Source: an uncultured Nitrospiraceae bacterium (GTDB lineage Bacteria > Nitrospirota > Thermodesulfovibrionia > Thermodesulfovibrionales > UBA6898). Taken from it: 64,000 nt of DNA. This document shows positions 1 to 64,000 of the stretch, piece after piece; within the stretch, counting starts at the first letter, position 1, and each line of letters begins with the position of its first letter. A model generated the notes under the pieces. It was not told the DNA's origin and made no database searches. It saw nothing but the letters and a program-made list of their open reading frames with translations. A program made the translations under genes and the position numbers. The stretch is taken from positions 672,001 to 736,000 of the forward strand of contig CAWEQH010000010.1 in NCBI GenBank assembly GCA_963811165.1. Direction: 5' to 3'.

Positions 1-1476
1 CATGAACCTCGAAAAAATGCCGACATTGCCAAACAGGGAGGGAAGCTCTATGAACCCCGCCAAAAGGGAGAGTACTGCAAGTATCACTGCAGGGACAGTC
101 ATCATCACGCCGGGTCTTTTGCCGACTTGGGACTTCGCTTCCCCGAAAAAAGTGATGAAGACCATCCGGAAGGTATAAAGAGACGTAATGAACGCCCCGA
201 GCACCCCTGCCATCCATAGCCAACGGTTCCCCAGAGGGGAAGCCAGCGAATAATAAAGGATAAGGTCTTTGCTGTAGAACCCCGCGGTAATAAAAGGAAG
301 CGCCGACAGCGAGCAGGCGCCGGCAAGGAAAGTCCAGAAGACAACCGGCAGCTGCGACCGAAGCCCCCCCATCTTAAACATGTCGTGCTCGTTGTCGAGG
401 CTGAGGATGACCATACCCGCTCCCAGAAAGAGAAGGGCCTTGAAAAAGGCATGAATCATAAAATGAAAGATAGCGGCGGACCAGGCCCCCACCCCGAGCG
501 CCAGAAACATATATCCTATCTGGCTTATCGTGGAATAGGCCAGCACCCGCTTGAGGTCCCGCTGGGTAAGCGCGCTCAACCCGGCGAGCAAAAGCGTAAG
601 GGCGCCTATGACCGCCACGGCAGTCTGCACTGCAGGGGCGAGGGTGAAAAGCAGATGGGTCCTTGCGATGAGATACACACCCGCCGTGACCATGGTTGCC
701 GCATGAATAAGGGCGCTCACCGGCGTAGGGCCTGCCATTGCATCAGGCAGCCATGTCTGAAGGGGAAGCTGCGCGGATTTTCCGAGGGCCCCTCCCAGCA
801 ATAACGCCGCCGCGGTAACGGCCATTGCCGAGCCCGTGCCCCAACGGCCCGCCGCCAGATACATCACCTCCTGGATCCGAAGGGTCCCCAGATTGGTAGC
901 AAGCAGGAAGAGGCCTATGCTCATTGCGGTATCGCCGACCCGTGTTACGACAAAGGCCTTCCTCGCTGCAAGGCCGTTTAGAGGGTCCTTATACCAAAAA
1001 CCGATGAGCAGATAGCTGCAGAGTCCGACCCCTTCCCATCCGAGGTAGAGAAACAGCAGATCATCAGCCAGCACCAGGGTGAGCATCGATCCGACAAAGA
1101 GGTTCATGTAGGCAAAGAACCTCCCATAGCCCTCCTCTCCTGCCATAAATTCCGCGGAATAAAGGTGAATAAGAAATCCTACCGACGTTACGACGAGCAC
1201 CATGACAAGCGATAATGCATCGAGGTAGAGGGAAAGTGAGGGAGAAAAACCGCCGACCGACATCCAGGTCCGGAGGTGCTGGACATATGAGTTGGCGGCA
1301 GGTGCAGAACCGATAAAGCCGATGCCGACGGTGACAGCCGCTACAAAGGAGAGCCCGACGGAACCCACGCCGACGACAGCGACCAGCGGGCGCGAAAGCA
1401 GGCGCCCCGCAATCACCAAAATAAGGAATCCTGCAAACGGCAGCGCCGGTATCACCCACAGGAGTTCCCGCATCAT
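1..1476 (-). CDS. nuoL: NADH-quinone oxidoreductase subunit L, 5' part; runs off the window start
   Basis: Not in the ORF track. Manual translation from ATG 1476 is open to base 1 and contains [51 protein letters not shown] and [10 protein letters not shown]. Overlaps the nuoK stop. Confidence 0.95.
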
Positions 1477-1784
1477 CCCCTCATCCTGGCGGCAGAGTCG
1501 GTGTCGAGCGTCTTTAATTTATGGTACATCTGGAGCGCCAGCGCAAGACCTACGGATACTTCGGCCGCAGCCATCGCAAGTATAAAGATGAACATGACCT
1601 GCCCATCGGGCTCCGCCCATTGTGCGCCGGCCACGACAAAGGCGAGACCCGCAGCGTTTAACATTATCTCTATCGATAACAGGATAAAGATAATATTGCG
1701 CCGTACGAGGACCCCGATAAGCCCCAGCGCGAAAAGGACCGCAGCAAGGATAAGGCCGTGCTCCAGATATACCGTTGCCGTCAT
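1473..1784 (-). CDS. nuoK: NADH-quinone oxidoreductase subunit K
   Basis: [18 protein letters not shown] and [11 protein letters not shown] motifs; operon position. Confidence 0.97.
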
Positions 1785-2299
1785 TGTCCGTCTCCTTTGT
1801 CTTTGTTGGAAGCGCTGCGCCTTCCTAAATGATAGGCCCCGACAAGTCCGGCCAGAAGGAGCATCGATGCCAGTTCTACCCCGATCAGGTAAGGCCCCAA
1901 AAGCGCGATGCCCACCTGCTTCGGGCCGACAACCACAGTTCCTCCAAGCCGGCCTGTAGCATAGTTAAGCCCGTAGATCAACTCCGCCAGCAGCACCAGT
2001 GCAAGAGTCCCTGGGCCGATCCATGCCCGAGGCGTGAGGAACTGTCTCTCTTTATCAGCGGCGTCTCCGCCTAAGTTTAAGAGCATGATCACGAAGACAA
2101 ACAAGACCATGATGGCCCCCGCGTAGATGATCACTTCCAGGGCCGCGACAAAAGGCGCACCTAAGACAAAAAAGACGAGCGATACCGCAAGCAGCGAAAC
2201 AATGAAATAGAGAAGCGCATGCACTGCGTTTGACCTCGTGATAGTCATGAAGGTGGATATGACTGCCACGGCGGCGGAAATATAGAAGACCGTATTCAT
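1781..2299 (-). CDS. nuoJ: NADH-quinone oxidoreductase subunit J
   Basis: [20 protein letters not shown] motif. Confidence 0.97.
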
Positions 2300-2327
2300 A
2301 TCTTCACCCGGTTTGGACCATTCTTAA

Positions 2328-2843
2328 TCATGGCATCAAACCCCTCACGTCCACGGGGGGATCTTCGTTTTCGGCCCCGCCCTTGTCCTTGCCCTTTATC
2401 GCAAGGCCCGCTACCTTATAAAAATTATACTCATGATATTTCCCCGGCCCGCTGATAAGGAGGTCCTCCTTTTCGTATACGAGGTTTTGTCTGTCGAATT
2501 CGGACATCTCGAAGTCGGGGGTGAGCTGGATCGCATACGTCGGACAGGCCTCCTCACAGAACCCGCAGAATATGCAGCGTGAAAAGTTGATGCGGAAGAA
2601 TTCGGGGTAACGTCTGCCGTGTTCGTCCTCTTTGGCCTGTAAAGATATGCAATCCACCGGGCAGGCTACCGCGCAGAGATAACAGGCCACACAGCGTTCT
2701 TCCCCGTCAGGGTCGCGCGAAAGTATGATGCGCCCCCTCCATCTGGGGGGGATACCGGGTTTCTCCTCCGGATAAAGGATCGTCGCCCGCTTACGGAAGG
2801 CGTGGAGAAAAACAAGCCAGATCGTCTTAATGAGACTCAGCAT
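2328..2843 (-). CDS. nuoI: NADH-quinone oxidoreductase subunit I
   Basis: Two CxxCxxCxxxCP ferredoxin motifs; YPEEK...RWRG. Confidence 0.97.
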
Positions 2844-2852
2844 CCTCTCTCC

Positions 2853-3806
2853 TTATCGTAACGCAAGTAAAATACCTCCCGTGACCAGCAGGTTCAAAAG
2901 AGAAAGCGGCAGAAGCACCTTCCAGCCGTACGCCATAAGCTGGTCGTACCGCGGCCTGGGCAGAGACGCCCTAAGCAGAATAAAAAAACAGATGAATACA
3001 AATGTCTTTATAAGAAACCAGACGACCGGCGGCAGAAAAGGTCCGAGCCATCCCCCGAAAAAGAGCGTCACGATCATGGCCGAAACGAGCGTGATGCCTA
3101 TGTATTCGCCGACAAAGAACATCGCGAATTTCATTCCTGAGTATTCGGAATGAAAACCGGCCACCAGTTCGCTCTCCGCTTCGGGCAGGTCAAAAGGCAG
3201 GCGGTGCGTCTCGGCAATCCCGGCGATAAAAAAGACGACGAACCCGAGCAACTGCGGAATAAAAAACCACATGCCCCTCTGGGCCTCTACAATGCTACGG
3301 AGGTTGAACGACCCGGTGATCATCACCACACCCATAAGCGATAGTCCCATAAATACTTCGTAACTGAGCATCTGAGCAGCGGCCCTCAACCCCCCAAGGA
3401 GCGAATACTTGCTTGCAGACGCCCAGCCGGCCAGTGTCACGCTATATACGCCAAGGGCCGACATCGCAAGAAAAAACAGCAGCCCTATGTTCAGGTCCGC
3501 CACCCCGATTGCAGGCGAGTAGGGGACGACCGCAAAGGGCATCAGGACCGTAACGATAATTACGGAAGGGGCGATGATGAATACGGCCTTATCGGCAAAG
3601 GGCGGTATCCAATCCTCCTTGGTGAAGACCTTCATCATATCGGCAACGACCTGAAGCAGACCGAAGGGGCCCACGCGGTTCGGGCCGTAACGGTCCTGCC
3701 AGAGGGCAAGCAATCTCCGCTCAAGCCATATCAGTCCCGAGGCGATAGTCATAACCACAGACAACACTGCCACAACAGTCACAAGCGGCAATATGATCTC
3801 TTTCAT
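2853..3806 (-). CDS. nuoH: NADH-quinone oxidoreductase subunit H
   Basis: [13 protein letters not shown] and [14 protein letters not shown] motifs. Confidence 0.97.
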
Positions 3807-3807
3807 C

Positions 3808-6537
3808 TTATCCGCTTCCTTTCTTCACCGGGAAGATACGCGCTAAAGATGGCAGATCGATGCCGGTCAGTCCCGGCAGGCCTGAAGGTATCCCCGCAAC
3901 CCCGTCCGGCAAAGAAGAAACGATCCTCAGAGGCAATACGCGTCCAGCCCCCCGGCGAAGAGAGAGTTCCGCCTCATCATCTTCACCCAGGCCGAGCTTT
4001 GCCGCATCACCGGCATTAAGCGCCAGGTATGGCCGGAGTGAAAGCCTTGATATGCCCTCTGCGTGCAGACTGAGTTCTTCCGATCCGAATATATGATAAA
4101 GCGGTACCAGAAGCCACTCACCCTCACTCGGAGAAAAAAAGCCGGGCACGTCGTGAAAATAATTGCCGGCCGCGCCCTCCGGGGGTTCGATCAGGCGTTG
4201 TCCCGGGTCTTCGCCGATCAAAGGTCCTCCGACTTCCTGCTGGAACTTATTGACCGACTGCACGGAGTTCCATCCCGCGGCCCAGAAGCGCGGGATGAGC
4301 GCCGAAGGCGGTATCCCCTCATATCCTTCCATCGAAAAAGAGAAAGGAGAATCATCGTCACCCGGCGGTTTGGGTTCGTGCACGCTTATGTCGGCGGTCA
4401 GGGCGGTCCGACCGCTGTAGCGGTGCGGCTGCCGCGGAATTTTTTCGCCCGAAACGCGGAAGTCCGCCGGGGGAGCAGCATCCTTTACTCGCTCAAATAC
4501 GGGACAGGCGGCGGACAAAGCGGCGGTGATATCATCGATCCTCATCCACTCCCTCGCCTCCGGACGACCCGTCATCGAAAGCATGCTAAGCAGCCACCGC
4601 CAGCTTTCCATAACGTCCGGGTCGGGGACACGGACCGGAAAGAAGCGCTGGGCGCGGCCTTCGTTGTTCACAATGGTGCCACCGGACTCCGCGAAGGTGG
4701 AGGAAGAAAGGACGACCCCGGCACGTGAAGTAGTACTATTTTGCAGGTGATCGATCGCCATGACATGTGTACATTCGCCGAAAAACTTCTCTACGGACTC
4801 TTCGTCAAGGCGGCGAAAGAGGTCGTTTTCGAGGATTATGGCGGTGTCGGCCTTTCCCTCGTAAACCTTTGTCATAGCATCTTCGAGACTTCCGCCTTCC
4901 ATAAGGCCGGTCCCCAAGGTATTACATTCCTCCACGGTAAAACAGAGTCCCGAGGGCCGTCCTTCTTTGCAAAGTGCGGTGGCGATATTGGCGGAGGCCT
5001 GTATCACCGCCTTGCTTTTGCAGCCTGGACCCGAGACGATAAGCGGACGATCGGCGGACCTCAGGGCATCGGCAATCTCTGCAGCCAGGGCCCTAAGATC
5101 ATCCCGCAGGTCCGAAACCGAAGGGGAGTCCGCATTCAATTCATGGGCCACGGCAAATCCGAGCCTTGCGATGTCGTCCGGTGCAGCGCGGAATGCAAAA
5201 ACAGATACTTCCTCAAGTTTAGTCGCACAGGGAGATGCGATGAAGAACGGGCTTTTTTCACTTTGTATCGCCTCGCGCACCGCCGTATCGTTCCACTGAG
5301 GGATATGCATTTTTTTTGCGATCGCCATCGGCTTTTGACGTGCGGCCTGTCGAAGGGCGAGCGCGAGCATGGGAGAGGTGTTCGTGACATCTTCACCTAA
5401 GACAAACACAGCATCGGATTGTGCAACGTCGTGAAGCGAAGGAGAGCGGGCGGGACCCTTGCGGAGAATGTCTGCCATCATCGTAACGAGGTCCATATCT
5501 TTTTCCGATAGTCCACAGAAGAAGTGCTCGGGACCTACCAGCGCACGCAGTGTGAAGTTCGCCTCAAGCGACGCGCGCGGAGAGCCTATGCCGATCACCT
5601 TTGCGCCGAAATAGAGAAGTTTCAAAAGATGCCGAAGGGCTTCCTCTATTGTTACGTCGACGGCTTTGCTGCTTCCCTCATGCCTGATCCGGGGCTGCCT
5701 GATTCTTTCTTCGCTGTTTACGAACTCATAGCCGTAGCGTCCGCGGTCGCAGAGGAAATAGCCGTTGACCTCTCCGTTAAAGCGGTTCTGTATCCTCACT
5801 ATCTTTCCATGGCGTTCGCCCGGGATCGTATTACATCCGATCCCGCAATGCACACAGACAGACGGCGCGGTCTGCAGGTCCCATTTACGCGCATAATGTT
5901 TTTTCAGGGTCTTGTCCGTAAATACGCCGGTGGGGCAGACCTCCACCAGGTTGCCGCTGAATTCGTTCTGCAAAACGCCGTCGTCGTGCCTGCCGAAATA
6001 TACGTGGTTATGGGCCGCAAAGACGTGGAAATCACGGCCGCCGGCATAATCGCGGTAGAACCTTACGCAGCGGTAACACTGGATACACCGGTTCATCTCA
6101 TGGTTGACAAACGGGCCCAGGTACTGGTTCCGGTGCGTCCTTTTCCTGAAGCGGTTCCTTCGGTATGCATGTCCCGTCATCACGGTCATGTCCTGGAGAT
6201 GGCATTCGCCGCCCTCATCGCATACAGGGCAGTCATGCGGGTGGTTGAGCATCAGCCATTCGATCACGCTTGCCCGGAAGGCCCTCACTTCAGGGTCATC
6301 GATGGAGATGCGCGTGCCCTCGGCCGCCGGGGTCATGCAGGACATCACGATCTTTCCGCGCGTATCATTTTCGTCCTTGAACTGTTTCACCGCGCACTGC
6401 CTGCATGAGCCGACAGAATGCATTGCGGGGTGCCAGCAGAAATAGGGGATGTCGAACCCCAGGGAAAGACAGGCATGGAGGAGGTTGTCTCCGTCTTTCA
6501 CCGTATAAGGTTTATTGTCTATGTAGATCGTCGCCAT
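3808..6537 (-). CDS. nuoG: NADH-quinone oxidoreductase subunit G (long, 909 aa)
   Basis: [44 protein letters not shown]...C Fe-S motifs. Confidence 0.97.
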
Positions 6538-6606
6538 ATTCAGTTGTCATTCATCCTAACAAACATTATCCACAAACATATGTTCTCCCCCCTGCTTCTT
6601 CTACGT

Positions 6607-7884
6607 TCATTTCCAGGGACACCTTTTTTCTCTTATATGTTTTTCGAAATCTTCCCTGAATATCTTCAAGGCACTCTGAAGCGGCTCGACCGCGCCAGGG
6701 GCAAAGGCGCAAAACGTGTTCCCCGGTCCGAGCAGACGGCATTGCTCCTCGAGGATATCGAGGTCTTCAGCCCTGCCCTCCCCTCTCTCAATCGCGCCTA
6801 AGAGGTTAGCAATCCACGGCAGTCCTTCACGGCAGGGCGTGCACCATCCGCAGGACTCCCGCGCAAAAAACAGTTCGAGATTATGCACCGCACCGACCGG
6901 GCAGGTCTTGTCGTCGATCACTATCATCGTCCCCGTGCCTAGCCTGCTTCCGGCCTTCTGGACCGAGGCATAATCCATCTTCACATCAAGATGTTCCTCT
7001 GTAAGAAATTCGGTGGATGCGCCGCCCGGAATGACGGCCCTGAACCGGAATCCCTCCTGCATGCCTCCTGCATACTCTTCAAGAAGCTCCCTGATCGTAA
7101 TACCCATCGGCAGTTCCCAGGCGCCGGGTCTCTTCACCCTTCCGCTCGCACCGTATAGCTTCGTGCCGCTGTCGGGGGAGAGGCTGAGAGCTTTGAACCA
7201 CTCGGGACCGTTATGTACGATATGCGGAATATTCGAAAGCGTCTCGACGTTGTTGACGACGGTCGGCTTTCCCCACAGCCCGCACACCTGGGGGAACGGC
7301 GGTTTTGCGCGCGGCACCGGCCGCTTCCCCTCGAGGGCGTTAAGGAGCGCCGTCTCCTCGCCGCATATGTAACGGCCCGCACTCGTATGAAGGTGCATCT
7401 CAAGACTATATTCTGAACCGAGGATGTCCTTGCCGAGATAGTTGTTTTCGTAGAGATCGGATATGGCCCTGGTGAGTATCTCCGCGGCCTTTCTGTATTC
7501 CCATCTCAGAAAAATATATGCCTCATCCGCCTGGATCGCGTAGGCGGCGAGGATCATCCCTTCGATCAGCTGATGCGGGTCCCCTTCAAGAAGCAGCCTG
7601 TCTTTAAAAGTACCCGGCTCCATCTCATCGGCATTTGCGATAAGATACTTCGGCCCCGGCACTCCGGCCCCCATCGGAACGAAACTCCATTTCTGCCCTG
7701 TAGGGAAACCGGCTCCGCCCCTGCCTCGAAGGTTCGAATCGGTGACCACCTTCTGAAGTTCCCCTGGAGACATCTCCCTGAGCGCCTTTCGCAGGGCCCG
7801 ATATCCTCCTGCGTCCTCATACCCTTTAAGATCCAGGGGCCCTCTTGCCTGATCTATATTTTTCGTAAGCGGTCTTTCAGACAC
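6607..7884 (-). CDS. nuoF: NADH-quinone oxidoreductase subunit F
   Basis: LRGRGGAGFPTG, NADEMEPGTFKDR, YICGEETAL, ESCGWCTPCREG. Confidence 0.97.
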   Translation of the reverse strand: MSERPLTKNIDQARGPLDLKGYEDAGGYRALRKALREMSPGELQKVVTDSNLRGRGGAGFPTGQKWSFVPMGAGVPGPKYLIANADEMEPGTFKDRLLLEGDPHQLIEGMILAAYAIQADEAYIFLRWEYRKAAEILTRAISDLYENNYLGKDILGSEYSLEMHLHTSAGRYICGEETALLNALEGKRPVPRAKPPFPQVCGLWGKPTVVNNVETLSNIPHIVHNGPEWFKALSLSPDSGTKLYGASGRVKRPGAWELPMGITIRELLEEYAGGMQEGFRFRAVIPGGASTEFLTEEHLDVKMDYASVQKAGSRLGTGTMIVIDDKTCPVGAVHNLELFFARESCGWCTPCREGLPWIANLLGAIERGEGRAEDLDILEEQCRLLGPGNTFCAFAPGAVEPLQSALKIFREDFEKHIREKRCPWK

Positions 7885-7888
7885 GTGC

Positions 7889-8350
7889 CTACCTGTATCC
7901 TTCGAGTATCCCGTCTATTTTTTCGGGGGTCAAGTCCAGAAAGAGCTCATCGTCGATCATCATCGCAGGCGCATGATCGCATGCGCCTAAACAGGACACC
8001 GGCAAAAGCGTGAACTGTCCGTCGGCGCTCGTTTCACCGGGCGTGATCCCGAGCCTCTTTTTTAAATGTTCGCGGAGAGTATCGTATCCCATGACCCAAC
8101 AGCTGATGCTGTCGCATATGAGGATAATATGTTTTCCGACAGGTCTTCGGAAAATAAAGCTGTAGAAGGTCGCGACAGCGTCCAGCTCCTCAGGAGTCAT
8201 CCCGAGCAGTACGGCTATCCCGCCGAGCTCATCCGAGACCCAGCCGCGGTGCCTCTGCACGATCTTCAGCGCCTCCACACATGCGGCCTGCTTATGCGTA
8301 AAGTGTTTAAGCTCTTCCTCTATCTCCCTTTTTTCTTCCTCAGTCAGCAC
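7889..8350 (-). CDS. nuoE: NADH-quinone oxidoreductase subunit E
   Basis: VATFY, CDSISC...CLGACD 2Fe-2S motif. Confidence 0.96.
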   Translation of the reverse strand: MLTEEEKREIEEELKHFTHKQAACVEALKIVQRHRGWVSDELGGIAVLLGMTPEELDAVATFYSFIFRRPVGKHIILICDSISCWVMGYDTLREHLKKRLGITPGETSADGQFTLLPVSCLGACDHAPAMMIDDELFLDLTPEKIDGILEGYR

Positions 8351-8405
8351 AGTCTATCTCCAGGTAACAAAACCCTTCCTCCCTTTAACGCCCCCGCCTT
8401 CGGCA

Positions 8406-8428
8406 CCCCCTCTTAAAATAAGAGGGGG
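8406..8428. repeat. Intra-operon palindrome (REP-like) between nuoCD and nuoE
   Basis: CCCCCTCTTA-AAA-TAAGAGGGGG. Confidence 0.5.
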
Positions 8429-8455
8429 AAGGGGGAGTTATGATTACTGCCTCCT

Positions 8456-10204
8456 TCACCTGTCCACATCCGCAAGCACAAAATCTATACTCCCAAGTAT
8501 CGCCAGCAAGTCCGGCACCATCAGGCCGCGGCTGATCATCGGGATCATCTGCAGGTGTGCAAAAGAAGGCGTGCGGATGCGGGTGCGATACGACATTGTA
8601 CTTCCGTCGCTGACAAGATAATATCCGTTATTTCCCTTCGTCGCCTCGATGCCGAAAAAGGCCTCTCCTTCGGGGACGACCGGTCCCCAGCTTACATTCA
8701 GAAAATGGGTAATGAGCGTCTCTATATCATGCATCGTCCTCTCCTTGCGGGGAGGCGTTGCCAGCGGATGTCCGGATTTATAAGGTCCTTCGGGCATATT
8801 CCTCAAGCACTGTCCGATAATCCGGAGGCTCTGACGTATCTCTTCGACACGCACGACCCCCCGATCGTAGCAATCGCCGTTATGCCCGGTCGGTATATCG
8901 AACTCAAACAGTTCATATCCGGAATAAGGCCTCTTCTTCCTGAAGTCCCATTCGAACCCGCAGGCCCTGAGGCCCGGGCCAGTGACCCCCCACTCTATCG
9001 CCTCTTGACGCGTGTAGCTGCCGATACCCTTTGTCCGGGCTTTAAAGATGGCGTTTTGCATCACGATCTTGTCATATTCAGCGAGTTTCGGGGGCAGGTA
9101 ATCGAGGAAATCGCGTACGAGACGGTCCCATCCCTTCGGCAGGTCCTGCGATACGCCGCCTATCCTAAACCAGCTCGGGTGCATACGGCCGCCGCATATC
9201 GCCTCGACCACGTCAAAGACCCTTTCGCGATCGGTGAACATATAAAATACCGGCGACAGCGCCCCGACGTCCTGGGCAAAAGTCCCGTACCAAACGAGAT
9301 GGCTGGCGATGCGGAAAAACTCAGCCATCATGACCCGTATTACCTTCGCCTTTTCCGGCACCTCAATCCCTGCGAGCTTCTCGACCGCCAGCACGTAGGG
9401 AAGATTGTTCATTACCCCGCCCAGATAATCTATACGGTCGGTGTATGGTATGAAGGTATGCCATGACTGCCGTTCCCCCATTTTTTCGGCTGCGCGGTGA
9501 TGATATCCGATGTCGAGCACCGAACCTACGATTTCCTCACCGTCGAGCTCCAGTATGATCCTGAGCAGTCCGTGGGTCCCGGGATGCTGAGGGCCCAGGT
9601 TTAAGAACATAAAATCAGTATCTTCATGTGTCCTCTTCATACCCCAATCCTCAGGGCGGAAGCGGAGCGCCCTTTGTTCTTCCTCCTCCTTTATTTCAGG
9701 CATGCGAAACGGACCCATCTCGGTCGCCCTGGCAGGATGTTCCTTTCTAAGCGGGTGACCCTCCCATGTCGGCGGCATCAATATCCGCCTCAGATGGGGA
9801 TGTCCATCGAAGGAGATGCCGAACATGTCCCATACCTCGCGCTCATACCAGTCGGCCGACGGCCATATACCTGTCACTGTGGGCAGGGAAGGATATTCGC
9901 CCTTTAACGCGACCTTCAGGCGAAGGTCCTCATTTCGTTCGTAAGAGAGGAGATGATATACCAATGTGAAATCACTATCGGGAAGTCCGCTTCGGTGCTG
10001 TCGCACCCTCTCATCGACCGCGGTGAGATCGTAAAGGGTCCTGTATGGATTTTCTATGGCGGTCTTAAGATACCGCAAGATATCTGAGGCCTTGTCCTTT
10101 GATATCCAGAGCGTCGGGATGAAATCGGCCGTTGTCTGCACAGCAACAACTGCATCGCCGAAACGGTTTTGCAACTCATCTACGACCGGCTTATTTGCAC
10201 CCAC
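8456..10204 (-). CDS. nuoCD: NADH-quinone oxidoreductase fused subunit C/D
   Basis: NuoC motif [12 protein letters not shown]...GHPLRK followed in frame by Nuo[13 protein letters not shown] and a C-terminal DFVLADVDR. Confidence 0.96.
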
Positions 10205-10210
10205 GTCCGG

Positions 10211-10846
10211 TTACACCTCGTCGGGAGATCTCAGCAAGGTGGCGTTTTGTCTCCCCTCTCTCTTTAGGTCGCGCTGCGACAAACGCGGGGGACACTCTGT
10301 CGACTGCGGCCCCACGGCCCAGCTAAGCGGTCTTCTCTCTTTTCCGACATGCTCGCGAAGAAGAAGAAGCCCCTCCATAAAGGCATCCGGTCTCGGGGGA
10401 CAGCCCGGCACATACACGTCTACCGGCAGGAACTTATCGACCCCTTGCACAACACTGTAGATGTCATACATGCCCCCGGAATTCGCACAGGACCCCATCG
10501 ATATGACCCAGCGCGGCTCCATCATCTGCTCGTAGAGTTGTTTGATCACCGGCGCCATCTTGACAAATACAGTGCCGGCGATGATCATAAGGTCGGCCTC
10601 CCTAGGCGTACCCCTGAGCACCTCTGCGCCGAACCGGGCGATATCATATTTGCTCGTGAGGCTGGCGGCCATCTCCACATAACAACAGGATAGCCCGAAA
10701 TTAAAGGGCCAGATCGAGTTCTTCCTCGACCACGCAAGGAGGTCCTGGAGTCTGCTGAAGATCAGACTTCGAGAGACAGCCTCTTCTGCCGACCCCTTCG
10801 TCCACTTTGCCGGAGAATCACCAGGGTCCGTCAACGACCATTCCAT
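10211..10846 (-). CDS. nuoB: NADH-quinone oxidoreductase subunit B
   Basis: [28 protein letters not shown]. Confidence 0.97.
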
Positions 10847-10856
10847 ATGTATTGCC

Positions 10857-11261
10857 CTATCCCGTCCTTCCCGTTTTCCGTCTTTTTTCGACCCAGTCGA
10901 GGCCGCCTATCTTCCACAGGTATAAAAGCGCTGCAAGCAAGACGCCTATGAAAAAAAGTATTTCGATATACCCCGTCCATCCCGCCTCCCGAAGCGAAAC
11001 GGCCCACGCAAATATAAAGACCGCTTCAACGTCGAAGATCACGAAGAACATCGCAACGAGATAAAACTTGATGTCGAAGCGAACGCGCGCAGTCCCCGTA
11101 GAAGCTACGCCCGACTCATACGGCAGATCAGTGGCCCTCTCCCTATGGCGCTGCCCGAGGAAATAGGAAATCCCGATCATCGCAATAGCAAGGGAAACAA
11201 CAGCCGCAAAATAGACAATAAGCGGCCATAAAGGGGCCCCATCTTTAACCGCTAAATCCAA
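10857..11261 (-). CDS. nuoA: NADH-quinone oxidoreductase subunit A
   Basis: PYESG and [17 protein letters not shown] motifs. Confidence 0.97.
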
Positions 11262-11298
11262 TTATGTCTCTCCTTAAACATACCATTGCCTTTTTTCT

Positions 11299-11372
11299 GT
11301 CATTCCGGCTTCTCCGGAATCTTTCCGTGCGTGGTTGCCCTTCTTCGGGCGGCCACATGGGGCCGCCCCTAC
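11299..11372. repeat. Two REP-like hairpins between gnd and nuoA
   Basis: GTCATTCCGGCTTCTCCGGAATC and GGGCGGCCACATGGGGCCGCCCCTAC (GTAG-type end on the minus strand). Confidence 0.5.
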
Positions 11373-11382
11373 GGGACAGATT

Positions 11383-12330
11383 CTATTTGGCCTTCTTCTT
11401 TTTCATGCCGACTTTCTTAGATTCCCCTTTGACCGCATGACCGCCGAATTCGTTTCTGAGGGCTGCCAGTAGTTTGTCCGAAAAAGATTCCTCCTGCCTG
11501 GAGCGGAACCTGTTGAAAAGTGAAAGCGCAATCACCGGCGACGGCACTGCCGAATCGATTGCCTGTTGAACGGTCCATCGGCCTTCACCGGAATCCTCGA
11601 CGTACCCCTTAATCCCTGATAGGTCCGCATCTTTTCTGAAGGCGTCTTCTGCCAGCTCCAGAAGCCATGACCTGACAACAGAGCCCCTGTTCCAAAGGTG
11701 TGCCACGTCTGCCAGGCTGAGGCCTGCCGCATACTCAGAGGCATGAATGATCTCGAACCCTTCGCCGTATGCCGCCATCATGCCGTATTCGATGCCGTTA
11801 TGCACCATCTTGACGAAATGTCCCGCCCCGGTCGGACCGCAATAGAGGTACCCTTCTTTCGGAGCGAGCGTCTTAAGGATGGGTTCGATACGTCTAAACA
11901 TCCTCCTGTCGCCTCCGGCCATCAGGCAATAGCCCTCCTTAAGTCCCCATATACCGCCGCTGACGCCGATGTCCATATATTGGATCCCCGATTCCCGGAG
12001 CCTCCGGGCATGGCGGATATCGTCTTTATAAAAACTGTTCCCGCCGTCGATGAGAAGGTCCCCGGATGCAAGCAGGCCGTTTAGCCGGTCTATCGTGTCG
12101 TCAACCGGCTTTCCGGCGGGCACCATGATCCAGATTACCCGCGGAGGTTTAAGCGCTTTCACCAACTCTTCGAGCGAATAGGCAGGCCGGGCCTTCGCCT
12201 TCTTTGCTTCGGCTAACTTATCTACCGACTTATTGTACGCAACGACGCTGTGGCCGCCTTTAATCAGCCTCTTCGTCATGTTCATGCCCATTTTTCCAAG
12301 ACCTATCATTCCCACTTGCATATACTTCAC
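11383..12330 (-). CDS. gnd: 6-phosphogluconate dehydrogenase (decarboxylating, short GntZ/YqeC type)
   Basis: IGLGKMG, IDGGNS, GVSGG, GAGHFVKMVHNGIEY, DSGEGRW, LRNEFGGH. Confidence 0.93.
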   Translation of the reverse strand: MKYMQVGMIGLGKMGMNMTKRLIKGGHSVVAYNKSVDKLAEAKKAKARPAYSLEELVKALKPPRVIWIMVPAGKPVDDTIDRLNGLLASGDLLIDGGNSFYKDDIRHARRLRESGIQYMDIGVSGGIWGLKEGYCLMAGGDRRMFRRIEPILKTLAPKEGYLYCGPTGAGHFVKMVHNGIEYGMMAAYGEGFEIIHASEYAAGLSLADVAHLWNRGSVVRSWLLELAEDAFRKDADLSGIKGYVEDSGEGRWTVQQAIDSAVPSPVIALSLFNRFRSRQEESFSDKLLAALRNEFGGHAVKGESKKVGMKKKKAK

Positions 12331-12379
12331 CTCCTTAAAAGCATCGCGTAAAGGTCAGAAAATCCGCGTTGGAAAATAT

Positions 12380-14647
12380 TTAAGGGATATTCTTTTTTAT
12401 TCTGATGCCGCCTTGGATGAGGATCACGACCATATACAGGCCGGCCACAATAAAAAAGAATGTGCGGGGCTGCACGCCGGGGTTAATGATCTGCCCGCGG
12501 TCGACCCCATTCAGCTTCAATATATATGCCTCGAGGTTCGAGATCTCCTCCTGCGTAAGGGAACGGGTATCTCCCCATGCCGGCATGTGAAGCGCAGGAT
12601 GAGGCCCCGAAGGCATCGAGCCGTGCTGGATAATCTTGTCTATATTGGCTGCGAAGACCCTTGGATCGGCATTATACAACTTCCGGTCGATCGGCCCAAG
12701 GGGAGGTACGGTGCCGTCGTCGGACCCGGGGTTCGGGAGACCGCCTTTCCCGGCTACGCCGTGACAAGAGAGGCACTGCTCATTATAGAGGTCGACGCCG
12801 TTTTCGACGCTTCCAATTATGAACGCGGCCCTTCCGACAGGTCCTTCCAGCGCCTTTTCTTCAGAAGGCACCTCTGGGGAACTCGCCCCTCCGGAAGAAA
12901 CAGCGTTTTTCTTCTCCCGCCCCTGTTGCGCAACCGGCCCGCCTTTGCCTGCCCCGGACGATGCGCCGCCCATGAGACTCATCAGATAGGCGACGAGGTT
13001 ATCAAGCTGCTCCTTGCTTAGGCTGGTGAATGCCGGCATGATCGAATTGGGGTTATGGGATTTAGGATTGGTGATCTGGTCCAAGAGCCACTGCCGGTCC
13101 TTGCCCTTAAGGGTATTTCCTGATAGTTCAGGACCGATTGCTCCGCCCTGACCGTTTATCTTATGGCAGCCGGAGCATCCGCTGGATTCAAAGACCGCTT
13201 TCCCCTTTTCAGCTTCCGGAGACTTCCTTTCCGCTCCACCGGAAGACGGCGTTCCCTCGGCAGCCGTTACGCCCCCGCTTAAGCTTAGAAGAAAGGAAGC
13301 GATCTCGTTGACCTCTTCTTTGCTCAAATTGGTAAAGGCGGTCATACTCGTCGTGCGTCCCCCCTTGGGGAAATGCGCCCGGGAATTACGGATCTGTTCT
13401 ATTAGCCATTGTCTGTCCCTTCCTTTGAGGGTATCGCCGGCGAGTTCCGGCCCGACCGACCCGCCATGGCCGTGGACCTTGTGGCAGTTCAGACACCCGC
13501 TCGACCTGAAGAGTTCCTCTCCTTTTTTCACACCGGATGCCGCCTGCGGCGGGGGCATCGTCTGTTTCACCGGCTTTGCCTCTTTTGTTTCAGGGATTTG
13601 TGCAAATCCCGGGCTTAGATAGCCGATGACCGTCAGGGTCAAAACAACACCCGCATAGGCGACCAGACATGCCATCGCAAACGGTCGCCGGAAAGGGTTT
13701 CTCTCGGAGTTCCTGTCTAGGAGGGGGACAATCAGCAAAAGAAGGACGAAGACCGCCGGGACTCCTCCCGCCCCTATAGGCTCCAAGGCCCCAGGAAAGT
13801 ACTTGAGGGCCTGATACAGAAACAGAAAATTCCATTCAGGCTTCGGCACGTAAGAGATATTTAGGGTATCGGCTGCGCCCTTAAAAGGTACCGGGGAAAA
13901 AACCGAGAGCGTTATCAGGCAGAAGACCACTGCCGATGCCGTCACCATATCTTTGAAGATCTGGTCGGGCCACAGGGGACCGGACCGCTTTCTCTTTTCC
14001 TCGTCCCAGGAGCCCCCGACGCCTGAGGTCCTGAAAGAAGCTATATGCGCCCCAACCAGAAGGACCAAAAGAGGAACGAAAACCCCCACGTGGAAAACGA
14101 AGAAACGTGAAAGGGCAAGCTGACCCATCACCTCGCTTCCTCTTAGGATGATCTTCTGCAGATCGCCGACTACCGGCACCTCGCCGGCTATGCTGCTGCC
14201 GACCTCGCCGGCCCAATAGCCCGCCTGATCCCAAATCAGCGGCGCGCCTGTAAAACTTATCGCCATGACCGTCAAGACCAGCCCGATGCCTATGAACCAG
14301 GTCAGGGGGGTTTTCTTATACGCCCCCCATATGTATACGCGCATCATATGCAGGGCGACAAGAAGCACCATCGCCTGGGCCCCCCAGTAGTGAATGTTAT
14401 GGACCAGCCACCCGAAGGGCACCTCGGTCCGAAGATAACTCACGCTGTCATAGGCATGATCAGTGGTAGGAACATAATAAAAGAGCTGGATGACTCCGGA
14501 GGAAGCCTGCAGGATAAAGATCGTGATGAGACTCGTACCCAGCGTATACGCAAAGCTTGCTCCTCCCGGGATCTCCTCATCCAGGAGCAGGTCCCTGAGC
14601 TGGTAATACGGCCAACGGTCTGTAAACCAGGTCCAGAGCCATTTCAT
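12380..14647 (-). CDS. Cytochrome b (b6 + subunit IV-like) fused to three c-type cytochrome domains
   Basis: Heme b His pairs (IHYWGA...LHMMRV; FHVG...AHIAS), PKPEWNFL, and CxxCH motifs CLNCH, CSGCH, CLSCH; C-terminal TM helix. Confidence 0.9.
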   Translation of the reverse strand: MKWLWTWFTDRWPYYQLRDLLLDEEIPGGASFAYTLGTSLITIFILQASSGVIQLFYYVPTTDHAYDSVSYLRTEVPFGWLVHNIHYWGAQAMVLLVALHMMRVYIWGAYKKTPLTWFIGIGLVLTVMAISFTGAPLIWDQAGYWAGEVGSSIAGEVPVVGDLQKIILRGSEVMGQLALSRFFVFHVGVFVPLLVLLVGAHIASFRTSGVGGSWDEEKRKRSGPLWPDQIFKDMVTASAVVFCLITLSVFSPVPFKGAADTLNISYVPKPEWNFLFLYQALKYFPGALEPIGAGGVPAVFVLLLLIVPLLDRNSERNPFRRPFAMACLVAYAGVVLTLTVIGYLSPGFAQIPETKEAKPVKQTMPPPQAASGVKKGEELFRSSGCLNCHKVHGHGGSVGPELAGDTLKGRDRQWLIEQIRNSRAHFPKGGRTTSMTAFTNLSKEEVNEIASFLLSLSGGVTAAEGTPSSGGAERKSPEAEKGKAVFESSGCSGCHKINGQGGAIGPELSGNTLKGKDRQWLLDQITNPKSHNPNSIMPAFTSLSKEQLDNLVAYLMSLMGGASSGAGKGGPVAQQGREKKNAVSSGGASSPEVPSEEKALEGPVGRAAFIIGSVENGVDLYNEQCLSCHGVAGKGGLPNPGSDDGTVPPLGPIDRKLYNADPRVFAANIDKIIQHGSMPSGPHPALHMPAWGDTRSLTQEEISNLEAYILKLNGVDRGQIINPGVQPRTFFFIVAGLYMVVILIQGGIRIKKNIP

Positions 14648-14653
14648 AAGGCG

Positions 14654-15187
14654 TTACACCCTGACCTTCCCGGAAATACCGACCTTAAAGCGCTCCCATT
14701 CGACGTAGAGTTTGCCGTTGTCGATTTTATACGGAAGGCTATCGAGCGGACGAGGGGCCGGCCCGCCGACCACCTTTCCGTCGATCGTCCAGACACTTCC
14801 GTGGCAGGGACATTCGAAATGCCGGGTTTGAGGGTTCCATTTGAAATGGCACCCAAGATGCGTGCAAATCGGAGAAAAAACCGTCAGTTCCTCGGTAGAG
14901 TGTTTGATGACCCATACCGAGCGGGTGACTTCCTGCTGAAGATAGGCATCCGTAACGCGGACCTGAAAATTCATGTCCTGGGGCTGACCTATCGGCAAGG
15001 AACCGACATCGCCGACTTCCATATAGGAAAGTTTCTGAAGCGGCGCGGAATTGATTACCGCCCTGATAAAAGGGATTCCCGTTACCAGACCGATCATGGC
15101 CGCCAACGTGCCGATCAGCCACTTAAGAAAACTCCGCCGTTCGGCAAGTCCCTGCCCGTTCTTTTCGGAAACCGGACTTTCCTGCAT
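14654..15187 (-). CDS. Rieske iron-sulfur protein of a Rieske/cytochrome b complex
   Basis: Tat motif ERRSFLK; CTHLGC and CPCHGS; GPAPRPL. Confidence 0.93.
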   Translation of the reverse strand: MQESPVSEKNGQGLAERRSFLKWLIGTLAAMIGLVTGIPFIRAVINSAPLQKLSYMEVGDVGSLPIGQPQDMNFQVRVTDAYLQQEVTRSVWVIKHSTEELTVFSPICTHLGCHFKWNPQTRHFECPCHGSVWTIDGKVVGGPAPRPLDSLPYKIDNGKLYVEWERFKVGISGKVRV

Positions 15188-15202
15188 AGGTTTCCTCCCG
15201 GA

Positions 15203-15664
15203 TTACGCCTTCCCGGGCTCCCTCTTGACCATCAAAATCGAACAGGGCATCTTTCTGAATATCGTATCGTTGATACGGCCGAAGAGGAGATGCTCGAGCT
15301 TGGATTCTTCGTGGCCTGTCATAACAAGCAGGTCGATCTTTTCCTCTTTAACAGCTTTGAGGATCTCCTCTGCCGGCTTCCCCTCCGTAAACAGCTCCTT
15401 CACCGCAACGCCCTTCTTCTTCTCTTCCCTTATGACAGCATCGAGTGTCTTCTTTGCATCACCGATGGCCTTCTTGTATTCGTCTTCGATTACCCCGAGC
15501 TGGACAGGCAGGTTCCATTCGCCCCGGATGAAAGGATCGTAGGTAACGTGGATGACATAGAGTTCGGCCCCATATTGCTGGGCCAAAGATATTCCCTCGT
15601 GGATCGCCTCTCTGCAGTACTCGGGCATCCTGCATGCTACCATGATACGTTTCATATTATGCAT
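15203..15664 (-). CDS. Universal stress protein
   Basis: UspA fold: KRIMVA...AELYVIHV...GKPAEEIL...DLLVM...PCSILMV. Confidence 0.9.
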   Translation of the reverse strand: MHNMKRIMVACRMPEYCREAIHEGISLAQQYGAELYVIHVTYDPFIRGEWNLPVQLGVIEDEYKKAIGDAKKTLDAVIREEKKKGVAVKELFTEGKPAEEILKAVKEEKIDLLVMTGHEESKLEHLLFGRINDTIFRKMPCSILMVKREPGKA

Positions 15665-15846
15665 AAGTCCCTCCTTTGAATAAATAAAAAGTTATTAATG
15701 CTTTAGGGAAATCTTATCATGATTCAGGGGGATTTCAAAGAAAAAAGTGGACGGTTTCAATCTTGAAAAAAATAATCATATTATCAGAAAAAAAAGGGTC
15801 GGGGCGAAAATAATCATCCTGCATCGCCCCATTTTTTTAACCGGGA

Positions 15847-18800
15847 CTACTGGATGATCAGATTGACGATCGTCACCTTCCCGGCGGTAATAGTTAAGGT
15901 TCCGTCTATGGTCGTGTACCACAAGTTACTGGTAAAGCTTCCGTCGTAGCCCCCTATGATTGTGATATTAATATCCTTCCAAAAGACAAGGTCTTCGGTA
16001 AAGTTGAGCGCCTTGATCTCGATCACACTCCCTTCCGATGCATCATCTAATGCCTCCTGCAGTGTAGGATATTCCGATTCACCTATCTGTACCGGGTCGG
16101 TCGTGCTGGCGGTTACATGGATTGTCTTCGTAACGTGTGACTGTATGCCGGATGCTGTCGTCGTGAGAGTCACGTCATAGTCTCCGGCGGACAAGAAGAG
16201 GTGCGTGGGATTACGCTGTGTACTTGTCGCGGTGTCGCCAAAGTCCCATAGCCACAAAGTGGGGTTATTGGTGGAGGTGTCGGTAAATGCCACGCCGAGC
16301 GGCTCCTCTCCAGACATGGGTATTGCCGTGAAATTCGCATTCGATATGAAGGTCGCCTTCACCGTAAGGTTCGCCGTAACATTCGAGATCGTGAGCGGAT
16401 TGGAGGTCGATGTCGTCGTATTGACACCGTCGTTGATCGACCACTCGACAAAATGATTCCCCGGGTCGGCGTTTGCCGTAACCGCTGTCGTACTACCTCC
16501 ATAGCCGACTGTCTGGTTCGTATTACCCGTCAAATTCCCGTCGCCTTCGACAGAGAAAGTAACTGAAAATGTAAGGAGAGTAAACGTAGCGATGCAGGTC
16601 TTGTCCGCATCCATCGTCACCTGGCCGTCTGAACAGTCGGGGTCCCCTGTCCAGCCTCCGAAGACCGAGCCGGTGACGGCCGAGGGGGTCAGTGTAACAA
16701 CCGTGTCGGCAGCATAGCCGCTACAGTTACTGCCGCAAGATATTCCAGCCGGATCATTCGTGACCGACCCGCTCCCTGTGCCGCTTTTATTCACGATCAA
16801 CGTATGACCGTCGAAGGGGACATAGACCTCTTTTGTCGTCAGCAAAAGCGAAAGCGAAGCTTCCGAAATTCCTCCCTGGGCGTCTGCATTTGCCCGGACA
16901 TAATAGCGTGTATTAAGAGGCGGGGTAAGGCCCGTGATCTCCCATCCGCCCGTGATTCGTGATGCCGGGCCGAGGGAAGTCCAGGTTTCCAGATCGGTCG
17001 ATACGTCGAAAGTCACCTTGCTGACCTCCGTGCCCGATCCGCTTCTGAGTAAGGTGACGCTGGTCCCGTCAGAAGATGCCGAAAGGTCATATGACGCCGT
17101 GGTCGTATTGGTAAGTCGGGCGACATAGTTTCTGGCCACCCCGCCCAATAGTGTAAAATTCCCCACAGCAATGACCTTCCCGTCAGGCTGCACGGCGATT
17201 CCCTGTACTGTATTGTTTGCTCCCGGATTGAAGGAGTCGTCTATGCTTCCGGCGGGGTTGATACGCGCGATCCGGCTTCGGGCCGGCGTCCATACGACCG
17301 AGGTGAAAATTCCACCGATCAGGATCTTGCCGTCGGTCTGAAGGGCGATGGAATAAACAGAGTTATTCATGTCGATGGTAAAATCAGTGTCATTGCCACC
17401 GTCGGAATTCAGACGGGCCAGATTATACTTCGCGACCCCTCCTACGGAATTAAACGTGCCTCCGATAACGATCTTCCCATCGGCCTGCAGGGCCATCGCC
17501 ATAACATCAAGCCCGACTATGTTCGGAACAAAAGACGTGTCGCAGTCGCCATCGGGGTTCAGCCGTGCTATATACTTGCGAGACACACCGCTTGTATTTT
17601 GGAAGTAGCCGCCGATAAGGATCTTGCCGTCGGGCTGAATGATTATGGAATACACGCCGCCATCCACCGTGGCGACAAACGACGTATCGATGCTTCCGTT
17701 AGAGTTCAGCCGTGCGAAGAAATTCTTCGATACCCCTGCAATGGTCGTGAAATTACCGGATACCAGGATTTTTCCGTCGGGCTGCGGCACGACGGCGTAT
17801 ACCAGATCGTTGGGACTCGGATTGAATGTGCCATCGAGACTGCCGTCCGAATTCAGCCGGGCTATTCGGGACTGTGAAACGCCGCCGACAGTAACGAACG
17901 GTCCGCCTATGAGGATTTTACCGTCGGGCTGTACCGCAATCGACCGGACAGCGTTGCCTACATTGGGGTCAGGAAAAGAGTCGTCGAGGCTGCCGTCGGG
18001 GTTCAGCCTGGCAAGCCCGCGCCTGCCATCCCCGGCAATGCTTGTGAAGTAGCCGCCAAGCAAAATCTTGCCGTCCGGCTGCTGAGCGACCGAAACGACA
18101 GCGGCGCCGGCCCCGGGACTGAAAGTGGCATCGAGCGAGCCGTTTTCATGATGGAGCCGTACGACCCCGTTGCGTGAATAGGTATTAACGGTATTAAAGC
18201 TTCCAGCCAGCACGATCTTCCCATCCGACTGCTGCAGGATCGCCTCGGCCGCGCCGCCATTGAATACAGGGATGAACCCGCTATCGAAACTGCCGTCCTG
18301 TCTGAGACGCGCCACGTTCTGCTGCCATATTGAGTTCACATAGTTGAAGGGGCCGCTGATAATTATCTTCCCGTCTGCCTGAATGCAGAGCCGGCTGATG
18401 TAATTGATGTCGATGGTAGCTGTGAACGACGTGTCGATGGTCCCATTTGCGTTTAATCGAGCTATATATGCCTTGGGAGCTCCGCCTACCGTTGTAAAGG
18501 GGCCCCCGATGACGACCTGGCCATTCGGCTGAACCGCCACTGAGTTCGCCTGAAGATTGATATTAGGACCGCTGAAGGAGCTGTCCAAAGTACCATCGGC
18601 CAGGAGCCTCACAACCTTGCTGCCTCCTCCAAGGACTATCCTTCCGTCATCCATAAGTGCGAGGGAGTAAACCCCTCCCACCGCGGGAGGATTGTTGAAT
18701 GAGCTATCGAGAGTACCGTTTGAGTTGAGTCGTGCCATTCCGTTTACGGAAGCGCCCGCAATCTCCCAGAAGCCCCCGCCGATCAGGATCTTTCCGTCAG

Positions 18801-19317
18801 GCTGCTCCTTGAAAGTATATACCATGTAGTTAGGCGCCGGATCGAATGAAGAATCCAGGCTGCCATCTGAGTTCAATCGGGCAAACCCGCTCCGCGGCGT
18901 GCTGTCCACCTGCGTGAAGTACCCGCTGATCAGGACCTTCCCGTCCGCCTGAACAGCCAGGAATCTGACGCCATTATCGAGGTTTGCGCTGAAGGTGCTG
19001 TCGAGACTCCCATCGGGGTTCAGACGGGCAATATAGCTTTTTGGCGTCCCTCCGACTGTGTCGAACATGCCGCCTATCACAATTTGACCGTTCGGCGACA
19101 GCGCGGCATCGAATACCGGGCCACCCGTAACATTCGGATCGAAGCCGTCATTGACGGTGACGGCAAACAGCGGACCGGCAGGCAAAAGACCTGCGATAAT
19201 CATACATAAGGCGGTGACGCACAAGATTGAAGTTTTTCCGATGCCTCTCTCTCTTCTCATAACAACCCCCTTCCCGGGCTCGGCCGGGACTTTCCAGATC
19301 GCTGCAGTTCTTTTCAC
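15847..19317 (-). CDS. Secreted delta-60 repeat protein with B-repeat-like and PKD domains (probable start 19260)
   Basis: Signal peptide; about 13 repeats of QPDGKILIGG.F......ARLN.DGSLD..F; PKD motif FTDTS...WLWDFGD...QRNPTH. Confidence 0.85.
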   Translation of the reverse strand: MKRTAAIWKVPAEPGKGVVMRRERGIGKTSILCVTALCMIIAGLLPAGPLFAVTVNDGFDPNVTGGPVFDAALSPNGQIVIGGMFDTVGGTPKSYIARLNPDGSLDSTFSANLDNGVRFLAVQADGKVLISGYFTQVDSTPRSGFARLNSDGSLDSSFDPAPNYMVYTFKEQPDGKILIGGGFWEIAGASVNGMARLNSNGTLDSSFNNPPAVGGVYSLALMDDGRIVLGGGSKVVRLLADGTLDSSFSGPNINLQANSVAVQPNGQVVIGGPFTTVGGAPKAYIARLNANGTIDTSFTATIDINYISRLCIQADGKIIISGPFNYVNSIWQQNVARLRQDGSFDSGFIPVFNGGAAEAILQQSDGKIVLAGSFNTVNTYSRNGVVRLHHENGSLDATFSPGAGAAVVSVAQQPDGKILLGGYFTSIAGDGRRGLARLNPDGSLDDSFPDPNVGNAVRSIAVQPDGKILIGGPFVTVGGVSQSRIARLNSDGSLDGTFNPSPNDLVYAVVPQPDGKILVSGNFTTIAGVSKNFFARLNSNGSIDTSFVATVDGGVYSIIIQPDGKILIGGYFQNTSGVSRKYIARLNPDGDCDTSFVPNIVGLDVMAMALQADGKIVIGGTFNSVGGVAKYNLARLNSDGGNDTDFTIDMNNSVYSIALQTDGKILIGGIFTSVVWTPARSRIARINPAGSIDDSFNPGANNTVQGIAVQPDGKVIAVGNFTLLGGVARNYVARLTNTTTASYDLSASSDGTSVTLLRSGSGTEVSKVTFDVSTDLETWTSLGPASRITGGWEITGLTPPLNTRYYVRANADAQGGISEASLSLLLTTKEVYVPFDGHTLIVNKSGTGSGSVTNDPAGISCGSNCSGYAADTVVTLTPSAVTGSVFGGWTGDPDCSDGQVTMDADKTCIATFTLLTFSVTFSVEGDGNLTGNTNQTVGYGGSTTAVTANADPGNHFVEWSINDGVNTTTSTSNPLTISNVTANLTVKATFISNANFTAIPMSGEEPLGVAFTDTSTNNPTLWLWDFGDTATSTQRNPTHLFLSAGDYDVTLTTTASGIQSHVTKTIHVTASTTDPVQIGESEYPTLQEALDDASEGSVIEIKALNFTEDLVFWKDINITIIGGYDGSFTSNLWYTTIDGTLTITAGKVTIVNLIIQ

Positions 19318-19598
19318 CTTCAGCCTTTTTGAGCACCGCGTCAGTAAAGAAAAAAAGCCGAAAGAAAAAGATCCAAGACTTTAACGCGCCTCGTTACTCC
19401 CAGAAAACTCTGCAGACAGAAAGCTGCTCTTTTTTTTATCGTTATCGAGCAGCAGGTGGGGTACATCACTGGCAGGATCGTGTGACTAGAAAAGCTAAGA
19501 CCGGACTTTTTACCCATGACCATTTTCTCCCTTACCGAATCTCTACCGGTTACACTGGGCCAATGGTTCATCGACCAAACTCTATTTACAAAACAGTT

Positions 19599-20084
19599 CT
19601 ACTCCACTATACAAATCGCCATCCCTGAGCCGTTGTTGACGATCTTCGTTGAGACACTGCCCATCAGGAACCGTTTGGAGGCAGATAGTCCGCGCCTCCC
19701 CAGGACGAGTGTCTGATACCCTCCGTCTCTGGCTTCCTCGATGATGCTCTCCGCCACGTCGGTCGAGTCGGAGATGGACTTCTTCTCGATCTGCTCCGGA
19801 CCTATGCCTTGTCCGATCAGCATCTCTACTGCATCCTTAAAAAGAGGTTCCAGCCTCGCCCTCTGGTTGGTAAGCCATGTCTGTATTACCTTATTCCTGG
19901 CCGCCTTCTCTTCATCGCTTAATATATGCCCGTCGTCCCAAAACGGCGCAGGCGGATAAGGAAGGACATGAAGAAGGGTTATCCCAAGGTCCCGATTGCC
20001 CGAAAACTGTTTTCCTGCGTACTCCACCGCCCTCATGGCGCACTCCGAACCGTCTATCGCGATAAGCATCTTATTCATGGCCAC
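19599..20084 (-). CDS. Universal stress protein
   Basis: KMLIAIDGSE...RAVEY; GRRGLS...LMGSVS. Confidence 0.9.
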   Translation of the reverse strand: MAMNKMLIAIDGSECAMRAVEYAGKQFSGNRDLGITLLHVLPYPPAPFWDDGHILSDEEKAARNKVIQTWLTNQRARLEPLFKDAVEMLIGQGIGPEQIEKKSISDSTDVAESIIEEARDGGYQTLVLGRRGLSASKRFLMGSVSTKIVNNGSGMAICIVE

Positions 20085-20267
20085 GCCTCCTTTGGGTCCC
20101 GTTCCTGATTAAATTGTACGCCTAAGAAGGCCGAAGTCAAGAAACGGCAACAGAAACGACAGTAAATAGTAAGAAGTGAATGGTGAATAGCACTAAGTAG
20201 TAATCCCCGAATACGTGAAAGGTGAATCGCGAATAGCGAATCGGGTCGTCACCACTCACTTTTTACT

Positions 20268-20430
20268 AGAACCTATCTCAAAATCAACGATTTGTCGGAA
20301 GTCTGTCATACCGGCGAAAGCCGGTATCCAGTGACTCATCAAGAAACGAATAAAGTCGCTGGATTCCGGGTCAAGCCCGGAATGACGAACAAAGACGTTT
20401 CCGGGAAAAAACAATTTTGAGATAGGTTCT
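20268..20430. mobile_element. 163-bp MITE-like element with perfect 17-bp terminal inverted repeats and an internal REP doublet
   Basis: AGAACCTATCTCAAAAT (20268-20284) / ATTTTGAGATAGGTTCT (20414-20430); flanking direct repeat ACTCACTTTTTACT at 20254-20267 and 20431-20444. Confidence 0.7.
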
Positions 20431-20432
20431 AC

Positions 20433-21128
20433 TCACTTTTTACTTTTTATTAATTCCCATTTCCCCTGAGGCGTCCGCACCTTTAAAGCCTTTTTGACGA
20501 TATTCAGGAACTCCGAACGCGGCACCTCTCTGGCGCCCATACTTATGAGATGTCGTGTCGTAACCTGACAGTCGATTATCCGGAATTTCCATCGAATGAG
20601 CTGCTGCACAAGTGTTGCCAGGGCGACCTTTGACGCATCGCTTTTTCTTGTAAACATGGACTCGCCGTAAAAAACACCTCCGAGCGCGACACCGTAAAGC
20701 CCTCCAGCCAGCTCACCGCCCGCCCAGCTTTCGACCGAATGCGCAAACCCTGCGTCATGCAGTCTGCAATATGCACTGATCATGTCCTCCGTGATCCAGG
20801 TCCCGTCTTCATCTTTCCGCCGTGATTCCGCGCAGCCCCTTATCACCATTTCAAATGCGTTATCGAAGGTTATCCGGTATGTCCCCTTTTTGATCGTCTG
20901 CCTCAGGCTCCTCGATACCTTGAGGTCTCCGGGGACAAGTACAAGCCGGGGATCAGGGGACCACCAAAGGATGGGAGAATCATCTGAATACCAGGGGAAT
21001 ATGCCCATCGAGTATGCCAGCAAGAGACGTTCGGGACTGAGGTCACCGCCCACTGCAAGAAGCCCGTCCTCCTCCGCCTGTTCAGGGGAAGGAAAAACTA
21101 TTTCATCAGGCAATCGGAAAACAGGCAT
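20433..21128 (-). CDS. aat: Leucyl/phenylalanyl-tRNA-protein transferase
   Basis: GLLAVGGDL, GIFPWY, WWSPDPR, GESMF, DASKVAL; follows clpA. Confidence 0.96.
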   Translation of the reverse strand: MPVFRLPDEIVFPSPEQAEEDGLLAVGGDLSPERLLLAYSMGIFPWYSDDSPILWWSPDPRLVLVPGDLKVSRSLRQTIKKGTYRITFDNAFEMVIRGCAESRRKDEDGTWITEDMISAYCRLHDAGFAHSVESWAGGELAGGLYGVALGGVFYGESMFTRKSDASKVALATLVQQLIRWKFRIIDCQVTTRHLISMGAREVPRSEFLNIVKKALKVRTPQGKWELIKSKK

Positions 21129-23380
21129 CAGGCGGAAAAATCGAACACCAATTTTTCTTCCATGAGCCCGATATGGACGCTCCCGCCTTTCTTAAGCCTG
21201 CCAAACAATACCTCGTCCGAAAGCACGTCCTTTATCTCTGTCTGTATGAGACGGGCGAGAGGTCTGGCGCCGTACATTGTGTCGTGTCCCTTTGATGCAA
21301 GCCAGTCGGTGGCATCGTCCGAAAGGGTAATCTTTACGTTCTTCTGTGTGAGCTGGCCCCGAAGTTCATCGATGAACTTTATCACAACCTGCCTCATGAT
21401 CCCCTGCGTAAGCGGATTGAACGTAATGATGCCGTCGAGCCTGTTCCTGAATTCAGGGCTGAAGAGTTTTGTTATCGCCTCCTTGCTCTTTGACCTGGTG
21501 TCGCTGCTTCTGTCGCCGAACCCTATCACTTCCCGGACAATGTCCTTCGCGCCGGCGTTTGAGGTCATGATGAGTATTACGTTTCTGAAATCCGCCTTTT
21601 TCCCGTTATTGTCCGTGAGAGTGGCGTAGTCCATCACCTGAAGCAATATGCTGAAGATATCAGGATGGGCCTTCTCCACCTCGTCCAGCAAAAGGACGCT
21701 GTAAGGGCTCCTTCGTATCGCCTCCGTAAGAAGGCCGGCCTGGTCAAAACCCACGTATCCCGGCGGAGCCCCTATCAGGCGGGCCACTGTATGCTTCTCC
21801 ATATACTCAGACATATCGAATCTGATAAATTTAACGCCCAGGACGGATGCCATCTGTTTCGACACCTCTGTCTTTCCGACGCCCGTAGGACCAGAAAAGA
21901 GGAAGGAGCCGATCGGCCGTTCAGGCGCGCCCAGGCCGGCGCGGTTCCTCTTTATCGCGGCAGAAAGAGAATGGATCGCGCTGTCCTGCCCGAATACCGC
22001 CCTTTTGAGCTCATCTTCGAGGTTCCTGAGCTTCTCCATGTCCGAAGTCGAGACTGTCCGGGAAGGTATCCTCGCCATCTTCGCCACGATCTTTTCGATC
22101 TCCTTGGTGCCTACGACCTTTTTGTTCTTAAAGGCCGGCGAGAGTTTAAGCACCGCCCCCGCCTCATCGATCACATCTATTGCCTTATCCGGCAGGAATT
22201 TGTCGTTTATGTATTTTGCAGAAAGCTCCCCGGCCGCCCTCAGTGCGCCTTCAGTGAATTTGACCTCGTGGAAGGCCTCGTAATGCGACTTGAGTCCTCC
22301 CAGGATCTCAATCGTTTCCTTAATAGAAGGCTCCTTTATCTCGATCTTCTGAAAACGCCTCGAAAGCGCCCTGTCCTTCTCGAAATAATTCTTGTACTCC
22401 TCGTAGGTGCTGGCACCGATGCAGCGCAGCCTGCCTGAATTGAGGACCGGTTTAAGGATATTGGAGGCGTCCATGGACCCGCCGCTCGTAGCTCCCGCCC
22501 CGACGACCGTATGGATCTCGTCGATAAAAAGTATCGCCCCCGGGATCTTCTCAAGCCTGCCGATAGTAGATTTCAGCCTCGCCTCAAAATCACCCCGGTA
22601 TTTCGTACCGGCAAGGAGCGCGCCCATGTCGAGCGAAAAAATCTGCGCCTCCCTGAGCGACCCGGGCACCTTACCCTCATGGATCTCCTGGGCAAGCCCC
22701 TCGACTATCGCCGTCTTCCCCACCCCGGGCTCACCCACGAAGATGACATTGTTCTTCTTTCTCCTGCTCAGCACCTGGACCGTCCTTTCGAGCTCGGCCT
22801 TTCGGCCGACAAGGGGATCGATCTCGCCGCGGGCGGCCTTTGCGGTAAGGTCCACGGTAAAGCTCTCAAGCGGGTCCTTTTTCCCCTGCCGTTCGGACTC
22901 GGGGCGTACTGACTCCGCATCATCAGGGCCCTCCTCGGCGTCTTGCGACGCCTCATCCATCCCATGCGAGATATAATTCAGTACATCGATACGCTTGATG
23001 CCCTGCGAATGGAGCAGATAGACCGCATGCGAATCTTCCTCAAGCAGCAATGATGCAAGGATATCGCCTGCGTCCGTCTCTTCCTTTGAAGCGGACTCGC
23101 TATGAAGAAGTGCCCTCTGAAATACCTTTTGAAAACCGACTGTCGGCTGGGGAAAAAGTGTCGACCCCTCTGCTGTCTTCGGCACACTTTCGTCGAAATA
23201 TCCGTCGATGGAAGCCTTCAGCTCCGATACGTCCCCCCCGCACGCCGTGATAATATCGGCGCCGAGCTCATCATGAAGCACTGCGTAAAGGATGTGCTCC
23301 ACGGTCAGGTACTCATGACTGCGGGTCTTGGCGTCCCTGATCATCGCCTCTATCGTCAATTCAAATTCCTTGTTAATCAT
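21128..23380 (-). CDS. clpA: ATP-dependent Clp protease ATP-binding subunit ClpA
   Basis: Two AAA+ modules (GEPGVGKT, GPTGVGKT), no M domain, IGF loop; follows clpS. Confidence 0.95.
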   Translation of the reverse strand: MINKEFELTIEAMIRDAKTRSHEYLTVEHILYAVLHDELGADIITACGGDVSELKASIDGYFDESVPKTAEGSTLFPQPTVGFQKVFQRALLHSESASKEETDAGDILASLLLEEDSHAVYLLHSQGIKRIDVLNYISHGMDEASQDAEEGPDDAESVRPESERQGKKDPLESFTVDLTAKAARGEIDPLVGRKAELERTVQVLSRRKKNNVIFVGEPGVGKTAIVEGLAQEIHEGKVPGSLREAQIFSLDMGALLAGTKYRGDFEARLKSTIGRLEKIPGAILFIDEIHTVVGAGATSGGSMDASNILKPVLNSGRLRCIGASTYEEYKNYFEKDRALSRRFQKIEIKEPSIKETIEILGGLKSHYEAFHEVKFTEGALRAAGELSAKYINDKFLPDKAIDVIDEAGAVLKLSPAFKNKKVVGTKEIEKIVAKMARIPSRTVSTSDMEKLRNLEDELKRAVFGQDSAIHSLSAAIKRNRAGLGAPERPIGSFLFSGPTGVGKTEVSKQMASVLGVKFIRFDMSEYMEKHTVARLIGAPPGYVGFDQAGLLTEAIRRSPYSVLLLDEVEKAHPDIFSILLQVMDYATLTDNNGKKADFRNVILIMTSNAGAKDIVREVIGFGDRSSDTRSKSKEAITKLFSPEFRNRLDGIITFNPLTQGIMRQVVIKFIDELRGQLTQKNVKITLSDDATDWLASKGHDTMYGARPLARLIQTEIKDVLSDEVLFGRLKKGGSVHIGLMEEKLVFDFSA

Positions 23381-23691
23381 TCTCTCTCCATTTCACATCT
23401 GAGCGGGTATTCGTTCTCCCTTGCGAGGTCGTGCACCTCGGAGATCTTCGTTTCGGCGATGTCCCTTGCGTACACGCCCGCCAACCCTCTTCCTTTTTTG
23501 TGCACATGAAGCATTATCCTCGTGGCCTCAACAGGGTCCTTGCGAAAAACGTTTTCGAGCACATGGACGACAAAGTCCATTGTCGTATAGTCGTCGTTCA
23601 GGAGGAAGACCTTGTAAAGATGGGGCCTCTCAGACTTCAGCCTCTCCTTTACGTCGACTTGCTCCCCGGGTTTAACCCCGCCGTTTCCCAT
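23377..23691 (-). CDS. clpS: Clp protease adaptor ClpS
   Basis: YKVFLLNDDYTTMDFVV...IMLHVH...YPLRC. Confidence 0.96.
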   Translation of the reverse strand: MGNGGVKPGEQVDVKERLKSERPHLYKVFLLNDDYTTMDFVVHVLENVFRKDPVEATRIMLHVHKKGRGLAGVYARDIAETKISEVHDLARENEYPLRCEMERE

Positions 23692-23794
23692 TCCGGTTCA
23701 ATTCCCTTCAGATGTTCCGTTTATTCCTTTTTTATATTTTACCATATAACGTCTTTGACTAAGATTGTATGGTTAGCAGGATATTAATAGAGTC

Positions 23795-24241
23795 GGGGCG
23801 TCGCCCCGTACCCCAGCTGCCTTTCTTGCCGACCAAGAAATGTAGCCGAAAGAAGTCCGACGAAAATTTTATACGGCTGCGCCGGTTGTCCTCGGTACAT
23901 TTTCGAACTCGCCCCTAACATCGGTGCTCAGACATGGGAAAATGCTTAACCCTGCGGGCGTCTGTGCTCACCTAAATTTTCGAAGGGGGTTTAAAGACTA
24001 AAAGCATTTCAAAAGGTAATTGTATTATGTACTAATGGGGCCCCTTTTAAAATTTAGGTTTCCGACCGAGGTCAAGCGTAAAAAATTGTAGACTGTCTGA
24101 GCTCCGGATTCCGGAGCGAGTTTCTACAATTTAGTGAGACCGACCAGAGGAAACCGTTAAGAATTTTATCTGGGGTGCGTACTTTTGGGCACTTTTCATT
24201 CGCATCAATGAAAAGCGCCCGGGTATAAGGGGCGGAGCCCC
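23795..24241. repeat. Two diverged ~200-bp structured repeat units in inverted orientation
   Basis: 23795-23989 and the reverse complement of 24041-24241 share ordered blocks: GGGGC..CGCCCC..TACCC, AACTCGC..GCTCAGACA, ACCTAAATTTT..AAGGGG. Confidence 0.65.
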
Positions 24242-24355
24242 TTTTTCGCCTGCGGAGAAGCTCCGCCCATTCCCTATTGATCGGATGTGCGTTATCATAG
24301 AGCATCAATAATCGAAATCATTCGCCTGATTTAATTAATCATAGAAGGAGATAAC

Positions 24356-25723
24356 TTGACGGACAAAGCGCCTCTTTATAACCTTACGATAGGAAACCTA
24401 TGGGAGAACATCTGGCGCACCTCATGGCCCATGTTCCTCACTATGGTTTTCACCTTTTTGGTCGGATTTACCGATGTCTATGTCGCGGGGTTCATAGGAC
24501 CCGAGGTGCAGGCCGCCGTGGGTTTCGTGAGCCAGTTTTACTTTCTTATTACGATAGTCGCAAACGCGATAAGCATCGGCACGCTGACGCTTGTTTCGAG
24601 GGCAATGGGCGCAGGCGACGATAAAAAGGCGATTGAAATCGCGAGACAGTCCCTGCTTTTCAGCATCGCCGTGGCCGCCGGCATCACCTCCGGCTGCTTC
24701 TTGTTCTACAGGGAGATAATCGCCTTTGCCGGCTTTCCGGAGGGCACAAGGGAAATGGCAGAACGGTTCCTCAGGATATTTGCCCTCTCGCTGGGACCAA
24801 ACTATATCCTGATAATTTCGAATGCGGTCTTCAGGGCGTCAGGCGAGGTGAAGAAACCGCTGTTTACGATGTTCCTTGTAAGCCTCATCAATATCGCAGG
24901 CGATTTCGCGCTCGTCTTCGGCATATTTCCATTTCCTCACATGGGGTACATCGGCATAGCGATCTCGACTGCGGCATCCGTCACCGCCGGAATGGCCGTC
25001 AGTCTTGGACTGTTTACTGTAGGATGGTGGCGTTCTTTTTATTCCCGCCCCTGGACCCTCTCCTACAATGTGGTCTTTAAGATCGCAAGGATCGGCTGGC
25101 CCGCGGCAATGCTTCAGATCGCATGGAATGCAGGCACGATCGTCTTGTATAATATCCTCGGTCGTCTCGGACCGGCGAGCATCCCGGCCCTGGCCTCGAT
25201 CACCAACGGGATGAGGATTGAGGCGATCATTTACCTGCCGGCCTTCGCACTTAATATGGCCGCCTCCGTACTGGTCGGGCAGAACCTTGGCGCAGGCAGG
25301 GCAGACCGTGCTGCGCAGGCGGGATGGAAGATAGCAAAGGCCTGCGTCCTTATTATAAGCCTTATGGCGGTACCTATCTTCATATGGGCCGAACAGTTCG
25401 CCTCCCTGCTTACAAAGAACCAGGCCGTCCTTGCGGAAACGGCCCGTTATCTTCGGTTCAACATGCTCTCTGAACCCTTCATGGCATTGAGTGCAATCCT
25501 GGGAGGAGGCCTTCAGGGGGCCGGAGATACGCGTGGGACGATGTGGGTGATCATTATTTCGATGTGGTTCATCAGACTGCCCCTAGCATATTCGCTGGCG
25601 CTTGTTATGGGCCATGGGGCCACAGGGGTCTGGACCGCCATGATTACGTCCATGGCCTTTCAGGGCATACTCATGTCGCTTCGGTTTCAGCAGGGACACT
25701 GGAAAAAACTCGGGTTCGATTAA
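24356..25723 (+). CDS. MATE family efflux transporter
   Basis: 12-TM pattern, SWPM...D...G; VGQNLGAG; GGLQGAGDT. Confidence 0.92.
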   Translation: MTDKAPLYNLTIGNLWENIWRTSWPMFLTMVFTFLVGFTDVYVAGFIGPEVQAAVGFVSQFYFLITIVANAISIGTLTLVSRAMGAGDDKKAIEIARQSLLFSIAVAAGITSGCFLFYREIIAFAGFPEGTREMAERFLRIFALSLGPNYILIISNAVFRASGEVKKPLFTMFLVSLINIAGDFALVFGIFPFPHMGYIGIAISTAASVTAGMAVSLGLFTVGWWRSFYSRPWTLSYNVVFKIARIGWPAAMLQIAWNAGTIVLYNILGRLGPASIPALASITNGMRIEAIIYLPAFALNMAASVLVGQNLGAGRADRAAQAGWKIAKACVLIISLMAVPIFIWAEQFASLLTKNQAVLAETARYLRFNMLSEPFMALSAILGGGLQGAGDTRGTMWVIIISMWFIRLPLAYSLALVMGHGATGVWTAMITSMAFQGILMSLRFQQGHWKKLGFD

Positions 25724-25736
25724 ACTATAAAGTAAG

Positions 25737-26951
25737 ATGCTGAGACTATTCAATACATACGGAAAAAAGATCGTTCCCTTCCGGCCGGTCAACAATAAAG
25801 TCACCACCGTATTCACCTGCGGCCCCTCGGTCTACCAGCGGTCGCATATCGGCAATTTCAGGACCTTTCTGTTTGAGGACGTACTTGTTCGCTACCTCGA
25901 ATATTCAGGGCACAAAGTGGTCAGGGGGATGACCGTCACAGACATAGAAGACAAGGCGATAGAAGAGGCGGCAAAAAACGGGACGACCGTCAGGCGCCTC
26001 ACCGATGAAAATCTAAAGGTATTCATCGGGGAGATGAAACTCCTTAAGATGAAAAGGCCCGATTTCCTTCCAAGGGCATCGGAGAATATAAAAGAGGCCG
26101 TCGAGATAATCAGGCGGCTTCTTTCACGCAGTATTGCCTACAGGCATGGGGGGAACGTCTATTTCGACCCGACAAAGTTTCGGGGGTTCGGAAGTCTTTA
26201 TGGACTCGACATGACGAAATGGCCCTCTAAGAGAATGAGGTTCCACAAAGATACCTATCCGGGCATGAGGTGGAACCTCGGGGACTTCATCCTCTGGCAC
26301 GGATACAGGCCGGGCGACGGGGACCACTGGGAGACGGCAATAGGCAGGGGAAGACCTTCATGGAACGTGCAGGACCCGAGCATGATAAGTAGATATTTCA
26401 ACGAAACCCTTTCCATCTACTGCGGCGGCATCGACAATCTTGTCCGGCACCATGACTATTCGAAGGCGGTCCTGGAATCGGTGCGGAGATATCCCATGGC
26501 GCGGTTTTGGCTCCACTGTCGTCACCTGCTGGTTGAGGGGCGGAAGATGTCTAAAAGCAGAGGGAACATCGTCTACCCCGAAACCCTGCTTAAACAAGGG
26601 TACAGTCCCGAGGAGATCAGGTTTTTCCTTGTCTGCGGCCATTATCGCAAAGACCTCAACTATTGCGAGCAAAGTATTAAGTCGGCCGTTTCGGCACTAA
26701 GGGAGATAAAGAAAAAGGTTGCAGAAATTCGGAAGAAGGCAGGCGTGTCCCGTCCCGATCAGACGATTACCGGAAAGGTCGAAGAGATTTTCAGCAAAGG
26801 GATGGACAACGACCTCGATGCAGCAGCCGCCTTCGACGGACTTCGCGAGATGCTGTCCCGAGACTATATAGAGCGCTTAAGCCCCAAAGAGGCTTCGGGC
26901 GTCGTCGCCGGCATGAAGGAGATCGACAAGGTCTTCAGGGTCATCTTTTAG
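25737..26951 (+). CDS. Cysteinyl-tRNA synthetase-like protein (paralog; anticodon-binding domain absent)
   Basis: CGPSVY...HIGN, TDIEDK, DFILW, GRPSW and KMSKS motifs; 404 aa, ending after the DNDLD helical region. Confidence 0.8.
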   Translation: MLRLFNTYGKKIVPFRPVNNKVTTVFTCGPSVYQRSHIGNFRTFLFEDVLVRYLEYSGHKVVRGMTVTDIEDKAIEEAAKNGTTVRRLTDENLKVFIGEMKLLKMKRPDFLPRASENIKEAVEIIRRLLSRSIAYRHGGNVYFDPTKFRGFGSLYGLDMTKWPSKRMRFHKDTYPGMRWNLGDFILWHGYRPGDGDHWETAIGRGRPSWNVQDPSMISRYFNETLSIYCGGIDNLVRHHDYSKAVLESVRRYPMARFWLHCRHLLVEGRKMSKSRGNIVYPETLLKQGYSPEEIRFFLVCGHYRKDLNYCEQSIKSAVSALREIKKKVAEIRKKAGVSRPDQTITGKVEEIFSKGMDNDLDAAAAFDGLREMLSRDYIERLSPKEASGVVAGMKEIDKVFRVIF

Positions 26952-26952
26952 A

Positions 26953-28509
26953 ATGCTTCTCATTTATCCGCCCGTTTCGAAACCGTCCGAACCCCCGGCT
27001 GGCCTGGCAAAACTCTCGGCCGCGCTGAAGGCCCACGGCATTGGGCACAGGGCCGTCGACGCCAATATCGAAGGGCTTCTATGGCTTTTGGGAGAGTCGT
27101 CCTTGCGGCCTAAGGAGGGACTCGATACCTGGACCAGACGGTCAGTTCGCAATCTCCCTAAAAACCTGTCTCTGTTGAAAGACCTCGCCACGTATCGCAC
27201 GTTTGACCGTTATAAACGGGCCGTTAAAGACCTTAACCGCGTCATCGAATTCTCATCGGAAGGGGCGGGCGCAAAGGCAGGCCTTTCGGACTTTCAGCAC
27301 GCAGGGCTTTCGCCTGTAAGAAGCGCTGATCTTATATACGCCGCTTCGCATCCGGAGCAAAACCCGTTTTTTAGATATTTCAGGGACCGTCTCGCAGAGC
27401 TCTTTACGGAGTCTCAGCCCTCTTTTGTCGGGTTCTCGCTTAATTACTTCAGCCAGGCCCTGACAACATTTTCAATGATAGGACTCGTTAAAAAAATGCT
27501 GCCGGGGGCCGCCGTGATACTAGGGGGCGGTCTTGTAACTTCGTGGATGCAGGGGCCTTCCTGGAAGGACCCTTTCCACGGTCTCATAGACCATCTCGTG
27601 GCAGGACCCGGAGAAGAGGCCCTTATTACGATTGCAGGCCAAGGATCAAAGAGCACGCTGCACGTCACTCCGGACTATACGCCCTTTTGCGGCCATGGGT
27701 ATATTTCACCGGGGTTTATTCTCCCCTACAGCGCCTCAAGCGGATGCTACTGGAGGAAGTGCTCCTTCTGTCCTGAGACCGCAGAAGACAATCCTTACTC
27801 GCCCGTACCTGGAGACATGGTAATCTCCGATCTGGAGAGTCTCATACATAAGACAAAGCCTGTCTTGGTCCACCTCCTTGATAACGCGGTAGGCGCATCT
27901 CTTATGAAGTCGCTGCAGAAAAACCCGCCCGGCGTGCCCTGGTATGGATTTGCACGGATCGACCGGCAGCTCACTGACCTTGATTTCTGTATCTCTCTCA
28001 GGCGTTCCGGCTGTGTCATGCTGAAACTCGGCCTGGAATCAGGGGACCAGGCCGTGCTCGACAGGATGCATAAGGGGATCGACCTGGGGACAGCGTCCCT
28101 TGCACTTAAAACACTTAAGAAGGCAGGTATCGGGACTTACGTCTACCTCCTTTTCGGCACCCCGGAAGAGACTGAGGCCGGGGCCGGAAAAACACTCGAT
28201 TTCGTCATAAGACACAAGGGAGAGATAAGTTTCCTGAACCTCGCGATATTCAATATGCCGCTGAGCACTGCTATCTCCGGGGACTTCGAAAGAAGTAGTT
28301 TTTACGAAGGCGACCTATCACTCTATACGGACTTTTCGCACCCGGCAGGCTGGGACCGCAGGTCGGTAAGAAAATTTCTTGAGGACGAATTCAAAAAACA
28401 TACGGCCGTGGCATCCATAATTAAGAAAGACCCGCCGTTTTTTACCTCAAACCATGCGCCATTTTTTCTGCCGTCTGTCGGCTGGGTTATCACAGCTCCG
28501 ACTCCGTAA
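26953..28509 (+). CDS. Radical SAM protein with a B12-binding-like N-terminal region
   Basis: GCYWRKCSFC CxxxCxxC motif; N-terminal LLIYPP...PPAGLAKL; ILGGG; LGLESG; FGTPEET. Confidence 0.85.
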   Translation: MLLIYPPVSKPSEPPAGLAKLSAALKAHGIGHRAVDANIEGLLWLLGESSLRPKEGLDTWTRRSVRNLPKNLSLLKDLATYRTFDRYKRAVKDLNRVIEFSSEGAGAKAGLSDFQHAGLSPVRSADLIYAASHPEQNPFFRYFRDRLAELFTESQPSFVGFSLNYFSQALTTFSMIGLVKKMLPGAAVILGGGLVTSWMQGPSWKDPFHGLIDHLVAGPGEEALITIAGQGSKSTLHVTPDYTPFCGHGYISPGFILPYSASSGCYWRKCSFCPETAEDNPYSPVPGDMVISDLESLIHKTKPVLVHLLDNAVGASLMKSLQKNPPGVPWYGFARIDRQLTDLDFCISLRRSGCVMLKLGLESGDQAVLDRMHKGIDLGTASLALKTLKKAGIGTYVYLLFGTPEETEAGAGKTLDFVIRHKGEISFLNLAIFNMPLSTAISGDFERSSFYEGDLSLYTDFSHPAGWDRRSVRKFLEDEFKKHTAVASIIKKDPPFFTSNHAPFFLPSVGWVITAPTP

Positions 28510-28625
28510 TCCTTCAATCGCGGGGTTACATCTTCACTGTCCCTAACTCCGATATTTGCCGATAGTTGCCATTGACATTGATTCTCTTTTGGCATATATT
28601 TGGTTATTTATAGGTTATAGGTGAG

Positions 28626-28910
28626 ATGATGCAAACGGCATTTACCGCACAAAGAAGACACCAACGACAGCTTCATAAGGAGACCCTGGAGATAATCGTG
28701 CCCTCTCATCCCCAAAATAGGCCCCTCATCGCAATAAGCTCCAACATCAGCGACGGCGGCGTCTGCTTATATACCTTTAAACCCCTTGCAGAAGGAGAAG
28801 AGATAATATTCAAAAGCGCCCTTCCCTTTCCCCACCAAAAGGCGGCGGTCAGATGGGTGAGGCAGTGTAACCCAACTATCTACAAGGCAGGAGTGCAATT
28901 CTCTGCGTGA
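28626..28910 (+). CDS. Single-domain PilZ protein
   Basis: RRHQR (RxxxR) and NISDGGV (D/NxSxxG) motifs; VRW. Confidence 0.8.
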   Translation: MMQTAFTAQRRHQRQLHKETLEIIVPSHPQNRPLIAISSNISDGGVCLYTFKPLAEGEEIIFKSALPFPHQKAAVRWVRQCNPTIYKAGVQFSA

Positions 28911-28939
28911 TATGTCCGCAGTGGTAATACACGATCTTT

Positions 28940-29680
28940 TTATCTCTTAAAAAAGCCGTTATTGCGGCTGTCGAAAATCTCCCTTGCCATAAGGTCCTCT
29001 ATAAAAAACTTTATGGTGCCGGCATCTTCTTCGGTAAGTCCCTGGAACTTAATCGCCATCCCCGGCGGCAGGGTCAAAAGATCGCCGAAGAGCTTTTTTG
29101 TATAAATAACGTTCCCTTTCGCCCGGATCTCGCCCCTTTCTCCGAGGTCGCACTTCACCGCCACTTCAGAGCCCACAGGCAACGGGTCCTCTTTGATTAC
29201 ATACATTCCGCCTTCTGAAAGGGTCTCCGTATAAAGCGCATATTCGGTCCCCTGATGAGTGAGCACCACCTTTCCACTAAATGGGGCCCTGAGGTATTTC
29301 CTGCTGGTGCCCTTGCACGCAAAAAAACACCTCTGGAGGGATTTATGCAGTTGGTCGATCTTCAAGGGTTTCGTAAGGTAGTCGTAGCAGCCCAGTTCCC
29401 TGCACTTGTCCATCGTCTCGACATCGGCATCGTAGGAAACCATAATAACCGGCATCTGCGCCGTCTGTCTGTCTTCTCTGATTGCCCGCAAGGCGGTAAG
29501 ACCGTCCATCACCTTCATATGGAGATCGAGAATGGCGAGATCGGTCCTGGAGAGCTTCAAAAGACGCAACACCTCAAGGCCGTTTTCAGCCGGCATGACC
29601 TTGAAGTCGAATCTCTTCAGAAGCAACCCCAGATACATCAGGAAGGTCTTATTATCATCCGCTATAATGATTTTTTTCAT
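28940..29680 (-). CDS. Response regulator with C-terminal PilZ domain
   Basis: IIIADD...ILDLHM..MDG...YLTKP receiver; RKYLR...TLSEGGM PilZ. Confidence 0.85.
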   Translation of the reverse strand: MKKIIIADDNKTFLMYLGLLLKRFDFKVMPAENGLEVLRLLKLSRTDLAILDLHMKVMDGLTALRAIREDRQTAQMPVIMVSYDADVETMDKCRELGCYDYLTKPLKIDQLHKSLQRCFFACKGTSRKYLRAPFSGKVVLTHQGTEYALYTETLSEGGMYVIKEDPLPVGSEVAVKCDLGERGEIRAKGNVIYTKKLFGDLLTLPPGMAIKFQGLTEEDAGTIKFFIEDLMAREIFDSRNNGFFKR

Positions 29681-29816
29681 CGCAGCTTTCCCCTTTGATC
29701 CCCCTTAAAATAAACTGTCTGATTTTATTATCTGCCCCGACTAATGTCAACAAAATTTCGCAAAAAAATTTCACCGCCTTCGGTAAGGCTCAGTTATGGA
29801 TCAGAAGGCACTGACT

Positions 29817-29962
29817 GTCATTCCGGCAGTGTGTTGAGCCGGAATCCAGTGACGTGGCCTTAAAGTCGCTGGATGCCGGATCAGGTCCGGCATGACCATA
29901 CAAGCAAAGCATGCCCCGGTGAAAACCGGGGTCCCTGGATGCCGGATCAAGTCCGGCATGAC
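29817..29962. repeat. REP cluster (GTCATTCCGG.../...CCGGCATGAC family)
   Basis: CTGGATGCCGGATCARGTCCGGCATGAC at 29869-29896 and 29935-29962, plus an inverted unit at 29817; same family as inside the MITE at 20305-20386. Confidence 0.75.
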
Positions 29963-30071
29963 GGCATACATAACATAATCTTACTCGTAACTGAAGCCGT
30001 ACCCGTGTATTCAACTGCTGTGTCTTCATAACCCATATCTGAATGGATACTGCCTTCGTCAATACCACGGG

Positions 30072-31944
30072 CTAACCGCCCGCGGCCTTCAGCTCGCCGA
30101 GTTTTTCCTCAAACTCCCGCGCTTTTTTCCCAAGCTCCCCGGTAAGGGTTTCGAGTTCCTCAAAGAGAACATCTATCGTCCCTTTTGCCTCGTGGACCGA
30201 CTTCGAAAGCCTCCTTATGGATTCGCCGTCTCCTTTTACCGAGGCCTCAACGAGTGCCTGCGTCTCCTTTGTAACGGTATCTTCGAGTTGGATGATCGCC
30301 TGCTCCACCTCATCGATCCTCGCCTGGAGCGGTCCGATAGTCCTTGAGCGGCCGTTGATCAGTTCGGCCTTTATTCTTCTTAGGTCCTTTCTGTTTATCC
30401 CGCTGTCTTTTCCGTTCGGCCCGGACCTTTTTGGAGCGGCCTCTTCTTCCTCGTCCTTCCATCCCTGCCTGTCGAGAAAGTCCTGGTAACTCCCCTCGAA
30501 CGCCTCCACCTTGCCGTCGTCGAAGACCACAAGCCTGGTTGCCAGGGCATGCAGGATCATCTCGCTGTGGGTGACGATCACCACTGCACCGTCGAATGCA
30601 TCTATCGCCTCAAGAAGCGAATCGATCGACTCCATATCAAGATGGTTGGTCGGTTCGTCGAGCAAAAGAAGATTGGCGGGACTCACAAGGAGTTTGGCAA
30701 GAAGCACCCGGCTCTTTTCTCCCCCCGAAAGCACGCCCACTTTTTTAAGGGCGTTGTCTCCTTCGAACATCATCGTCCCGCAGATCGTCCTTGCGGCCTT
30801 GCGGTTATAATCAGGATGCGCGTCCAGGACCTCTGATTCGACCGTCTTTGCCGGATCGAGCCGTTGGATGTTCGTCTGTCCGAAATAGGCCGGCAGGGAC
30901 CTTGGATGTCTTGCTACGGCACCCTTGAGCGGCTGCAGTTCGCCCGCCAGGAGGTTCAGAAGAGTCGTCTTGCCCCTGCCGTTTTTCCCGATCACGGCTA
31001 TCCGGTCCCTTTTCCCGATCTTTAGGTCCAGGCCGCCTATCAGCGGGGGACCGGAGGGGTCAAAGGAAAAAGAGACGCCCTCTGCCTCGATAAGATATTT
31101 GCCCGTAAACGGGGCGGCCGTAAACGCGAAGTCGAGGTCCTTTATCTCCGACATCCTGTCGAGTCTTTCCTTCTTTTGGAGGGCCTTTATCTTCGACTGG
31201 ACCGCCCGCGCCCTCGTTGCCTGCGCCCTGAAGCGGTTTATAAACTGCTCGATGTCTTTTCTCTTCTTTTCCTCATTGACCCTGGTCTGTTCATAGACCT
31301 CCTCCTCCATCAGGATCTGCTGATAGAGCTTGTCGGTCGGCCCGGCGATCTTCCGTATAGCCGGTGCGATGGATGCCCATGGTATGAGTTGTGACACCGT
31401 CCATAAAGTCCCTGTCGTGGGTGATCAGGATCATCTCTCCCTTCCAGGACCTCAGGAACCTGGTGAGCCAGCGTATCGAGACCACGTCGAGGTAGTTGGT
31501 AGGCTCGTCGAGGAGGAGCAGGTTCGGCTCCGACACCAGCAGTTTCGCCAGGTTCAGCCGCACCTGGTAGCCCCCTGAGAGGTCAAGCGGACTGCGGGAG
31601 AAGTCCTCGCCTGAAAACCCGAGCCCCATCAAGATGGTCTCGACTTTGTAAGATTCGTCCCTTCCGTCTTCGAAGGACCTCAGTCCAAGACACCCCTCTT
31701 TCAGGACAGAGTTCTCTGTAAAATTCAGATGCTGTGAGAGATACCCGATCGTATAGTTGTTCGGAATACCGATGACCCCGGAATCCGGTTTCTCAAGGCC
31801 CGTTATCATCCTAAAGAGGGTCGTCTTGCCGTGGCCGTTCCTGCCGACCAGACCGATCCGCTCGCCGGCATTGACCGTAAAGCCGATATCGTCGAAGATG
31901 ACCTGGGTGCCATAGGACTTAGAGAGGTTGCTTACCTGTATCAT
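30072..31944 (-). CDS. ABC-F family ATP-binding protein with one frameshift near 31360
   Basis: First ABC domain ([22 protein letters not shown]) in 31291-31944 and second ([17 protein letters not shown]) in 30072-31397; the span is 3n+1. Confidence 0.85.
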
Positions 31945-32035
31945 AGACCCTGTATTTTAACGGAAGGAAGATGATTAAGTCATGAAGAGCGATTCACTTT
32001 TTCTCACTTACTATTTTTTTTACGCAAGGTTTTTC

Positions 32036-32833
32036 TTACTTCTTACCGTTAGTGTTCACGGTTTTTTGCGGGTTCGTAATCAGCCACCAGGGGGTCTCAA
32101 AATCTATCTTGTCTTTCGGTATTTGGAAAGGCTGCTTCCTGAAATAATACTCCCAAAATTCGTCTCTGAGTTCCTTCTGATAAATCTCAAAATTGCCTTT
32201 TTTCTCTTCACTCATCAGGAAGGCCCTGTATGCCCCGAACGGCTCGGGGCCGGACTGCTGAGAGACCACCTCGCCGCCATATATTGAGTAGAGCGCCTGG
32301 TTGACTTTCCATGTCTCTACAACCTGCCTGCCGATTTCACGATAGGTCCTCAGTTGCTTCTCCTTTCCCTCGGACAGAAAAACCTTGAGTCCTCTTATCC
32401 TCCGCTCAAGCTCCGCCTTTTTCTCGGGGGTAAGGCCCTCTTTTTTTAGTTCATCCTCCCATTCCTGGATGTTCTTCTCGTAGGCCGTCTTTGCCTCTTT
32501 TCCTTTGGCGATCATAGCATTCGCGAAATCATCGAGGTCCTTGTCAGAAACCCGGATAGCCAATTCCTCCATGAATTGCTTCTTTAACGGTTGCCAGATC
32601 AACTCGTTCAGCCTCTTCCGCCTGTATTCAGCCAATACGGCAGACAACTTCTCCTGCGGGACCGATTTTTTGAGGTCTTTCACTGTCTTTGAATCCGGTT
32701 CAATATCTTTCGCGTAAATCTGCGAGGCAAGGACCCTTGCGACCGGTTTCTCTGCCGGCGGCAACTCGGCCCCCGCAGGCGCCATCGTTAAAACAGCTGC
32801 CATGCAAAGCAGCATACCTTTTATATTCATCAC
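32036..32833 (-). CDS. Exported helical protein, SurA N-terminal-like (uncertain)
   Basis: Signal peptide, PVARVL...I and charged helical body; GGAGG RBS. Confidence 0.55.
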   Translation of the reverse strand: MMNIKGMLLCMAAVLTMAPAGAELPPAEKPVARVLASQIYAKDIEPDSKTVKDLKKSVPQEKLSAVLAEYRRKRLNELIWQPLKKQFMEELAIRVSDKDLDDFANAMIAKGKEAKTAYEKNIQEWEDELKKEGLTPEKKAELERRIRGLKVFLSEGKEKQLRTYREIGRQVVETWKVNQALYSIYGGEVVSQQSGPEPFGAYRAFLMSEEKKGNFEIYQKELRDEFWEYYFRKQPFQIPKDKIDFETPWWLITNPQKTVNTNGKK

Positions 32834-33166
32834 TTACCTCCGAAAAAAAGTATCATAAAATAATAGCATAATTGCCTTTGTACTTTGCCACTCTCACGTT
32901 TTCTTCTTTACAACCTGGCCCGCTTTTCATTAATATTTATCAGCGGATCGGGGGAGTCTTCCTCTTGTATGCTTGCCTTATTGGAAATGCGGGTCTCAAA
33001 AGAAAAGGGGATTTTCAGTCAATCGATATTGCCGCAGCAGTGGAGGGCTGCAATAAACGGCGGTAGCCTGCGCAAAAATGGATCAGCCGTCGCGCTCTCC
33101 GCAGGTCATATCTCCCAAAAGAAAAATCTGTTAAACTAAAGTCGAGGAAGAACTAAGGAGTATCAA

Positions 33167-33367
33167 ATGAGCAAAATCGAAAACATCGAAAGAGAAATCA
33201 AAGGACTGACTCCGGATGAGCTCCAGGCTTTTCGTAAATGGTTCTGGGCATTCGATGCCGAAGAATGGGATCAACAGTTTGAAAAAGATGCATTGTCCGG
33301 CAGACTGGATTCTGTTGCGGAGGACGCACTTAAATCCTATAAGGCCGGGAACTGCAAAGAGATTTGA
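33167..33367 (+). CDS. Putative antitoxin of a RelE/ParE-like TA pair
   Basis: 66 aa, WDQQFEKD...GRLD pattern; stop overlaps the start of a toxin-like gene. Confidence 0.7.
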   Translation: MSKIENIEREIKGLTPDELQAFRKWFWAFDAEEWDQQFEKDALSGRLDSVAEDALKSYKAGNCKEI

Positions 33368-33619
33368 AGCATTTTTGCTTCACCTGAGTTTTGGGCTCTT
33401 TATAAAAGCCTGCCACAAACTGTTCAAGACCTCGCCGATCGCACTTTCAACTTATTAAAGAATGATTCTCGGCACCCTTCCCTTCATCTGAAGAAAGCCG
33501 GGCGATATCGGTCGTGCCGAATCGGATTGCATTATCGTGCAGTTGCCGTTGAAGTTTCCGATGGGCTCCTCTGGTTCTGGATCGGCAGCCATGAAGACTA
33601 TAACAAACTGATGGGTTGA
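33364..33619 (+). pseudogene. RelE/ParE-like toxin with a +1 T in a T-run near its 5' end
   Basis: Removing one T gives MKHFASPEFWALYKSLPQTVQDLADRTFNLLKNDSRHPSLHLKKAGRYRSCRIGLHYRA...WFWIGSHEDYNKLMG (84 aa). Confidence 0.7.
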
Positions 33620-33642
33620 TCAACTCCGACTTGAATTGCCGG

Positions 33643-34938
33643 TCACGAACTTTCCTTTAAAAGGGCATCGAGCGGACTCATAGGGACATTTTGAATATCA
33701 CGCAGCACATGGGTATAGATCATCGTAGTCTCTAAGCTCTTATGGCCGAGAAGGTCCTGGATCTCCCTGATGTTGACACCCTTCATAAGCAGGTGAGTTG
33801 CAAAACTGTGCCTCAAGGTATGGACCGTCGCGTGTTTGACAATGCCAGCCTTCTTCACTGCTGTACCTATGGCATCCTGGATGCCCTTGTCGCTAATGTG
33901 GTGGCGTCTGACCTTGCCGCTTCGCGGGTCGACCGAGAGTTTAGCAGAAGGGAAAACATATTGCCATTTCCATTCTTTAGCCGCATTGGGAAATTTTCTT
34001 GCGAGCGCACTTGGAAGATAGACTTCACCGTGTCCAGCTGCCAGGTCTTTATCGTGCAGAGTTTTCGCCCTCGGAAGATGGAGTCGGAGCGGCTCCTTGA
34101 CAGCCTCTGAAAGAATGGTCGATCTGTCCTTGTCTCCCTTGCCGTTTCGGACAACGAGCAGGCCTCCATCGAAGTCGATATCCAGCACCCTCAATCTGGC
34201 GAGTTCCATGACGCGCAGGCCCGAGCCGTACAAGAGCTGTGCAATCAACAGCGACGTACCTGATAAGTGATGGAAGAGCGCTTTCACTTCTTCGATAGAC
34301 AGCACCACAGGTAGTTTTTTCCCTCGCTTGGCCCAGACCATGCCTGAAATATCGCCGAGGTCCCGTCCGAGCACGTCGCGGAAAAGAAACACAAGGGCAC
34401 AAAGCGCCTGATTCTGTGTTGAAGACGAAACCTGTTTACTGATTGCAAGATGGCTCAGGAAATTCTGAACGGCTTCCGGTGTAATAGCCGCGGCAGGGTT
34501 GTCACTTGCGGTCTCCCGCATATATGCGAAGAACCGCTCCGCCCAGTCAAGATAAGAAAGTTCGGTATTGTAGGCAAAGTGTTTGAGTCTAATCAACCGC
34601 TTCATCTCTGCAAGGAGCTTAGGTCTTTCAGAAAGTCGGCCTTCCGGCCTCTCTTTTCCAGACAATGCCTTCAACTTTTCGCCGCCTTTAAAATGGCTAA
34701 GATAGAGGCGCACAGCCTCCCCCGCCTGGCGGACCTGCCAGTCATGGATGTCCTCCTTGGCTTTGAGGGAGTCCAGAAACTCGGCAACTGTAAGATCGAT
34801 ATCTTGTTGTCCCTTCCTGTTGCTGAAAGCAAGGAACTTGCTGGCCCAGATTGCCAGAAAAAGGACGTGTTTTTCGGGAGCTAATTTGTGCGAAAGAAGA
34901 AATTCTTGAAACTCAGGCAAGATCCCGTTGCCGATCAT
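33643..34938 (-). CDS. intI: Integron integrase (tyrosine recombinase) with N-terminal extension
   Basis: [33 protein letters not shown]; IntI-specific insert [24 protein letters not shown]; divergent from an attC array. Confidence 0.95.
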
Positions 34939-35052
34939 TTTGCAAAATCCCCCTTGCTATACGAACTTCGCTTTTGCCCGGTATTTTCCATCATATGCGA
35001 AATCTTAGTCAAGCGCTTTATTTATTTTTACTTGATTTTAAATGATTTTTTG

Positions 35053-35082
35053 TTGACCCCTTATAAGATGTTATGCTACATT
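35053..35082 (+). promoter_or_regulatory. Candidate cassette promoter Pc
   Basis: TTGACC-18 bp-TACATT with TG extension, just upstream of attI. Confidence 0.45.
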
Positions 35083-35088
35083 TTCGAA

Positions 35089-35120
35089 AAAGGGGAACTT
35101 CGTATAGTAATATGTTAAGC
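35089..35120 (+). other. Putative attI site; crossover core GTTAAGC at 35114-35120
   Basis: The core is the exact complement of the first attC inverse core GCTTAAC (35678); located between intI and the first cassette. Confidence 0.75.
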
Positions 35121-35130
35121 CGAAAATAGA

Positions 35131-35289
35131 ATGAATATAATTGGCAATATTATCCGATTCGTTTTAGATTCAATAGGACAAGAGGCTGATTCTAAGGAAA
35201 AGACTGAAGGATTAATTTTACTACAGATTTTTGTCTTGTTCATCTTAGCTGTCGGCGGGCTATTCTGGCTTTTCTATCACTTCATGTGA
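35131..35289 (+). CDS. Cassette 1 small membrane peptide (52 aa)
   Basis: Manual translation MNIIGNIIRFVLDSIGQEADSKEKTEGLILLQIFVLFILAVGGLFWLFYHFM; starts just after the core site. Confidence 0.55.
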   Translation: MNIIGNIIRFVLDSIGQEADSKEKTEGLILLQIFVLFILAVGGLFWLFYHFM

Positions 35290-35315
35290 AACAGAGAACT
35301 AAGAGGGAAAGATAA

Positions 35316-35663
35316 ATGTCATTCTGGTGGTACAAGCGCGATAAGAATGGGAAGAATATATTATGGCAAATCGAATTCTACCCCATGGTGTTCATGGTCA
35401 TCATCGGATTGCTTGCCGCACTAGTCGGACCACGGCTTTTCGGCAATCTAGGGTTTATAATTATTTTCCCATCTCTGCTCATGTTTGCGGGCCTTATCTG
35501 TTTGATTATCGCGAAGGTATCGCTATACAAAAAAGGCATATGGCATTCATTTGGCACCAAGAACATGTCTCTGGGCTGCGCTGCTCTATATCGGGCTGCT
35601 TATATTCTGCTAACGGCAGGCGTGGTTATATTGGTCTTGCTATTAACTGCAATACGAAAATAA
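35316..35663 (+). CDS. Cassette 1 membrane protein, unknown function
   Basis: 115 aa, about 3 TM segments, GAGGGA RBS, ends just before attC1. Confidence 0.75.
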   Translation: MSFWWYKRDKNGKNILWQIEFYPMVFMVIIGLLAALVGPRLFGNLGFIIIFPSLLMFAGLICLIIAKVSLYKKGIWHSFGTKNMSLGCAALYRAAYILLTAGVVILVLLLTAIRK

Positions 35664-35677
35664 AATGCGACACCTGA

Positions 35678-35765
35678 GCTTAACAAGAAAATCGAGGCGA
35701 CAGGGACTAACCTCGTTGGGTTTTCAGGGTATGGTTGCCCCTGCGCCTCATTTGGGTCGTTGTGT
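35678..35765 (+). repeat. attC site 1
   Basis: GCTTAAC...AAT(C)GAGGCG(A)CAGGG / CCCTGCGCCTCATT...GTTGTGT; the unpaired C and A correspond to the extrahelical G and T of the bottom strand. Confidence 0.9.
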
Positions 35766-35803
35766 GCAAATAAATTCAAAATATTAACCAGGAGACATAA
35801 TTG

Positions 35804-36211
35804 ATGGCAACAATTGCAATCATTATTAATGTAATACTTGGGTTACTCATACTCGGGTTACAAATTTGGATGAATATTAAGCTCAGATTTGCTAAGACAC
35901 AAGCAGAGGCAACAGCCCATGCCAAGAATCTTCTTTCAACTCTTGGTTTTGCCTTAATGAACTGCATTATTATTTTTATCTTATTTCGCGAATTTACTTC
36001 GGCTGCTCCACTTGATAGAAAATCATTATATTTCATAATTTCGTTCTCCCTTACCCTTTTCGCCATCTGGTTTTTATGGCTTCTAAAACCAATGTTATTG
36101 CTTCTCGGTGATCTAGTAACTCTCCATAAATTACATATTTCGGAATCTCATGGCACCACCGAAAAAGGAATAAAGACCACACAACACCAGCATCAAGCAG
36201 ACGGGGAATAA
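35804..36211 (+). CDS. Cassette 2 membrane protein (reads into attC2)
   Basis: AGGAG RBS; about 3 TM segments. Confidence 0.7.
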   Translation: MATIAIIINVILGLLILGLQIWMNIKLRFAKTQAEATAHAKNLLSTLGFALMNCIIIFILFREFTSAAPLDRKSLYFIISFSLTLFAIWFLWLLKPMLLLLGDLVTLHKLHISESHGTTEKGIKTTQHQHQADGE

Positions 36212-36269
36212 TGCCTTTTCTTTTTTCATTCATCGTTCTTCCCCCCGCTGCTTATGCTCATCGTTAAGC
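36179..36269 (+). repeat. attC site 2
   Basis: ACACAAC...CAT(C)AAGCAG(A)CGGGG / CCCCGCTGCTTATG...GTTAAGC. Confidence 0.9.
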
Positions 36270-36279
36270 CCAAAATATA

Positions 36280-36591
36280 ATGATCGAAGAATTATATAAA
36301 GAACATCTCAAGAGGAAATTTCCTGCCGGGTATGGCGGCGAGGAAGTCCTAGGCATTGATCTCGCACTGCTTGATGGAGACACTGCTGGGTGCATCCAAA
36401 CATTTATTATCCAAAAGAAAAATAACAACAATTTGGATACTAGGCGCACAGCAATTCTTGGCCTTTGCTACAGAGACCTTACAGTGGTAGTTCGAGAACT
36501 AACTGGAGAGGCAAAAGAACATTTCAATGCACTTGAAACAATGGCTCGACTAACTCTTGAGGCAATAATAAGTGCAGAACAAAAGGCTTAA
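36280..36591 (+). CDS. Cassette 3 hypothetical soluble protein
   Basis: 103 aa; stop TAA lies within the inverse core GCTTAAC. Confidence 0.75.
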   Translation: MIEELYKEHLKRKFPAGYGGEEVLGIDLALLDGDTAGCIQTFIIQKKNNNNLDTRRTAILGLCYRDLTVVVRELTGEAKEHFNALETMARLTLEAIISAEQKA

Positions 36592-36675
36592 CACGCGGCT
36601 CGATCCGACCGGGATTAAGCCCGCTCGGTTTTCGCAAAGGCTGGTTGCCCCGGCGGCTCAGCCATTTCGTTAAAC
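36586..36675 (+). repeat. attC site 3
   Basis: GCTTAAC...GGCT(C)GATCCG(A)CCGGG / CCCGGCGGCTCAGCC...GTTAAAC. Confidence 0.88.
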
Positions 36676-36704
36676 GGTAATAATAAAATAGAAAATAATA
36701 ATTC

Positions 36705-36953
36705 ATGATTCGTTATCTTGTAATCAGTTTGATTGTCTTGGCTGCTGTCGGCATACTTTTAATTACTTATGTCCAGACAAGAATAATTAAACAGCATGGA
36801 ATACGGCATTTTCAAAAAAGAGGTTTCATGAATGTTTATTGGAATGACCGAACAAAAACAGAAAGATGGTGCTTCTGGGTTGGGTTGGTACTCGCTTCGT
36901 TAATTTTTATAGTTGCGTTCACAGTTGGCATATGGCAAAAATTAAACGTTTAA
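36705..36953 (+). CDS. Cassette 4 small two-TM protein
   Basis: 82 aa; stop lies in the inverse core GTTTAAC. Confidence 0.72.
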   Translation: MIRYLVISLIVLAAVGILLITYVQTRIIKQHGIRHFQKRGFMNVYWNDRTKTERWCFWVGLVLASLIFIVAFTVGIWQKLNV

Positions 36954-37038
36954 CACGCGCATCGAGGCGACAGGGCATTAACTGTCGGTTTTTTTTCATT
37001 AATTATATTTGCCCTGCCCCTCATGCTTTTCGTTGTGG
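36948..37038 (+). repeat. attC site 4
   Basis: GTTTAAC...GCAT(C)GAGGCG(A)CAGGGCA / TGCCCTGCCCCTCATGC...GTTGTGG. Confidence 0.88.
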
Positions 37039-37048
37039 CGCAATATAA

Positions 37049-37438
37049 ATGAAAAAACAAATAATAATATTAAGCCTAATTAGCGCTCTCTTTGTCGTAT
37101 TTGCGCTCATGACACTTTCTACATTTTTCTGGGCAAAACTGAATTGGAGGATCATATTCCATGTCGTGGTCTTTTCAATGTTCTCGCTATCCGTCGCAGT
37201 TGGGCTGCTCAAACGCTACCAATGGGCTCGCTGGCTTGCAGTGGCTTCAATGACTATTGGCATTGCAAATTCTATGGTCGGTGGGTATAAGGATATTCAA
37301 CTCATGTCGGCTCATTATCCCGATGTACCCATTTTCGTATTTTGGCTCGTCGGCGCACCGCTGTGGGCTGTTATTGGTTTATCGATATGGTGGCTCGCAA
37401 AGCCTTCAACTAAAGCATTATTCATCAGTAAAGGATGA
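37049..37438 (+). CDS. Cassette 5 four-TM membrane protein
   Basis: 129 aa, hydrophobic, GLLKRYQWARW motif. Confidence 0.75.
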   Translation: MKKQIIILSLISALFVVFALMTLSTFFWAKLNWRIIFHVVVFSMFSLSVAVGLLKRYQWARWLAVASMTIGIANSMVGGYKDIQLMSAHYPDVPIFVFWLVGAPLWAVIGLSIWWLAKPSTKALFISKG

Positions 37439-37583
37439 AATCGCACGACAAAAAAACGAGGCCACGACAGCAACCGATATTAACAGCCAAGTTAAAGGCA
37501 ATATAACGACGAAGGATATCGAAGCCAACGGCAATTAAAGGCAAGGCACACGGCAATGAAAACAAAGGCAAATATGAAGGCAG

Positions 37584-37674
37584 CCACAACAATTTGCTCC
37601 AGGCGACGCGGGAATAACGGTGGTTCTTTTTTGGTTATCGCTGGTTGCCCCGCGCCCTGAGCATAACGTTCTGC
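37584..37674 (+). repeat. attC site 5
   Basis: CCACAAC...TGCT(C)CAGGCG(A)CGCGGG / CCCGCGCCCTGAGCA...GTTCTGC. Confidence 0.88.
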
Positions 37675-37684
37675 GATAACGCCG

Positions 37685-37819
37685 TCACCGTGATAGCCCT
37701 GTCAATATGAACATCCCTGCGAGAAATGGGGCCGCTGCCGATGCGCCGAATAAAAAGGCATATAAAACGGCAAATGCCAGACATGCTAACCAACAGGCTC
37801 CTCTTATATCTTTGGTCAT
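37685..37819 (-). CDS. Cassette 6 antisense-oriented hydrophobic peptide (44 aa)
   Basis: AAGGAGG RBS; MTKDIRGACWLACLAFAVLYAFLFGASAAAPFLAGMFILTGLSR fits entirely inside the cassette. Confidence 0.6.
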   Translation of the reverse strand: MTKDIRGACWLACLAFAVLYAFLFGASAAAPFLAGMFILTGLSR

Positions 37820-37852
37820 CTTACCTCCTTAAAATGAAGAAATTTAGAGGCC

Positions 37853-37941
37853 GCAGAACAATAAAATCGAAGCGACAGGGCATAACCCTGCCGGTTTTCA
37901 ATTCTATTGCTGTTCATGCCCCGCGCCTCATTTTGAGCGTT
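37853..37941 (+). repeat. attC site 6, interrupted by an IS right after its GTT
   Basis: GCAGAAC...AAAAT(C)GAAGCG(A)CAGGGCAT / ATGCCCCGCGCCTCATTTT...GTT; the core resumes as GTTGTAC at 39752. Confidence 0.85.
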
Positions 37942-39751
37942 GAAGCTGTAGAAAAAGTCAAAAAAGGCTGGAAGAACGCCATTCTGATTTGATAAGATGC
38001 TAGGAGACGGGTTAGCAAGGAGGGAGAGAGAGTGGCGAGATACAAAGAATACGACTATTCACAGGGGAAATTCATACCGATACAATTTGACAAGCAGATA
38101 CTACCGGGGACGTTTGAGCATACCCTTCATTATCTAATCGACAACGAAATAGACCTTTCGATCTTTGATGCGAGATACCAAAACGACGAGACCGGGGCGC
38201 CGGCCTACGATCCGGCGATACTGCTGAAGATAATACTGTATGCCTATTCCAGGGGGATCACCTCAAGCCGGAAGATAGCGCAGTGCTGTGAGGAGAACAT
38301 AATCTTCATGGCGTTGTCGGCAGACACAAGGCCGCATTTCACAACCATAGCGGACTTCATCTCATCGGTAGACCAGGAGATCATAAAACTATTTCTTCAA
38401 GTCCTGTCTGACGTGCGATGCAATGGGGCTGATAGGCAAAGAGATGTTTGCGGTGGACGGCTGCAAGATGCCCTCGAATGCCTCGAAGGAGTGGAGCGGG
38501 ACAAAAGAAGAGCTGCAGGCACAAAAAGAGAAGATGGAGAAGGCGATCCGGCAGATAATCGGAAGGCATCGGGAAATGGATGCGAAGGAGAAAGACAAAG
38601 GGATCATCGAGCAGGAAGAGAAATACGTTGAGACGATGAAAAAGAAGGTAAAGAAGATAAAGGAGTGGCTTGAGGACAACGACGACAAGCCCGGCAAGAG
38701 AGGCAAGCCGATAAAGAGCAACATCACGGACAACGAAAGCGCCAAGATAAAGACCTCGCATGGGGTGATACAGGGATATAACGGAGTGGCGGTGGTGGAT
38801 GACAAACACCAGGTGATAGTGCATGCGGAGGCCTTCGGGGCGGCGCAGGAGCATGATCTTTTAGAGCCGATGATAGAGGGGACGAAGGAGAACTTTGAAG
38901 AGATCGGAGAGGAAGACGTATTTGAGAAAGCAAAGCTTGTAGCCGACAGCGGATATCATACCGAGAAGAATATGCAGATGGTAATGGAAGAAGGGATAGA
39001 CGCATACATAGCGGACACACAGTTTCGGAAGAGAGACCCGAGGTTTGCGGATGTGGATAAATACAAAGAGCGATCCAGGAAAGAACAAAGAGAATTCAAC
39101 GGGACGAAGATGTTATACCGAGCCGAAGGACTTCACGCATCACAGAGGACAAGAAGTTTTGCATCTGTCCTGCGGGGAAGAGACTATATTGTAAAGGCGG
39201 CAATGTGATTATCAACGGATACAAGGCGATGAAGTTCCACGGGCGAAAGACGGACTGCCGGGTTTGTGAAGCAAGGGCAAAGTGTCTTAAATATCCGGAC
39301 ACGAACCGAAGCCCGTCAGGTGTGCTTTTTTCAGGGGCAGGAGACGAGACAGAGCGGACAACGTTTACCGAAAGGATGAAACAAAAGATAGATTCGATAA
39401 AAGGCAGACTCATCTATAACCGAAGACTCGGAACAGCCGAGCCTCCCTTTGCCCATATCAGTCAATACTGGGATTGGATAGATTTACCTTCAGAGGAAAA
39501 CGAAAGGTGAATACCCAATGGCTGCTCTACTGTATTACGCACAATCTCATAAAAGTGCATCGATATGCAGAAGGGTTTGCATAGAAAGAAAAAAAGGAAG
39601 GGCGATGCCTCAGTGAAAGGGCTGTAAAAGAGGATTTAACAACCCCCGTCGATCCAGAACAGCATTAACGGAGAATAAACCGGCAGCTTCAATCGGAGAA
39701 ATACAAAAGAAGATGATGAGGAATCAAAAACAGACTTATTTCTACAGACTC
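37942..39751 (+). mobile_element. IS1182-family insertion sequence (1810 bp)
   Basis: Imperfect IRs GAAGCTGTAGAAAAAGTC / GACTTATTTCTACAGACTC; GTT duplicated on both sides; transposase inside. Confidence 0.85.
38032..39584 (+). pseudogene. IS1182-family DDE transposase with several frameshifts
   Basis: GAPAYDPAILLKIILYAYSRGITSSRKI, FAVDG.K..SNAS, QGYN, VADSGY, AEPPF and W.LYCITHNL spread over different frames. Confidence 0.85.
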
Positions 39752-39844
39752 GTTGTACCAAGAAATTAAATGAAATCAAAGACGGCTTTGTCGTCATAAT
39801 CCCGTATCGTCTATAGCAGACGGATGGAAAAAAGGAGGAAGGAA

Positions 39845-40486
39845 ATGGGTAAGTGGGGAAACAATAGGCCTAAGATCGGTTTAATTGTTTTGGCATTTGT
39901 ATTGCCAATTTTTACAGGGTGCGCGTTCTCCGTTGATCGAATAGACCTTTCGTACGATGCGCAGCAGAACGTACAAAAAATGGCCGGAGTTGACAATATC
40001 TCAATAGAAGTAAATGTAAAAGATGTGCGGACGCAGACGGACAGAGTGAGTTCCAAGGGGGTTGCCAACCAAGCAGCTGCGATAATTTCCAACCAGGACG
40101 TATCCAAGCTTGTCAAAGAGGCTATAGAACGAGAGCTGGCGCAACGGGGGTATATGGTTTCACCCGGTCATGTCATCATTATGTGCGACCTGAGCAACTT
40201 CTGGGCGAAGTGGGAGATGGGGTTCTGGGCAGGCAAAGCACACGGGTCTTGTCAGTTTATGGTTAAAGTTCTTGACCAAAAAAGAACGCTCATTTTCTCG
40301 GATATCATCAGTGGAGAATCCACGAAAGATGGCATCCAACTTACGTCAGGCGATAATGCAAAGGAAGTGCTTGAACTTGCTTTAAAAGATGCGATGAAGA
40401 AGCTTTTTCAGACACAAGATTTTTTTGACGCCATAGCTAAAGCGGCTGGCAAAGAGCGAATGGCAAAGTCTGACATAAAAGAATGA
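39845..40486 (+). CDS. Cassette 7 lipoprotein, YajG-like
   Basis: Lipobox FTGC; V.VKDVR...VSSK...ELAQRG. Confidence 0.7.
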   Translation: MGKWGNNRPKIGLIVLAFVLPIFTGCAFSVDRIDLSYDAQQNVQKMAGVDNISIEVNVKDVRTQTDRVSSKGVANQAAAIISNQDVSKLVKEAIERELAQRGYMVSPGHVIIMCDLSNFWAKWEMGFWAGKAHGSCQFMVKVLDQKRTLIFSDIISGESTKDGIQLTSGDNAKEVLELALKDAMKKLFQTQDFFDAIAKAAGKERMAKSDIKE

Positions 40487-40562
40487 AAAGGTGAAAGCGC
40501 GGGGCTGATTATTGATAGCGACAGCGGAATAGAGACAACGCCCTGATAAAAAAACAAGAGGC

Positions 40563-40657
40563 GTACAACAAGCGCATCGAGAGGGACGCGGGAATAGCCG
40601 TCATTCTTTTTCATTCTGGCGTGGTTGCTCCCGCGCTCCTCATGCTTGTCGTTGTGG
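40563..40657 (+). repeat. attC site 7
   Basis: GTACAAC (complement of GTTGTAC at 39752)...GCAT(C)GAG..CGCGGGA / TCCCGCG..CTCATGC...GTTGTGG. Confidence 0.88.
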
Positions 40658-40718
40658 CGAATATATATAAATAATCTCTGTCAATACGTTATAATTTGGT
40701 CATAGCGGAGGTAAAAAT

Positions 40719-40931
40719 ATGAATACAGAATTTACTGCAATAATGAAACAGGCTGGAGAATGGTGGATCGGCTGGATTGAGGAAATTCCAGGCGTAAACT
40801 GTCAGGAGCGAACCCGCGAAGATTTAATTGAAACCCTTCGTATTACACTTAAAGAAGCACTCGAATTTAACCGTCAAGATGCTATCGCCGCCGTAGGCTC
40901 AGGATACACAGAAGAAAAAATTGCAGTATGA
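40719..40931 (+). CDS. hicB: HicB-family antitoxin (short), cassette 8
   Basis: WWIGWIEEIPGVNCQERTREDL RNase H-like HicB pattern. Confidence 0.85.
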   Translation: MNTEFTAIMKQAGEWWIGWIEEIPGVNCQERTREDLIETLRITLKEALEFNRQDAIAAVGSGYTEEKIAV

Positions 40932-41116
40932 AACGCAGTGACCTGTTGAAATATCTGCGGGCACAAGGCTGTGAATTTATCAGAGAAGGTAGCCGACACT
41001 CTTGGTGGGGGAACCCAAGTCAAAATAAGAGATCATCTGTCCCAAGGCATAATGAAATTGATGATCATCTTGCACGAAAGATCTGTAAAGATCTCGGAAT
41101 AAAACAAATAAACTAA
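40928..41116 (+). CDS. hicA: HicA-family toxin, cassette 8
   Basis: MKRSDLLKYL..QGC...REGSRH...VPRHNEID...ICKDLGI. Confidence 0.9.
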   Translation: MKRSDLLKYLRAQGCEFIREGSRHSWWGNPSQNKRSSVPRHNEIDDHLARKICKDLGIKQIN

Positions 41117-41117
41117 G

Positions 41118-41209
41118 CCACAACAATTTGCTCCAGGCGACGCTGTGATTAGCCGCTTTTTCGTTTTCATCTTTTGTCGACCCAGCGCGCCTGAGCACGG
41201 TCGTTACCC
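41118..41209 (+). repeat. attC site 8
   Basis: CCACAAC...TGCT(C)CAGGCG(A)CGCTG / CAGCGCGCCTGAGCA...GTTACCC. Confidence 0.88.
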
Positions 41210-41274
41210 TTAGAAATATAGAAAAATGATAATGTATAATGCAGCCAAAGGGTAATTTAACAAAAGGAGTACAC

Positions 41275-41475
41275 ATGTCAAAGGTTGAAGAAATTAAAGA
41301 AGCCATTGACTCATTGCCGGAGCAGGAATATGTCGAGTTGCGGCGTTGGTTATCCGAAAAGGACTGGGCAAAATGGGACCAGCAAATTGCTGAGCATTCC
41401 GATTCGGGAAAACTGGATTTTTTAATCACAGAAGCAAAAGAAGCAAAATCAAATAATAAACTTCGGGAACTTTAA
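41275..41475 (+). CDS. Putative antitoxin, cassette 9 (paralog of 33167-33367)
   Basis: MSKVEEIKEAI..L...WDQQIAEH..SGKLD; AAGGAG RBS; TGTATAAT upstream. Confidence 0.75.
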   Translation: MSKVEEIKEAIDSLPEQEYVELRRWLSEKDWAKWDQQIAEHSDSGKLDFLITEAKEAKSNNKLREL

Positions 41476-41567
41476 TTGCACCGTTCGACAGATCGCTTCT
41501 GGGAATGTTTCGACCGGCTGCCCGACCCAGTTCAAAAAACGGTAAAACAGCCTTTTTCTATAGACTC
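41476..41567 (+). pseudogene. Truncated RelE/ParE-like toxin ending in an IS1182 right-end scar
   Basis: MHRSTDRFWECFDRLPDPVQK then AAAACAGCCTTTTTCTATAGACTC|GTT, similar to the IS end at 39727-39751. Confidence 0.7.
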
Positions 41568-41660
41568 GTTATGTCCAAATAAAATAATGAAAATAATATC
41601 ACTGCGTCGCTTTGTGGTATCATATTTTCAGGTGCCACAGAAACAAATCGAGGTGAAGAA

Positions 41661-41858
41661 ATGAAGACAAAATTAAAGATGATTTACTGGAAGGGTGAGA
41701 AATTTTGGGTGGGGAAATTACTGGATCATCCTGAAATAATGACTCAAGGCGAAACACTAGAAGAACTCGAAGAAAATATGAAAGAAGCCTACATGCTTAT
41801 GACAATGGATGATGTTCCGCCGAAACATAAGATCAAGGAAGTTATTCTCTCGGTTTGA
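41661..41858 (+). CDS. hicB: HicB-family antitoxin (short), cassette 10
   Basis: PEIMTQGETLEELEENMKEAY. Confidence 0.87.
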   Translation: MKTKLKMIYWKGEKFWVGKLLDHPEIMTQGETLEELEENMKEAYMLMTMDDVPPKHKIKEVILSV

Positions 41859-42055
41859 AGAGAAAAATATTAATTAGAAAGCTCACCACTGCAGGTTGTG
41901 TTTTATTGCGGCATGGTCAGCGTCACGATCTCTATCTCAATCCGAAAACTGGCAAAAAGCAGCCTGTACCACGCCATAACGAAATCGACGAAAATCTTTC
42001 ACGGCATATAATCAGAGAATTGACAGAACAAATTGCTCAACCAGACTCGCAATAA
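41855..42055 (+). CDS. hicA: HicA-family toxin, cassette 10
   Basis: GCVLLRHGQRHDLYLNP...PVPRHNEI. Confidence 0.9.
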   Translation: MKRKILIRKLTTAGCVLLRHGQRHDLYLNPKTGKKQPVPRHNEIDENLSRHIIRELTEQIAQPDSQ

Positions 42056-42113
42056 ACGCGGTTTGGTTTTCATTGTTAGTCTCTGCGCTCGCTGGTTAGC
42101 ACGGTCGTTATCT
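42023..42113 (+). repeat. attC site after cassette 10
   Basis: ACAGAAC...TGCT(C)AACCAG(A) / CTGGTTAGCA...GTTATCT. Confidence 0.82.
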
Positions 42114-42186
42114 GCAAAATAATATTTGATAAATACATATCAATGAGACATACTAATACAGATATATTATATTGATAGGAGAATTT

Positions 42187-42384
42187 ATGAAGACTACACT
42201 CAACATAGAAGGCAAATTACTTGAAAGAGCATCAAAGTTGACGGGAATTAAGGAAAAGACATCTCTTGTCAGGCTTGGACTTGAAGCCCTTATCGCAAAG
42301 GAAAGCGGCAAGAGACTTGCAAAACTCGGAGGCACTGAAAAGAAATTAGACGTGATACCCCGCAGAAGATCGGCAGGCGCATAA
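42187..42384 (+). CDS. vapB: VapB-family antitoxin, cassette 11
   Basis: MKTTLNI...LL..A..LTG..EKT.LV..GL.ALI RHH pattern; precedes a PIN gene. Confidence 0.85.
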   Translation: MKTTLNIEGKLLERASKLTGIKEKTSLVRLGLEALIAKESGKRLAKLGGTEKKLDVIPRRRSAGA

Positions 42385-42385
42385 G

Positions 42386-42760
42386 ATGGTTCTTGTTGAC
42401 ACTTCGGTATGGGTCGAACATTTCCGATCCGGCAACATCGGACTTGAAAACCTGTTGAATGAAGGCGATGTTGCTTGTCATCAATTCATCACCGGTGAAC
42501 TCGCATGCGGTAATCTTTCAAACAGAGCTGAAATTCTGTCTCTGTTGCGGGCGCTACCTCTGGCAAACCATGCCGAACACGAGGAGGTAATGCAATTTAT
42601 CGAGAACTATAAACTAATGGGAAAAGGGTTGGGGTACGTTGATATGCATTTGATCGCTTCGGCTGTATTGTCTGGAGTCCCAATCTGGACACTCGACAAG
42701 AAACTCAAAGATGTTTCCTCAAAACTGGGTTTAGACTACCAACAAACGACGGGCAGATAA
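42386..42760 (+). CDS. vapC: VapC PIN-domain toxin, cassette 11
   Basis: VLVDTSVWV, GELACG, GLGYVDMHL, IWTLDKKL. Confidence 0.9.
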   Translation: MVLVDTSVWVEHFRSGNIGLENLLNEGDVACHQFITGELACGNLSNRAEILSLLRALPLANHAEHEEVMQFIENYKLMGKGLGYVDMHLIASAVLSGVPIWTLDKKLKDVSSKLGLDYQQTTGR

Positions 42761-42843
42761 CACCGCTTTCAACCAGACGCGGAATAAGCCTGGTTCGTTT
42801 TCGATAAAGGCGGTTGCCGCGCTGGTTAAAGCCATCGTTCTGT
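42755..42843 (+). repeat. attC site after cassette 11
   Basis: AGATAAC...GCTTT(C)AACCAG(A)CGCGG / CCGCGCTGGTTAAAGC...GTTCTGT. Confidence 0.9.
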
Positions 42844-42844
42844 G

Positions 42845-43330
42845 ATGATTAATAAAATAATAAAGACAATATCGGCAGTCATCGGCATTGCCTTAGTCGC
42901 TGCGATTGCATTTGCGGAAGCGTCCGAAAAGAGAGATAACGATTTGAAAGTATATCCACTTCTTACTACGACAATGGACAGTCCGTCTTTCGTAGTTGAA
43001 TATACAAATCACGAAGGTAGGAAAGTGTATCTGCCTGAAATGCTCAAAAAAGAAATAATCATACTCGATGGTCAAGAATATACAAGAAAAGTACTCGCAT
43101 TCGGGGGCATTGCCTTCTTGGAACCCGGGGCAGAATGGAAACACACCGTTGATATAAATGAATTTCTTTTCAACTCTGAAAGGCAAAAATATAGTCCTAC
43201 ACTGGGCCGCTGGCGTTGGCAAAGCCTCTTAAAATCCGGAAAACATACATTGGTTGTCAAATTCGCAGGAAAGGAATCTCCGCTGATAGAATTTGAATGG
43301 GATAACAGCATCCCTTTTTTGTATAAATAA
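42845..43330 (+). CDS. Cassette 12 secreted protein, unknown function
   Basis: Signal peptide ending AFA; beta-rich body. Confidence 0.72.
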   Translation: MINKIIKTISAVIGIALVAAIAFAEASEKRDNDLKVYPLLTTTMDSPSFVVEYTNHEGRKVYLPEMLKKEIIILDGQEYTRKVLAFGGIAFLEPGAEWKHTVDINEFLFNSERQKYSPTLGRWRWQSLLKSGKHTLVVKFAGKESPLIEFEWDNSIPFLYK

Positions 43331-43355
43331 AGCATTTTATTGTGAAAGAAAGACC

Positions 43356-43443
43356 ACAGAACAAATGACTCAACCAGATGGCGAATAAGCTCGGCGTATT
43401 TCGCAAAGGTGGCTGCCGCCACTGGTCAGCCATTTCGTCCGGG
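43356..43443 (+). repeat. Last attC site (R' reads GTC rather than GTT)
   Basis: ACAGAAC...ACCAG(A)TGGCG / CGCCACTGGT...GTCCGGG. Confidence 0.78.
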
Positions 43444-43451
43444 AAAACACT

Positions 43452-44069
43452 ATGTCATCAAAAAAATATCATATAGCACTGTTGATATTAGTATTGTCTT
43501 TTTGGACTTGGTCGGGAATCAAGCCGCAGGACACCCGCCTTACCTGGGTCCTGGAAACCTTCCCGTTCATGCTCGCGTTGCCGGTTTTGCTGCTAACCTA
43601 TAAGAGATTCACGCTTAGCAATTTAACCTATACCCTCATCGCAATCCACGCAATGATCCTAATGTTAGGCGGCCATTACTCTTATGCCAGGGTACCACTG
43701 GGCTTCTGGATGGAAGGTTGGTTCGGCTGGACGCGCAATAATTACGACAAGATCGGTCACTTCATGCAGGGATTTGGGCCTGCGGTATATACGCGCGAAG
43801 TCTTAGCGCGAACCTCACCGCTTAGGCGCGGCAAGTGGCTGGGGTTTTTATCCATCACCGTACCTTTGGCTTTTTCGGCATTATACGAAATTTTTGAATG
43901 GGCAGCTTCTCTCTCCAGTCCGGCTGACACCGAAGCCTTTCTTGGAACACAGGGTTACATCTGGGACACGCAAACCGATATGCTTTGGTGTCTCATCGGT
44001 TCGGTTGTTGCGATAGTCGTACTTACGAAATTGCACGACAGATATCTGGCAGGGATCAGTGCGCCGTGA
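43452..44069 (+). CDS. DUF2238 / YjdF-family inner membrane protein
   Basis: TWVLE, GGHYSYARVP, RNNYDKIGH, YEIFEW, FLGTQGYIWDTQTDM. Confidence 0.85.
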   Translation: MSSKKYHIALLILVLSFWTWSGIKPQDTRLTWVLETFPFMLALPVLLLTYKRFTLSNLTYTLIAIHAMILMLGGHYSYARVPLGFWMEGWFGWTRNNYDKIGHFMQGFGPAVYTREVLARTSPLRRGKWLGFLSITVPLAFSALYEIFEWAASLSSPADTEAFLGTQGYIWDTQTDMLWCLIGSVVAIVVLTKLHDRYLAGISAP

Positions 44070-44154
44070 TTTTCACCGGATGTGGGGTTTGGCCTGCACG
44101 GGTCTCTCGGCTCAACTCGCCCCCGGACACCGCTGAAACAGGGAGGTACCGACA

Positions 44155-44424
44155 ATGTGCAGGAATATCAAGACCCTCTTTAACTTCGAACCGCCTGTGA
44201 CGGACGAAGAGATTCGGGATGCCGCACTGCAATTCGTGAGGAAAGTAAGCGGTTTCAACAAGCCCTCGAACGTCAACGAAACTGCATTCTTTGCGGCTGT
44301 CGATGAGATTATGGCAGCCTCCAGGAACCTCTTGAACTCGCTTGAGACGAACTCACCGCCCAGGCACCGCGAAGAAGAGTCTGCCAAGACACTGGCACGC
44401 GCTAAAAAAAGGTTTTCCAAGTAA
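44155..44424 (+). CDS. DUF2277-family protein
   Basis: MCRNIKTLFNFEPP.T..EI..AALQFVRKVSG. Confidence 0.8.
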   Translation: MCRNIKTLFNFEPPVTDEEIRDAALQFVRKVSGFNKPSNVNETAFFAAVDEIMAASRNLLNSLETNSPPRHREEESAKTLARAKKRFSK

Positions 44425-44476
44425 AGAGAAGCCGGGCCGTAAGCTATAGATTCAAGGCGCCGGTATCAAACAGGCC

Positions 44477-45277
44477 CTACCCTACAGTCACCTGCTCGCC
44501 GACTGAGATACTGCCCTCCTGCCCGGCGTTTCCCCCGCTTATAAATAATTCAAGAAGCCCTGAGCTGTTTACAACAGAGCATAAAACGCCCTTTTCCCCT
44601 TCCGCGTAAAAGCCCTTTAGCGGGACCTCTTTCCCCCTGAATATCACTCTGCAGGGACAGCCTTTTTTGCGGCTGCATGCCATATCCATGTCGGACTTTC
44701 TGATGTTCGTTATTGCATTGCCGAACCTGTCCATAAAAATGACATCGCCCTGCACCTCGCCTTCCGGACCCACTAGGGGGAGGGGCAAGGCGATCTTTTT
44801 GTAATCCGTAACCTGGTCCCCGAATTTCTCCATCTGCACGCCCCTCGACCACCATGCGGCAACGGGCGCAAAGACGTCACGGCCCTGGAAGGTAGGGCTT
44901 CTTTTTTGGAGGAAATAGTGGTCTGCCGTGACATGCACCACATCGAGCGTATCATGCTCCATTTGATAAATATAAGAGAAGACGCCGTTGTCCGGCCCAA
45001 GGAAATAATGCCTGTCCGAAAGCACAAGAAGCGGTCTTCTTTGAGAGCCGACACCCGGATCGACAACGACAACATGGAGTGTATCGTCCGGGAAGTAGTG
45101 GAAATTGATTCCTATCGTATAGGCGGCCCCCCGAATGTCCTGGGGTCTAATTCCGTGCGTGAGATCGACAATTTCGGCATCGGGGTTGATCCTGAGGATC
45201 ACGCCCTTCATGACGCCTACGAAGGGGTCGTCGTAGCCGAAGTCCGTGGTGAGGGTTATGACCGGTCTACCCGGCAT
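44477..45277 (-). CDS. SAM hydroxide adenosyltransferase (DUF62, chlorinase/fluorinase family)
   Basis: [38 protein letters not shown]. Confidence 0.9.
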
Positions 45278-46178
45278 GGACAGTTCCCGTTAAAGAACCG
45301 ATATCCTCTATCCCTTCCCTCTCCATATAATCGATTATACCATCTAGTATCCCGATCGTCGCCCGGGGGTCCACAAAATTCGCGGTCCCGACCGCAACTG
45401 CCGATGCACCCGCAACTATGAATTCTATCGCGTCATCAGCGCTCATTATGCCGCCCATACCGATGAGAGGGACCTTGACGGACTTATATACCTCATACAC
45501 CATCCTTACCGCAACAGGCTTGATCGCAGGCCCCGAAAGCCCGCCCGTGACATTGGCAAGCTTCGGTCTCCTCGTCCTTATGTCGATCGCCATGCCGGTA
45601 ATCGTATTAATCAGGGACAACGCGTCGGCCCCCGCATCTTCTGCAGCGCGCGCCATGACCGCGATATCAGTCACATTTGGGGAAAGCTTGACGATAAGCG
45701 GAAGGGCGGTATTCTTTCTGACAGCACTCACCACCTCAAACGTCACCTTCGGGTCCGTGCCGAATATGCACCACCCCGCCTGTTTGTTCGGACACGATAT
45801 GTTCATCTCAAGGCCATGGACGCCTTCGGCGGCGCTGAGCATCTCTGCGGCAGAAACGTATTCGTCAACGGAATCACCAAAGAAATTCACGATCACGGAG
45901 GTATCAAATGTCCTTAGGAAAGGGAGCTTCTCATCGATAAACCTCTCGATGCCTATGTTCTGAAGTCCTATGGCATTGAGCATCCCGGCAGCGGTCTCGA
46001 CCACTCGCGGAGGGGGGTTGCCTTCTTTAGGCTTTGGAGAAAGACCCTTGACGACCACGGCGCCGAGCCTGCCTAAGTCGATGAACTCCGCATATTCCTC
46101 GCCGTATCCGAACGTGCCCGAGGCAGTCATGACAGGATTTTTAAGCCTCAATTTGCCGATATTTACCTCAAGGTTCAT
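45267..46178 (-). CDS. pyrD: Dihydroorotate dehydrogenase, family 1B catalytic subunit
   Basis: [38 protein letters not shown]; start taken at MNLEV. Confidence 0.95.
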
Positions 46179-46334
46179 ACCTTTATGCCATCTCCCGATT
46201 CCACCCGTCCGCAAGCAGGGGGCAATGCGTTTGAGCGGCTTCTTTTATCCCGATGAATATCGGGAGAAAAGCCCTCGGAGGTCCCGAAGGCTTTCGGGAC
46301 CGAGAATGAGCGAAAATGTATTGCCCTCTGTTTG

Positions 46335-47102
46335 CTACCACACTATCTCCCTTGCGTCGAACACCGGTCCTTCCTTACATACCCTCTTATAACCGTCCCG
46401 TGTCTTTACCACGCATCCAAGGCACGCGCCGATCCCGCACGCCATATGCTCTTCGAGCGAAACATAGGCCTTTATGTTGTTTGCGATTGCAACCTTCGCG
46501 ATCTCGCCGAGCATTACATTCGGGCCGCAGGCATAAATAACAGGTCGATGCAGGGCATCGCGCTTATGGACAAAATCGGACAGTACGTCAACGACCGTGC
46601 CTTTGACGCCGCATGAGCCGTCATCCGTGCATACGACCAGTTCTTTGTAAAACGATTCAAGGGTGTCCGTCATAAAAAGTTCCTGCTCGGCGCGTGCCCC
46701 GTAAAAGACAAAGGCTTTTTTCGATAGTTTTTCTACGAGGGAGAAAACCGATGCGATCCCGATACCGCCGGCTATCACGAGGGGGCTCTCCGAATCAGAC
46801 GGCATGGGGTAGCCGTTTCCGAGTGGACCGAGCATATTCAGCACTGTCCCCTCCTTCAAATCTTTCAGGACAGTCGTGCCCTTCCCTTTTATCCTGAAGA
46901 GTATTTGTAAGCCCTCGGCCGTGCGCCTGAAAAGGCTGAAGGCCCTTTTTAAAAGGGGGTCGAGCCCCTTGCTCACCTCAAGCATATAGAACTGTCCGGG
47001 GAAGGGTTCATCCATTGCGTCCAGGTTGGCGAGGGAAAGGAGGTTATGGTTGCGGTAGAGAGGCCGGTTCGATCGTATCTCTGCTCTGAAGTATCTACTC
47101 AA
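46335..47102 (-). CDS. pyrK: Dihydroorotate dehydrogenase electron transfer subunit
   Basis: PGQF, GPLGNG, AGGIG, ACGP, MACGIGACLGC...VCKEGPVF. Confidence 0.93.
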   Translation of the reverse strand: MSRYFRAEIRSNRPLYRNHNLLSLANLDAMDEPFPGQFYMLEVSKGLDPLLKRAFSLFRRTAEGLQILFRIKGKGTTVLKDLKEGTVLNMLGPLGNGYPMPSDSESPLVIAGGIGIASVFSLVEKLSKKAFVFYGARAEQELFMTDTLESFYKELVVCTDDGSCGVKGTVVDVLSDFVHKRDALHRPVIYACGPNVMLGEIAKVAIANNIKAYVSLEEHMACGIGACLGCVVKTRDGYKRVCKEGPVFDAREIVW

Positions 47103-47568
47103 AATTGATCTCTAATATCTCGTACTCTATCGTCCGCGCAGGGGCCTTGATAATAGCGGTGTCGCCGACGTCCTTGCCGATAAGCGCCCTTCCCACCGGA
47201 GAGCCCAGGGATATCTTGCCCCGCTTCACATCCGCCTCCTCCGGTCCCACGAGAAAAAAGACATATTCCTCGTCTGCCTCGACGTCTAAGACCTTCACCG
47301 TCGCTCCGAAGGCCACCTTCGTCTGCTTTATCTTAGAGGGGTCGATGACGTCTGCCATTGCCAGCTTGGCCTTGAGTTCCTGTATCCTGCCTTGTATGAA
47401 GGACTGCTGTTCCTTTGCCGCATGATATTCAGCGTTTTCAGAGAGGTCGCCATGAGCGCGCGCCTCTGCTATTGCCTGTATGTTTTTAGGCCTGTCGACC
47501 TTCATGAGCCTCTCGAGCTCTTCCTGCAGTTTCTTAAACCCGGCAGGTGTTAACGGTACCCTCTGCAT
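47095..47568 (-). CDS. greA: Transcription elongation factor GreA
   Basis: ARAHGDLSENAEYHAAKE; SPVGRALIGK; start at MQRVP behind an AAGGAG RBS. Confidence 0.95.
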   Translation of the reverse strand: MQRVPLTPAGFKKLQEELERLMKVDRPKNIQAIAEARAHGDLSENAEYHAAKEQQSFIQGRIQELKAKLAMADVIDPSKIKQTKVAFGATVKVLDVEADEEYVFFLVGPEEADVKRGKISLGSPVGRALIGKDVGDTAIIKAPARTIEYEILEINFE

Positions 47569-47750
47569 TATTGCTCCTTTATCTTTTCTTTCCTGAAGTA
47601 AAGTAATGTAACATGCTTGCAGCCTTTTTTTCAAAGCGGATATCTTGACCTAACCCCGCCCCATTCATTACTCTAGACAGTCATTTCTTTTTATTCTTTT
47701 AACATTAAACCGGACCGCCCGCAGGCGGTCTATTGATCCGGAGGAAAGAT

Positions 47751-49442
47751 ATGCGGTTTTCAAATATGTTCATCCCTACACTAAGAGACGTGCCGGCTGA
47801 TGCCGAGGCGATAAGTCATATCCTCATGCTTCGGGCCGGGTACGTGCGGCAACTCGCCTCGGGCCTTTACATCTACCTTCCGCTGGGCTGGAGGGTCATG
47901 AACAGGATCAATAAGATCATCAGGGAGGAGATGGAGGCGATAGGGGCGCAGGAAGTGTCGATGCCGGTACTGCATCCCGCCGAGATATGGCAGCAGACAG
48001 GGAGGTGGGACGCGATAGGGGACGAGATGTTCCGCCTCAAAGACAGGACCGGCCGTGATATGTGCCTCGGCATGACGCACGAGGAGATCATGACCTGGCT
48101 TGCCTCGAGGGAGATACGCTCTTACCGCGACCTTCCCCAGGTCTGGTACCAGATACAGACGAAGCTCAGGGACGAGGCCAGACCCAAAAGCGGGATACTA
48201 AGGACGAGGGAGTTCATCATGAAAGACAGCTACAGCTTCGATGCCTCCGAAGAGGCCCTCGAAAAAAATTATAAGCTCCACGCCGACGCCTACCACAGGA
48301 TATACGAGCGGTGCGGCCTCAAGTTCTTCATGGTCGAATCCGACCCCGGCATGATGGGCGGAGCGGTCTCACATGAATTCATGGCCCCAAGTCCTGCGGG
48401 AGAAGACCAGGTGGCCATCTGCAAGGGCTGCGGATATTCCGCCAACGTGGAACTGGCACTTTCAATACCCCTTAAGAACGATCCCGTGGATTGGCAGACC
48501 GAAGAGGTCCATACCCCCGAAAAGAGGACGGTTAAGGAGGTCTCTAATTTCCTGAAGCTTTCCCCTTCGTATTTCTTAAAGAGCATACTCGTTATCTCAG
48601 AGAAGGGTCCGGTGCTCGCGCTAGTAAGAGGCGACCAGGAACTCCATGAAAAGAAACTCGCAAAGGTAATCGGCAACCACAGACCCGCACAGAAGGCCGA
48701 GGTGAAGGAAATCCTCGGTGTGGAAGCGGGGTTCATCGGCCCGATGGGGCAAAAGGTAAGGATGGTCGGCGACGAATCCCTCAGGGAAGGCGTGTACGTC
48801 GGTGGCGCCAACAAGCCCCACTACCATATGAAGGGGATAAGGGCGGGGCAGGATTTTCAGGCGGAATGGCACGACATCCATATTGCTAAAGAAGGTGATC
48901 TTTGTGGCAACTGCGGGGCCTCGCTGCAGATCGAACGTGTTATCGAGATAGGCAATATCTTTAAGCTCGGCACAAAATATTCCGCGCCGCTTAAAGCGGT
49001 CTTCCTGGATGAAAACGGCCAGGAAAAACCGGTCATCATGGGGAGCTACGGGATAGGACCGGCCAGGATCGCCGCCGCCGCCATCGAACAGAACAATGAT
49101 AAAGACGGCATGATATGGCCTGACAGCATTTCGCCTTTCGACGTAGAGATACTGCCGCTGAACATCAAGGACGCTAATACGATGGAGGTGGCCGACACGC
49201 TTTACAAAGATCTTGCAAAAAATGGCTTCGAAGTCCTGATGGACGACCGTGACGAAAGGGCAGGAGTAAAGTTCAAAGACGCCGACCTTATCGGCATCCC
49301 CACCCAGATCATCATAGGGGAGAAAAACCTCAAGGAAGGGCTTCTTGAACTCAAAAAAAGAAGGACGAAAGAGGCGGTCAGGGTTAAAGTTGAGAAAGTC
49401 ATGGAATCATTTATAGCCGGAGGCAACCTGAACCCGGCATGA
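47751..49442 (+). CDS. proS: Prolyl-tRNA synthetase (bacterial type with editing domain)
   Basis: THEE, QIQTKLRDEARP, REFIMKDSYSF, EIGNIFKLG, MGSYGIG. Confidence 0.96.
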   Translation: MRFSNMFIPTLRDVPADAEAISHILMLRAGYVRQLASGLYIYLPLGWRVMNRINKIIREEMEAIGAQEVSMPVLHPAEIWQQTGRWDAIGDEMFRLKDRTGRDMCLGMTHEEIMTWLASREIRSYRDLPQVWYQIQTKLRDEARPKSGILRTREFIMKDSYSFDASEEALEKNYKLHADAYHRIYERCGLKFFMVESDPGMMGGAVSHEFMAPSPAGEDQVAICKGCGYSANVELALSIPLKNDPVDWQTEEVHTPEKRTVKEVSNFLKLSPSYFLKSILVISEKGPVLALVRGDQELHEKKLAKVIGNHRPAQKAEVKEILGVEAGFIGPMGQKVRMVGDESLREGVYVGGANKPHYHMKGIRAGQDFQAEWHDIHIAKEGDLCGNCGASLQIERVIEIGNIFKLGTKYSAPLKAVFLDENGQEKPVIMGSYGIGPARIAAAAIEQNNDKDGMIWPDSISPFDVEILPLNIKDANTMEVADTLYKDLAKNGFEVLMDDRDERAGVKFKDADLIGIPTQIIIGEKNLKEGLLELKKRRTKEAVRVKVEKVMESFIAGGNLNPA

Positions 49443-49449
49443 TAGACTG

Positions 49450-49476
49450 AGATGGGCGGAAAGACTCCGCCCATCT
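49450..49476. terminator. Hairpin between convergent proS and the split-Soret cytochrome gene
   Basis: AGATGGGCGGA-AAGAC-TCCGCCCATCT, an 11-bp perfect stem. Confidence 0.65.
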
Positions 49477-49495
49477 ATAGTGTTCTATCTTGAAA

Positions 49496-50294
49496 TTATT
49501 TTTTTGCCAAAGGGGCGTCGGAATGTTTGCGCCGTGGCATTCAGCGCAGTTTTGCTGTGCCGTAATCCCTACGTTTGATACTGCTTTCCATGTGGCCTTT
49601 GGCTTATACGTACCGTCCTTCCAGGCATTCAGGTCCTGGACAAGGTGGTATGCAGCGCTTGCCGTCACACGGGCACACCTGTCTCTTCTTTCAGGACTGC
49701 CGATAGCATAACCGGATGCCTTCATCCATTTTCCGACCGATACATGACAGAGAGGGGATTCGCTCGTCGTCTGGATGATCGCTGTTTTTACCCTCGGTTC
49801 TTTGGGTGTGTAAGAAGGAAGGGGGTTTCGGAATACCATTGCAGGGCGTCAGCGCCGATTGCCGCACCGTTTTCACACTCGGGGCCTGCGATCCTGGGGC
49901 CGATAATCATATTGCTCACAATGTTTGCGCCGGCATTTGAGCCGCATATCGTCCCCCAGCCGACCATTCCCCCTTCAAGAAAAACATAGGCATCAACAGG
50001 AAATGAGGTATAGGGCTCACCCACTTTTTCTCTGAGCTGGCTGAATACGCTGCTGATGACCGCCGCGCCGCAGAATACCCTGTACCATTCGTTATAGGCA
50101 AGTTCCGCGGTTTTTTCAGGGTCGAGTTTTACATACGGCCACGGCCATTTTTCGGTCGACCCGCCCTTTGCTTCAGCTTTTGAAAAGAGACCCAGTCCCC
50201 CCGATGCCAGAGCGGCAATCCCGGCAGCGCCAGCCGCACCTTTGAGAAGCCCCCTTCTCGACAACTTTTCGTCAAACATCTTTGTAACGTCCAT
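49496..50294 (-). CDS. Tat-exported split-Soret cytochrome c-like protein (two single-base deletions in homopolymers)
   Basis: SRRGLLK Tat signal; WPWPYVKLDP, FCGAAV, GWGTICGS, SPLCHVSV, RDRCARV, CAECH. Adding one C at about 49823 and at about 49513 gives a 266-aa ORF. Confidence 0.75.
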
Positions 50295-50344
50295 AATTCA
50301 TTCCTCCTTTAATGATTTTGGGTTCATTTAATTCCCCTGAGACA

Positions 50345-50878
50345 TCAGTGCCCGGCAGCGGGTTTCTGCTCCATCATCTTCATTCGCTTCATTTTTCTTT
50401 TCTCTCTGATCATCTTTGTGTCGTTGTACATATCTTCATAGGCCATCTTCATTACTTCATCGAAGGAAGCGATCTTTCCCTGGTTGGTCTTGATGAAGTT
50501 CTCCGCGCCTTCTTTTCCCTCAAAGGCCCACTTCCCTCTTTTTGACATGACCCCGGGCTTGTTGCCTCCGACCACCCATACGGCCTTCTCTGCATCGATA
50601 AGCTGTCTTCCGTTAAAATCGCCGACCTTGATTGATGTCGGCGTCTTGTCGATATTGTTTGCCATATCCAGCGCAGCGCAATGGACGCTGCATACGGCAG
50701 AGACAGATCCGTCTTTATACTCGATCAACATCCGGGAAAAGTCGAACATGCCTCTATCCATCCCGCACAGCTTGCAGTCTTTGTGAAGATGAATATCATC
50801 CTTTGTATGGGCAGATGCAAGTCCTCCGAAAAGTAAGCATACCGCTATTACGAAACTCGGAACATACATCCTTTTCAT
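50345..50878 (-). CDS. NosL-family exported metal-binding protein
   Basis: CKLCGM...CSVHC; IDAEKA.WV.G...GVM...AF...A..F....G. Confidence 0.82.
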   Translation of the reverse strand: MKRMYVPSFVIAVCLLFGGLASAHTKDDIHLHKDCKLCGMDRGMFDFSRMLIEYKDGSVSAVCSVHCAALDMANNIDKTPTSIKVGDFNGRQLIDAEKAVWVVGGNKPGVMSKRGKWAFEGKEGAENFIKTNQGKIASFDEVMKMAYEDMYNDTKMIREKRKMKRMKMMEQKPAAGH

Positions 50879-51438
50879 CTCACTCCTCCTTTTTTTGTCG
50901 GTTGCTTCCTTGTACCGGATACCATTTTTTTATGCACATAAGATATGCTGATTGCCCCGCTCCTCTCCATGAAGGAGAACTGAAGAAAAAGACATGCCTG
51001 CTGAGAGAACAATAAGAAGGAAAAATAATTTGGTATAAGTCATGATTGATCCTTTTTATTATTGATAGATAATTATATAAAAAGTATACCAGAACGCGCA
51101 CTCAAGTCAAATTTGCATTAATAGATTATCTATATTTTCAATTTATAGTAAAACAATGCAAAATCTAAATCAAGCGCAATAAATACGAATCAACAACGCG
51201 TTTATATACTCCACTTAGTACTTGGGATAGACGCCGGCTGGACCTGCCGGCTGAACGATTTCCTGACTCTTTTTTTTTAAAAGACAAGTTCAATCATATT
51301 ATGAATTTCAGATAGCGTTATCACATTTCTGTATATTTCTTCTCGTGTCCTTAATGAAAAGATACAAAAAAATATTGTTAATCAGACAGTTTTATTTTCT
51401 TTCTTTGTGGTATGTTTATTGCAGAGTTTATTGACTAT

Positions 51439-51804
51439 ATGGCAACAATATTAGTCGTGGATGACGAATCTTCTATCAGGGAGTTACTCTCACATCTGCT
51501 GAGAAGGGTCTCCACCGTCATAACAAGCCATAGCCTGAAAGATGCGCGGACCGCGCTCTTGACCGATAAATTCGATCTCGTTATTTCCGATCTTCGGCTG
51601 GATGGATCGAATGGCAGAGAAGGCCTTGAACTCTTACGTTACATCCGGGAAATCAGTCCCGATACAAAGGTGATACTCATGTCCGGTTACGCCACCGAAG
51701 CGATCAAGAAGGAAGCATACAGGCTGGGCGCCGCGTGTTTTATGGAAAAGCCGATAAATATCTCTCACCTTTTTTCGAAGGTCCAGTTGCTCAACACCAA
51801 ATAG
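51439..51804 (+). CDS. Single-domain response regulator
   Basis: ILVVDDE, DLVISDLRL, VILMSGY, EKP. Confidence 0.88.
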   Translation: MATILVVDDESSIRELLSHLLRRVSTVITSHSLKDARTALLTDKFDLVISDLRLDGSNGREGLELLRYIREISPDTKVILMSGYATEAIKKEAYRLGAACFMEKPINISHLFSKVQLLNTK

Positions 51805-51808
51805 CTCT

Positions 51809-53653
51809 CTACTCATCCGCAGCCCCGGTAAGTCCCTCTCCCGAATGCTTCGAGGTATGTTCTTCTTCGCCCTCACTCCCGGCCGCAGCGCCTTCCTTTC
51901 CGGCTTCGTCTTTTCTAGGCCGTCTTGACCTCCCCCTGCGCCAGTATCTGCGTTTACGCTGCACCTTTTCCTGAACCTTCTGTTCTTCCGCCGCCGGAGC
52001 CGCGCCCTTTTCCGTTTCTTCCATATCCGCACTTCCCGTATCGACATCGGAAGGTCCTTTTGCACCAACTTCGGGGTGCGCTTTTCCGCCAACCTCGTCC
52101 CGGGCTTTGTCCCTCCCCCTCACCTTATGAGGATGCGCTTTATGGAGATGCTCCTCTTTGGGCTTTTCATGTTCGCCGGTTTTTACCTCGCCCGCCTTCT
52201 CCGTCTCTATGACATGATGACCCAGTAACTTTCTGTCGGCAAGGAACGTGATCTTGACCCCGTATTCCTTTTCAGCGCTGCGGATGTCCTCAAATTTGCT
52301 GTTGACCAGGTAGTTCATGGCCTCCACAGGGAGGCGGCATGTGATTCCCAAAAGGCCGCCTTTAGATGCAATCGTAAGGACTTCCCTGAAAGCGGATATC
52401 GCAATCATCTCTTCGTTTCTCACAATCCCCAGTCCGTCGCAGACCTCGCACTTTTTGTTCACCGTCTCGAAGTAGGCCGGCCTCATCCTCTCCCTCGTCA
52501 TTTCGACGATCCCGAACTTCGAGATGTTCGTAATCTCAGCATGCGCCTTGTCGGATTCCATCGCATCCATCAGCCTGGTTTCAAGTTCCCTCCTGTTCTT
52601 GGAAGAAACCATATCGATAAAATCGATCACGATCAATCCGCCGATGTCCCTCAGTCTGAGCTGCCGTGCAATCTCATCGGCCGCTTCCAGGTTCGTCCTG
52701 AGCGCCGTAGACTCGACGTTCTCCTCCTTCCTGGACCTCCCGGAATTCACGTCGATTGCCGTAAGGGCCTCTGTCTTATCGATGACCACATATCCCCTGG
52801 ACGGCAGGTGCACGTATCTCTCGCTTAACTTTGCGATCTGGTCCTCGATATTGTGCATTGAGAAGATCGGCTTCTTGTCCTTGTAGAATTTGATATTGAT
52901 CTTCCGCCAGGGCACGGTCTTTTTCAGAAACTCCTTCGTTCCTTTAAATGCTTCCTGATCGTCGATGAGCACCTCGCTCACGTCGGAGGTCAGGTAATCC
53001 CTCACCGTCCTTACCGCAATGTCTTGCTCCTTGTAAATGAGGGCAGGCGCGGAGGCCTTTTTTGCCTCGGCCTGGATCTTGTTCCAGAGTTTCGTAAGAT
53101 ATTTGAGGTCGTTTTCGAGGTCTTCACCGGTCTTGTCGCTGCCGGCAGTCCTGAGGATAAATCCCATCTTTTTGGGAAGCTTAAGGGCGTGGAATATTTC
53201 TTTGAGACGCTCCCTGTCGTCCCGGTCCTCGATCTTTCTGGATATACCCACCCTCTCCTGGCCGGGCATCATGACTATGTATCTGCCCGGGATCGAGATA
53301 TAGGTCGTAAGGCTTGCGCCTTTTGTGTCCCTCTCGTCTTTTTCGACCTGCACGATCAGTTCCTGCCCCTTCTGCAGGTCCTGAACGCGTGGCCTTTTGC
53401 CCGCGGGCGTGTTGACGAAGAACTCCGGATTGATCTCTCTCAGCTGTAAAAAACCGTGCTTCTTCGGTCCGAAATTAACAAATACCGCCTGAAGTCCAGG
53501 TTCGATTCTGGCAATGCTGCCTTTATAAATATTCCCTTTGAGATGCTCCTTCCCTGACCCCTCGACATAGAAGTCGACGAGTATGTCACCATCGACAATA
53601 GCAACCCTTTTTTCCTCGGCGTACATCGCGTTTATCAATATCTTCTTTTTCAT
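51809..53653 (-). CDS. Ribonuclease E/G family
   Basis: GNIYKG S1 domain, TAIDVNSG, RLRDIGGLIVIDFIDM, CxxC Zn link, disordered Arg-rich tail. Confidence 0.93.
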   Translation of the reverse strand: MKKKILINAMYAEEKRVAIVDGDILVDFYVEGSGKEHLKGNIYKGSIARIEPGLQAVFVNFGPKKHGFLQLREINPEFFVNTPAGKRPRVQDLQKGQELIVQVEKDERDTKGASLTTYISIPGRYIVMMPGQERVGISRKIEDRDDRERLKEIFHALKLPKKMGFILRTAGSDKTGEDLENDLKYLTKLWNKIQAEAKKASAPALIYKEQDIAVRTVRDYLTSDVSEVLIDDQEAFKGTKEFLKKTVPWRKINIKFYKDKKPIFSMHNIEDQIAKLSERYVHLPSRGYVVIDKTEALTAIDVNSGRSRKEENVESTALRTNLEAADEIARQLRLRDIGGLIVIDFIDMVSSKNRRELETRLMDAMESDKAHAEITNISKFGIVEMTRERMRPAYFETVNKKCEVCDGLGIVRNEEMIAISAFREVLTIASKGGLLGITCRLPVEAMNYLVNSKFEDIRSAEKEYGVKITFLADRKLLGHHVIETEKAGEVKTGEHEKPKEEHLHKAHPHKVRGRDKARDEVGGKAHPEVGAKGPSDVDTGSADMEETEKGAAPAAEEQKVQEKVQRKRRYWRRGRSRRPRKDEAGKEGAAAGSEGEEEHTSKHSGEGLTGAADE

Positions 53654-53660
53654 ACCGGTC

Positions 53661-53954
53661 TCACATTACCTCTTTCTTATCACCAAAAATTTTTGCGATC
53701 TCGGCGTCGAGTTCCTCATGCAGTAATAAAAGCGCCTCGCTCACCGGAAGCTCAGGATACTTTATGATCGCCTCGATGACCTCCTCGATAGGAAAATCGA
53801 AAAAATGTCCGTCGGCGTATACGATCCTGAGGAACGGCCTCTTGAGTAAAAAACAGCGCTTTTTCCGGCCATCCCTGTCTGTAAAAGGAATGATGACATG
53901 TTCATGGTCTTCATCGAGTCCATAGCGCCTTATCAGCTCCTTTATCGCTTCCAT
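53661..53954 (-). CDS. Hypothetical protein
   Basis: 97-aa ORF tightly packed in the ychF-to-RNase E/G run. Confidence 0.65.
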   Translation of the reverse strand: MEAIKELIRRYGLDEDHEHVIIPFTDRDGRKKRCFLLKRPFLRIVYADGHFFDFPIEEVIEAIIKYPELPVSEALLLLHEELDAEIAKIFGDKKEVM

Positions 53955-53966
53955 ATCTTACTTGCA

Positions 53967-54332
53967 TCACGACGCCGGCGTTTCATCTGCCGGTGAGATC
54001 ATCATAGAGGCCCATATCGAAAACGGGTCAGGATCGATCTCCTCTATCCCGTCGGGAAATGTCTTCATAAACACTTCTCTGTTTTTGAGATATCGCACCA
54101 CCATGGCGTCTATGACTTCCCTGCGCTCGGCCTTCAGCACGTCTTTCGAACCGCGCGCCTCGACAATCTTTCTGACAAGCTCGTTGACCTTTTCACGTTC
54201 GTTTTCGAGAAGTCTGAGGTTGCCTTCTTCTCCCCTGTCTTGCGCCCTCTTTATCGAGTCAAGCATCTCCTGATGCGCAAGAAGCTGCTTCATCGCCTTG
54301 ACGCTGTTTTCGAAGATCTCCTGCGCCTTCAT
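53967..54332 (-). CDS. Hypothetical protein
   Basis: 121-aa helical ORF with AGGAG RBS. Confidence 0.65.
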   Translation of the reverse strand: MKAQEIFENSVKAMKQLLAHQEMLDSIKRAQDRGEEGNLRLLENEREKVNELVRKIVEARGSKDVLKAERREVIDAMVVRYLKNREVFMKTFPDGIEEIDPDPFSIWASMMISPADETPAS

Positions 54333-54418
54333 CTCGCTCCTGACATAGTGTCACACTTTTTCATTATACATCACGGTACTCCGAATACAATTCTCCGTTA
54401 CCGCTTGAAACCGCATAA

Positions 54419-55504
54419 TTATACATTAAATCTGAAATTGATGATATCACCGTCCCTCACCTCGTAGGTCTTTCCTTCGAGTCTTAGAAGTCCCTTGTCC
54501 CGCGCCGCCGACATGTTCCCCCCGGAGATAAAATCCTCGTAAGAGACCACCTCAGCCCTGATAAACCCCCTCTCGATATCCGAATGGATCTTTCCGGCCG
54601 CCTTCTGCGCGCTCATACCCTTCCTGATCGTCCAGGCCCTCACCTCGTCCTCTCCGGCAGTAAGAAATGAGATGAGGCCCAGGAGGTCGTAAGAGACATG
54701 GATAAGTTTGTTCAATGCCGGTTCCTTTATCCCGAGGTCATCGAGAAAGGCGGCCGCCTCTTCCGGGGGCAGCTGGGCTATCTCCATCTCGATCTTGCCG
54801 CAGAGACTGAGGACCCTCACTTTCTTGTCCGTGAAGTATGCCTTGAGCGACGCAACGATCCCGGCGGTTTTTTCAGAATTCATCTCCTTCTCCCCGACAT
54901 TCACCACAGTCACTAACGGTTTTATCGACATAAACTGAAGGTGGCTCATCGCCTTCTGTTCTTCTTCGGAGAATTCTACGTCCCTGAGGGCCTTCTCCCC
55001 CTCAAGGACCCCTTTACATTTCAGGAGCAGCTTTTTTTCTCCCTCGTCCGGCTTCTTTCCCCTCTTGACCCCCTGCTCCATCCTCTCAAGGCGTTTATCG
55101 ACAAGCTCCAGGTCGCCGAATATCATCTCGAGTTCGACCGTCTCTGCGTCCCTCTTGGGGTCGATACCGCCCAGAGGATGGGCCACCGTCTCGTCCTCAA
55201 ACCCCCTGATCACATGGACCACGGCCTCGACGTCCTTCACCAGATCGAAGACCTTGCGGTTTTGTTCCATGTCGCCTTTCGTAAGGCCTATATAATCGAT
55301 ATATTCGACCGTCGCGTAGGTCGTCTTCTTGGGCTTGAAGATCTGGGTGAGCTTCTCTATCCTGGCATCCGGCACCTTCACCACGCCGTGGTGGGGCTCC
55401 GGAACTACGGTCGCATAAATCGTGGTCTCAAGGTCCATGCCGGTAAGCGCGTTAAAGATCGTCGTCTTCCCGGAATTCGCAAGTCCTGTTATGGCTATCT
55501 TCAC
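54419..55504 (-). CDS. ychF: Obg-like ATPase YchF
   Basis: GLANSGKTTIFNALT, VKVPD.R, AAGKIHSDIERGFIRAE, RLEGKTY.V.DGDII.FRFNV. Confidence 0.93.
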   Translation of the reverse strand: MKIAITGLANSGKTTIFNALTGMDLETTIYATVVPEPHHGVVKVPDARIEKLTQIFKPKKTTYATVEYIDYIGLTKGDMEQNRKVFDLVKDVEAVVHVIRGFEDETVAHPLGGIDPKRDAETVELEMIFGDLELVDKRLERMEQGVKRGKKPDEGEKKLLLKCKGVLEGEKALRDVEFSEEEQKAMSHLQFMSIKPLVTVVNVGEKEMNSEKTAGIVASLKAYFTDKKVRVLSLCGKIEMEIAQLPPEEAAAFLDDLGIKEPALNKLIHVSYDLLGLISFLTAGEDEVRAWTIRKGMSAQKAAGKIHSDIERGFIRAEVVSYEDFISGGNMSAARDKGLLRLEGKTYEVRDGDIINFRFNV

Positions 55505-55580
55505 TCTGTTCTCCTTATTCCTGAATAGGTGCTATTATACCCTATCGGCAGTGCCGAAAGCATGGGGAAGGAGTGAGGCT

Positions 55581-56105
55581 ATGACTTCAAAAGACAGTGA
55601 AAAGCTTGAGATCGTGGACGCTAAGGGAAATGTGATGGGCTTGGGCGAAAGGTCGGAACTGCATCGAAACCCCGGCCTCATCCACAGGGTAGTGCATGTC
55701 CTGGTTTTCAATAAAAAAGGCGAACTGCTGCTTCAGAAGAGGTCTCAAAAAAAGGACGTCGCCCCCGGCAAATGGGACACCTCCGTGGGAGGACACGTCG
55801 CCCCCGGAGAGGATGCCCTTGCAGCAGCAAAGAGGGAGATGGAGGAGGAACTCGGCATAAAAGGCTGCGAACTGCAGCACCTATACCGCTATCTTTTCTC
55901 CAACCACCGGGAATCGGAACTCGTAACTACCTACTCATGCATGTATGACGGAGAAGCGGTCTTCAACCGGGAAGAGATCGACGAGGTCGCCTTCTGGGAC
56001 ATAAAAAGGATAAGGGAAACCCTCGGCGCCGGGACCTTCAGCGGCCACTTTGAAAAGGAGATACGGCGTTATCTTAAGATAGAGAACGACAGAACGATTT
56101 TGTAG
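55581..56105 (+). CDS. NUDIX hydrolase (Idi/YfcD-like)
   Basis: HRVVHVLVFN, LLQKRS..K, GGHV..GE....AA.REMEEELGI. Confidence 0.88.
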   Translation: MTSKDSEKLEIVDAKGNVMGLGERSELHRNPGLIHRVVHVLVFNKKGELLLQKRSQKKDVAPGKWDTSVGGHVAPGEDALAAAKREMEEELGIKGCELQHLYRYLFSNHRESELVTTYSCMYDGEAVFNREEIDEVAFWDIKRIRETLGAGTFSGHFEKEIRRYLKIENDRTIL

Positions 56106-56129
56106 GGGCAATTCACGAATTGCCCCTAC
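56102..56129. repeat. GTAG-type REP palindrome
   Basis: GTAGGGGCAATTC-AC-GAATTGCCCCTAC. Confidence 0.7.
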
Positions 56130-56236
56130 CTCCGTTATTTCAGCTTTCTATAGCGCGCCGGCAACTTTTGCGCCCCTGCGCAACTCGTCATAGTCCTTAT
56201 CCTTCACAGGTACAAAACCTTTCACTCAATCAATTA

Positions 56237-57859
56237 TCAATATGCCCAGTAGGGGCCGCTGCCCAGACTGGAACCTCTTCCTTCGAACCCCACATAGACG
56301 TTTCGGCCTAAGAAAAAAGGCAGCCCCCAATCGAAGTCCGTCGAATTCCCGCCGATTTCTGCAAATACCCAATTTGACGAACTGATGAGACTGACGAAAT
56401 TCCCTATCTGGAATGAGACAACGCCGCCCGGCAACCCTGAGGCTCCCGTATTGGTGGCAGAAAGGCTTGTTGTGGACGACGGACAAAACCAATCCGAAAA
56501 CGGGAACGCGCAGTTTGGAAGCAGGTTTGAAGAAGGGGAGGAGAAAAAAAGCCCGTTCGTGCCGCTGTCGATGAAACTGTTTTTGTAAGGGACGCCATCG
56601 ACGGTTGTAACAAATTCTCCTAAGAGGTTGGCCGTATATGTCGTCACTGCGGAAGGCATGTTGTTCGACCTGGTGTCGATGCCGAGTATTAGGGAACCGT
56701 TGACCGACGGTGATCCGCCGGAAGGAACGTCAGGAAGCTCAACAATTACGCCGTTATTGTCTTGGGGGAGAAGCGCCACCGGGTTTTGGACCTGACTGGA
56801 AAGAGCGACAGCAGTCCCGCTGCAAATCGACCCGCTGCAGGCGTAATATATCCCGATATCGGCACTGTCTTCACATGCCTGACCGCAGTCTTCAATAAAG
56901 AGACCGACCCCCAGGACTCCGTTGAAGCCGGCGGCTTCGGGACTTGGGTCCGCGTTTCGGCATTCATGAGGACGGGAACCGAACGTCGAGTCGATTACCT
57001 GGATCGGGACCTCAACGGCGGGTTCATTTCCCAAAATAACGCTCGCCGTCTGAACGGGTCCCCAGTTCGAAGTGCCGTCTCCATATTGGACGCATTCGGT
57101 CAGCGCCCCGGAAGCGACTGTCTCCTGTAAAAGAGAAACGCCCAGCGCCTGTTTGAAAATCCGCAGACCGTAACTTCCGGTATCAAGCAGGATGTCATCG
57201 ATCCTCTGACAATTCGAAGTGCCGGGGGTACAAACCGTGACGCTGACGCAAGGTTTGTTGGGATAGGAGTCGGCCGAACAGAGCGATCCGTTTACGCTGA
57301 TGGGCAGTACGTTATTCGCTACCTCAATGGCAGTTGTCCACAGGTAGTAACTATCGAGACTACCCTCAGGCGTCACTAAAAGGTAAGCGGTATAGGTCCC
57401 CGGAGGCAGTGACGAGACAGGAATCTCCCCCAGTGCGGATGCTAATGACTCATTCACCCCGTCAGATGCATTTATCTTCCATGGCGATAGTCCTTCATGA
57501 AACGGATCCGAAACCGACAGCGGGATAAAAGTATCATTCATCGTCAATACGTAAATGTTTTGAGGGTTTATAGCCGGTGCAAAATATCCGAAGTAGATGT
57601 CAACCGGACCTGAGAACGGGGCAAGGCCTACCTTAACACTTATCGTATCTCCCCCTGAGGCAGCGGGACCAATTCCAATGGGCATGGCCTGCGAAGGGTC
57701 CGTGCTAATAATCGGCGTAGCTACAGGCCCACGCAGCGGAAATCTTTCCTGCCCGGAAGGTACGGCCATTGACAAAGCAGCATGACCGAGGGGCAGGGCA
57801 AAGGCATTGCTTATGACAACGAAGGCCAGAGAAAAAAGGAGAAATTTACCTGATTTCAT
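56237..57859 (-). CDS. DUF3443-family exported protein with an extra N-terminal domain
   Basis: N.PCVSVTVC.PGTS.CQ.ID.ILLDTGSYGLR, NGVLGVG, VQNPV..L..DNNG, SFIDSGTN, FDWGLPFF.GR.VY. Confidence 0.82.
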   Translation of the reverse strand: MKSGKFLLFSLAFVVISNAFALPLGHAALSMAVPSGQERFPLRGPVATPIISTDPSQAMPIGIGPAASGGDTISVKVGLAPFSGPVDIYFGYFAPAINPQNIYVLTMNDTFIPLSVSDPFHEGLSPWKINASDGVNESLASALGEIPVSSLPPGTYTAYLLVTPEGSLDSYYLWTTAIEVANNVLPISVNGSLCSADSYPNKPCVSVTVCTPGTSNCQRIDDILLDTGSYGLRIFKQALGVSLLQETVASGALTECVQYGDGTSNWGPVQTASVILGNEPAVEVPIQVIDSTFGSRPHECRNADPSPEAAGFNGVLGVGLFIEDCGQACEDSADIGIYYACSGSICSGTAVALSSQVQNPVALLPQDNNGVIVELPDVPSGGSPSVNGSLILGIDTRSNNMPSAVTTYTANLLGEFVTTVDGVPYKNSFIDSGTNGLFFSSPSSNLLPNCAFPFSDWFCPSSTTSLSATNTGASGLPGGVVSFQIGNFVSLISSSNWVFAEIGGNSTDFDWGLPFFLGRNVYVGFEGRGSSLGSGPYWAY

Positions 57860-58316
57860 CGACGCGCACTCCTGCGGGGATTAAAGCCGGAGCGTAGGCA
57901 CGCCCCTGCAGGTTCCTCATGTGGCCCCATTTCTCTACCACGACCTGGTCCGTTTTCACCTCTAGCCGCCTTCGGCCCGGTTTACGCGGGGTCTGCTTGA
58001 GGGCTTCATAATATTCTCCGGAGTAGGAGCCCAGAAGCTGCATAAGATCGGGATGGACCAGTCCGTTCCAGGCTATCCCGAATACGATGCCGGATTGCGA
58101 AACGTATTCCCTGACGACGGAGGAACCGGACCCGACCTCCTGGACCGTATAGCCTTTGCGGACAGAAGCAGCATGCCTTACAGCGGAAAGGGCATTTCTA
58201 TCCGACTCGACTGAATCGGCTGATTCGCCGAGCGTACCGTGCGCCTGTTGGGCAAGCGCAAAAAAAATCCCTAAAAGGCATATGCCGGGAAACAGGGCAT
58301 ATAATTTTATTTTCAT
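57846..58316 (-). CDS. DUF2844-family exported protein
   Basis: Signal peptide, LG, VREYV...G.VFGIAW.G...PDL.QLLGSY, GHM....GRAY.P.L.P.GV. Confidence 0.85.
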   Translation of the reverse strand: MKIKLYALFPGICLLGIFFALAQQAHGTLGESADSVESDRNALSAVRHAASVRKGYTVQEVGSGSSVVREYVSQSGIVFGIAWNGLVHPDLMQLLGSYSGEYYEALKQTPRKPGRRRLEVKTDQVVVEKWGHMRNLQGRAYAPALIPAGVRVDEIR

Positions 58317-58479
58317 TGCGAAATCTCCCGTGCATCCATACTACTGACCGCACATTGCTTTTTAGAACAGAGCGTTCAATCTGCTACCGCAAATGGTTTA
58401 GGCAAAAAGACGTTGGACCCATATTTACCTAGTATATCACGCCCAGATCTCCCAAGGCCACCGGCTTCTGTGGCCTTTC

Positions 58480-59334
58480 TCAGCCCTTTTCTTCCTTCGG
58501 CTTCATCCAAACCAAAAAAGGACAGAGTTTGCACATGTTGAAGCCGGGATATGTCTCTCCTGTGCGCGGGAACGATGTCCCTTTGTCTCTCACCGTCCGC
58601 TCAAGCATCCACCGTACTGTCGGCTCGAGCTGGCTGCCGGGCCATATCCAGTTTATCTCTCCCTGCTCGGTCTTCCCGGCGGTATAGCTGCCGCTGCACA
58701 TAGGAGTAATGTTTGGCTTATTGGTGAGGTACACAGAGGCGACCCCATGGCAAGCAGAACTGTTCATCGTCATGGTCATTTCAAACGGATGAATGTCCAT
58801 TGCGGCGCACCAGTCGTTGCCGAGGTGGTATGCCTGAAGCACATCGCTCATCCCGTGAATGACATCGGGCTTGAATGGTGACTTGTGAAGCGGCGCAGTC
58901 GCAAAGGCCAACAATCCGCCCGGCAGCCTCTTCTTAGTTTTTACAAACCGTTCGGCCTGGGCCATGTCCTTTGTATATTTCATATGGCTCTTCACTTCGT
59001 CCTCGTCGAACTCTTTCCAGCCCCAGACAAACTTCGCATTTGCGCACCCCAGGTCCTTGACCGTACCCAGCAGGATGTCCCCTCTTTGCCTGGATGCAGC
59101 GAGATAATGGCAGAAGGTAAACGCGCGCGTACCCACTTTATAAGAGGCATTCTTTTTGAAGTCGGCCAGCTCACTCTCGGAAAAGAAGAACTTGACCGCA
59201 ACAGGGTAATATTTCATCCTCAGAAGGTTCCGAAGGGAAAAAACTATATCCGCATTGCTCAGTTCCTTCTTCTGAAGTATCGCCTTTGCAAATTCAACAT
59301 CGTTTAGCAGTATGGACGTATCGATCATGGTCAT
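58480..59334 (-). CDS. DUF169-family protein
   Basis: YYPVAVKFF, FCH, GCAN, APL...PF.PDV, SAC, PMCSG, CKLC. Confidence 0.7.
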   Translation of the reverse strand: MTMIDTSILLNDVEFAKAILQKKELSNADIVFSLRNLLRMKYYPVAVKFFFSESELADFKKNASYKVGTRAFTFCHYLAASRQRGDILLGTVKDLGCANAKFVWGWKEFDEDEVKSHMKYTKDMAQAERFVKTKKRLPGGLLAFATAPLHKSPFKPDVIHGMSDVLQAYHLGNDWCAAMDIHPFEMTMTMNSSACHGVASVYLTNKPNITPMCSGSYTAGKTEQGEINWIWPGSQLEPTVRWMLERTVRDKGTSFPRTGETYPGFNMCKLCPFLVWMKPKEEKG

Positions 59335-59349
59335 TTCTCCAATATGGAT

Positions 59350-59739
59350 TTAATATACTCCCAACAGGTTAAGCGCCAAAAGCAGAAGCCCTGCGACCGC
59401 AATCCTTTTTACCACAAGGGGGCTGACGCGTTTTGCGATCTGAGGTGCAATGAAGCCGCCCAATATCGCGGCCGGGAACATGATAAGAAAAAATGTCGCA
59501 TCGAAATTCCCGAACATGTAGTGACGCGTCGTACCCATAAGAGTGTTGAAAAAGATCGCAAGCAGAGAACTCCCAACTACCACATACATAGGCAGCCCAA
59601 GCCCCACCGTCATAAGCGGGACCATGAAAGGGCCGCCGCCGAAGCCGAACATCGAGGAGACGACCGCGATCAGAAACCCTCCTATGCAGCCCAAAAGAAT
59701 GTTTATCTTAAATTCGTGTCCCCAGAATTCTACTATCAT
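59350..59739 (-). CDS. TauE/SafE (TSUP) family half-transporter
   Basis: SSMFGFGGGPFMVP..VVGSSL; about 4 TM. Confidence 0.82.
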   Translation of the reverse strand: MIVEFWGHEFKINILLGCIGGFLIAVVSSMFGFGGGPFMVPLMTVGLGLPMYVVVGSSLLAIFFNTLMGTTRHYMFGNFDATFFLIMFPAAILGGFIAPQIAKRVSPLVVKRIAVAGLLLLALNLLGVY

Positions 59740-59752
59740 TATCTTCTCCTCC

Positions 59753-61021
59753 CTATGCCTTTTTGCCTGCGGCCTCTTCGGCCTTTTTCTTGAATTCCTT
59801 GAGTATCGCCTGTTCCTTCTTGTTCTTTGCGATATACCCCGGAGTGGTCTGCCAGAACATCAGCGCGGCCAGCACTATCAGGATCCATCCGAATACGAAC
59901 TTGAACTGGTCGAGCGTTATCATCTCGGTAAGCTTCGGGCCTATGAACCCACCCGCCACCATCGCAAGACCGATGGAGGTCCCGAGCTTCCAGCTGATAA
60001 ATTTGATCTTTGAATAATTGTAGATACCGCTCCCCTGCGAAAACAAAACGGTCGGCATCACGGTCCCTGCGACCACGGTGTGGGGCAGCGGCCAGATCGA
60101 AACCAGAAGCGGGTTCATGATAAATCCGCCCCCTGCGCCCATGAGCACACCGAATATCGCTATCACCAGGGTGAGGAAAAAAGGACCCAACAGATTGACG
60201 CTGGTTCCCGCATTAGAAAGGTACACATTCGGGAAGCTGATATTGTTTTCTATAAAGACCGGCTGACTTCTCACCTTTTTGTCGACCGCCGCCACAATAT
60301 TATACCTGCCGGGAGCGAGCCCCTTCCTGATATTAAGTACCGCCTTATAAGAGCCGTCGGGCTGCGTCCCGACATCCGCACTAAACACATTCTTCGGCGA
60401 CCTGAACCTGGCCTTTACGAGCTGCATCGAACGCTTCTTGTTCTCCTTTTCATCCATCTGGGGGAGGAGTTCCCCGCGCGAGCCGATGATGCTTCCCATC
60501 AGCGTTGCCTGGTATTTGTCTATCATGGTCTTTGCGGGCACTGAATAGACGCCTTCCGCCCCAAGGTCTTTCAGGGCCTTGGAGAAGCTCCACTTGCTGC
60601 CTTCCTTCTTTATCTTCTCAAGGTTTTCCTTCTGGTCCCTGGGAAGAAATATCTTGTAATATGAAGGCATAGTATGGGTCATATAAAGGACATAGGGCCT
60701 TTTGCCCGTGTCCTTGTCGACCTCGGCGTCGAACCTGGATGCCCGGACCTCTTTGTCGGACCAGACTTCAAGATATACAGGCATTCCCGCCGGAGCCCTT
60801 CCCGTGACCGTAATCGTGCCGCCGTTGTCCATGGAGGACTTATCGACCTCGATAGTCACAACGCCCGATGAAGCAAACTGTTTTTCGGCTGCTGCCATGG
60901 TTTCGTTTGCCGCGGCCGGCTTGATGTCCGGGGGTCTCTGCGCAGAACAAAAGACCGGCGACAACATCTTCAATCCGAAGAAAACGGCGATGCTCACCAA
61001 AAAAAGACGTTTCATTTTCAC
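59753..61021 (-). CDS. Exported soluble domain fused to a TauE/SafE half-transporter
   Basis: Signal-like N-terminus, ~250-aa soluble region, then GVLMGAGGGFIMNP..VAGTV and about 4 TM. Confidence 0.8.
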   Translation of the reverse strand: MKMKRLFLVSIAVFFGLKMLSPVFCSAQRPPDIKPAAANETMAAAEKQFASSGVVTIEVDKSSMDNGGTITVTGRAPAGMPVYLEVWSDKEVRASRFDAEVDKDTGKRPYVLYMTHTMPSYYKIFLPRDQKENLEKIKKEGSKWSFSKALKDLGAEGVYSVPAKTMIDKYQATLMGSIIGSRGELLPQMDEKENKKRSMQLVKARFRSPKNVFSADVGTQPDGSYKAVLNIRKGLAPGRYNIVAAVDKKVRSQPVFIENNISFPNVYLSNAGTSVNLLGPFFLTLVIAIFGVLMGAGGGFIMNPLLVSIWPLPHTVVAGTVMPTVLFSQGSGIYNYSKIKFISWKLGTSIGLAMVAGGFIGPKLTEMITLDQFKFVFGWILIVLAALMFWQTTPGYIAKNKKEQAILKEFKKKAEEAAGKKA

Positions 61022-61033
61022 CTCCGCATTTTT

Positions 61034-61456
61034 TTATCTAACGACAAGAACCGAGCATGGAGCATTGGCAACCACCCTCGAAGACACGCTCCCGATGACG
61101 GCCCTTTCCGTCGCCTGCTTCCCGCTGGAACCTACGACGACCAGATCAAACCCCATGTGGGTTGCATGGTCGCAGATGACATCGGCGGGTTTTCCTTCAA
61201 GGACCATCGTCTCGGCGACAACCCCTTTTTCCGCAAGCAGGGTTTTGACGCCCTCCATCGCGCCTTCGGTTTCCGCCCTGTATAGCCTCGTGACCGTATC
61301 GCAGTCGATCCCGATCTCACTGAAACACAAATTCGGGACAACAGAGATCACGGTCAGCGGGGCGGCGAAATTTCTCGCGAGCTCTGCCGCCTCAAGCAAT
61401 GCCCTGTCGGCATGGTCCGAGCCGTCATGTGCAACAAGGATCTTCTTCATACGCAC
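61034..61456 (-). CDS. Universal stress protein
   Basis: KILVAHDGS, DLVVVGSSG...IGSVSSRVV..APCSVLVVR. Confidence 0.92.
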   Translation of the reverse strand: MRMKKILVAHDGSDHADRALLEAAELARNFAAPLTVISVVPNLCFSEIGIDCDTVTRLYRAETEGAMEGVKTLLAEKGVVAETMVLEGKPADVICDHATHMGFDLVVVGSSGKQATERAVIGSVSSRVVANAPCSVLVVR

Positions 61457-61573
61457 CTCTCTTTCGTGTATATATTAGACGCATTTTGCCGGTAAACACA
61501 ACGGGGGAAATTTTTATTCAGACGATTTTCAACGGTGAAAGTCATTGTCGGGAAGGAGGGCGAGACAGTGGGG

Positions 61574-62764
61574 CTAGGACTTATGGTGACGGCCTTTCCT
61601 CTCATACATGTTCCTGTCGGCCTGTATAAGAAGCTCATCGAGAGAACAGGGATTTGAAGGATCGTACCAGGCTGAGCCGACGCTTGCTGAGAGTCCATAT
61701 TGACGGTTTGTTTTTTCGTTGCATATCTTAAGACCCTTCTGGAAGCGGGCGATAATAGCCCCGATATTTTCTCCGGTGGTTTCAACAGGAAAAACCACAA
61801 ACTCATCGCCGCCTATTCGGGCAACAGCGTCGGAATCACGGAAACTCTTCTTGAGGCAATCGGCCATCAGCGCCAATGCCAGGTCGCCCGCTTTGTGCCC
61901 CAACGTATCGTTAATCCGCTTCAGACCGTCCAGATCGACATAGAGCATAAATACCTTTGTCTTCTGTCTGTTTGCCAATTTTATATGCCTCTCGGCAACC
62001 GTAAAAAATCCGCGCCTGTTAAACAGGCCGGTAAGTTCGTCGGTAATGGACAATGCATGCAGCTTCCCTTCCATCATCTTAAGCTTGCTGATGTCCTTCG
62101 AAACAACCGTTACCGCAACTATCCTTCCTTCGGAGTCTTTCACGGGACTTAACGTCTGCAGATAATACCTGTCGTCCCTGGTGCTCTTATGCTCATGCTG
62201 GACGGAACGGCCTGCGCTGAAAACCAGATCGACGTTTTTCATAAACCATTCGGTTTCATCCGACAAATGAAATTCGCCGTACGAGCGGCCCTGCCATTCC
62301 CCCCCTGAAAACCCCATCGTCGCTATATGGTTTTTGTTCATATAAATGTATTTATAATCCGGGTCAACAAGATATATGGAATCGTCGGTCGACTCTATGA
62401 GGGAACGATATTTCTCCTCGCTTGATCGCAACGCTTCCTCCGTCCTTATACGCTGCGCCACCTCTTTTACAAGGTCCTGCTCGACACGTTTCTGCCCGGC
62501 AAAGGCCCTCCCCGCAAATATGCCGAATCCTATGAAAAATGCCGAGGTAAGCAGACGGAAGACGACTTCTTTTTTGTTGCCTATCAATACTTCGATAAAC
62601 GGCCCGTCGTAAAACATCAACTTTTCCATTGCCGCATGCAATACCCAGAAAGTCAGAGAAGCCGCTACCGAAAGCATGATTATCCAGTAGTTGATTTTCC
62701 TACTATCGTCCATACGAATATCCCGCATACCGTTTATGCCCTTCCCCGGCCATGGTCCCCCCAC
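61574..62764 (-). CDS. Membrane-anchored PAS-GGDEF diguanylate cyclase (start possibly 62713)
   Basis: Two TM segments, PAS, DELTGLFNRR, RDSD I-site, ARIGGDEF. Confidence 0.92.
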   Translation of the reverse strand: MGGPWPGKGINGMRDIRMDDSRKINYWIIMLSVAASLTFWVLHAAMEKLMFYDGPFIEVLIGNKKEVVFRLLTSAFFIGFGIFAGRAFAGQKRVEQDLVKEVAQRIRTEEALRSSEEKYRSLIESTDDSIYLVDPDYKYIYMNKNHIATMGFSGGEWQGRSYGEFHLSDETEWFMKNVDLVFSAGRSVQHEHKSTRDDRYYLQTLSPVKDSEGRIVAVTVVSKDISKLKMMEGKLHALSITDELTGLFNRRGFFTVAERHIKLANRQKTKVFMLYVDLDGLKRINDTLGHKAGDLALALMADCLKKSFRDSDAVARIGGDEFVVFPVETTGENIGAIIARFQKGLKICNEKTNRQYGLSASVGSAWYDPSNPCSLDELLIQADRNMYERKGRHHKS

Positions 62765-63027
62765 ATGTAATATACCGCAAAATTATTTCCGGGCAATGAG
62801 AAAAAGGGGTAATGCCCATTCCGTTCGTTCATTTTAGTTCTCCTTACGGGCAGATGGTCGCTACACATATATACACTTTCCAGGCTCACGGATGTGCAGG
62901 CCGAAAAGGAGTTGTTTAAGGTCTTCGGCTTTAATGTGCAATTTCCCCAAGAAATAGTCAATCCTACCCAGATAGGGGTATGCTATCTGTCCCCCCTCTG
63001 CGACATGTGGTCGCCCCGGAAAAAGTA

Positions 63028-63666
63028 CTAGACCCCCCGTTCGTCCGGACCGAAGATATATTTATGGATCTGTAGGTTAAGCCTCACTTGCAGTCTGTCC
63101 CCGACGATCCATCCCGCAAGCTGCGCCGGCGCGATCATCCCCAGTGCCGGCGAAAAAAGGACCTTTGCCCTGCCTTTCAGTCCGTGCCTGGCGATCAGGT
63201 CCCTGGACCATTCATAGTCGGCCCTGTCGCAGATAACGAATTTGACCTCGTCAGAAGGCTTCAAAAGGTCGAAGTTAGAGAAGTCCATGGCGTCGCTCAT
63301 GCGGCTTCCCGGGGTCTTCACGTCAAGGATGATCACCGCCCTTTTATCTATGCCTTGTATGCTGCACGAACCGTTCGTCTCGATCAAGACTTCATACCCC
63401 TCCTCAAGCAGGTCTCTGGTAAGCAACCGTGATTCCTCCTTCTGCAAAAGGGGCTCCCCCCCGGTGATCTCAACCAGGGCAACCCCTGCCAGTCCGACAC
63501 GGCTGATAATGTCGCCGGGGGTCATCTCGATGCCGTCGCCGTAGGAGTATTTAGTATCGCAGTAAAGGCATCTGAGGTTGCACCCGGCAAGCCTTACGAA
63601 CGTGCATGGCAGGCCGGCATATGTCGATTCCCCCTGTATGCTTGTAAATATCTCGCAGACCTTCAA
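63028..63666 (-). CDS. queE: 7-carboxy-7-deazaguanine synthase (radical SAM)
   Basis: EIFTSIQGE, FVRLAGCNLRCLYCDT, ITGGEPL, ETNG, QIHK. Confidence 0.9.
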   Translation of the reverse strand: MKVCEIFTSIQGESTYAGLPCTFVRLAGCNLRCLYCDTKYSYGDGIEMTPGDIISRVGLAGVALVEITGGEPLLQKEESRLLTRDLLEEGYEVLIETNGSCSIQGIDKRAVIILDVKTPGSRMSDAMDFSNFDLLKPSDEVKFVICDRADYEWSRDLIARHGLKGRAKVLFSPALGMIAPAQLAGWIVGDRLQVRLNLQIHKYIFGPDERGV

Positions 63667-63796
63667 GGATTCTCAGCAGTCTTCTTCCGGACTTCAGACA
63701 CAGGCTTTGATTTCCCGCAAGGCACGGAATACCTTCATAAAATTAGAATAAAACAGGGGGAGAGAAACTTTCAACCTTTCCTTATGGGAAAGCGCA

Positions 63797-64000
63797 TCAG
63801 GACCATTCCAATGCAAGCCCTTTAACGCTCTCCATGACCTGCTTTCTGATCACCGCCGGAGGATCGGACTCCATGACAACCCTGCCGTCGTCCAGGAGCG
63901 GGACAAGTATGTCTTCAAAGTTTTTCCCGCATGAGCAGGCGCGCGCGGCCCCACTGAGGGGCTCGATTTTCCTCGCCCCACAGCCAAGACATTTAAGCAC
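63797..64000 (-). CDS. C-terminal fragment, possibly nicotinate phosphoribosyltransferase (archaeal-like type)
   Basis: C..CG...CSCG...EDIL.PL...G......P..IR..V tail; runs off the window end. Confidence 0.45.
   Translation of the reverse strand: MLKCLGCGARKIEPLSGAARACSCGKNFEDILVPLLDDGRVVMESDPPAVIRKQVMESVKGLALEWS

Follow-up and report, generated by a model that had tools for sequence, protein, structure and literature searches.

Three co-oriented genes lie close together in the window, the 64,000-nucleotide stretch of DNA that was analyzed, downstream of a repeated non-coding element:

23794..24266, strand not given: repeated non-coding element 5' of the MATE gene, with other genomic copies
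24356..25723, + strand: MATE-family transporter gene (455 aa; TTG start with AGAAGGAG upstream)
25737..26951, + strand: CysRS paralog gene (404 aa; HIGN and KMSKS motifs; below the cysS and MshC cut-offs)
26953..28509, + strand: radical SAM gene (518 aa; N-terminal cobalamin-binding-like domain, CX4CX2C)

The reading frames are separated by gaps of 13 and 1 bp, and the motifs HIGN, KMSKS, CGP, GRPSWNVQDP and VRHHDYS, which a sequence-only reading had pointed out, are all present in the 404-aa translation. The starting observation, that is the genes, the gaps and the motif changes, is confirmed, and its first interpretation as a three-gene biosynthetic operon is partly supported. The non-coding element has five further copies in the genome (72–80% identity over 309–515 nt, plus shorter matches) and is outside the conserved unit. 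It has no match in Rfam, and no Rfam riboswitch or regulator was found upstream of the operon. Of 41 upstream regions, at most 7 had any 8-mer in common. Promoter and terminator counts were at chance level.

Along its entire length, the AlphaFold model of the paralog aligns with CysRS and MshC (TM 0.82–0.89), the only ESM Atlas clusters matched were those of CysRS and MshC, and the HIGH-type and KMSKS motifs of the class I fold are present. The HIGN variant is ordinary, being carried by 97% of the 60 nearest full-length CysRSs. Both family scores are nonetheless below cut-off (TIGR00435, cysS, 288.8 against 340; TIGR03447, MshC, 188 against 485 bits). In the canonical enzyme, we take the Zn ligands to be C28, C209, H234 and E238 (E. 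coli numbering). On alignment with E. coli CysRS, C28 and H234 are kept, C209 becomes D213 and E238 becomes S242; C28 and C209 are also named in the available part of PMC5660078. Asp occupies position 209 in 69 of 69 family members, and the E238 equivalent is T, S or others. These changes are not drift, because D213, N210, Q212, Y241 and H188 are 99%–100% conserved among the 69, and C28/D213/H238 form a putative metal site. The earlier argument for a non-canonical substrate is thereby weakened: Cys209 to Asp is distinctive, but "Glu to Ser" is common to the cysteine-using MshC.

On the ATP side and around the amino group, the family conserves H37, G39, R42, T68, D69, D233, KMSK and W209 in 99% or more of its members. 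The equivalents of K73, K266 and K269 are 99%–100% conserved, and that of K76 is variable. The pocket has lost two acids (E208Q, E238S/T) and apparently gained an Arg; an Arg at 234–237 is found in 68 of 69 members and in 1 of 60 canonical CysRSs. Net charge (K+R−D−E) over the aligned region is +12.9 in the family (n = 69) compared with −4.5 in canonical enzymes (n = 60), and the 404-aa protein itself carries +21, compared with −9 for the cysS product of the same genome. The basic charge is spread over the Rossmann fold, CP1 and the helical bundle; such a surface is equally compatible with RNA binding, and the CP1 Arg (Arg168), DF.LW and the HYR motif are kept. The missing C-terminal ∼60–70 residues hold, in canonical enzymes, R423, D436 and R439, presumably the anticodon readers. 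The protein had been described as ending at 404 aa without an anticodon-binding domain; the reader is indeed absent, but the helical bundle is retained and only those last residues are gone.

Judged by sequence, the protein is a member of a conserved, remodelled family of ∼405 aa in anaerobic bacteria and archaea, with hosts in Nitrospirota, Desulfobacterota, one Spirochaetia genome, Bathyarchaeia and Methanofastidiosum. A literature search, mostly of open-access reach, returned no account of a ∼405-aa CysRS paralog family. The possibility that the paralog is the sole cysS is ruled out by a separate canonical gene in the same genome (G000:C8:198529-199983, strand not given) with GRPGWHIECS and FPHHENE intact. 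The paralog is found in 21 of the 301 genomes of the phylum Nitrospirota, and all 21 have a second, weaker CysRS match. In Methanofastidiosum, canonical CysRS is absent from 5/5 genomes and SepRS is present in 4/4. In a FastTree phylogeny of 73 sequences, none of them MshC, the family falls within a clade whose other members have intact C/C/H/E sites and no anticodon reader (support 0.987); two of these, in Micrarchaeia and Iainarchaeum records, are annotated cysteine--tRNA ligase. The apparent independence of the paralog from MshC rests on motif type. One DUF488 fusion (538 aa) was seen in 158 loci, and longer fusions of 763–2175 aa were not found at E ≤ 1e-100, which is weak evidence.

The upstream gene encodes a protein with two MatE repeats (Pfam MatE, 2.6e-50) and a TIGR00797 score of 215 bits (cut-off 147), with no named subfamily over cut-off; at 90 bits against a cut-off of 449, it is not a NorM by NCBIfam. 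Close orthologs occur in 19 of 77 genomes of the order Thermodesulfovibrionales, 18 of which also carry the paralog, so that the ortholog is present in 18/21 paralog-bearing genomes and 1/56 others. The two genes adjoin in 16 of the 21. Among 221 Desulfobacterota, only two MATEs reach 59% identity or more, and each comes from a genome with the paralog. The MATE protein is therefore a real partner of the CysRS paralog, and this gene context is a new finding. Export is not obligatory, since of 105 evaluable loci 54 have no MATE gene upstream of the paralog, and none was observed next to the 8 copies in Bathyarchaeia.

The proposed recurrence of all three genes held strongly for the MATE gene, but the linkage of the radical SAM gene is narrow: it lies directly 3' of the paralog in 8/103 evaluable loci, mostly of close relatives. 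All three are adjacent in 5/125 loci, and among 14 genomes that have all three, the radical SAM gene adjoins the paralog in one. In 35 other loci the radical SAM family stands alone among unrelated neighbors, and of 41 Desulfobacterota genomes that encode a full-length ortholog, 38 are without the paralog. Given the adjacency in 8/103 loci and these 38 genomes, a conserved three-gene pathway is unsupported. The radical SAM protein is probably a widespread stand-alone enzyme that joined the operon later in one narrow lineage. Its designation as B12-type agrees with the fold, Foldseek placing it closest to TsrM, AprD4 and OxsB, but the cobalamin-binding Pfam domain at its N terminus is below cut-off (PF02310, 22.7 bits against 32.1), and none of the family models compared scored over cut-off. 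The cluster motif is CX4CX2C, its three Cys being invariant in 44 sequences; CX3CX2C was found in 0/120 homologs and DxHxxG is absent from 117/120.

Several neighbors of the paralog are of a stress type. SOD, thioredoxin 2, Bcp or rubrerythrin lie nearby in 21/158 loci, DinB adjoins the paralog in 5/8 Bathyarchaeia loci, and exonuclease III occurs in 5 Methanofastidiosum loci; these neighbors fall into few related arrangements. SOD is present in 21/21 paralog genomes and in 38/56 others, a contrast largely due to two SOD-less families. No conserved acceptor-making gene was found near paralog loci.

The explanation that we tentatively prefer, at somewhat less than even confidence, is that the paralog would act independently of tRNA as a ligase, with an anionic small molecule as acceptor and MATE export as the coupled step, the MATE transporter and the paralog being the conserved unit. 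With metal bound at the putative site, the paralog would form an adenylate from cysteine or a close analog in an ATP-dependent manner and join it, without tRNA, to the anionic small molecule; the MATE protein would then export the conjugate. An acceptor other than tRNA is suggested by three pocket changes common to the paralog and MshC, and an anionic one by the basic surface. The role of such a pathway would probably be in damage or oxidative-stress handling. The basis for this reading is the intact fold, the conserved ATP motifs with a remodelled pocket, the lost anticodon-reading end, the separate route to Cys-tRNA in the genomes examined and the MATE linkage.

The main rival, which we regard as somewhat unlikely, is that the paralog acylates RNA without reading an anticodon, at a tRNA 3' end or a modified nucleoside, the MATE gene being a co-transferred stress gene. 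Its variants include a backup in times of stress, deliberate mischarging as in CysRS*, and nucleoside acylation as in Glu-Q-RS. The distribution of basic charge, the retained Arg168, DF.LW and HYR, and the nesting among reader-less proteins with C/C/H/E sites, two of them annotated as cysteine--tRNA ligases, are all compatible with it, as are the nucleic-acid-repair neighbors in archaea and the DUF488 fusion. According to the accessible part of PMC9976931, U73 by itself is sufficient to give minihelices Cys identity. However, tRNA-Cys genes are absent from 45 GTDB paralog loci, long-arm selC*-type tRNA-Cys does not follow the distribution of the paralog, and the pocket side differs by K185→H, H206→N, H224→Y and N237→Y. 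The E. coli mutants C28D and C28/209D, which are other than a single C209D, lose translation activity, according to the available part of PMC5660078. That same part reports that Cys-to-Asp mutants retain cysteine persulfide synthesis, a PLP-dependent side activity of CysRS to which the paralog might be dedicated. The conserved K73, K266 and K269 equivalents, and cysteine synthase or NifS near 3/158 and 7/158 loci, respectively, are consistent with such a synthase. We consider it highly improbable: the K76 equivalent is not conserved, adenylation explains the other lysines equally well, and persulfide synthesis is independent of both ATP and tRNA, whereas the paralog has its entire ATP site conserved.

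It is improbable, too, that the ligase, a cobalamin radical SAM enzyme and the MATE protein act on one metabolite through genes usually dispersed and gathered here, or that such a three-part undescribed pathway produces a new metabolite derived from cysteine and exports it; a low-molecular-weight redox buffer used by anaerobes would be one example. The 1-bp gap permits coupled translation, and the radical SAM ortholog occurs in 14/21 paralog genomes of the order and 2/56 others, or 14/16 and 2/25 when the count is limited to genomes of 2.4 Mb or more, although these counts come from related genomes and p-values are therefore overstated. The co-occurrence spans 9 genera in 3 families, and control genes show no such pattern (with and without the paralog: Rieske, 4/21 and 5/56; aat, 13/21 and 29/56). 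Co-occurrence so far above that of two control genes speaks against the radical SAM gene being a passenger. The ortholog is also present in 3/5 Desulfobacterota paralog genomes. Apart from the rare adjacency and the Desulfobacterota that have the ortholog alone, this proposal is opposed by 4/5 distant paralog genomes in which the radical SAM gene was not found, and by gene trees that show little agreement above the level of genus pairs (rho 0.37, compared with 0.60 for MATE). The 7 paralog genomes without the radical SAM gene are also without aat, which points to lineage-wide gene loss. Very unlikely, in our estimate, is a clean-up enzyme that would adenylate a harmful analog of cysteine (oxidized cysteine, homocysteine or selenocysteine) and then cyclize or conjugate it for MATE export, or would strip mischarged tRNA. 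The loss of two acids and gain of an Arg would favor a negatively charged side chain, neighbors of a damage-control type occur at paralog loci, and a MATE pump shields E. coli from oxidative by-products, as stated in the accessible part of PMC2865507; the MATE protein here, however, is not the NorM type.

The accessible part of a review lists MshC and CysRS* as CysRS offshoots (PMC9437257), beside which the present family is a third. In it, the metal site responsible for the selectivity of CysRS has naturally changed from Cys to Asp. The substrate of the paralog would illustrate how such a site is retuned, and might bring to light an unrecognised thiol conjugate, or acylation of RNA, among anaerobes. 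The proteins with a Cys site and no anticodon reader are natural intermediates for comparison. If a three-part pathway were true, the operon of the present lineage would be the arrangement that betrays usually scattered genes.

Like TsrM, AprD4 and OxsB, the radical SAM protein combines an N-terminal Rossmann-like domain with a radical SAM barrel (Foldseek E 3e-11 to 6e-10, TM 0.45–0.57, 14%–17% identity); it differs in its CX4CX2C motif and in matching no family model over cut-off, and its use of cobalamin is putative. CysRS* is a second cysS of anaerobes without the anticodon-binding domain, encoded downstream of selB* and selC*, the latter with a UCA anticodon and A1:U72 (Mukai et al., PMC5389517). 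This genome likewise has a second cysS without that domain and a long-arm tRNA-Cys. In contrast to the CysRS* system, it has no selB* (one selB is over cut-off), and its long-arm tRNA has a GCA anticodon and G at position 1 and is unlinked, on another contig. A selC* tRNA as partner of the paralog was rejected, the long-arm GCA tRNA occurring in 6 genomes with the paralog and 11 without (29 genomes behind 30 loci; one further tRNA with the same loop is called Gly). Motif searches of the supplement text of PMC5389517, to which the CysRS* alignment of Fig. S14 does not belong, gave no match.

Canonical CysRS (TIGR00435; PDB 1LI5/1U0B, 8QHP; HIGN-type branch) has the same fold as the paralog (TM 0.86–0.89, ∼30% identity) and shares HIGN, KMSKS, C28, T68, W205, H234, H235 and the helical bundle. 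The paralog departs from it by C209D, H206N, E208Q, S210P, H224Y, P233R, N237Y, E238S/T and K185H, a CP1 loop that is longer and basic, the lack of the C-terminal subdomain for anticodon reading, and an accessory gene. The mycothiol pathway itself was rejected, since no MshA over cut-off is found in the genome (best TIGR03449 match 106 bits against 462.5). MshC, the mycothiol Cys:GlcN-Ins ligase (TIGR03447; PDB 3C8Z, 8HFM), nevertheless resembles the paralog in architecture and length, a catalytic domain and bundle without the anticodon reader, and in HH[ED]YS, the absence of H224, Y/S at 237/238 and an extended CP1 loop. MshC has both Cys ligands, an HLGH motif and an acidic CP1 loop, unlike the paralog, and where it reads FPHHEYS and GRPGWHVECS, the paralog reads VRHHDYS and GRPSWNVQDP.

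ORF calls and translations bear out the three co-oriented genes of the sequence-only reading, with their strands, gaps and motifs:

24356–25723, plus strand: MATE transporter, 455 aa, matching MatE
25737–26951, plus strand: CysRS paralog, 404 aa, matching tRNA-synt_1e
26953–28509, plus strand: radical SAM protein, 518 aa, matching Radical_SAM

In these Pfam/NCBIfam profile searches, the paralog scored under both NCBIfam cut-offs (cysS, 289 vs 340; MshC, 188 vs 485). The third protein had been called B12-type; its radical SAM assignment holds, and its match to the B12-binding domain is sub-threshold. Non-coding elements of two different kinds, both repeated genome-wide, lie at 23794–24266 and 29782–30052. 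Elsewhere in the window are:

30072–31944, minus strand: ABC-F ATPase in two frames (a single 621–645 aa ORF in relatives), the split being either a frameshift or an assembly error
33643–37438: tyrosine integrase whose N-terminal domain is of the integron type; small ORFs line up behind it on the opposite strand
38032–39510: transposase over several frames (DUF772 and DDE_Tnp_1)

The best 120 homologs of the paralog are 60%–97% identical to it and 403–426 aa long. Family members are spread over Nitrospirota, Desulfobacterota (Syntrophales among them; 5/221 genomes, seed included), a Spirochaetia genome, Methanofastidiosum and Bathyarchaeia (8/151 genomes). With presence called at >600 bits, 21 of 301 genomes of the phylum carry the paralog, all within the 86 of its own order, Thermodesulfovibrionales. 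Sixty-nine family members were aligned with E. coli CysRS and 60 full-length neighbours. Across the family, ATP-side and amino-group residues are kept; H206N, E208Q, C209D, S210P, P233R, N237Y and K185H (E. coli numbering) are fixed or nearly fixed, H224 and E238 are lost, and R423, D436 and R439 are absent. Over the aligned region, the family is basic (net charge +12.9 vs −4.5 in the full-length neighbours). Among the aligned E. coli residues, the roles of C28, C209 and the lysines are described in PMC5660078. The predicted model of the paralog (pLDDT 91.8) superposes on CysRS and MshC. In one of 158 loci, a DUF488 domain is fused ahead of the paralog (L147:1123–2739, 538 aa). The paralog belongs to a known kind of protein, the aminoacyl-tRNA synthetase paralogs; no description of the family was found in the literature searched, mostly outside subscription papers and including the available portions of PMC5424206, PMC8762117, PMC9437257, PMC9976931 and PMC7373986.

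The CysRS phylogeny proposed earlier was built with FastTree from 73 sequences and rooted on the genome's own CysRS, with SH-like supports only; 13 of 150 representatives (partial or frameshifted) were dropped and full-length CysRSs were used only in part. The family falls within a clade (0.987) that includes three proteins in which the anticodon reader is missing and the Cys site is retained, and therefore the reader was likely lost before the pocket was remodelled. The family and one degenerate sequence together have a WNVQC protein as their sister (0.89); that protein and two of the three reader-less proteins come from Micrarchaeota or Iainarchaeum records. The remaining short CysRSs are placed elsewhere. 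Among the compared proteins, P0138, P0139, P0151, P0153, P0195, P0209, P0229 and P0241 are short, reader-less and CysRS-like, most with an intact Cys site and three from Micrarchaeota or Iainarchaeum records.

A separate canonical cysS, which the sequence-only reading had asked for, is present on another contig with GRPGWHIECS, FPHHENE and the full C-terminus intact, ruling out the paralog as the sole cysS of the genome. It lies in frame behind cysE with no stop between (700-aa frame, G000:C8:197881–199983), and many genomes of the class show open frames of ∼690–820 aa, which suggests a CysE-CysRS fusion. Protein P0135 is a full-length CysRS behind a fused PALP (cysteine synthase-like) domain. 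Each of the 21 paralog genomes has a second, weaker CysRS match (positions known for some among the matches listed). Canonical CysRS was not found in the five Methanofastidiosum genomes searched, and SepRS was present in 4/4 tested. Every genome checked therefore had a means of making Cys-tRNA other than the paralog, which can also occur without a canonical CysRS partner.

Neighbouring genes were compared in 125 loci (45 GTDB and 80 metagenomic, some near-duplicates). They do not support a conserved three-gene synteny: MATE lies upstream of the paralog in 51 of 105 evaluable loci, but radical SAM lies downstream in only 8 of 103, and both flank it in five. In 77 of the 86 order genomes (a paralog-free genus being represented by 4 of its 12 members, and a single genome that gave no CysRS match being omitted), MATE orthologs occur in 18/21 paralog genomes vs 1/56 others, adjoining the paralog in 16. 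Among Desulfobacterota, paralog genomes hold the two MATEs of highest identity (59% and 64%); the third-ranking one (52%) comes from a genome without the paralog. By eye, a TGxTAxAAT-like hexamer stands a few bases ahead of the MATE start in L004, L008, L009, L010, L033 and other loci, a position resembling that in leaderless transcripts.

The same order genomes show a real co-occurrence of radical SAM with the paralog (14/21 vs 2/56), which persists in genomes of at least 2.4 Mb; enrichment was not found for two control genes of the window, Rieske and aat. Adjacency is rare: radical SAM adjoins the paralog only in the window's genome among the order genomes surveyed, and in six of the eight radical-SAM-adjacent loci the paralog is at least 66% identical to the window's copy. 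Radical SAM neighbours differ from locus to locus and are unrelated, and the gene tree of radical SAM shows little agreement with that of the paralog. In Desulfobacterota, radical SAM is found in 55/221 genomes, with full-length orthologs in 41, three of which have the paralog. Kinship and shared gene loss may underlie the co-occurrence. As a three-gene pathway, the operon is only partly supported, and a dispersed pathway of paralog, radical SAM and MATE is improbable.

Our leading, still tentative reading is that the paralog resembles MshC in action: a ligase that forms an adenylate and works independently of tRNA. Cysteine or an analog would be bound at a metal site made up of Cys, Asp and His and passed on to a small anionic acceptor molecule, and MATE would export the product. 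RNA acylation is somewhat less probable. Clean-up of cysteine analogs is unlikely, and persulfide synthesis more unlikely still. SOD, thioredoxin 2, Bcp or rubrerythrin occur within 21/158 loci (mean ∼9 kb), in a few related arrangements, and phosphoglucomutase near 19/158. DinB is the next gene in five of eight Bathyarchaeia loci, with Bcp adjoining in two, and in five Methanofastidiosum loci the next genes encode exonuclease III and an HD protein. SOD is present in 21/21 paralog genomes vs 38/56 others of the order survey, a contrast that is largely a family effect. A role in oxidative protection has been ascribed to MATE pumps of E. coli (PMC2865507), reportedly also in a second study (PMC3327717). 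By NCBIfam, the window's MATE was not assigned to the subfamilies so linked.

A second tRNA-Cys(GCA) of the genome (G000:C4:471037–471126), in which the variable arm is long, resembles selC* of the CysRS* system (PMC5389517), and similar tRNAs occur in many order genomes. Their occurrence is independent of the paralog and selB* was not found in the genome; therefore, the paralog locus is not a CysRS* system. An ARAGORN tRNA-Cys(ACA) call (G000:C4:644207–644298), poorly paired and inside a membrane-protein ORF, is probably false. MshC reads DIQGGGSDLIFPHHEYS. Like the family, MshC has lost H224 and has the Y/S pair, and it still ligates Cys (PMC5370406 and PMC9437257), which weakens the earlier argument from Glu-to-Ser for a non-canonical substrate; the motif changes themselves are real. 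The comparison suggests that the H224 and Y/S positions may serve transfer to tRNA. In contrast, the family is basic, and MshC has an acidic CP1 loop.

Follow-up and report, generated by a model that had tools for sequence, protein, structure and literature searches.

Homing of insertion sequences (ISs) to the attC sites of integron cassettes is reportedly known for the IS1111-attC group from Tetu & Holmes 2008 and Post & Hall 2009. Within an attC site, as set out in passages of PMC2727003, R'' and R' boxes of the form AAC-GTT are combined with pairing L''/L' boxes and extrahelical bases over 57-142 nt, and the integron integrase IntI cuts within the R' triplet, the sole conserved part besides the AAC. 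Excerpts of PMC11187229 describe a DEDD transposase, subterminal inverted repeats (IRs), a circular intermediate and a seekRNA guide for IS1111 elements, of which ISKpn4 and ISPst6 belong to the attC group. Group IIC-attC introns, according to part of PMC8876359, are retroelements that home to attC at R'', splitting a gene from its own attC. In the IS1182 family, the staphylococcal IS1272 and TnSha1 enter stem-loop targets without a consensus and in both orientations (passages of PMC4923244 and PMC5678879), with IS1272 deleting part of the stem-loop and leaving no duplication.

Here, a frameshifted IS1182-family copy, lying between two GTT triplets at an attC crossover point in a window of 64,000 nucleotides (the whole stretch of DNA examined) from an uncultured Nitrospiraceae bacterium, was analysed together with its relatives. 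The copy belongs to a widespread attC-homing IS1182 lineage, convergent with the IS1111-attC group and the group IIC-attC introns. Like the IS1111-attC elements it targets integron attC, and sequence comparison suggests that the lineage works as that group does, by specific attC insertion, without belonging to it: a DDE transposase, terminal IRs and a 3-bp duplication replace the IS1111 features described in those excerpts, and no IS110-type match was found for the window transposase pieces or the relatives in Pfam or NCBIfam. With the group IIC-attC introns it shares the homing of a mobile element to attC; in contrast to the introns as described in that part of PMC8876359, it lies at R' rather than R'' and leaves gene and attC together, and no RT domain was detected in the window element with Pfam. 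Common to this lineage and the IS1182 family with IS1272 are a DDE transposase passing NF033551, terminal IRs and palindromic or hairpin targets. Unlike IS1272, in so far as the excerpts describe it, the lineage makes a 3-bp duplication at a fixed attC triplet in one main orientation. No attC-targeting IS1182 element was described in the titles, abstract openings and passages of the literature searched, where an unnoticed database or supplement entry is possible; nothing on IS1182 at attC appears in the parts seen of PMC9137128, 10.1101/2024.06.02.596822 and 10.1101/2025.07.22.666184, nor is it described in those of PMC3971601, PMC7923331 and PMC3053210. Within these sources, attC homing is in print only for unrelated mobile elements.

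The array behind the integrase gene contains eleven attC sites (Table 1). The target, attC6, has the AAC-GTT, the L''/L' pairing and the extrahelical bases of an attC, with a hairpin score of 11.6 and 47.3 bits from a covariance model whose training set did not include it. Its canonical fold has an energy of -14.2 kcal/mol against a minimum of -16.3 kcal/mol, so that the lowest-energy fold is non-canonical. The original prediction had placed the IS exactly at the crossover GTT of attC6, with GTT on both sides, a sequence behind the right IR complementary to the next cassette's inverse core, and intact genes in the neighbouring cassettes. Each of these points was borne out by the coordinates: the complement is exact, and the cassette genes on either side are uncut. 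When the IS was deleted in silico, attC6 was rejoined to a core that pairs with the next cassette's inverse core. Such pairing is exact in 9 of the 10 other two-boundary cassettes from attI onward and covers 6 of 7 bases in the tenth, so the register of the junction is not due to chance.

Table 1. Coordinates of the features discussed (window positions unless a contig or locus is named)
Feature	Position	Strand	Remarks
ABC-F-like gene	30072-31944		split into two overlapping ORFs; possible assembly indel
intI integron integrase	33643-34938	-	TIGR02249, 398.6 bits against a cut-off of 265
attI core GTTAAGC, array start	35114-35120	+	complement of first cassette R'' GCTTAAC; presumed attI from its position
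attC1-attC5	35678-35765, 36179-36269, 36586-36675, 36948-37038, 37584-37674	+	cassettes between (span 35678-37674) without IS
attC6, IS target	37853-37941	+	R'' GCAGAAC, L''/L' boxes, two extrahelical bases, R' GTT
Left GTT	37939-37941	+	IntI crossover triplet; one copy of the 3-bp duplication
IS at attC6	37942-39751	+	1810 bp, IS1182 family, 18/19-bp terminal IRs
Left terminal IR	37942-37959	+	GTT plus IR start gives GTTGAAG, 6/7 of the GTTRRRY core
IS1182-family DDE transposase gene	38032-39584	+	frameshifted at at least three places; DUF772, DDE_Tnp_1, DDE_Tnp_1_6 (Pfam)
Right terminal IR	39733-39751	-	19 bp
Right GTT plus GTAC	39752-39758	+	core of the downstream cassette before insertion; complementary to GTACAAC at 40563
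Downstream cassette	39824-40657	+	lipoprotein gene 39824-40486 (PF03923) and attC7 40563-40657
attC8-attC11, rest of array (41118-43443)	41118-41209, 42023-42113, 42755-42843, 43356-43443	+	array total 35678-43443
Right-end remnant of a second, sibling IS	41543-41570	+	adjoins GTT (41568) opening the next cassette; attC of the preceding cassette missing
Left-end remnant	C4:685810		immediately follows a solo attC
Derivatives of about 160-590 bp, miniature or internally deleted	L127 (7-165, 1126-1284), L352 (384-541), L355 (338-495), L358 (301-460), L069 (5637-5854), L351, L357		ends as in full elements; located at attC or in stacks next to full elements

IS1182-family elements consist of terminal IRs around a single transposase gene, over about 1.3-2 kb; the relatives of the window copy mostly measured about 1.76-1.87 kb. 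When compared with the intact relative P0001, the window transposase aligned as four segments of 69-91% identity in changing frames; it is therefore frameshifted, a feature that the original prediction did not mention, and an intact, active transposase could not be read from this copy. The frameshifts may stem either from mutation or from assembly indels, and the split ABC-F-like gene nearby suggests that assembly indels are possible in this region. Because the window copy was scanned as pieces against Pfam, family-model scores were taken from the intact relatives P0001, P0013 and P0120 (277-281 bits against a cut-off of 270, NF033551). Residues D142, D305 and E468, invariant across 36 proteins, probably form the DDE catalytic triad, and the nearest fold was that of Tn5 transposase (E 4e-4, TM about 0.35). 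Family model (in the intact relatives), triad with RNase H-type fold, and terminal IRs with a single transposase gene all agree with the IS1182 family. None of 30 clusters looked up carried an ISfinder-style name. A promoter scan gave 4 sites against 2.0 ± 1.5 expected, none of them leading out of the right end of the IS.

To characterize the insertion sites of relatives, two scans were carried out, of which the best 80 of 381 and the best 80 of 535 matching stretches were retained, giving 156 loci at 51-88% identity whose ends were located by searching for the IR motif. A generic IR finder was dropped, having been misled by outer repeats in the genome G101. Among these best-match loci, the left flank ended in GTT in 139 of 142 cases and the right flank began with GTT in 135 of 142, counts that do not represent independent events, as many loci are several copies per genome plus kin. 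Both ends were available for 128 loci: 121 were GTT/GTT, one was TTT/TTT (L153), one ATT/ATT (L072), and five had a mismatch on the right. In the kin of this genome, a set overlapping the 156 loci, GTT was present at 18/18 left and 14/14 right ends. The class of G360, counted over 24 loci at 42-74% identity (excluding unpublished genomes, two fragments that lack ends, and the G360 copy), gave 14/14 left and 17/17 right ends. The same GTT/attC arrangement could be seen for a copy at 45% identity in Pseudoalteromonas piscicida (NZ_CP074588.1), and overall it persists at 44-88% protein identity across many phyla; four loci came from viral contigs.

Orientation was nearly uniform, with the left end towards attC and the transposase read along the array, and no right flank among the 142 began with AAC. 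One clade member at 45% identity (L281) was found in reverse at the R' GTT of a Vibrio-type attC, with its right end near 1720 and its left end off the contig. With its first bases, the IS rebuilt GTTRRRN behind attC in 139 of 142 cases and the full GTTRRRY in 51 of 142. At one attC, two copies were stacked in tandem as attC-GTT-IS-GTT-IS (L257/L087), and miniatures of about 160 bp were present at attC in L127, L352 and L355. No IS directly behind attI was seen among the intI-bearing loci examined (by position; L031 in full). L165 and L167 have one attC and related IS copies with different downstream cassettes, representing either independent insertions or recombination between IS copies.

As proposed with the original prediction, the flanks of these homologues were searched for attC hairpins ending in GTT. 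A gapped, AAC-anchored detector was used, with thresholds chosen after the data had been viewed. Among the 126 distinct left flanks with 110 or more bases, 57 reached a score of at least 8, compared with 38 of 1560 random GTTs, 7 of 1008 shuffles and 6 of 129 mirror flanks; the window attCs all reached it (11/11). This detector replaced a first attC score (55/126 at 10.5 or more, against about 2% of controls) and a rigid version with 5/6 spacers (33/126), which had missed attC5 of the window. Apart from L136, L127 and L069, which were left out of the grouping, the 126 flanks were divided into 61 scoring at least 7, 41 weaker ones and 21 of a nested lineage described below. The L'-box word T[GTC]A was present at attC spacing in 59/61 hairpin sites, 33/41 weaker sites and 0/21 nested sites, against a background of 13% of 6175; 8 of the 41 weaker sites did not have even this motif. 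Without the AAC requirement, the hairpin search returned 11/41 weaker sites against 22/205 controls, weakly above control. A covariance model trained on the ten IS-free window attCs independently matched many IS junctions. Of the additional ends from three genomes, all 13 left ends at GTT carried the L' motif (one being L037 again), and two further left ends were non-GTT. In the left flanks of L083 and L094, the attC appears to bear an intron end at R'' as well as the IS at R', and we take this intron 5' end to be that of a group IIC-attC intron.

In the genome of the window copy, the IR motif occurred four times without mismatch, at the two ends of the window element and in two remnants (Table 1), the right-end one at window position 41567, and both remnants adjoin cassette-junction GTTs. 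A left-part fragment without its IR was present on contig C1. The genome contains 87,628 GTT triplets, 2093 YGTTR sites with an L'-like motif and 22 attC matches, and both left ends are located at attC. The 41.5-kb remnant has the same IR variant as the left-end remnant on contig C4, and one rearranged copy may be the source of both. The two-gene cassette at 41203-41570 is shortened by the right-end remnant; the start of its second gene appears to resemble RelE/ParE toxins.

A different target was used by a nested lineage. G101, the Nitrospirota genome of L048, had 21 left ends, and the 20 copies read were identical at 1809-1811 of 1811 bases. For nineteen of these 20, the insertion point is the GTT of an RCGTTR loop; the arms of the stem below it co-vary, and the hairpin is part of dispersed repeats that have long outer inverted repeats. 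A metagenome copy, L139, uses the same loop target and forms one nested branch with G101 (SH-aLRT 100), so that, of 21 nested-lineage copies, 20 occupy a repeat other than attC, with the GTT retained. The original prediction, that a DDE IS1182 lineage targets the R' GTT of attC, is thus strongly supported as the dominant behaviour of the relatives and does not hold as an exclusive one, because the nested lineage uses a different hairpin repeat; the counter-case it had named, copies at sites unrelated to attC or GTT, was encountered in this one lineage (G101 and L139), although the GTT was kept. In G101, 45 matches were empty, and there was no intI match at integrase level. Its two attCs were both empty, which is uninformative at a repeat occupancy of about 30%. 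The target repeat was counted 33 times in G101, against 0-1 per genome in four genomes where the element uses attC; it is nearly missing from those four, and their copies had no choice. The transposases of G101 and L139 differ from the clade at one conserved column (other sister pairs, 1-16), and no clear specificity residues emerged from comparing the nested lineage with the clade. A switch of target and a broad specificity would both account for the nested lineage and are inseparable on the present sequences. The repeat family measures about 170-200 bp, some members having 9-bp flanking duplications or forming inverted pairs (G101; L048-L064, L075, L088, L187-L216; L139), and IS200-like elements stand beside some repeat copies (L058, L190). 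A tetranucleotide with a hairpin and a flanking RAYT gene are the signature of REP/REPIN sequences; the G101 repeat has a G(T/C)AG-like word, a stem of 5-9 bp and inverted pairs, and 19 Y1 transposase matches were obtained.

For comparison, 30 IS1182 control loci from the same phylum were examined, of which 4 fell within the clade and 26 outside it (21-29% identity or no match). About 18 of the 26 had readable ends, eight being flanked by CTAG and three lying in hairpin loops with 2-3-bp repeats; GTT on both sides was found in none of these. A sister at 37% identity (L283) has the same IRs and a TCCA duplication in a small palindrome. The clade was separated with an SH-aLRT of 100 and attC users at its base, in a tree of 97 rows built by a quick method with SH-aLRT support only and long-branch warnings for the outgroups and L225. 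The named plasmid elements ISPpu20, ISPa7 and ISPa22 were 25-26% identical. Other IS1182 lineages (L230, L231, L232, L283) lie in short-palindrome loops with 2-4-bp duplications.

Taken together, the DDE transposase of this lineage probably selects the GTT at the attC 3' end, duplicating it through a staggered cut of 3 bp. The pairs TTT/TTT and ATT/ATT, in which both flanks match, speak for a genuine 3-bp duplication of the target, as a carried GTT core would not give them, and with the invariant triad and the Tn5-like fold they suggest a staggered DDE cut. Both strands would be attacked at R' in duplex form, with neither IntI nor a guide RNA needed. IntI was not needed in G101, where the burst occurred in a genome with no intI match. 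In a sequence test of 19 elements, no signs of a guide RNA were found: the non-coding ends were unconserved beyond the IRs, no consistent fold emerged (z-scores from +3.1 to -2.0), and the words that end and target had in common were only 4-9 bases long, a length expected by chance, apart from one tandem copy. These same observations, with the matched pairs, the 21-copy burst, the DDE residues and the Tn5-like fold, make it very unlikely that IntI inserts a circle which brings a GTT core with it, or that site-specific recombination guided by IntI or an RNA does so, without target duplication, even though a G^TT exchange would also yield GTT/GTT and the miniature L358, with TTT on its left and GTT on its right, has the pattern expected from a carried core. 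Still less credible is insertion at any YGTT with survival solely at harmless cassette junctions. Junction insertions do disrupt no gene, and a few sites (8/41) lack any attC feature; however, many other GTTs are available in intergenic DNA, one orientation is used almost always (no AAC among 142 right flanks, with L281, outside that set, as the one exception), the recent G101 burst went to one repeat in 19 of 20 cases, and copies stack on one triplet.

The enzyme would read YGTT(A) together with the attC side, that is, the L' box at a fixed spacing and probably the hairpin or cruciform tendency as well; the tandem stacking places the target determinants on the attC side. A reading of the linear sequence alone (YGTTA plus the upstream L'-box pattern), with the hairpin incidental, would explain why 33 of 41 sites without a full hairpin retain T[GTC]A at attC spacing, and is compatible with the non-canonical lowest-energy fold of attC6 and with the duplex DNA at R' that a simple triplet duplication requires. 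We consider it rather unlikely: so short a motif occurs 2093 times in the genome against 22 attCs, and still the two left ends there are both at attC; none of the 21 nested-lineage sites has the motif, and that lineage sits in a stem with co-varying arms; and other IS1182 members target stem-loops without a sequence consensus (passages of PMC4923244 and PMC5678879). The enzyme of the nested lineage would likewise read YGTT(A), here placed in the loop of a different hairpin repeat, and it has been considered whether these elements are general transposons for a hairpin with YGTT(A), attC being merely the commonest such site and the G101-type repeat open to any copy. The single differing column of the G101 and L139 transposases, no more than between other sister pairs, the 33 repeats in G101 against 0-1 in the four attC-user genomes, and the palindrome used by L283 fit this explanation. 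It is nevertheless doubtful, as attC has its GTT at the base of the stem and the G101 repeat in the loop, the two repeat users form a single branch (SH-aLRT 100), and both G101 attCs are empty, uninformative as this is at the repeat occupancy there. Returning to duplication of the attC triplet by the lineage's own transposase, a wider account can be offered tentatively, at somewhat less than even likelihood: a widespread protein-only DDE transposase may recognise the attC hairpin, land on the crossover triplet, rebuild the core with its own first bases and ride cassettes through IntI shuffling, accompanied by miniature parasites, while an almost unchanged enzyme moves to another hairpin repeat when integrons are lost, which would make it a compact, retunable target reader.

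As the left end starts with GAR, the GTT and the IS end rebuild a GTTRRR core, and the attC is likely still usable. From the position of the IntI cut, IntI would be expected to excise the IS together with the downstream cassette, as the original prediction had proposed. In the genomic loci compared, no IS-plus-cassette unit recurred behind different attCs; none of the contigs listed from two low-share DNA runs spanned an IS junction, so neither an empty allele nor an excision product was seen. Besides RNA-guided IS1111 elements and group IIC introns, homing of this kind would give mobile DNA a third route to attC, independent in mechanism, and, within the literature searched, the first by a classical DDE enzyme. 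DDE ISs are rarely so tightly targeted, and the clade would offer a way to study how a structured, poorly conserved DNA site is read, with the attC users and the loop-using G101 lineage as a natural pair for comparing target reading. For integrons, IS-laden cassettes, IS-driven array deletions (as at 41.5 kb) and missed attC or cassette annotation calls would be predicted.

Two further features were noted. Clusters of attC or solo attCs lie away from the sole intI (C9:69601-70499, C10:609023-611319, C4:720289-720972, C4:739385-739462 and C1:366432-366524). Within the array, two short cassettes (37441-37580 and 37680-37820) carry small hydrophobic ORFs, apparently on the minus strand and against the direction of the array.
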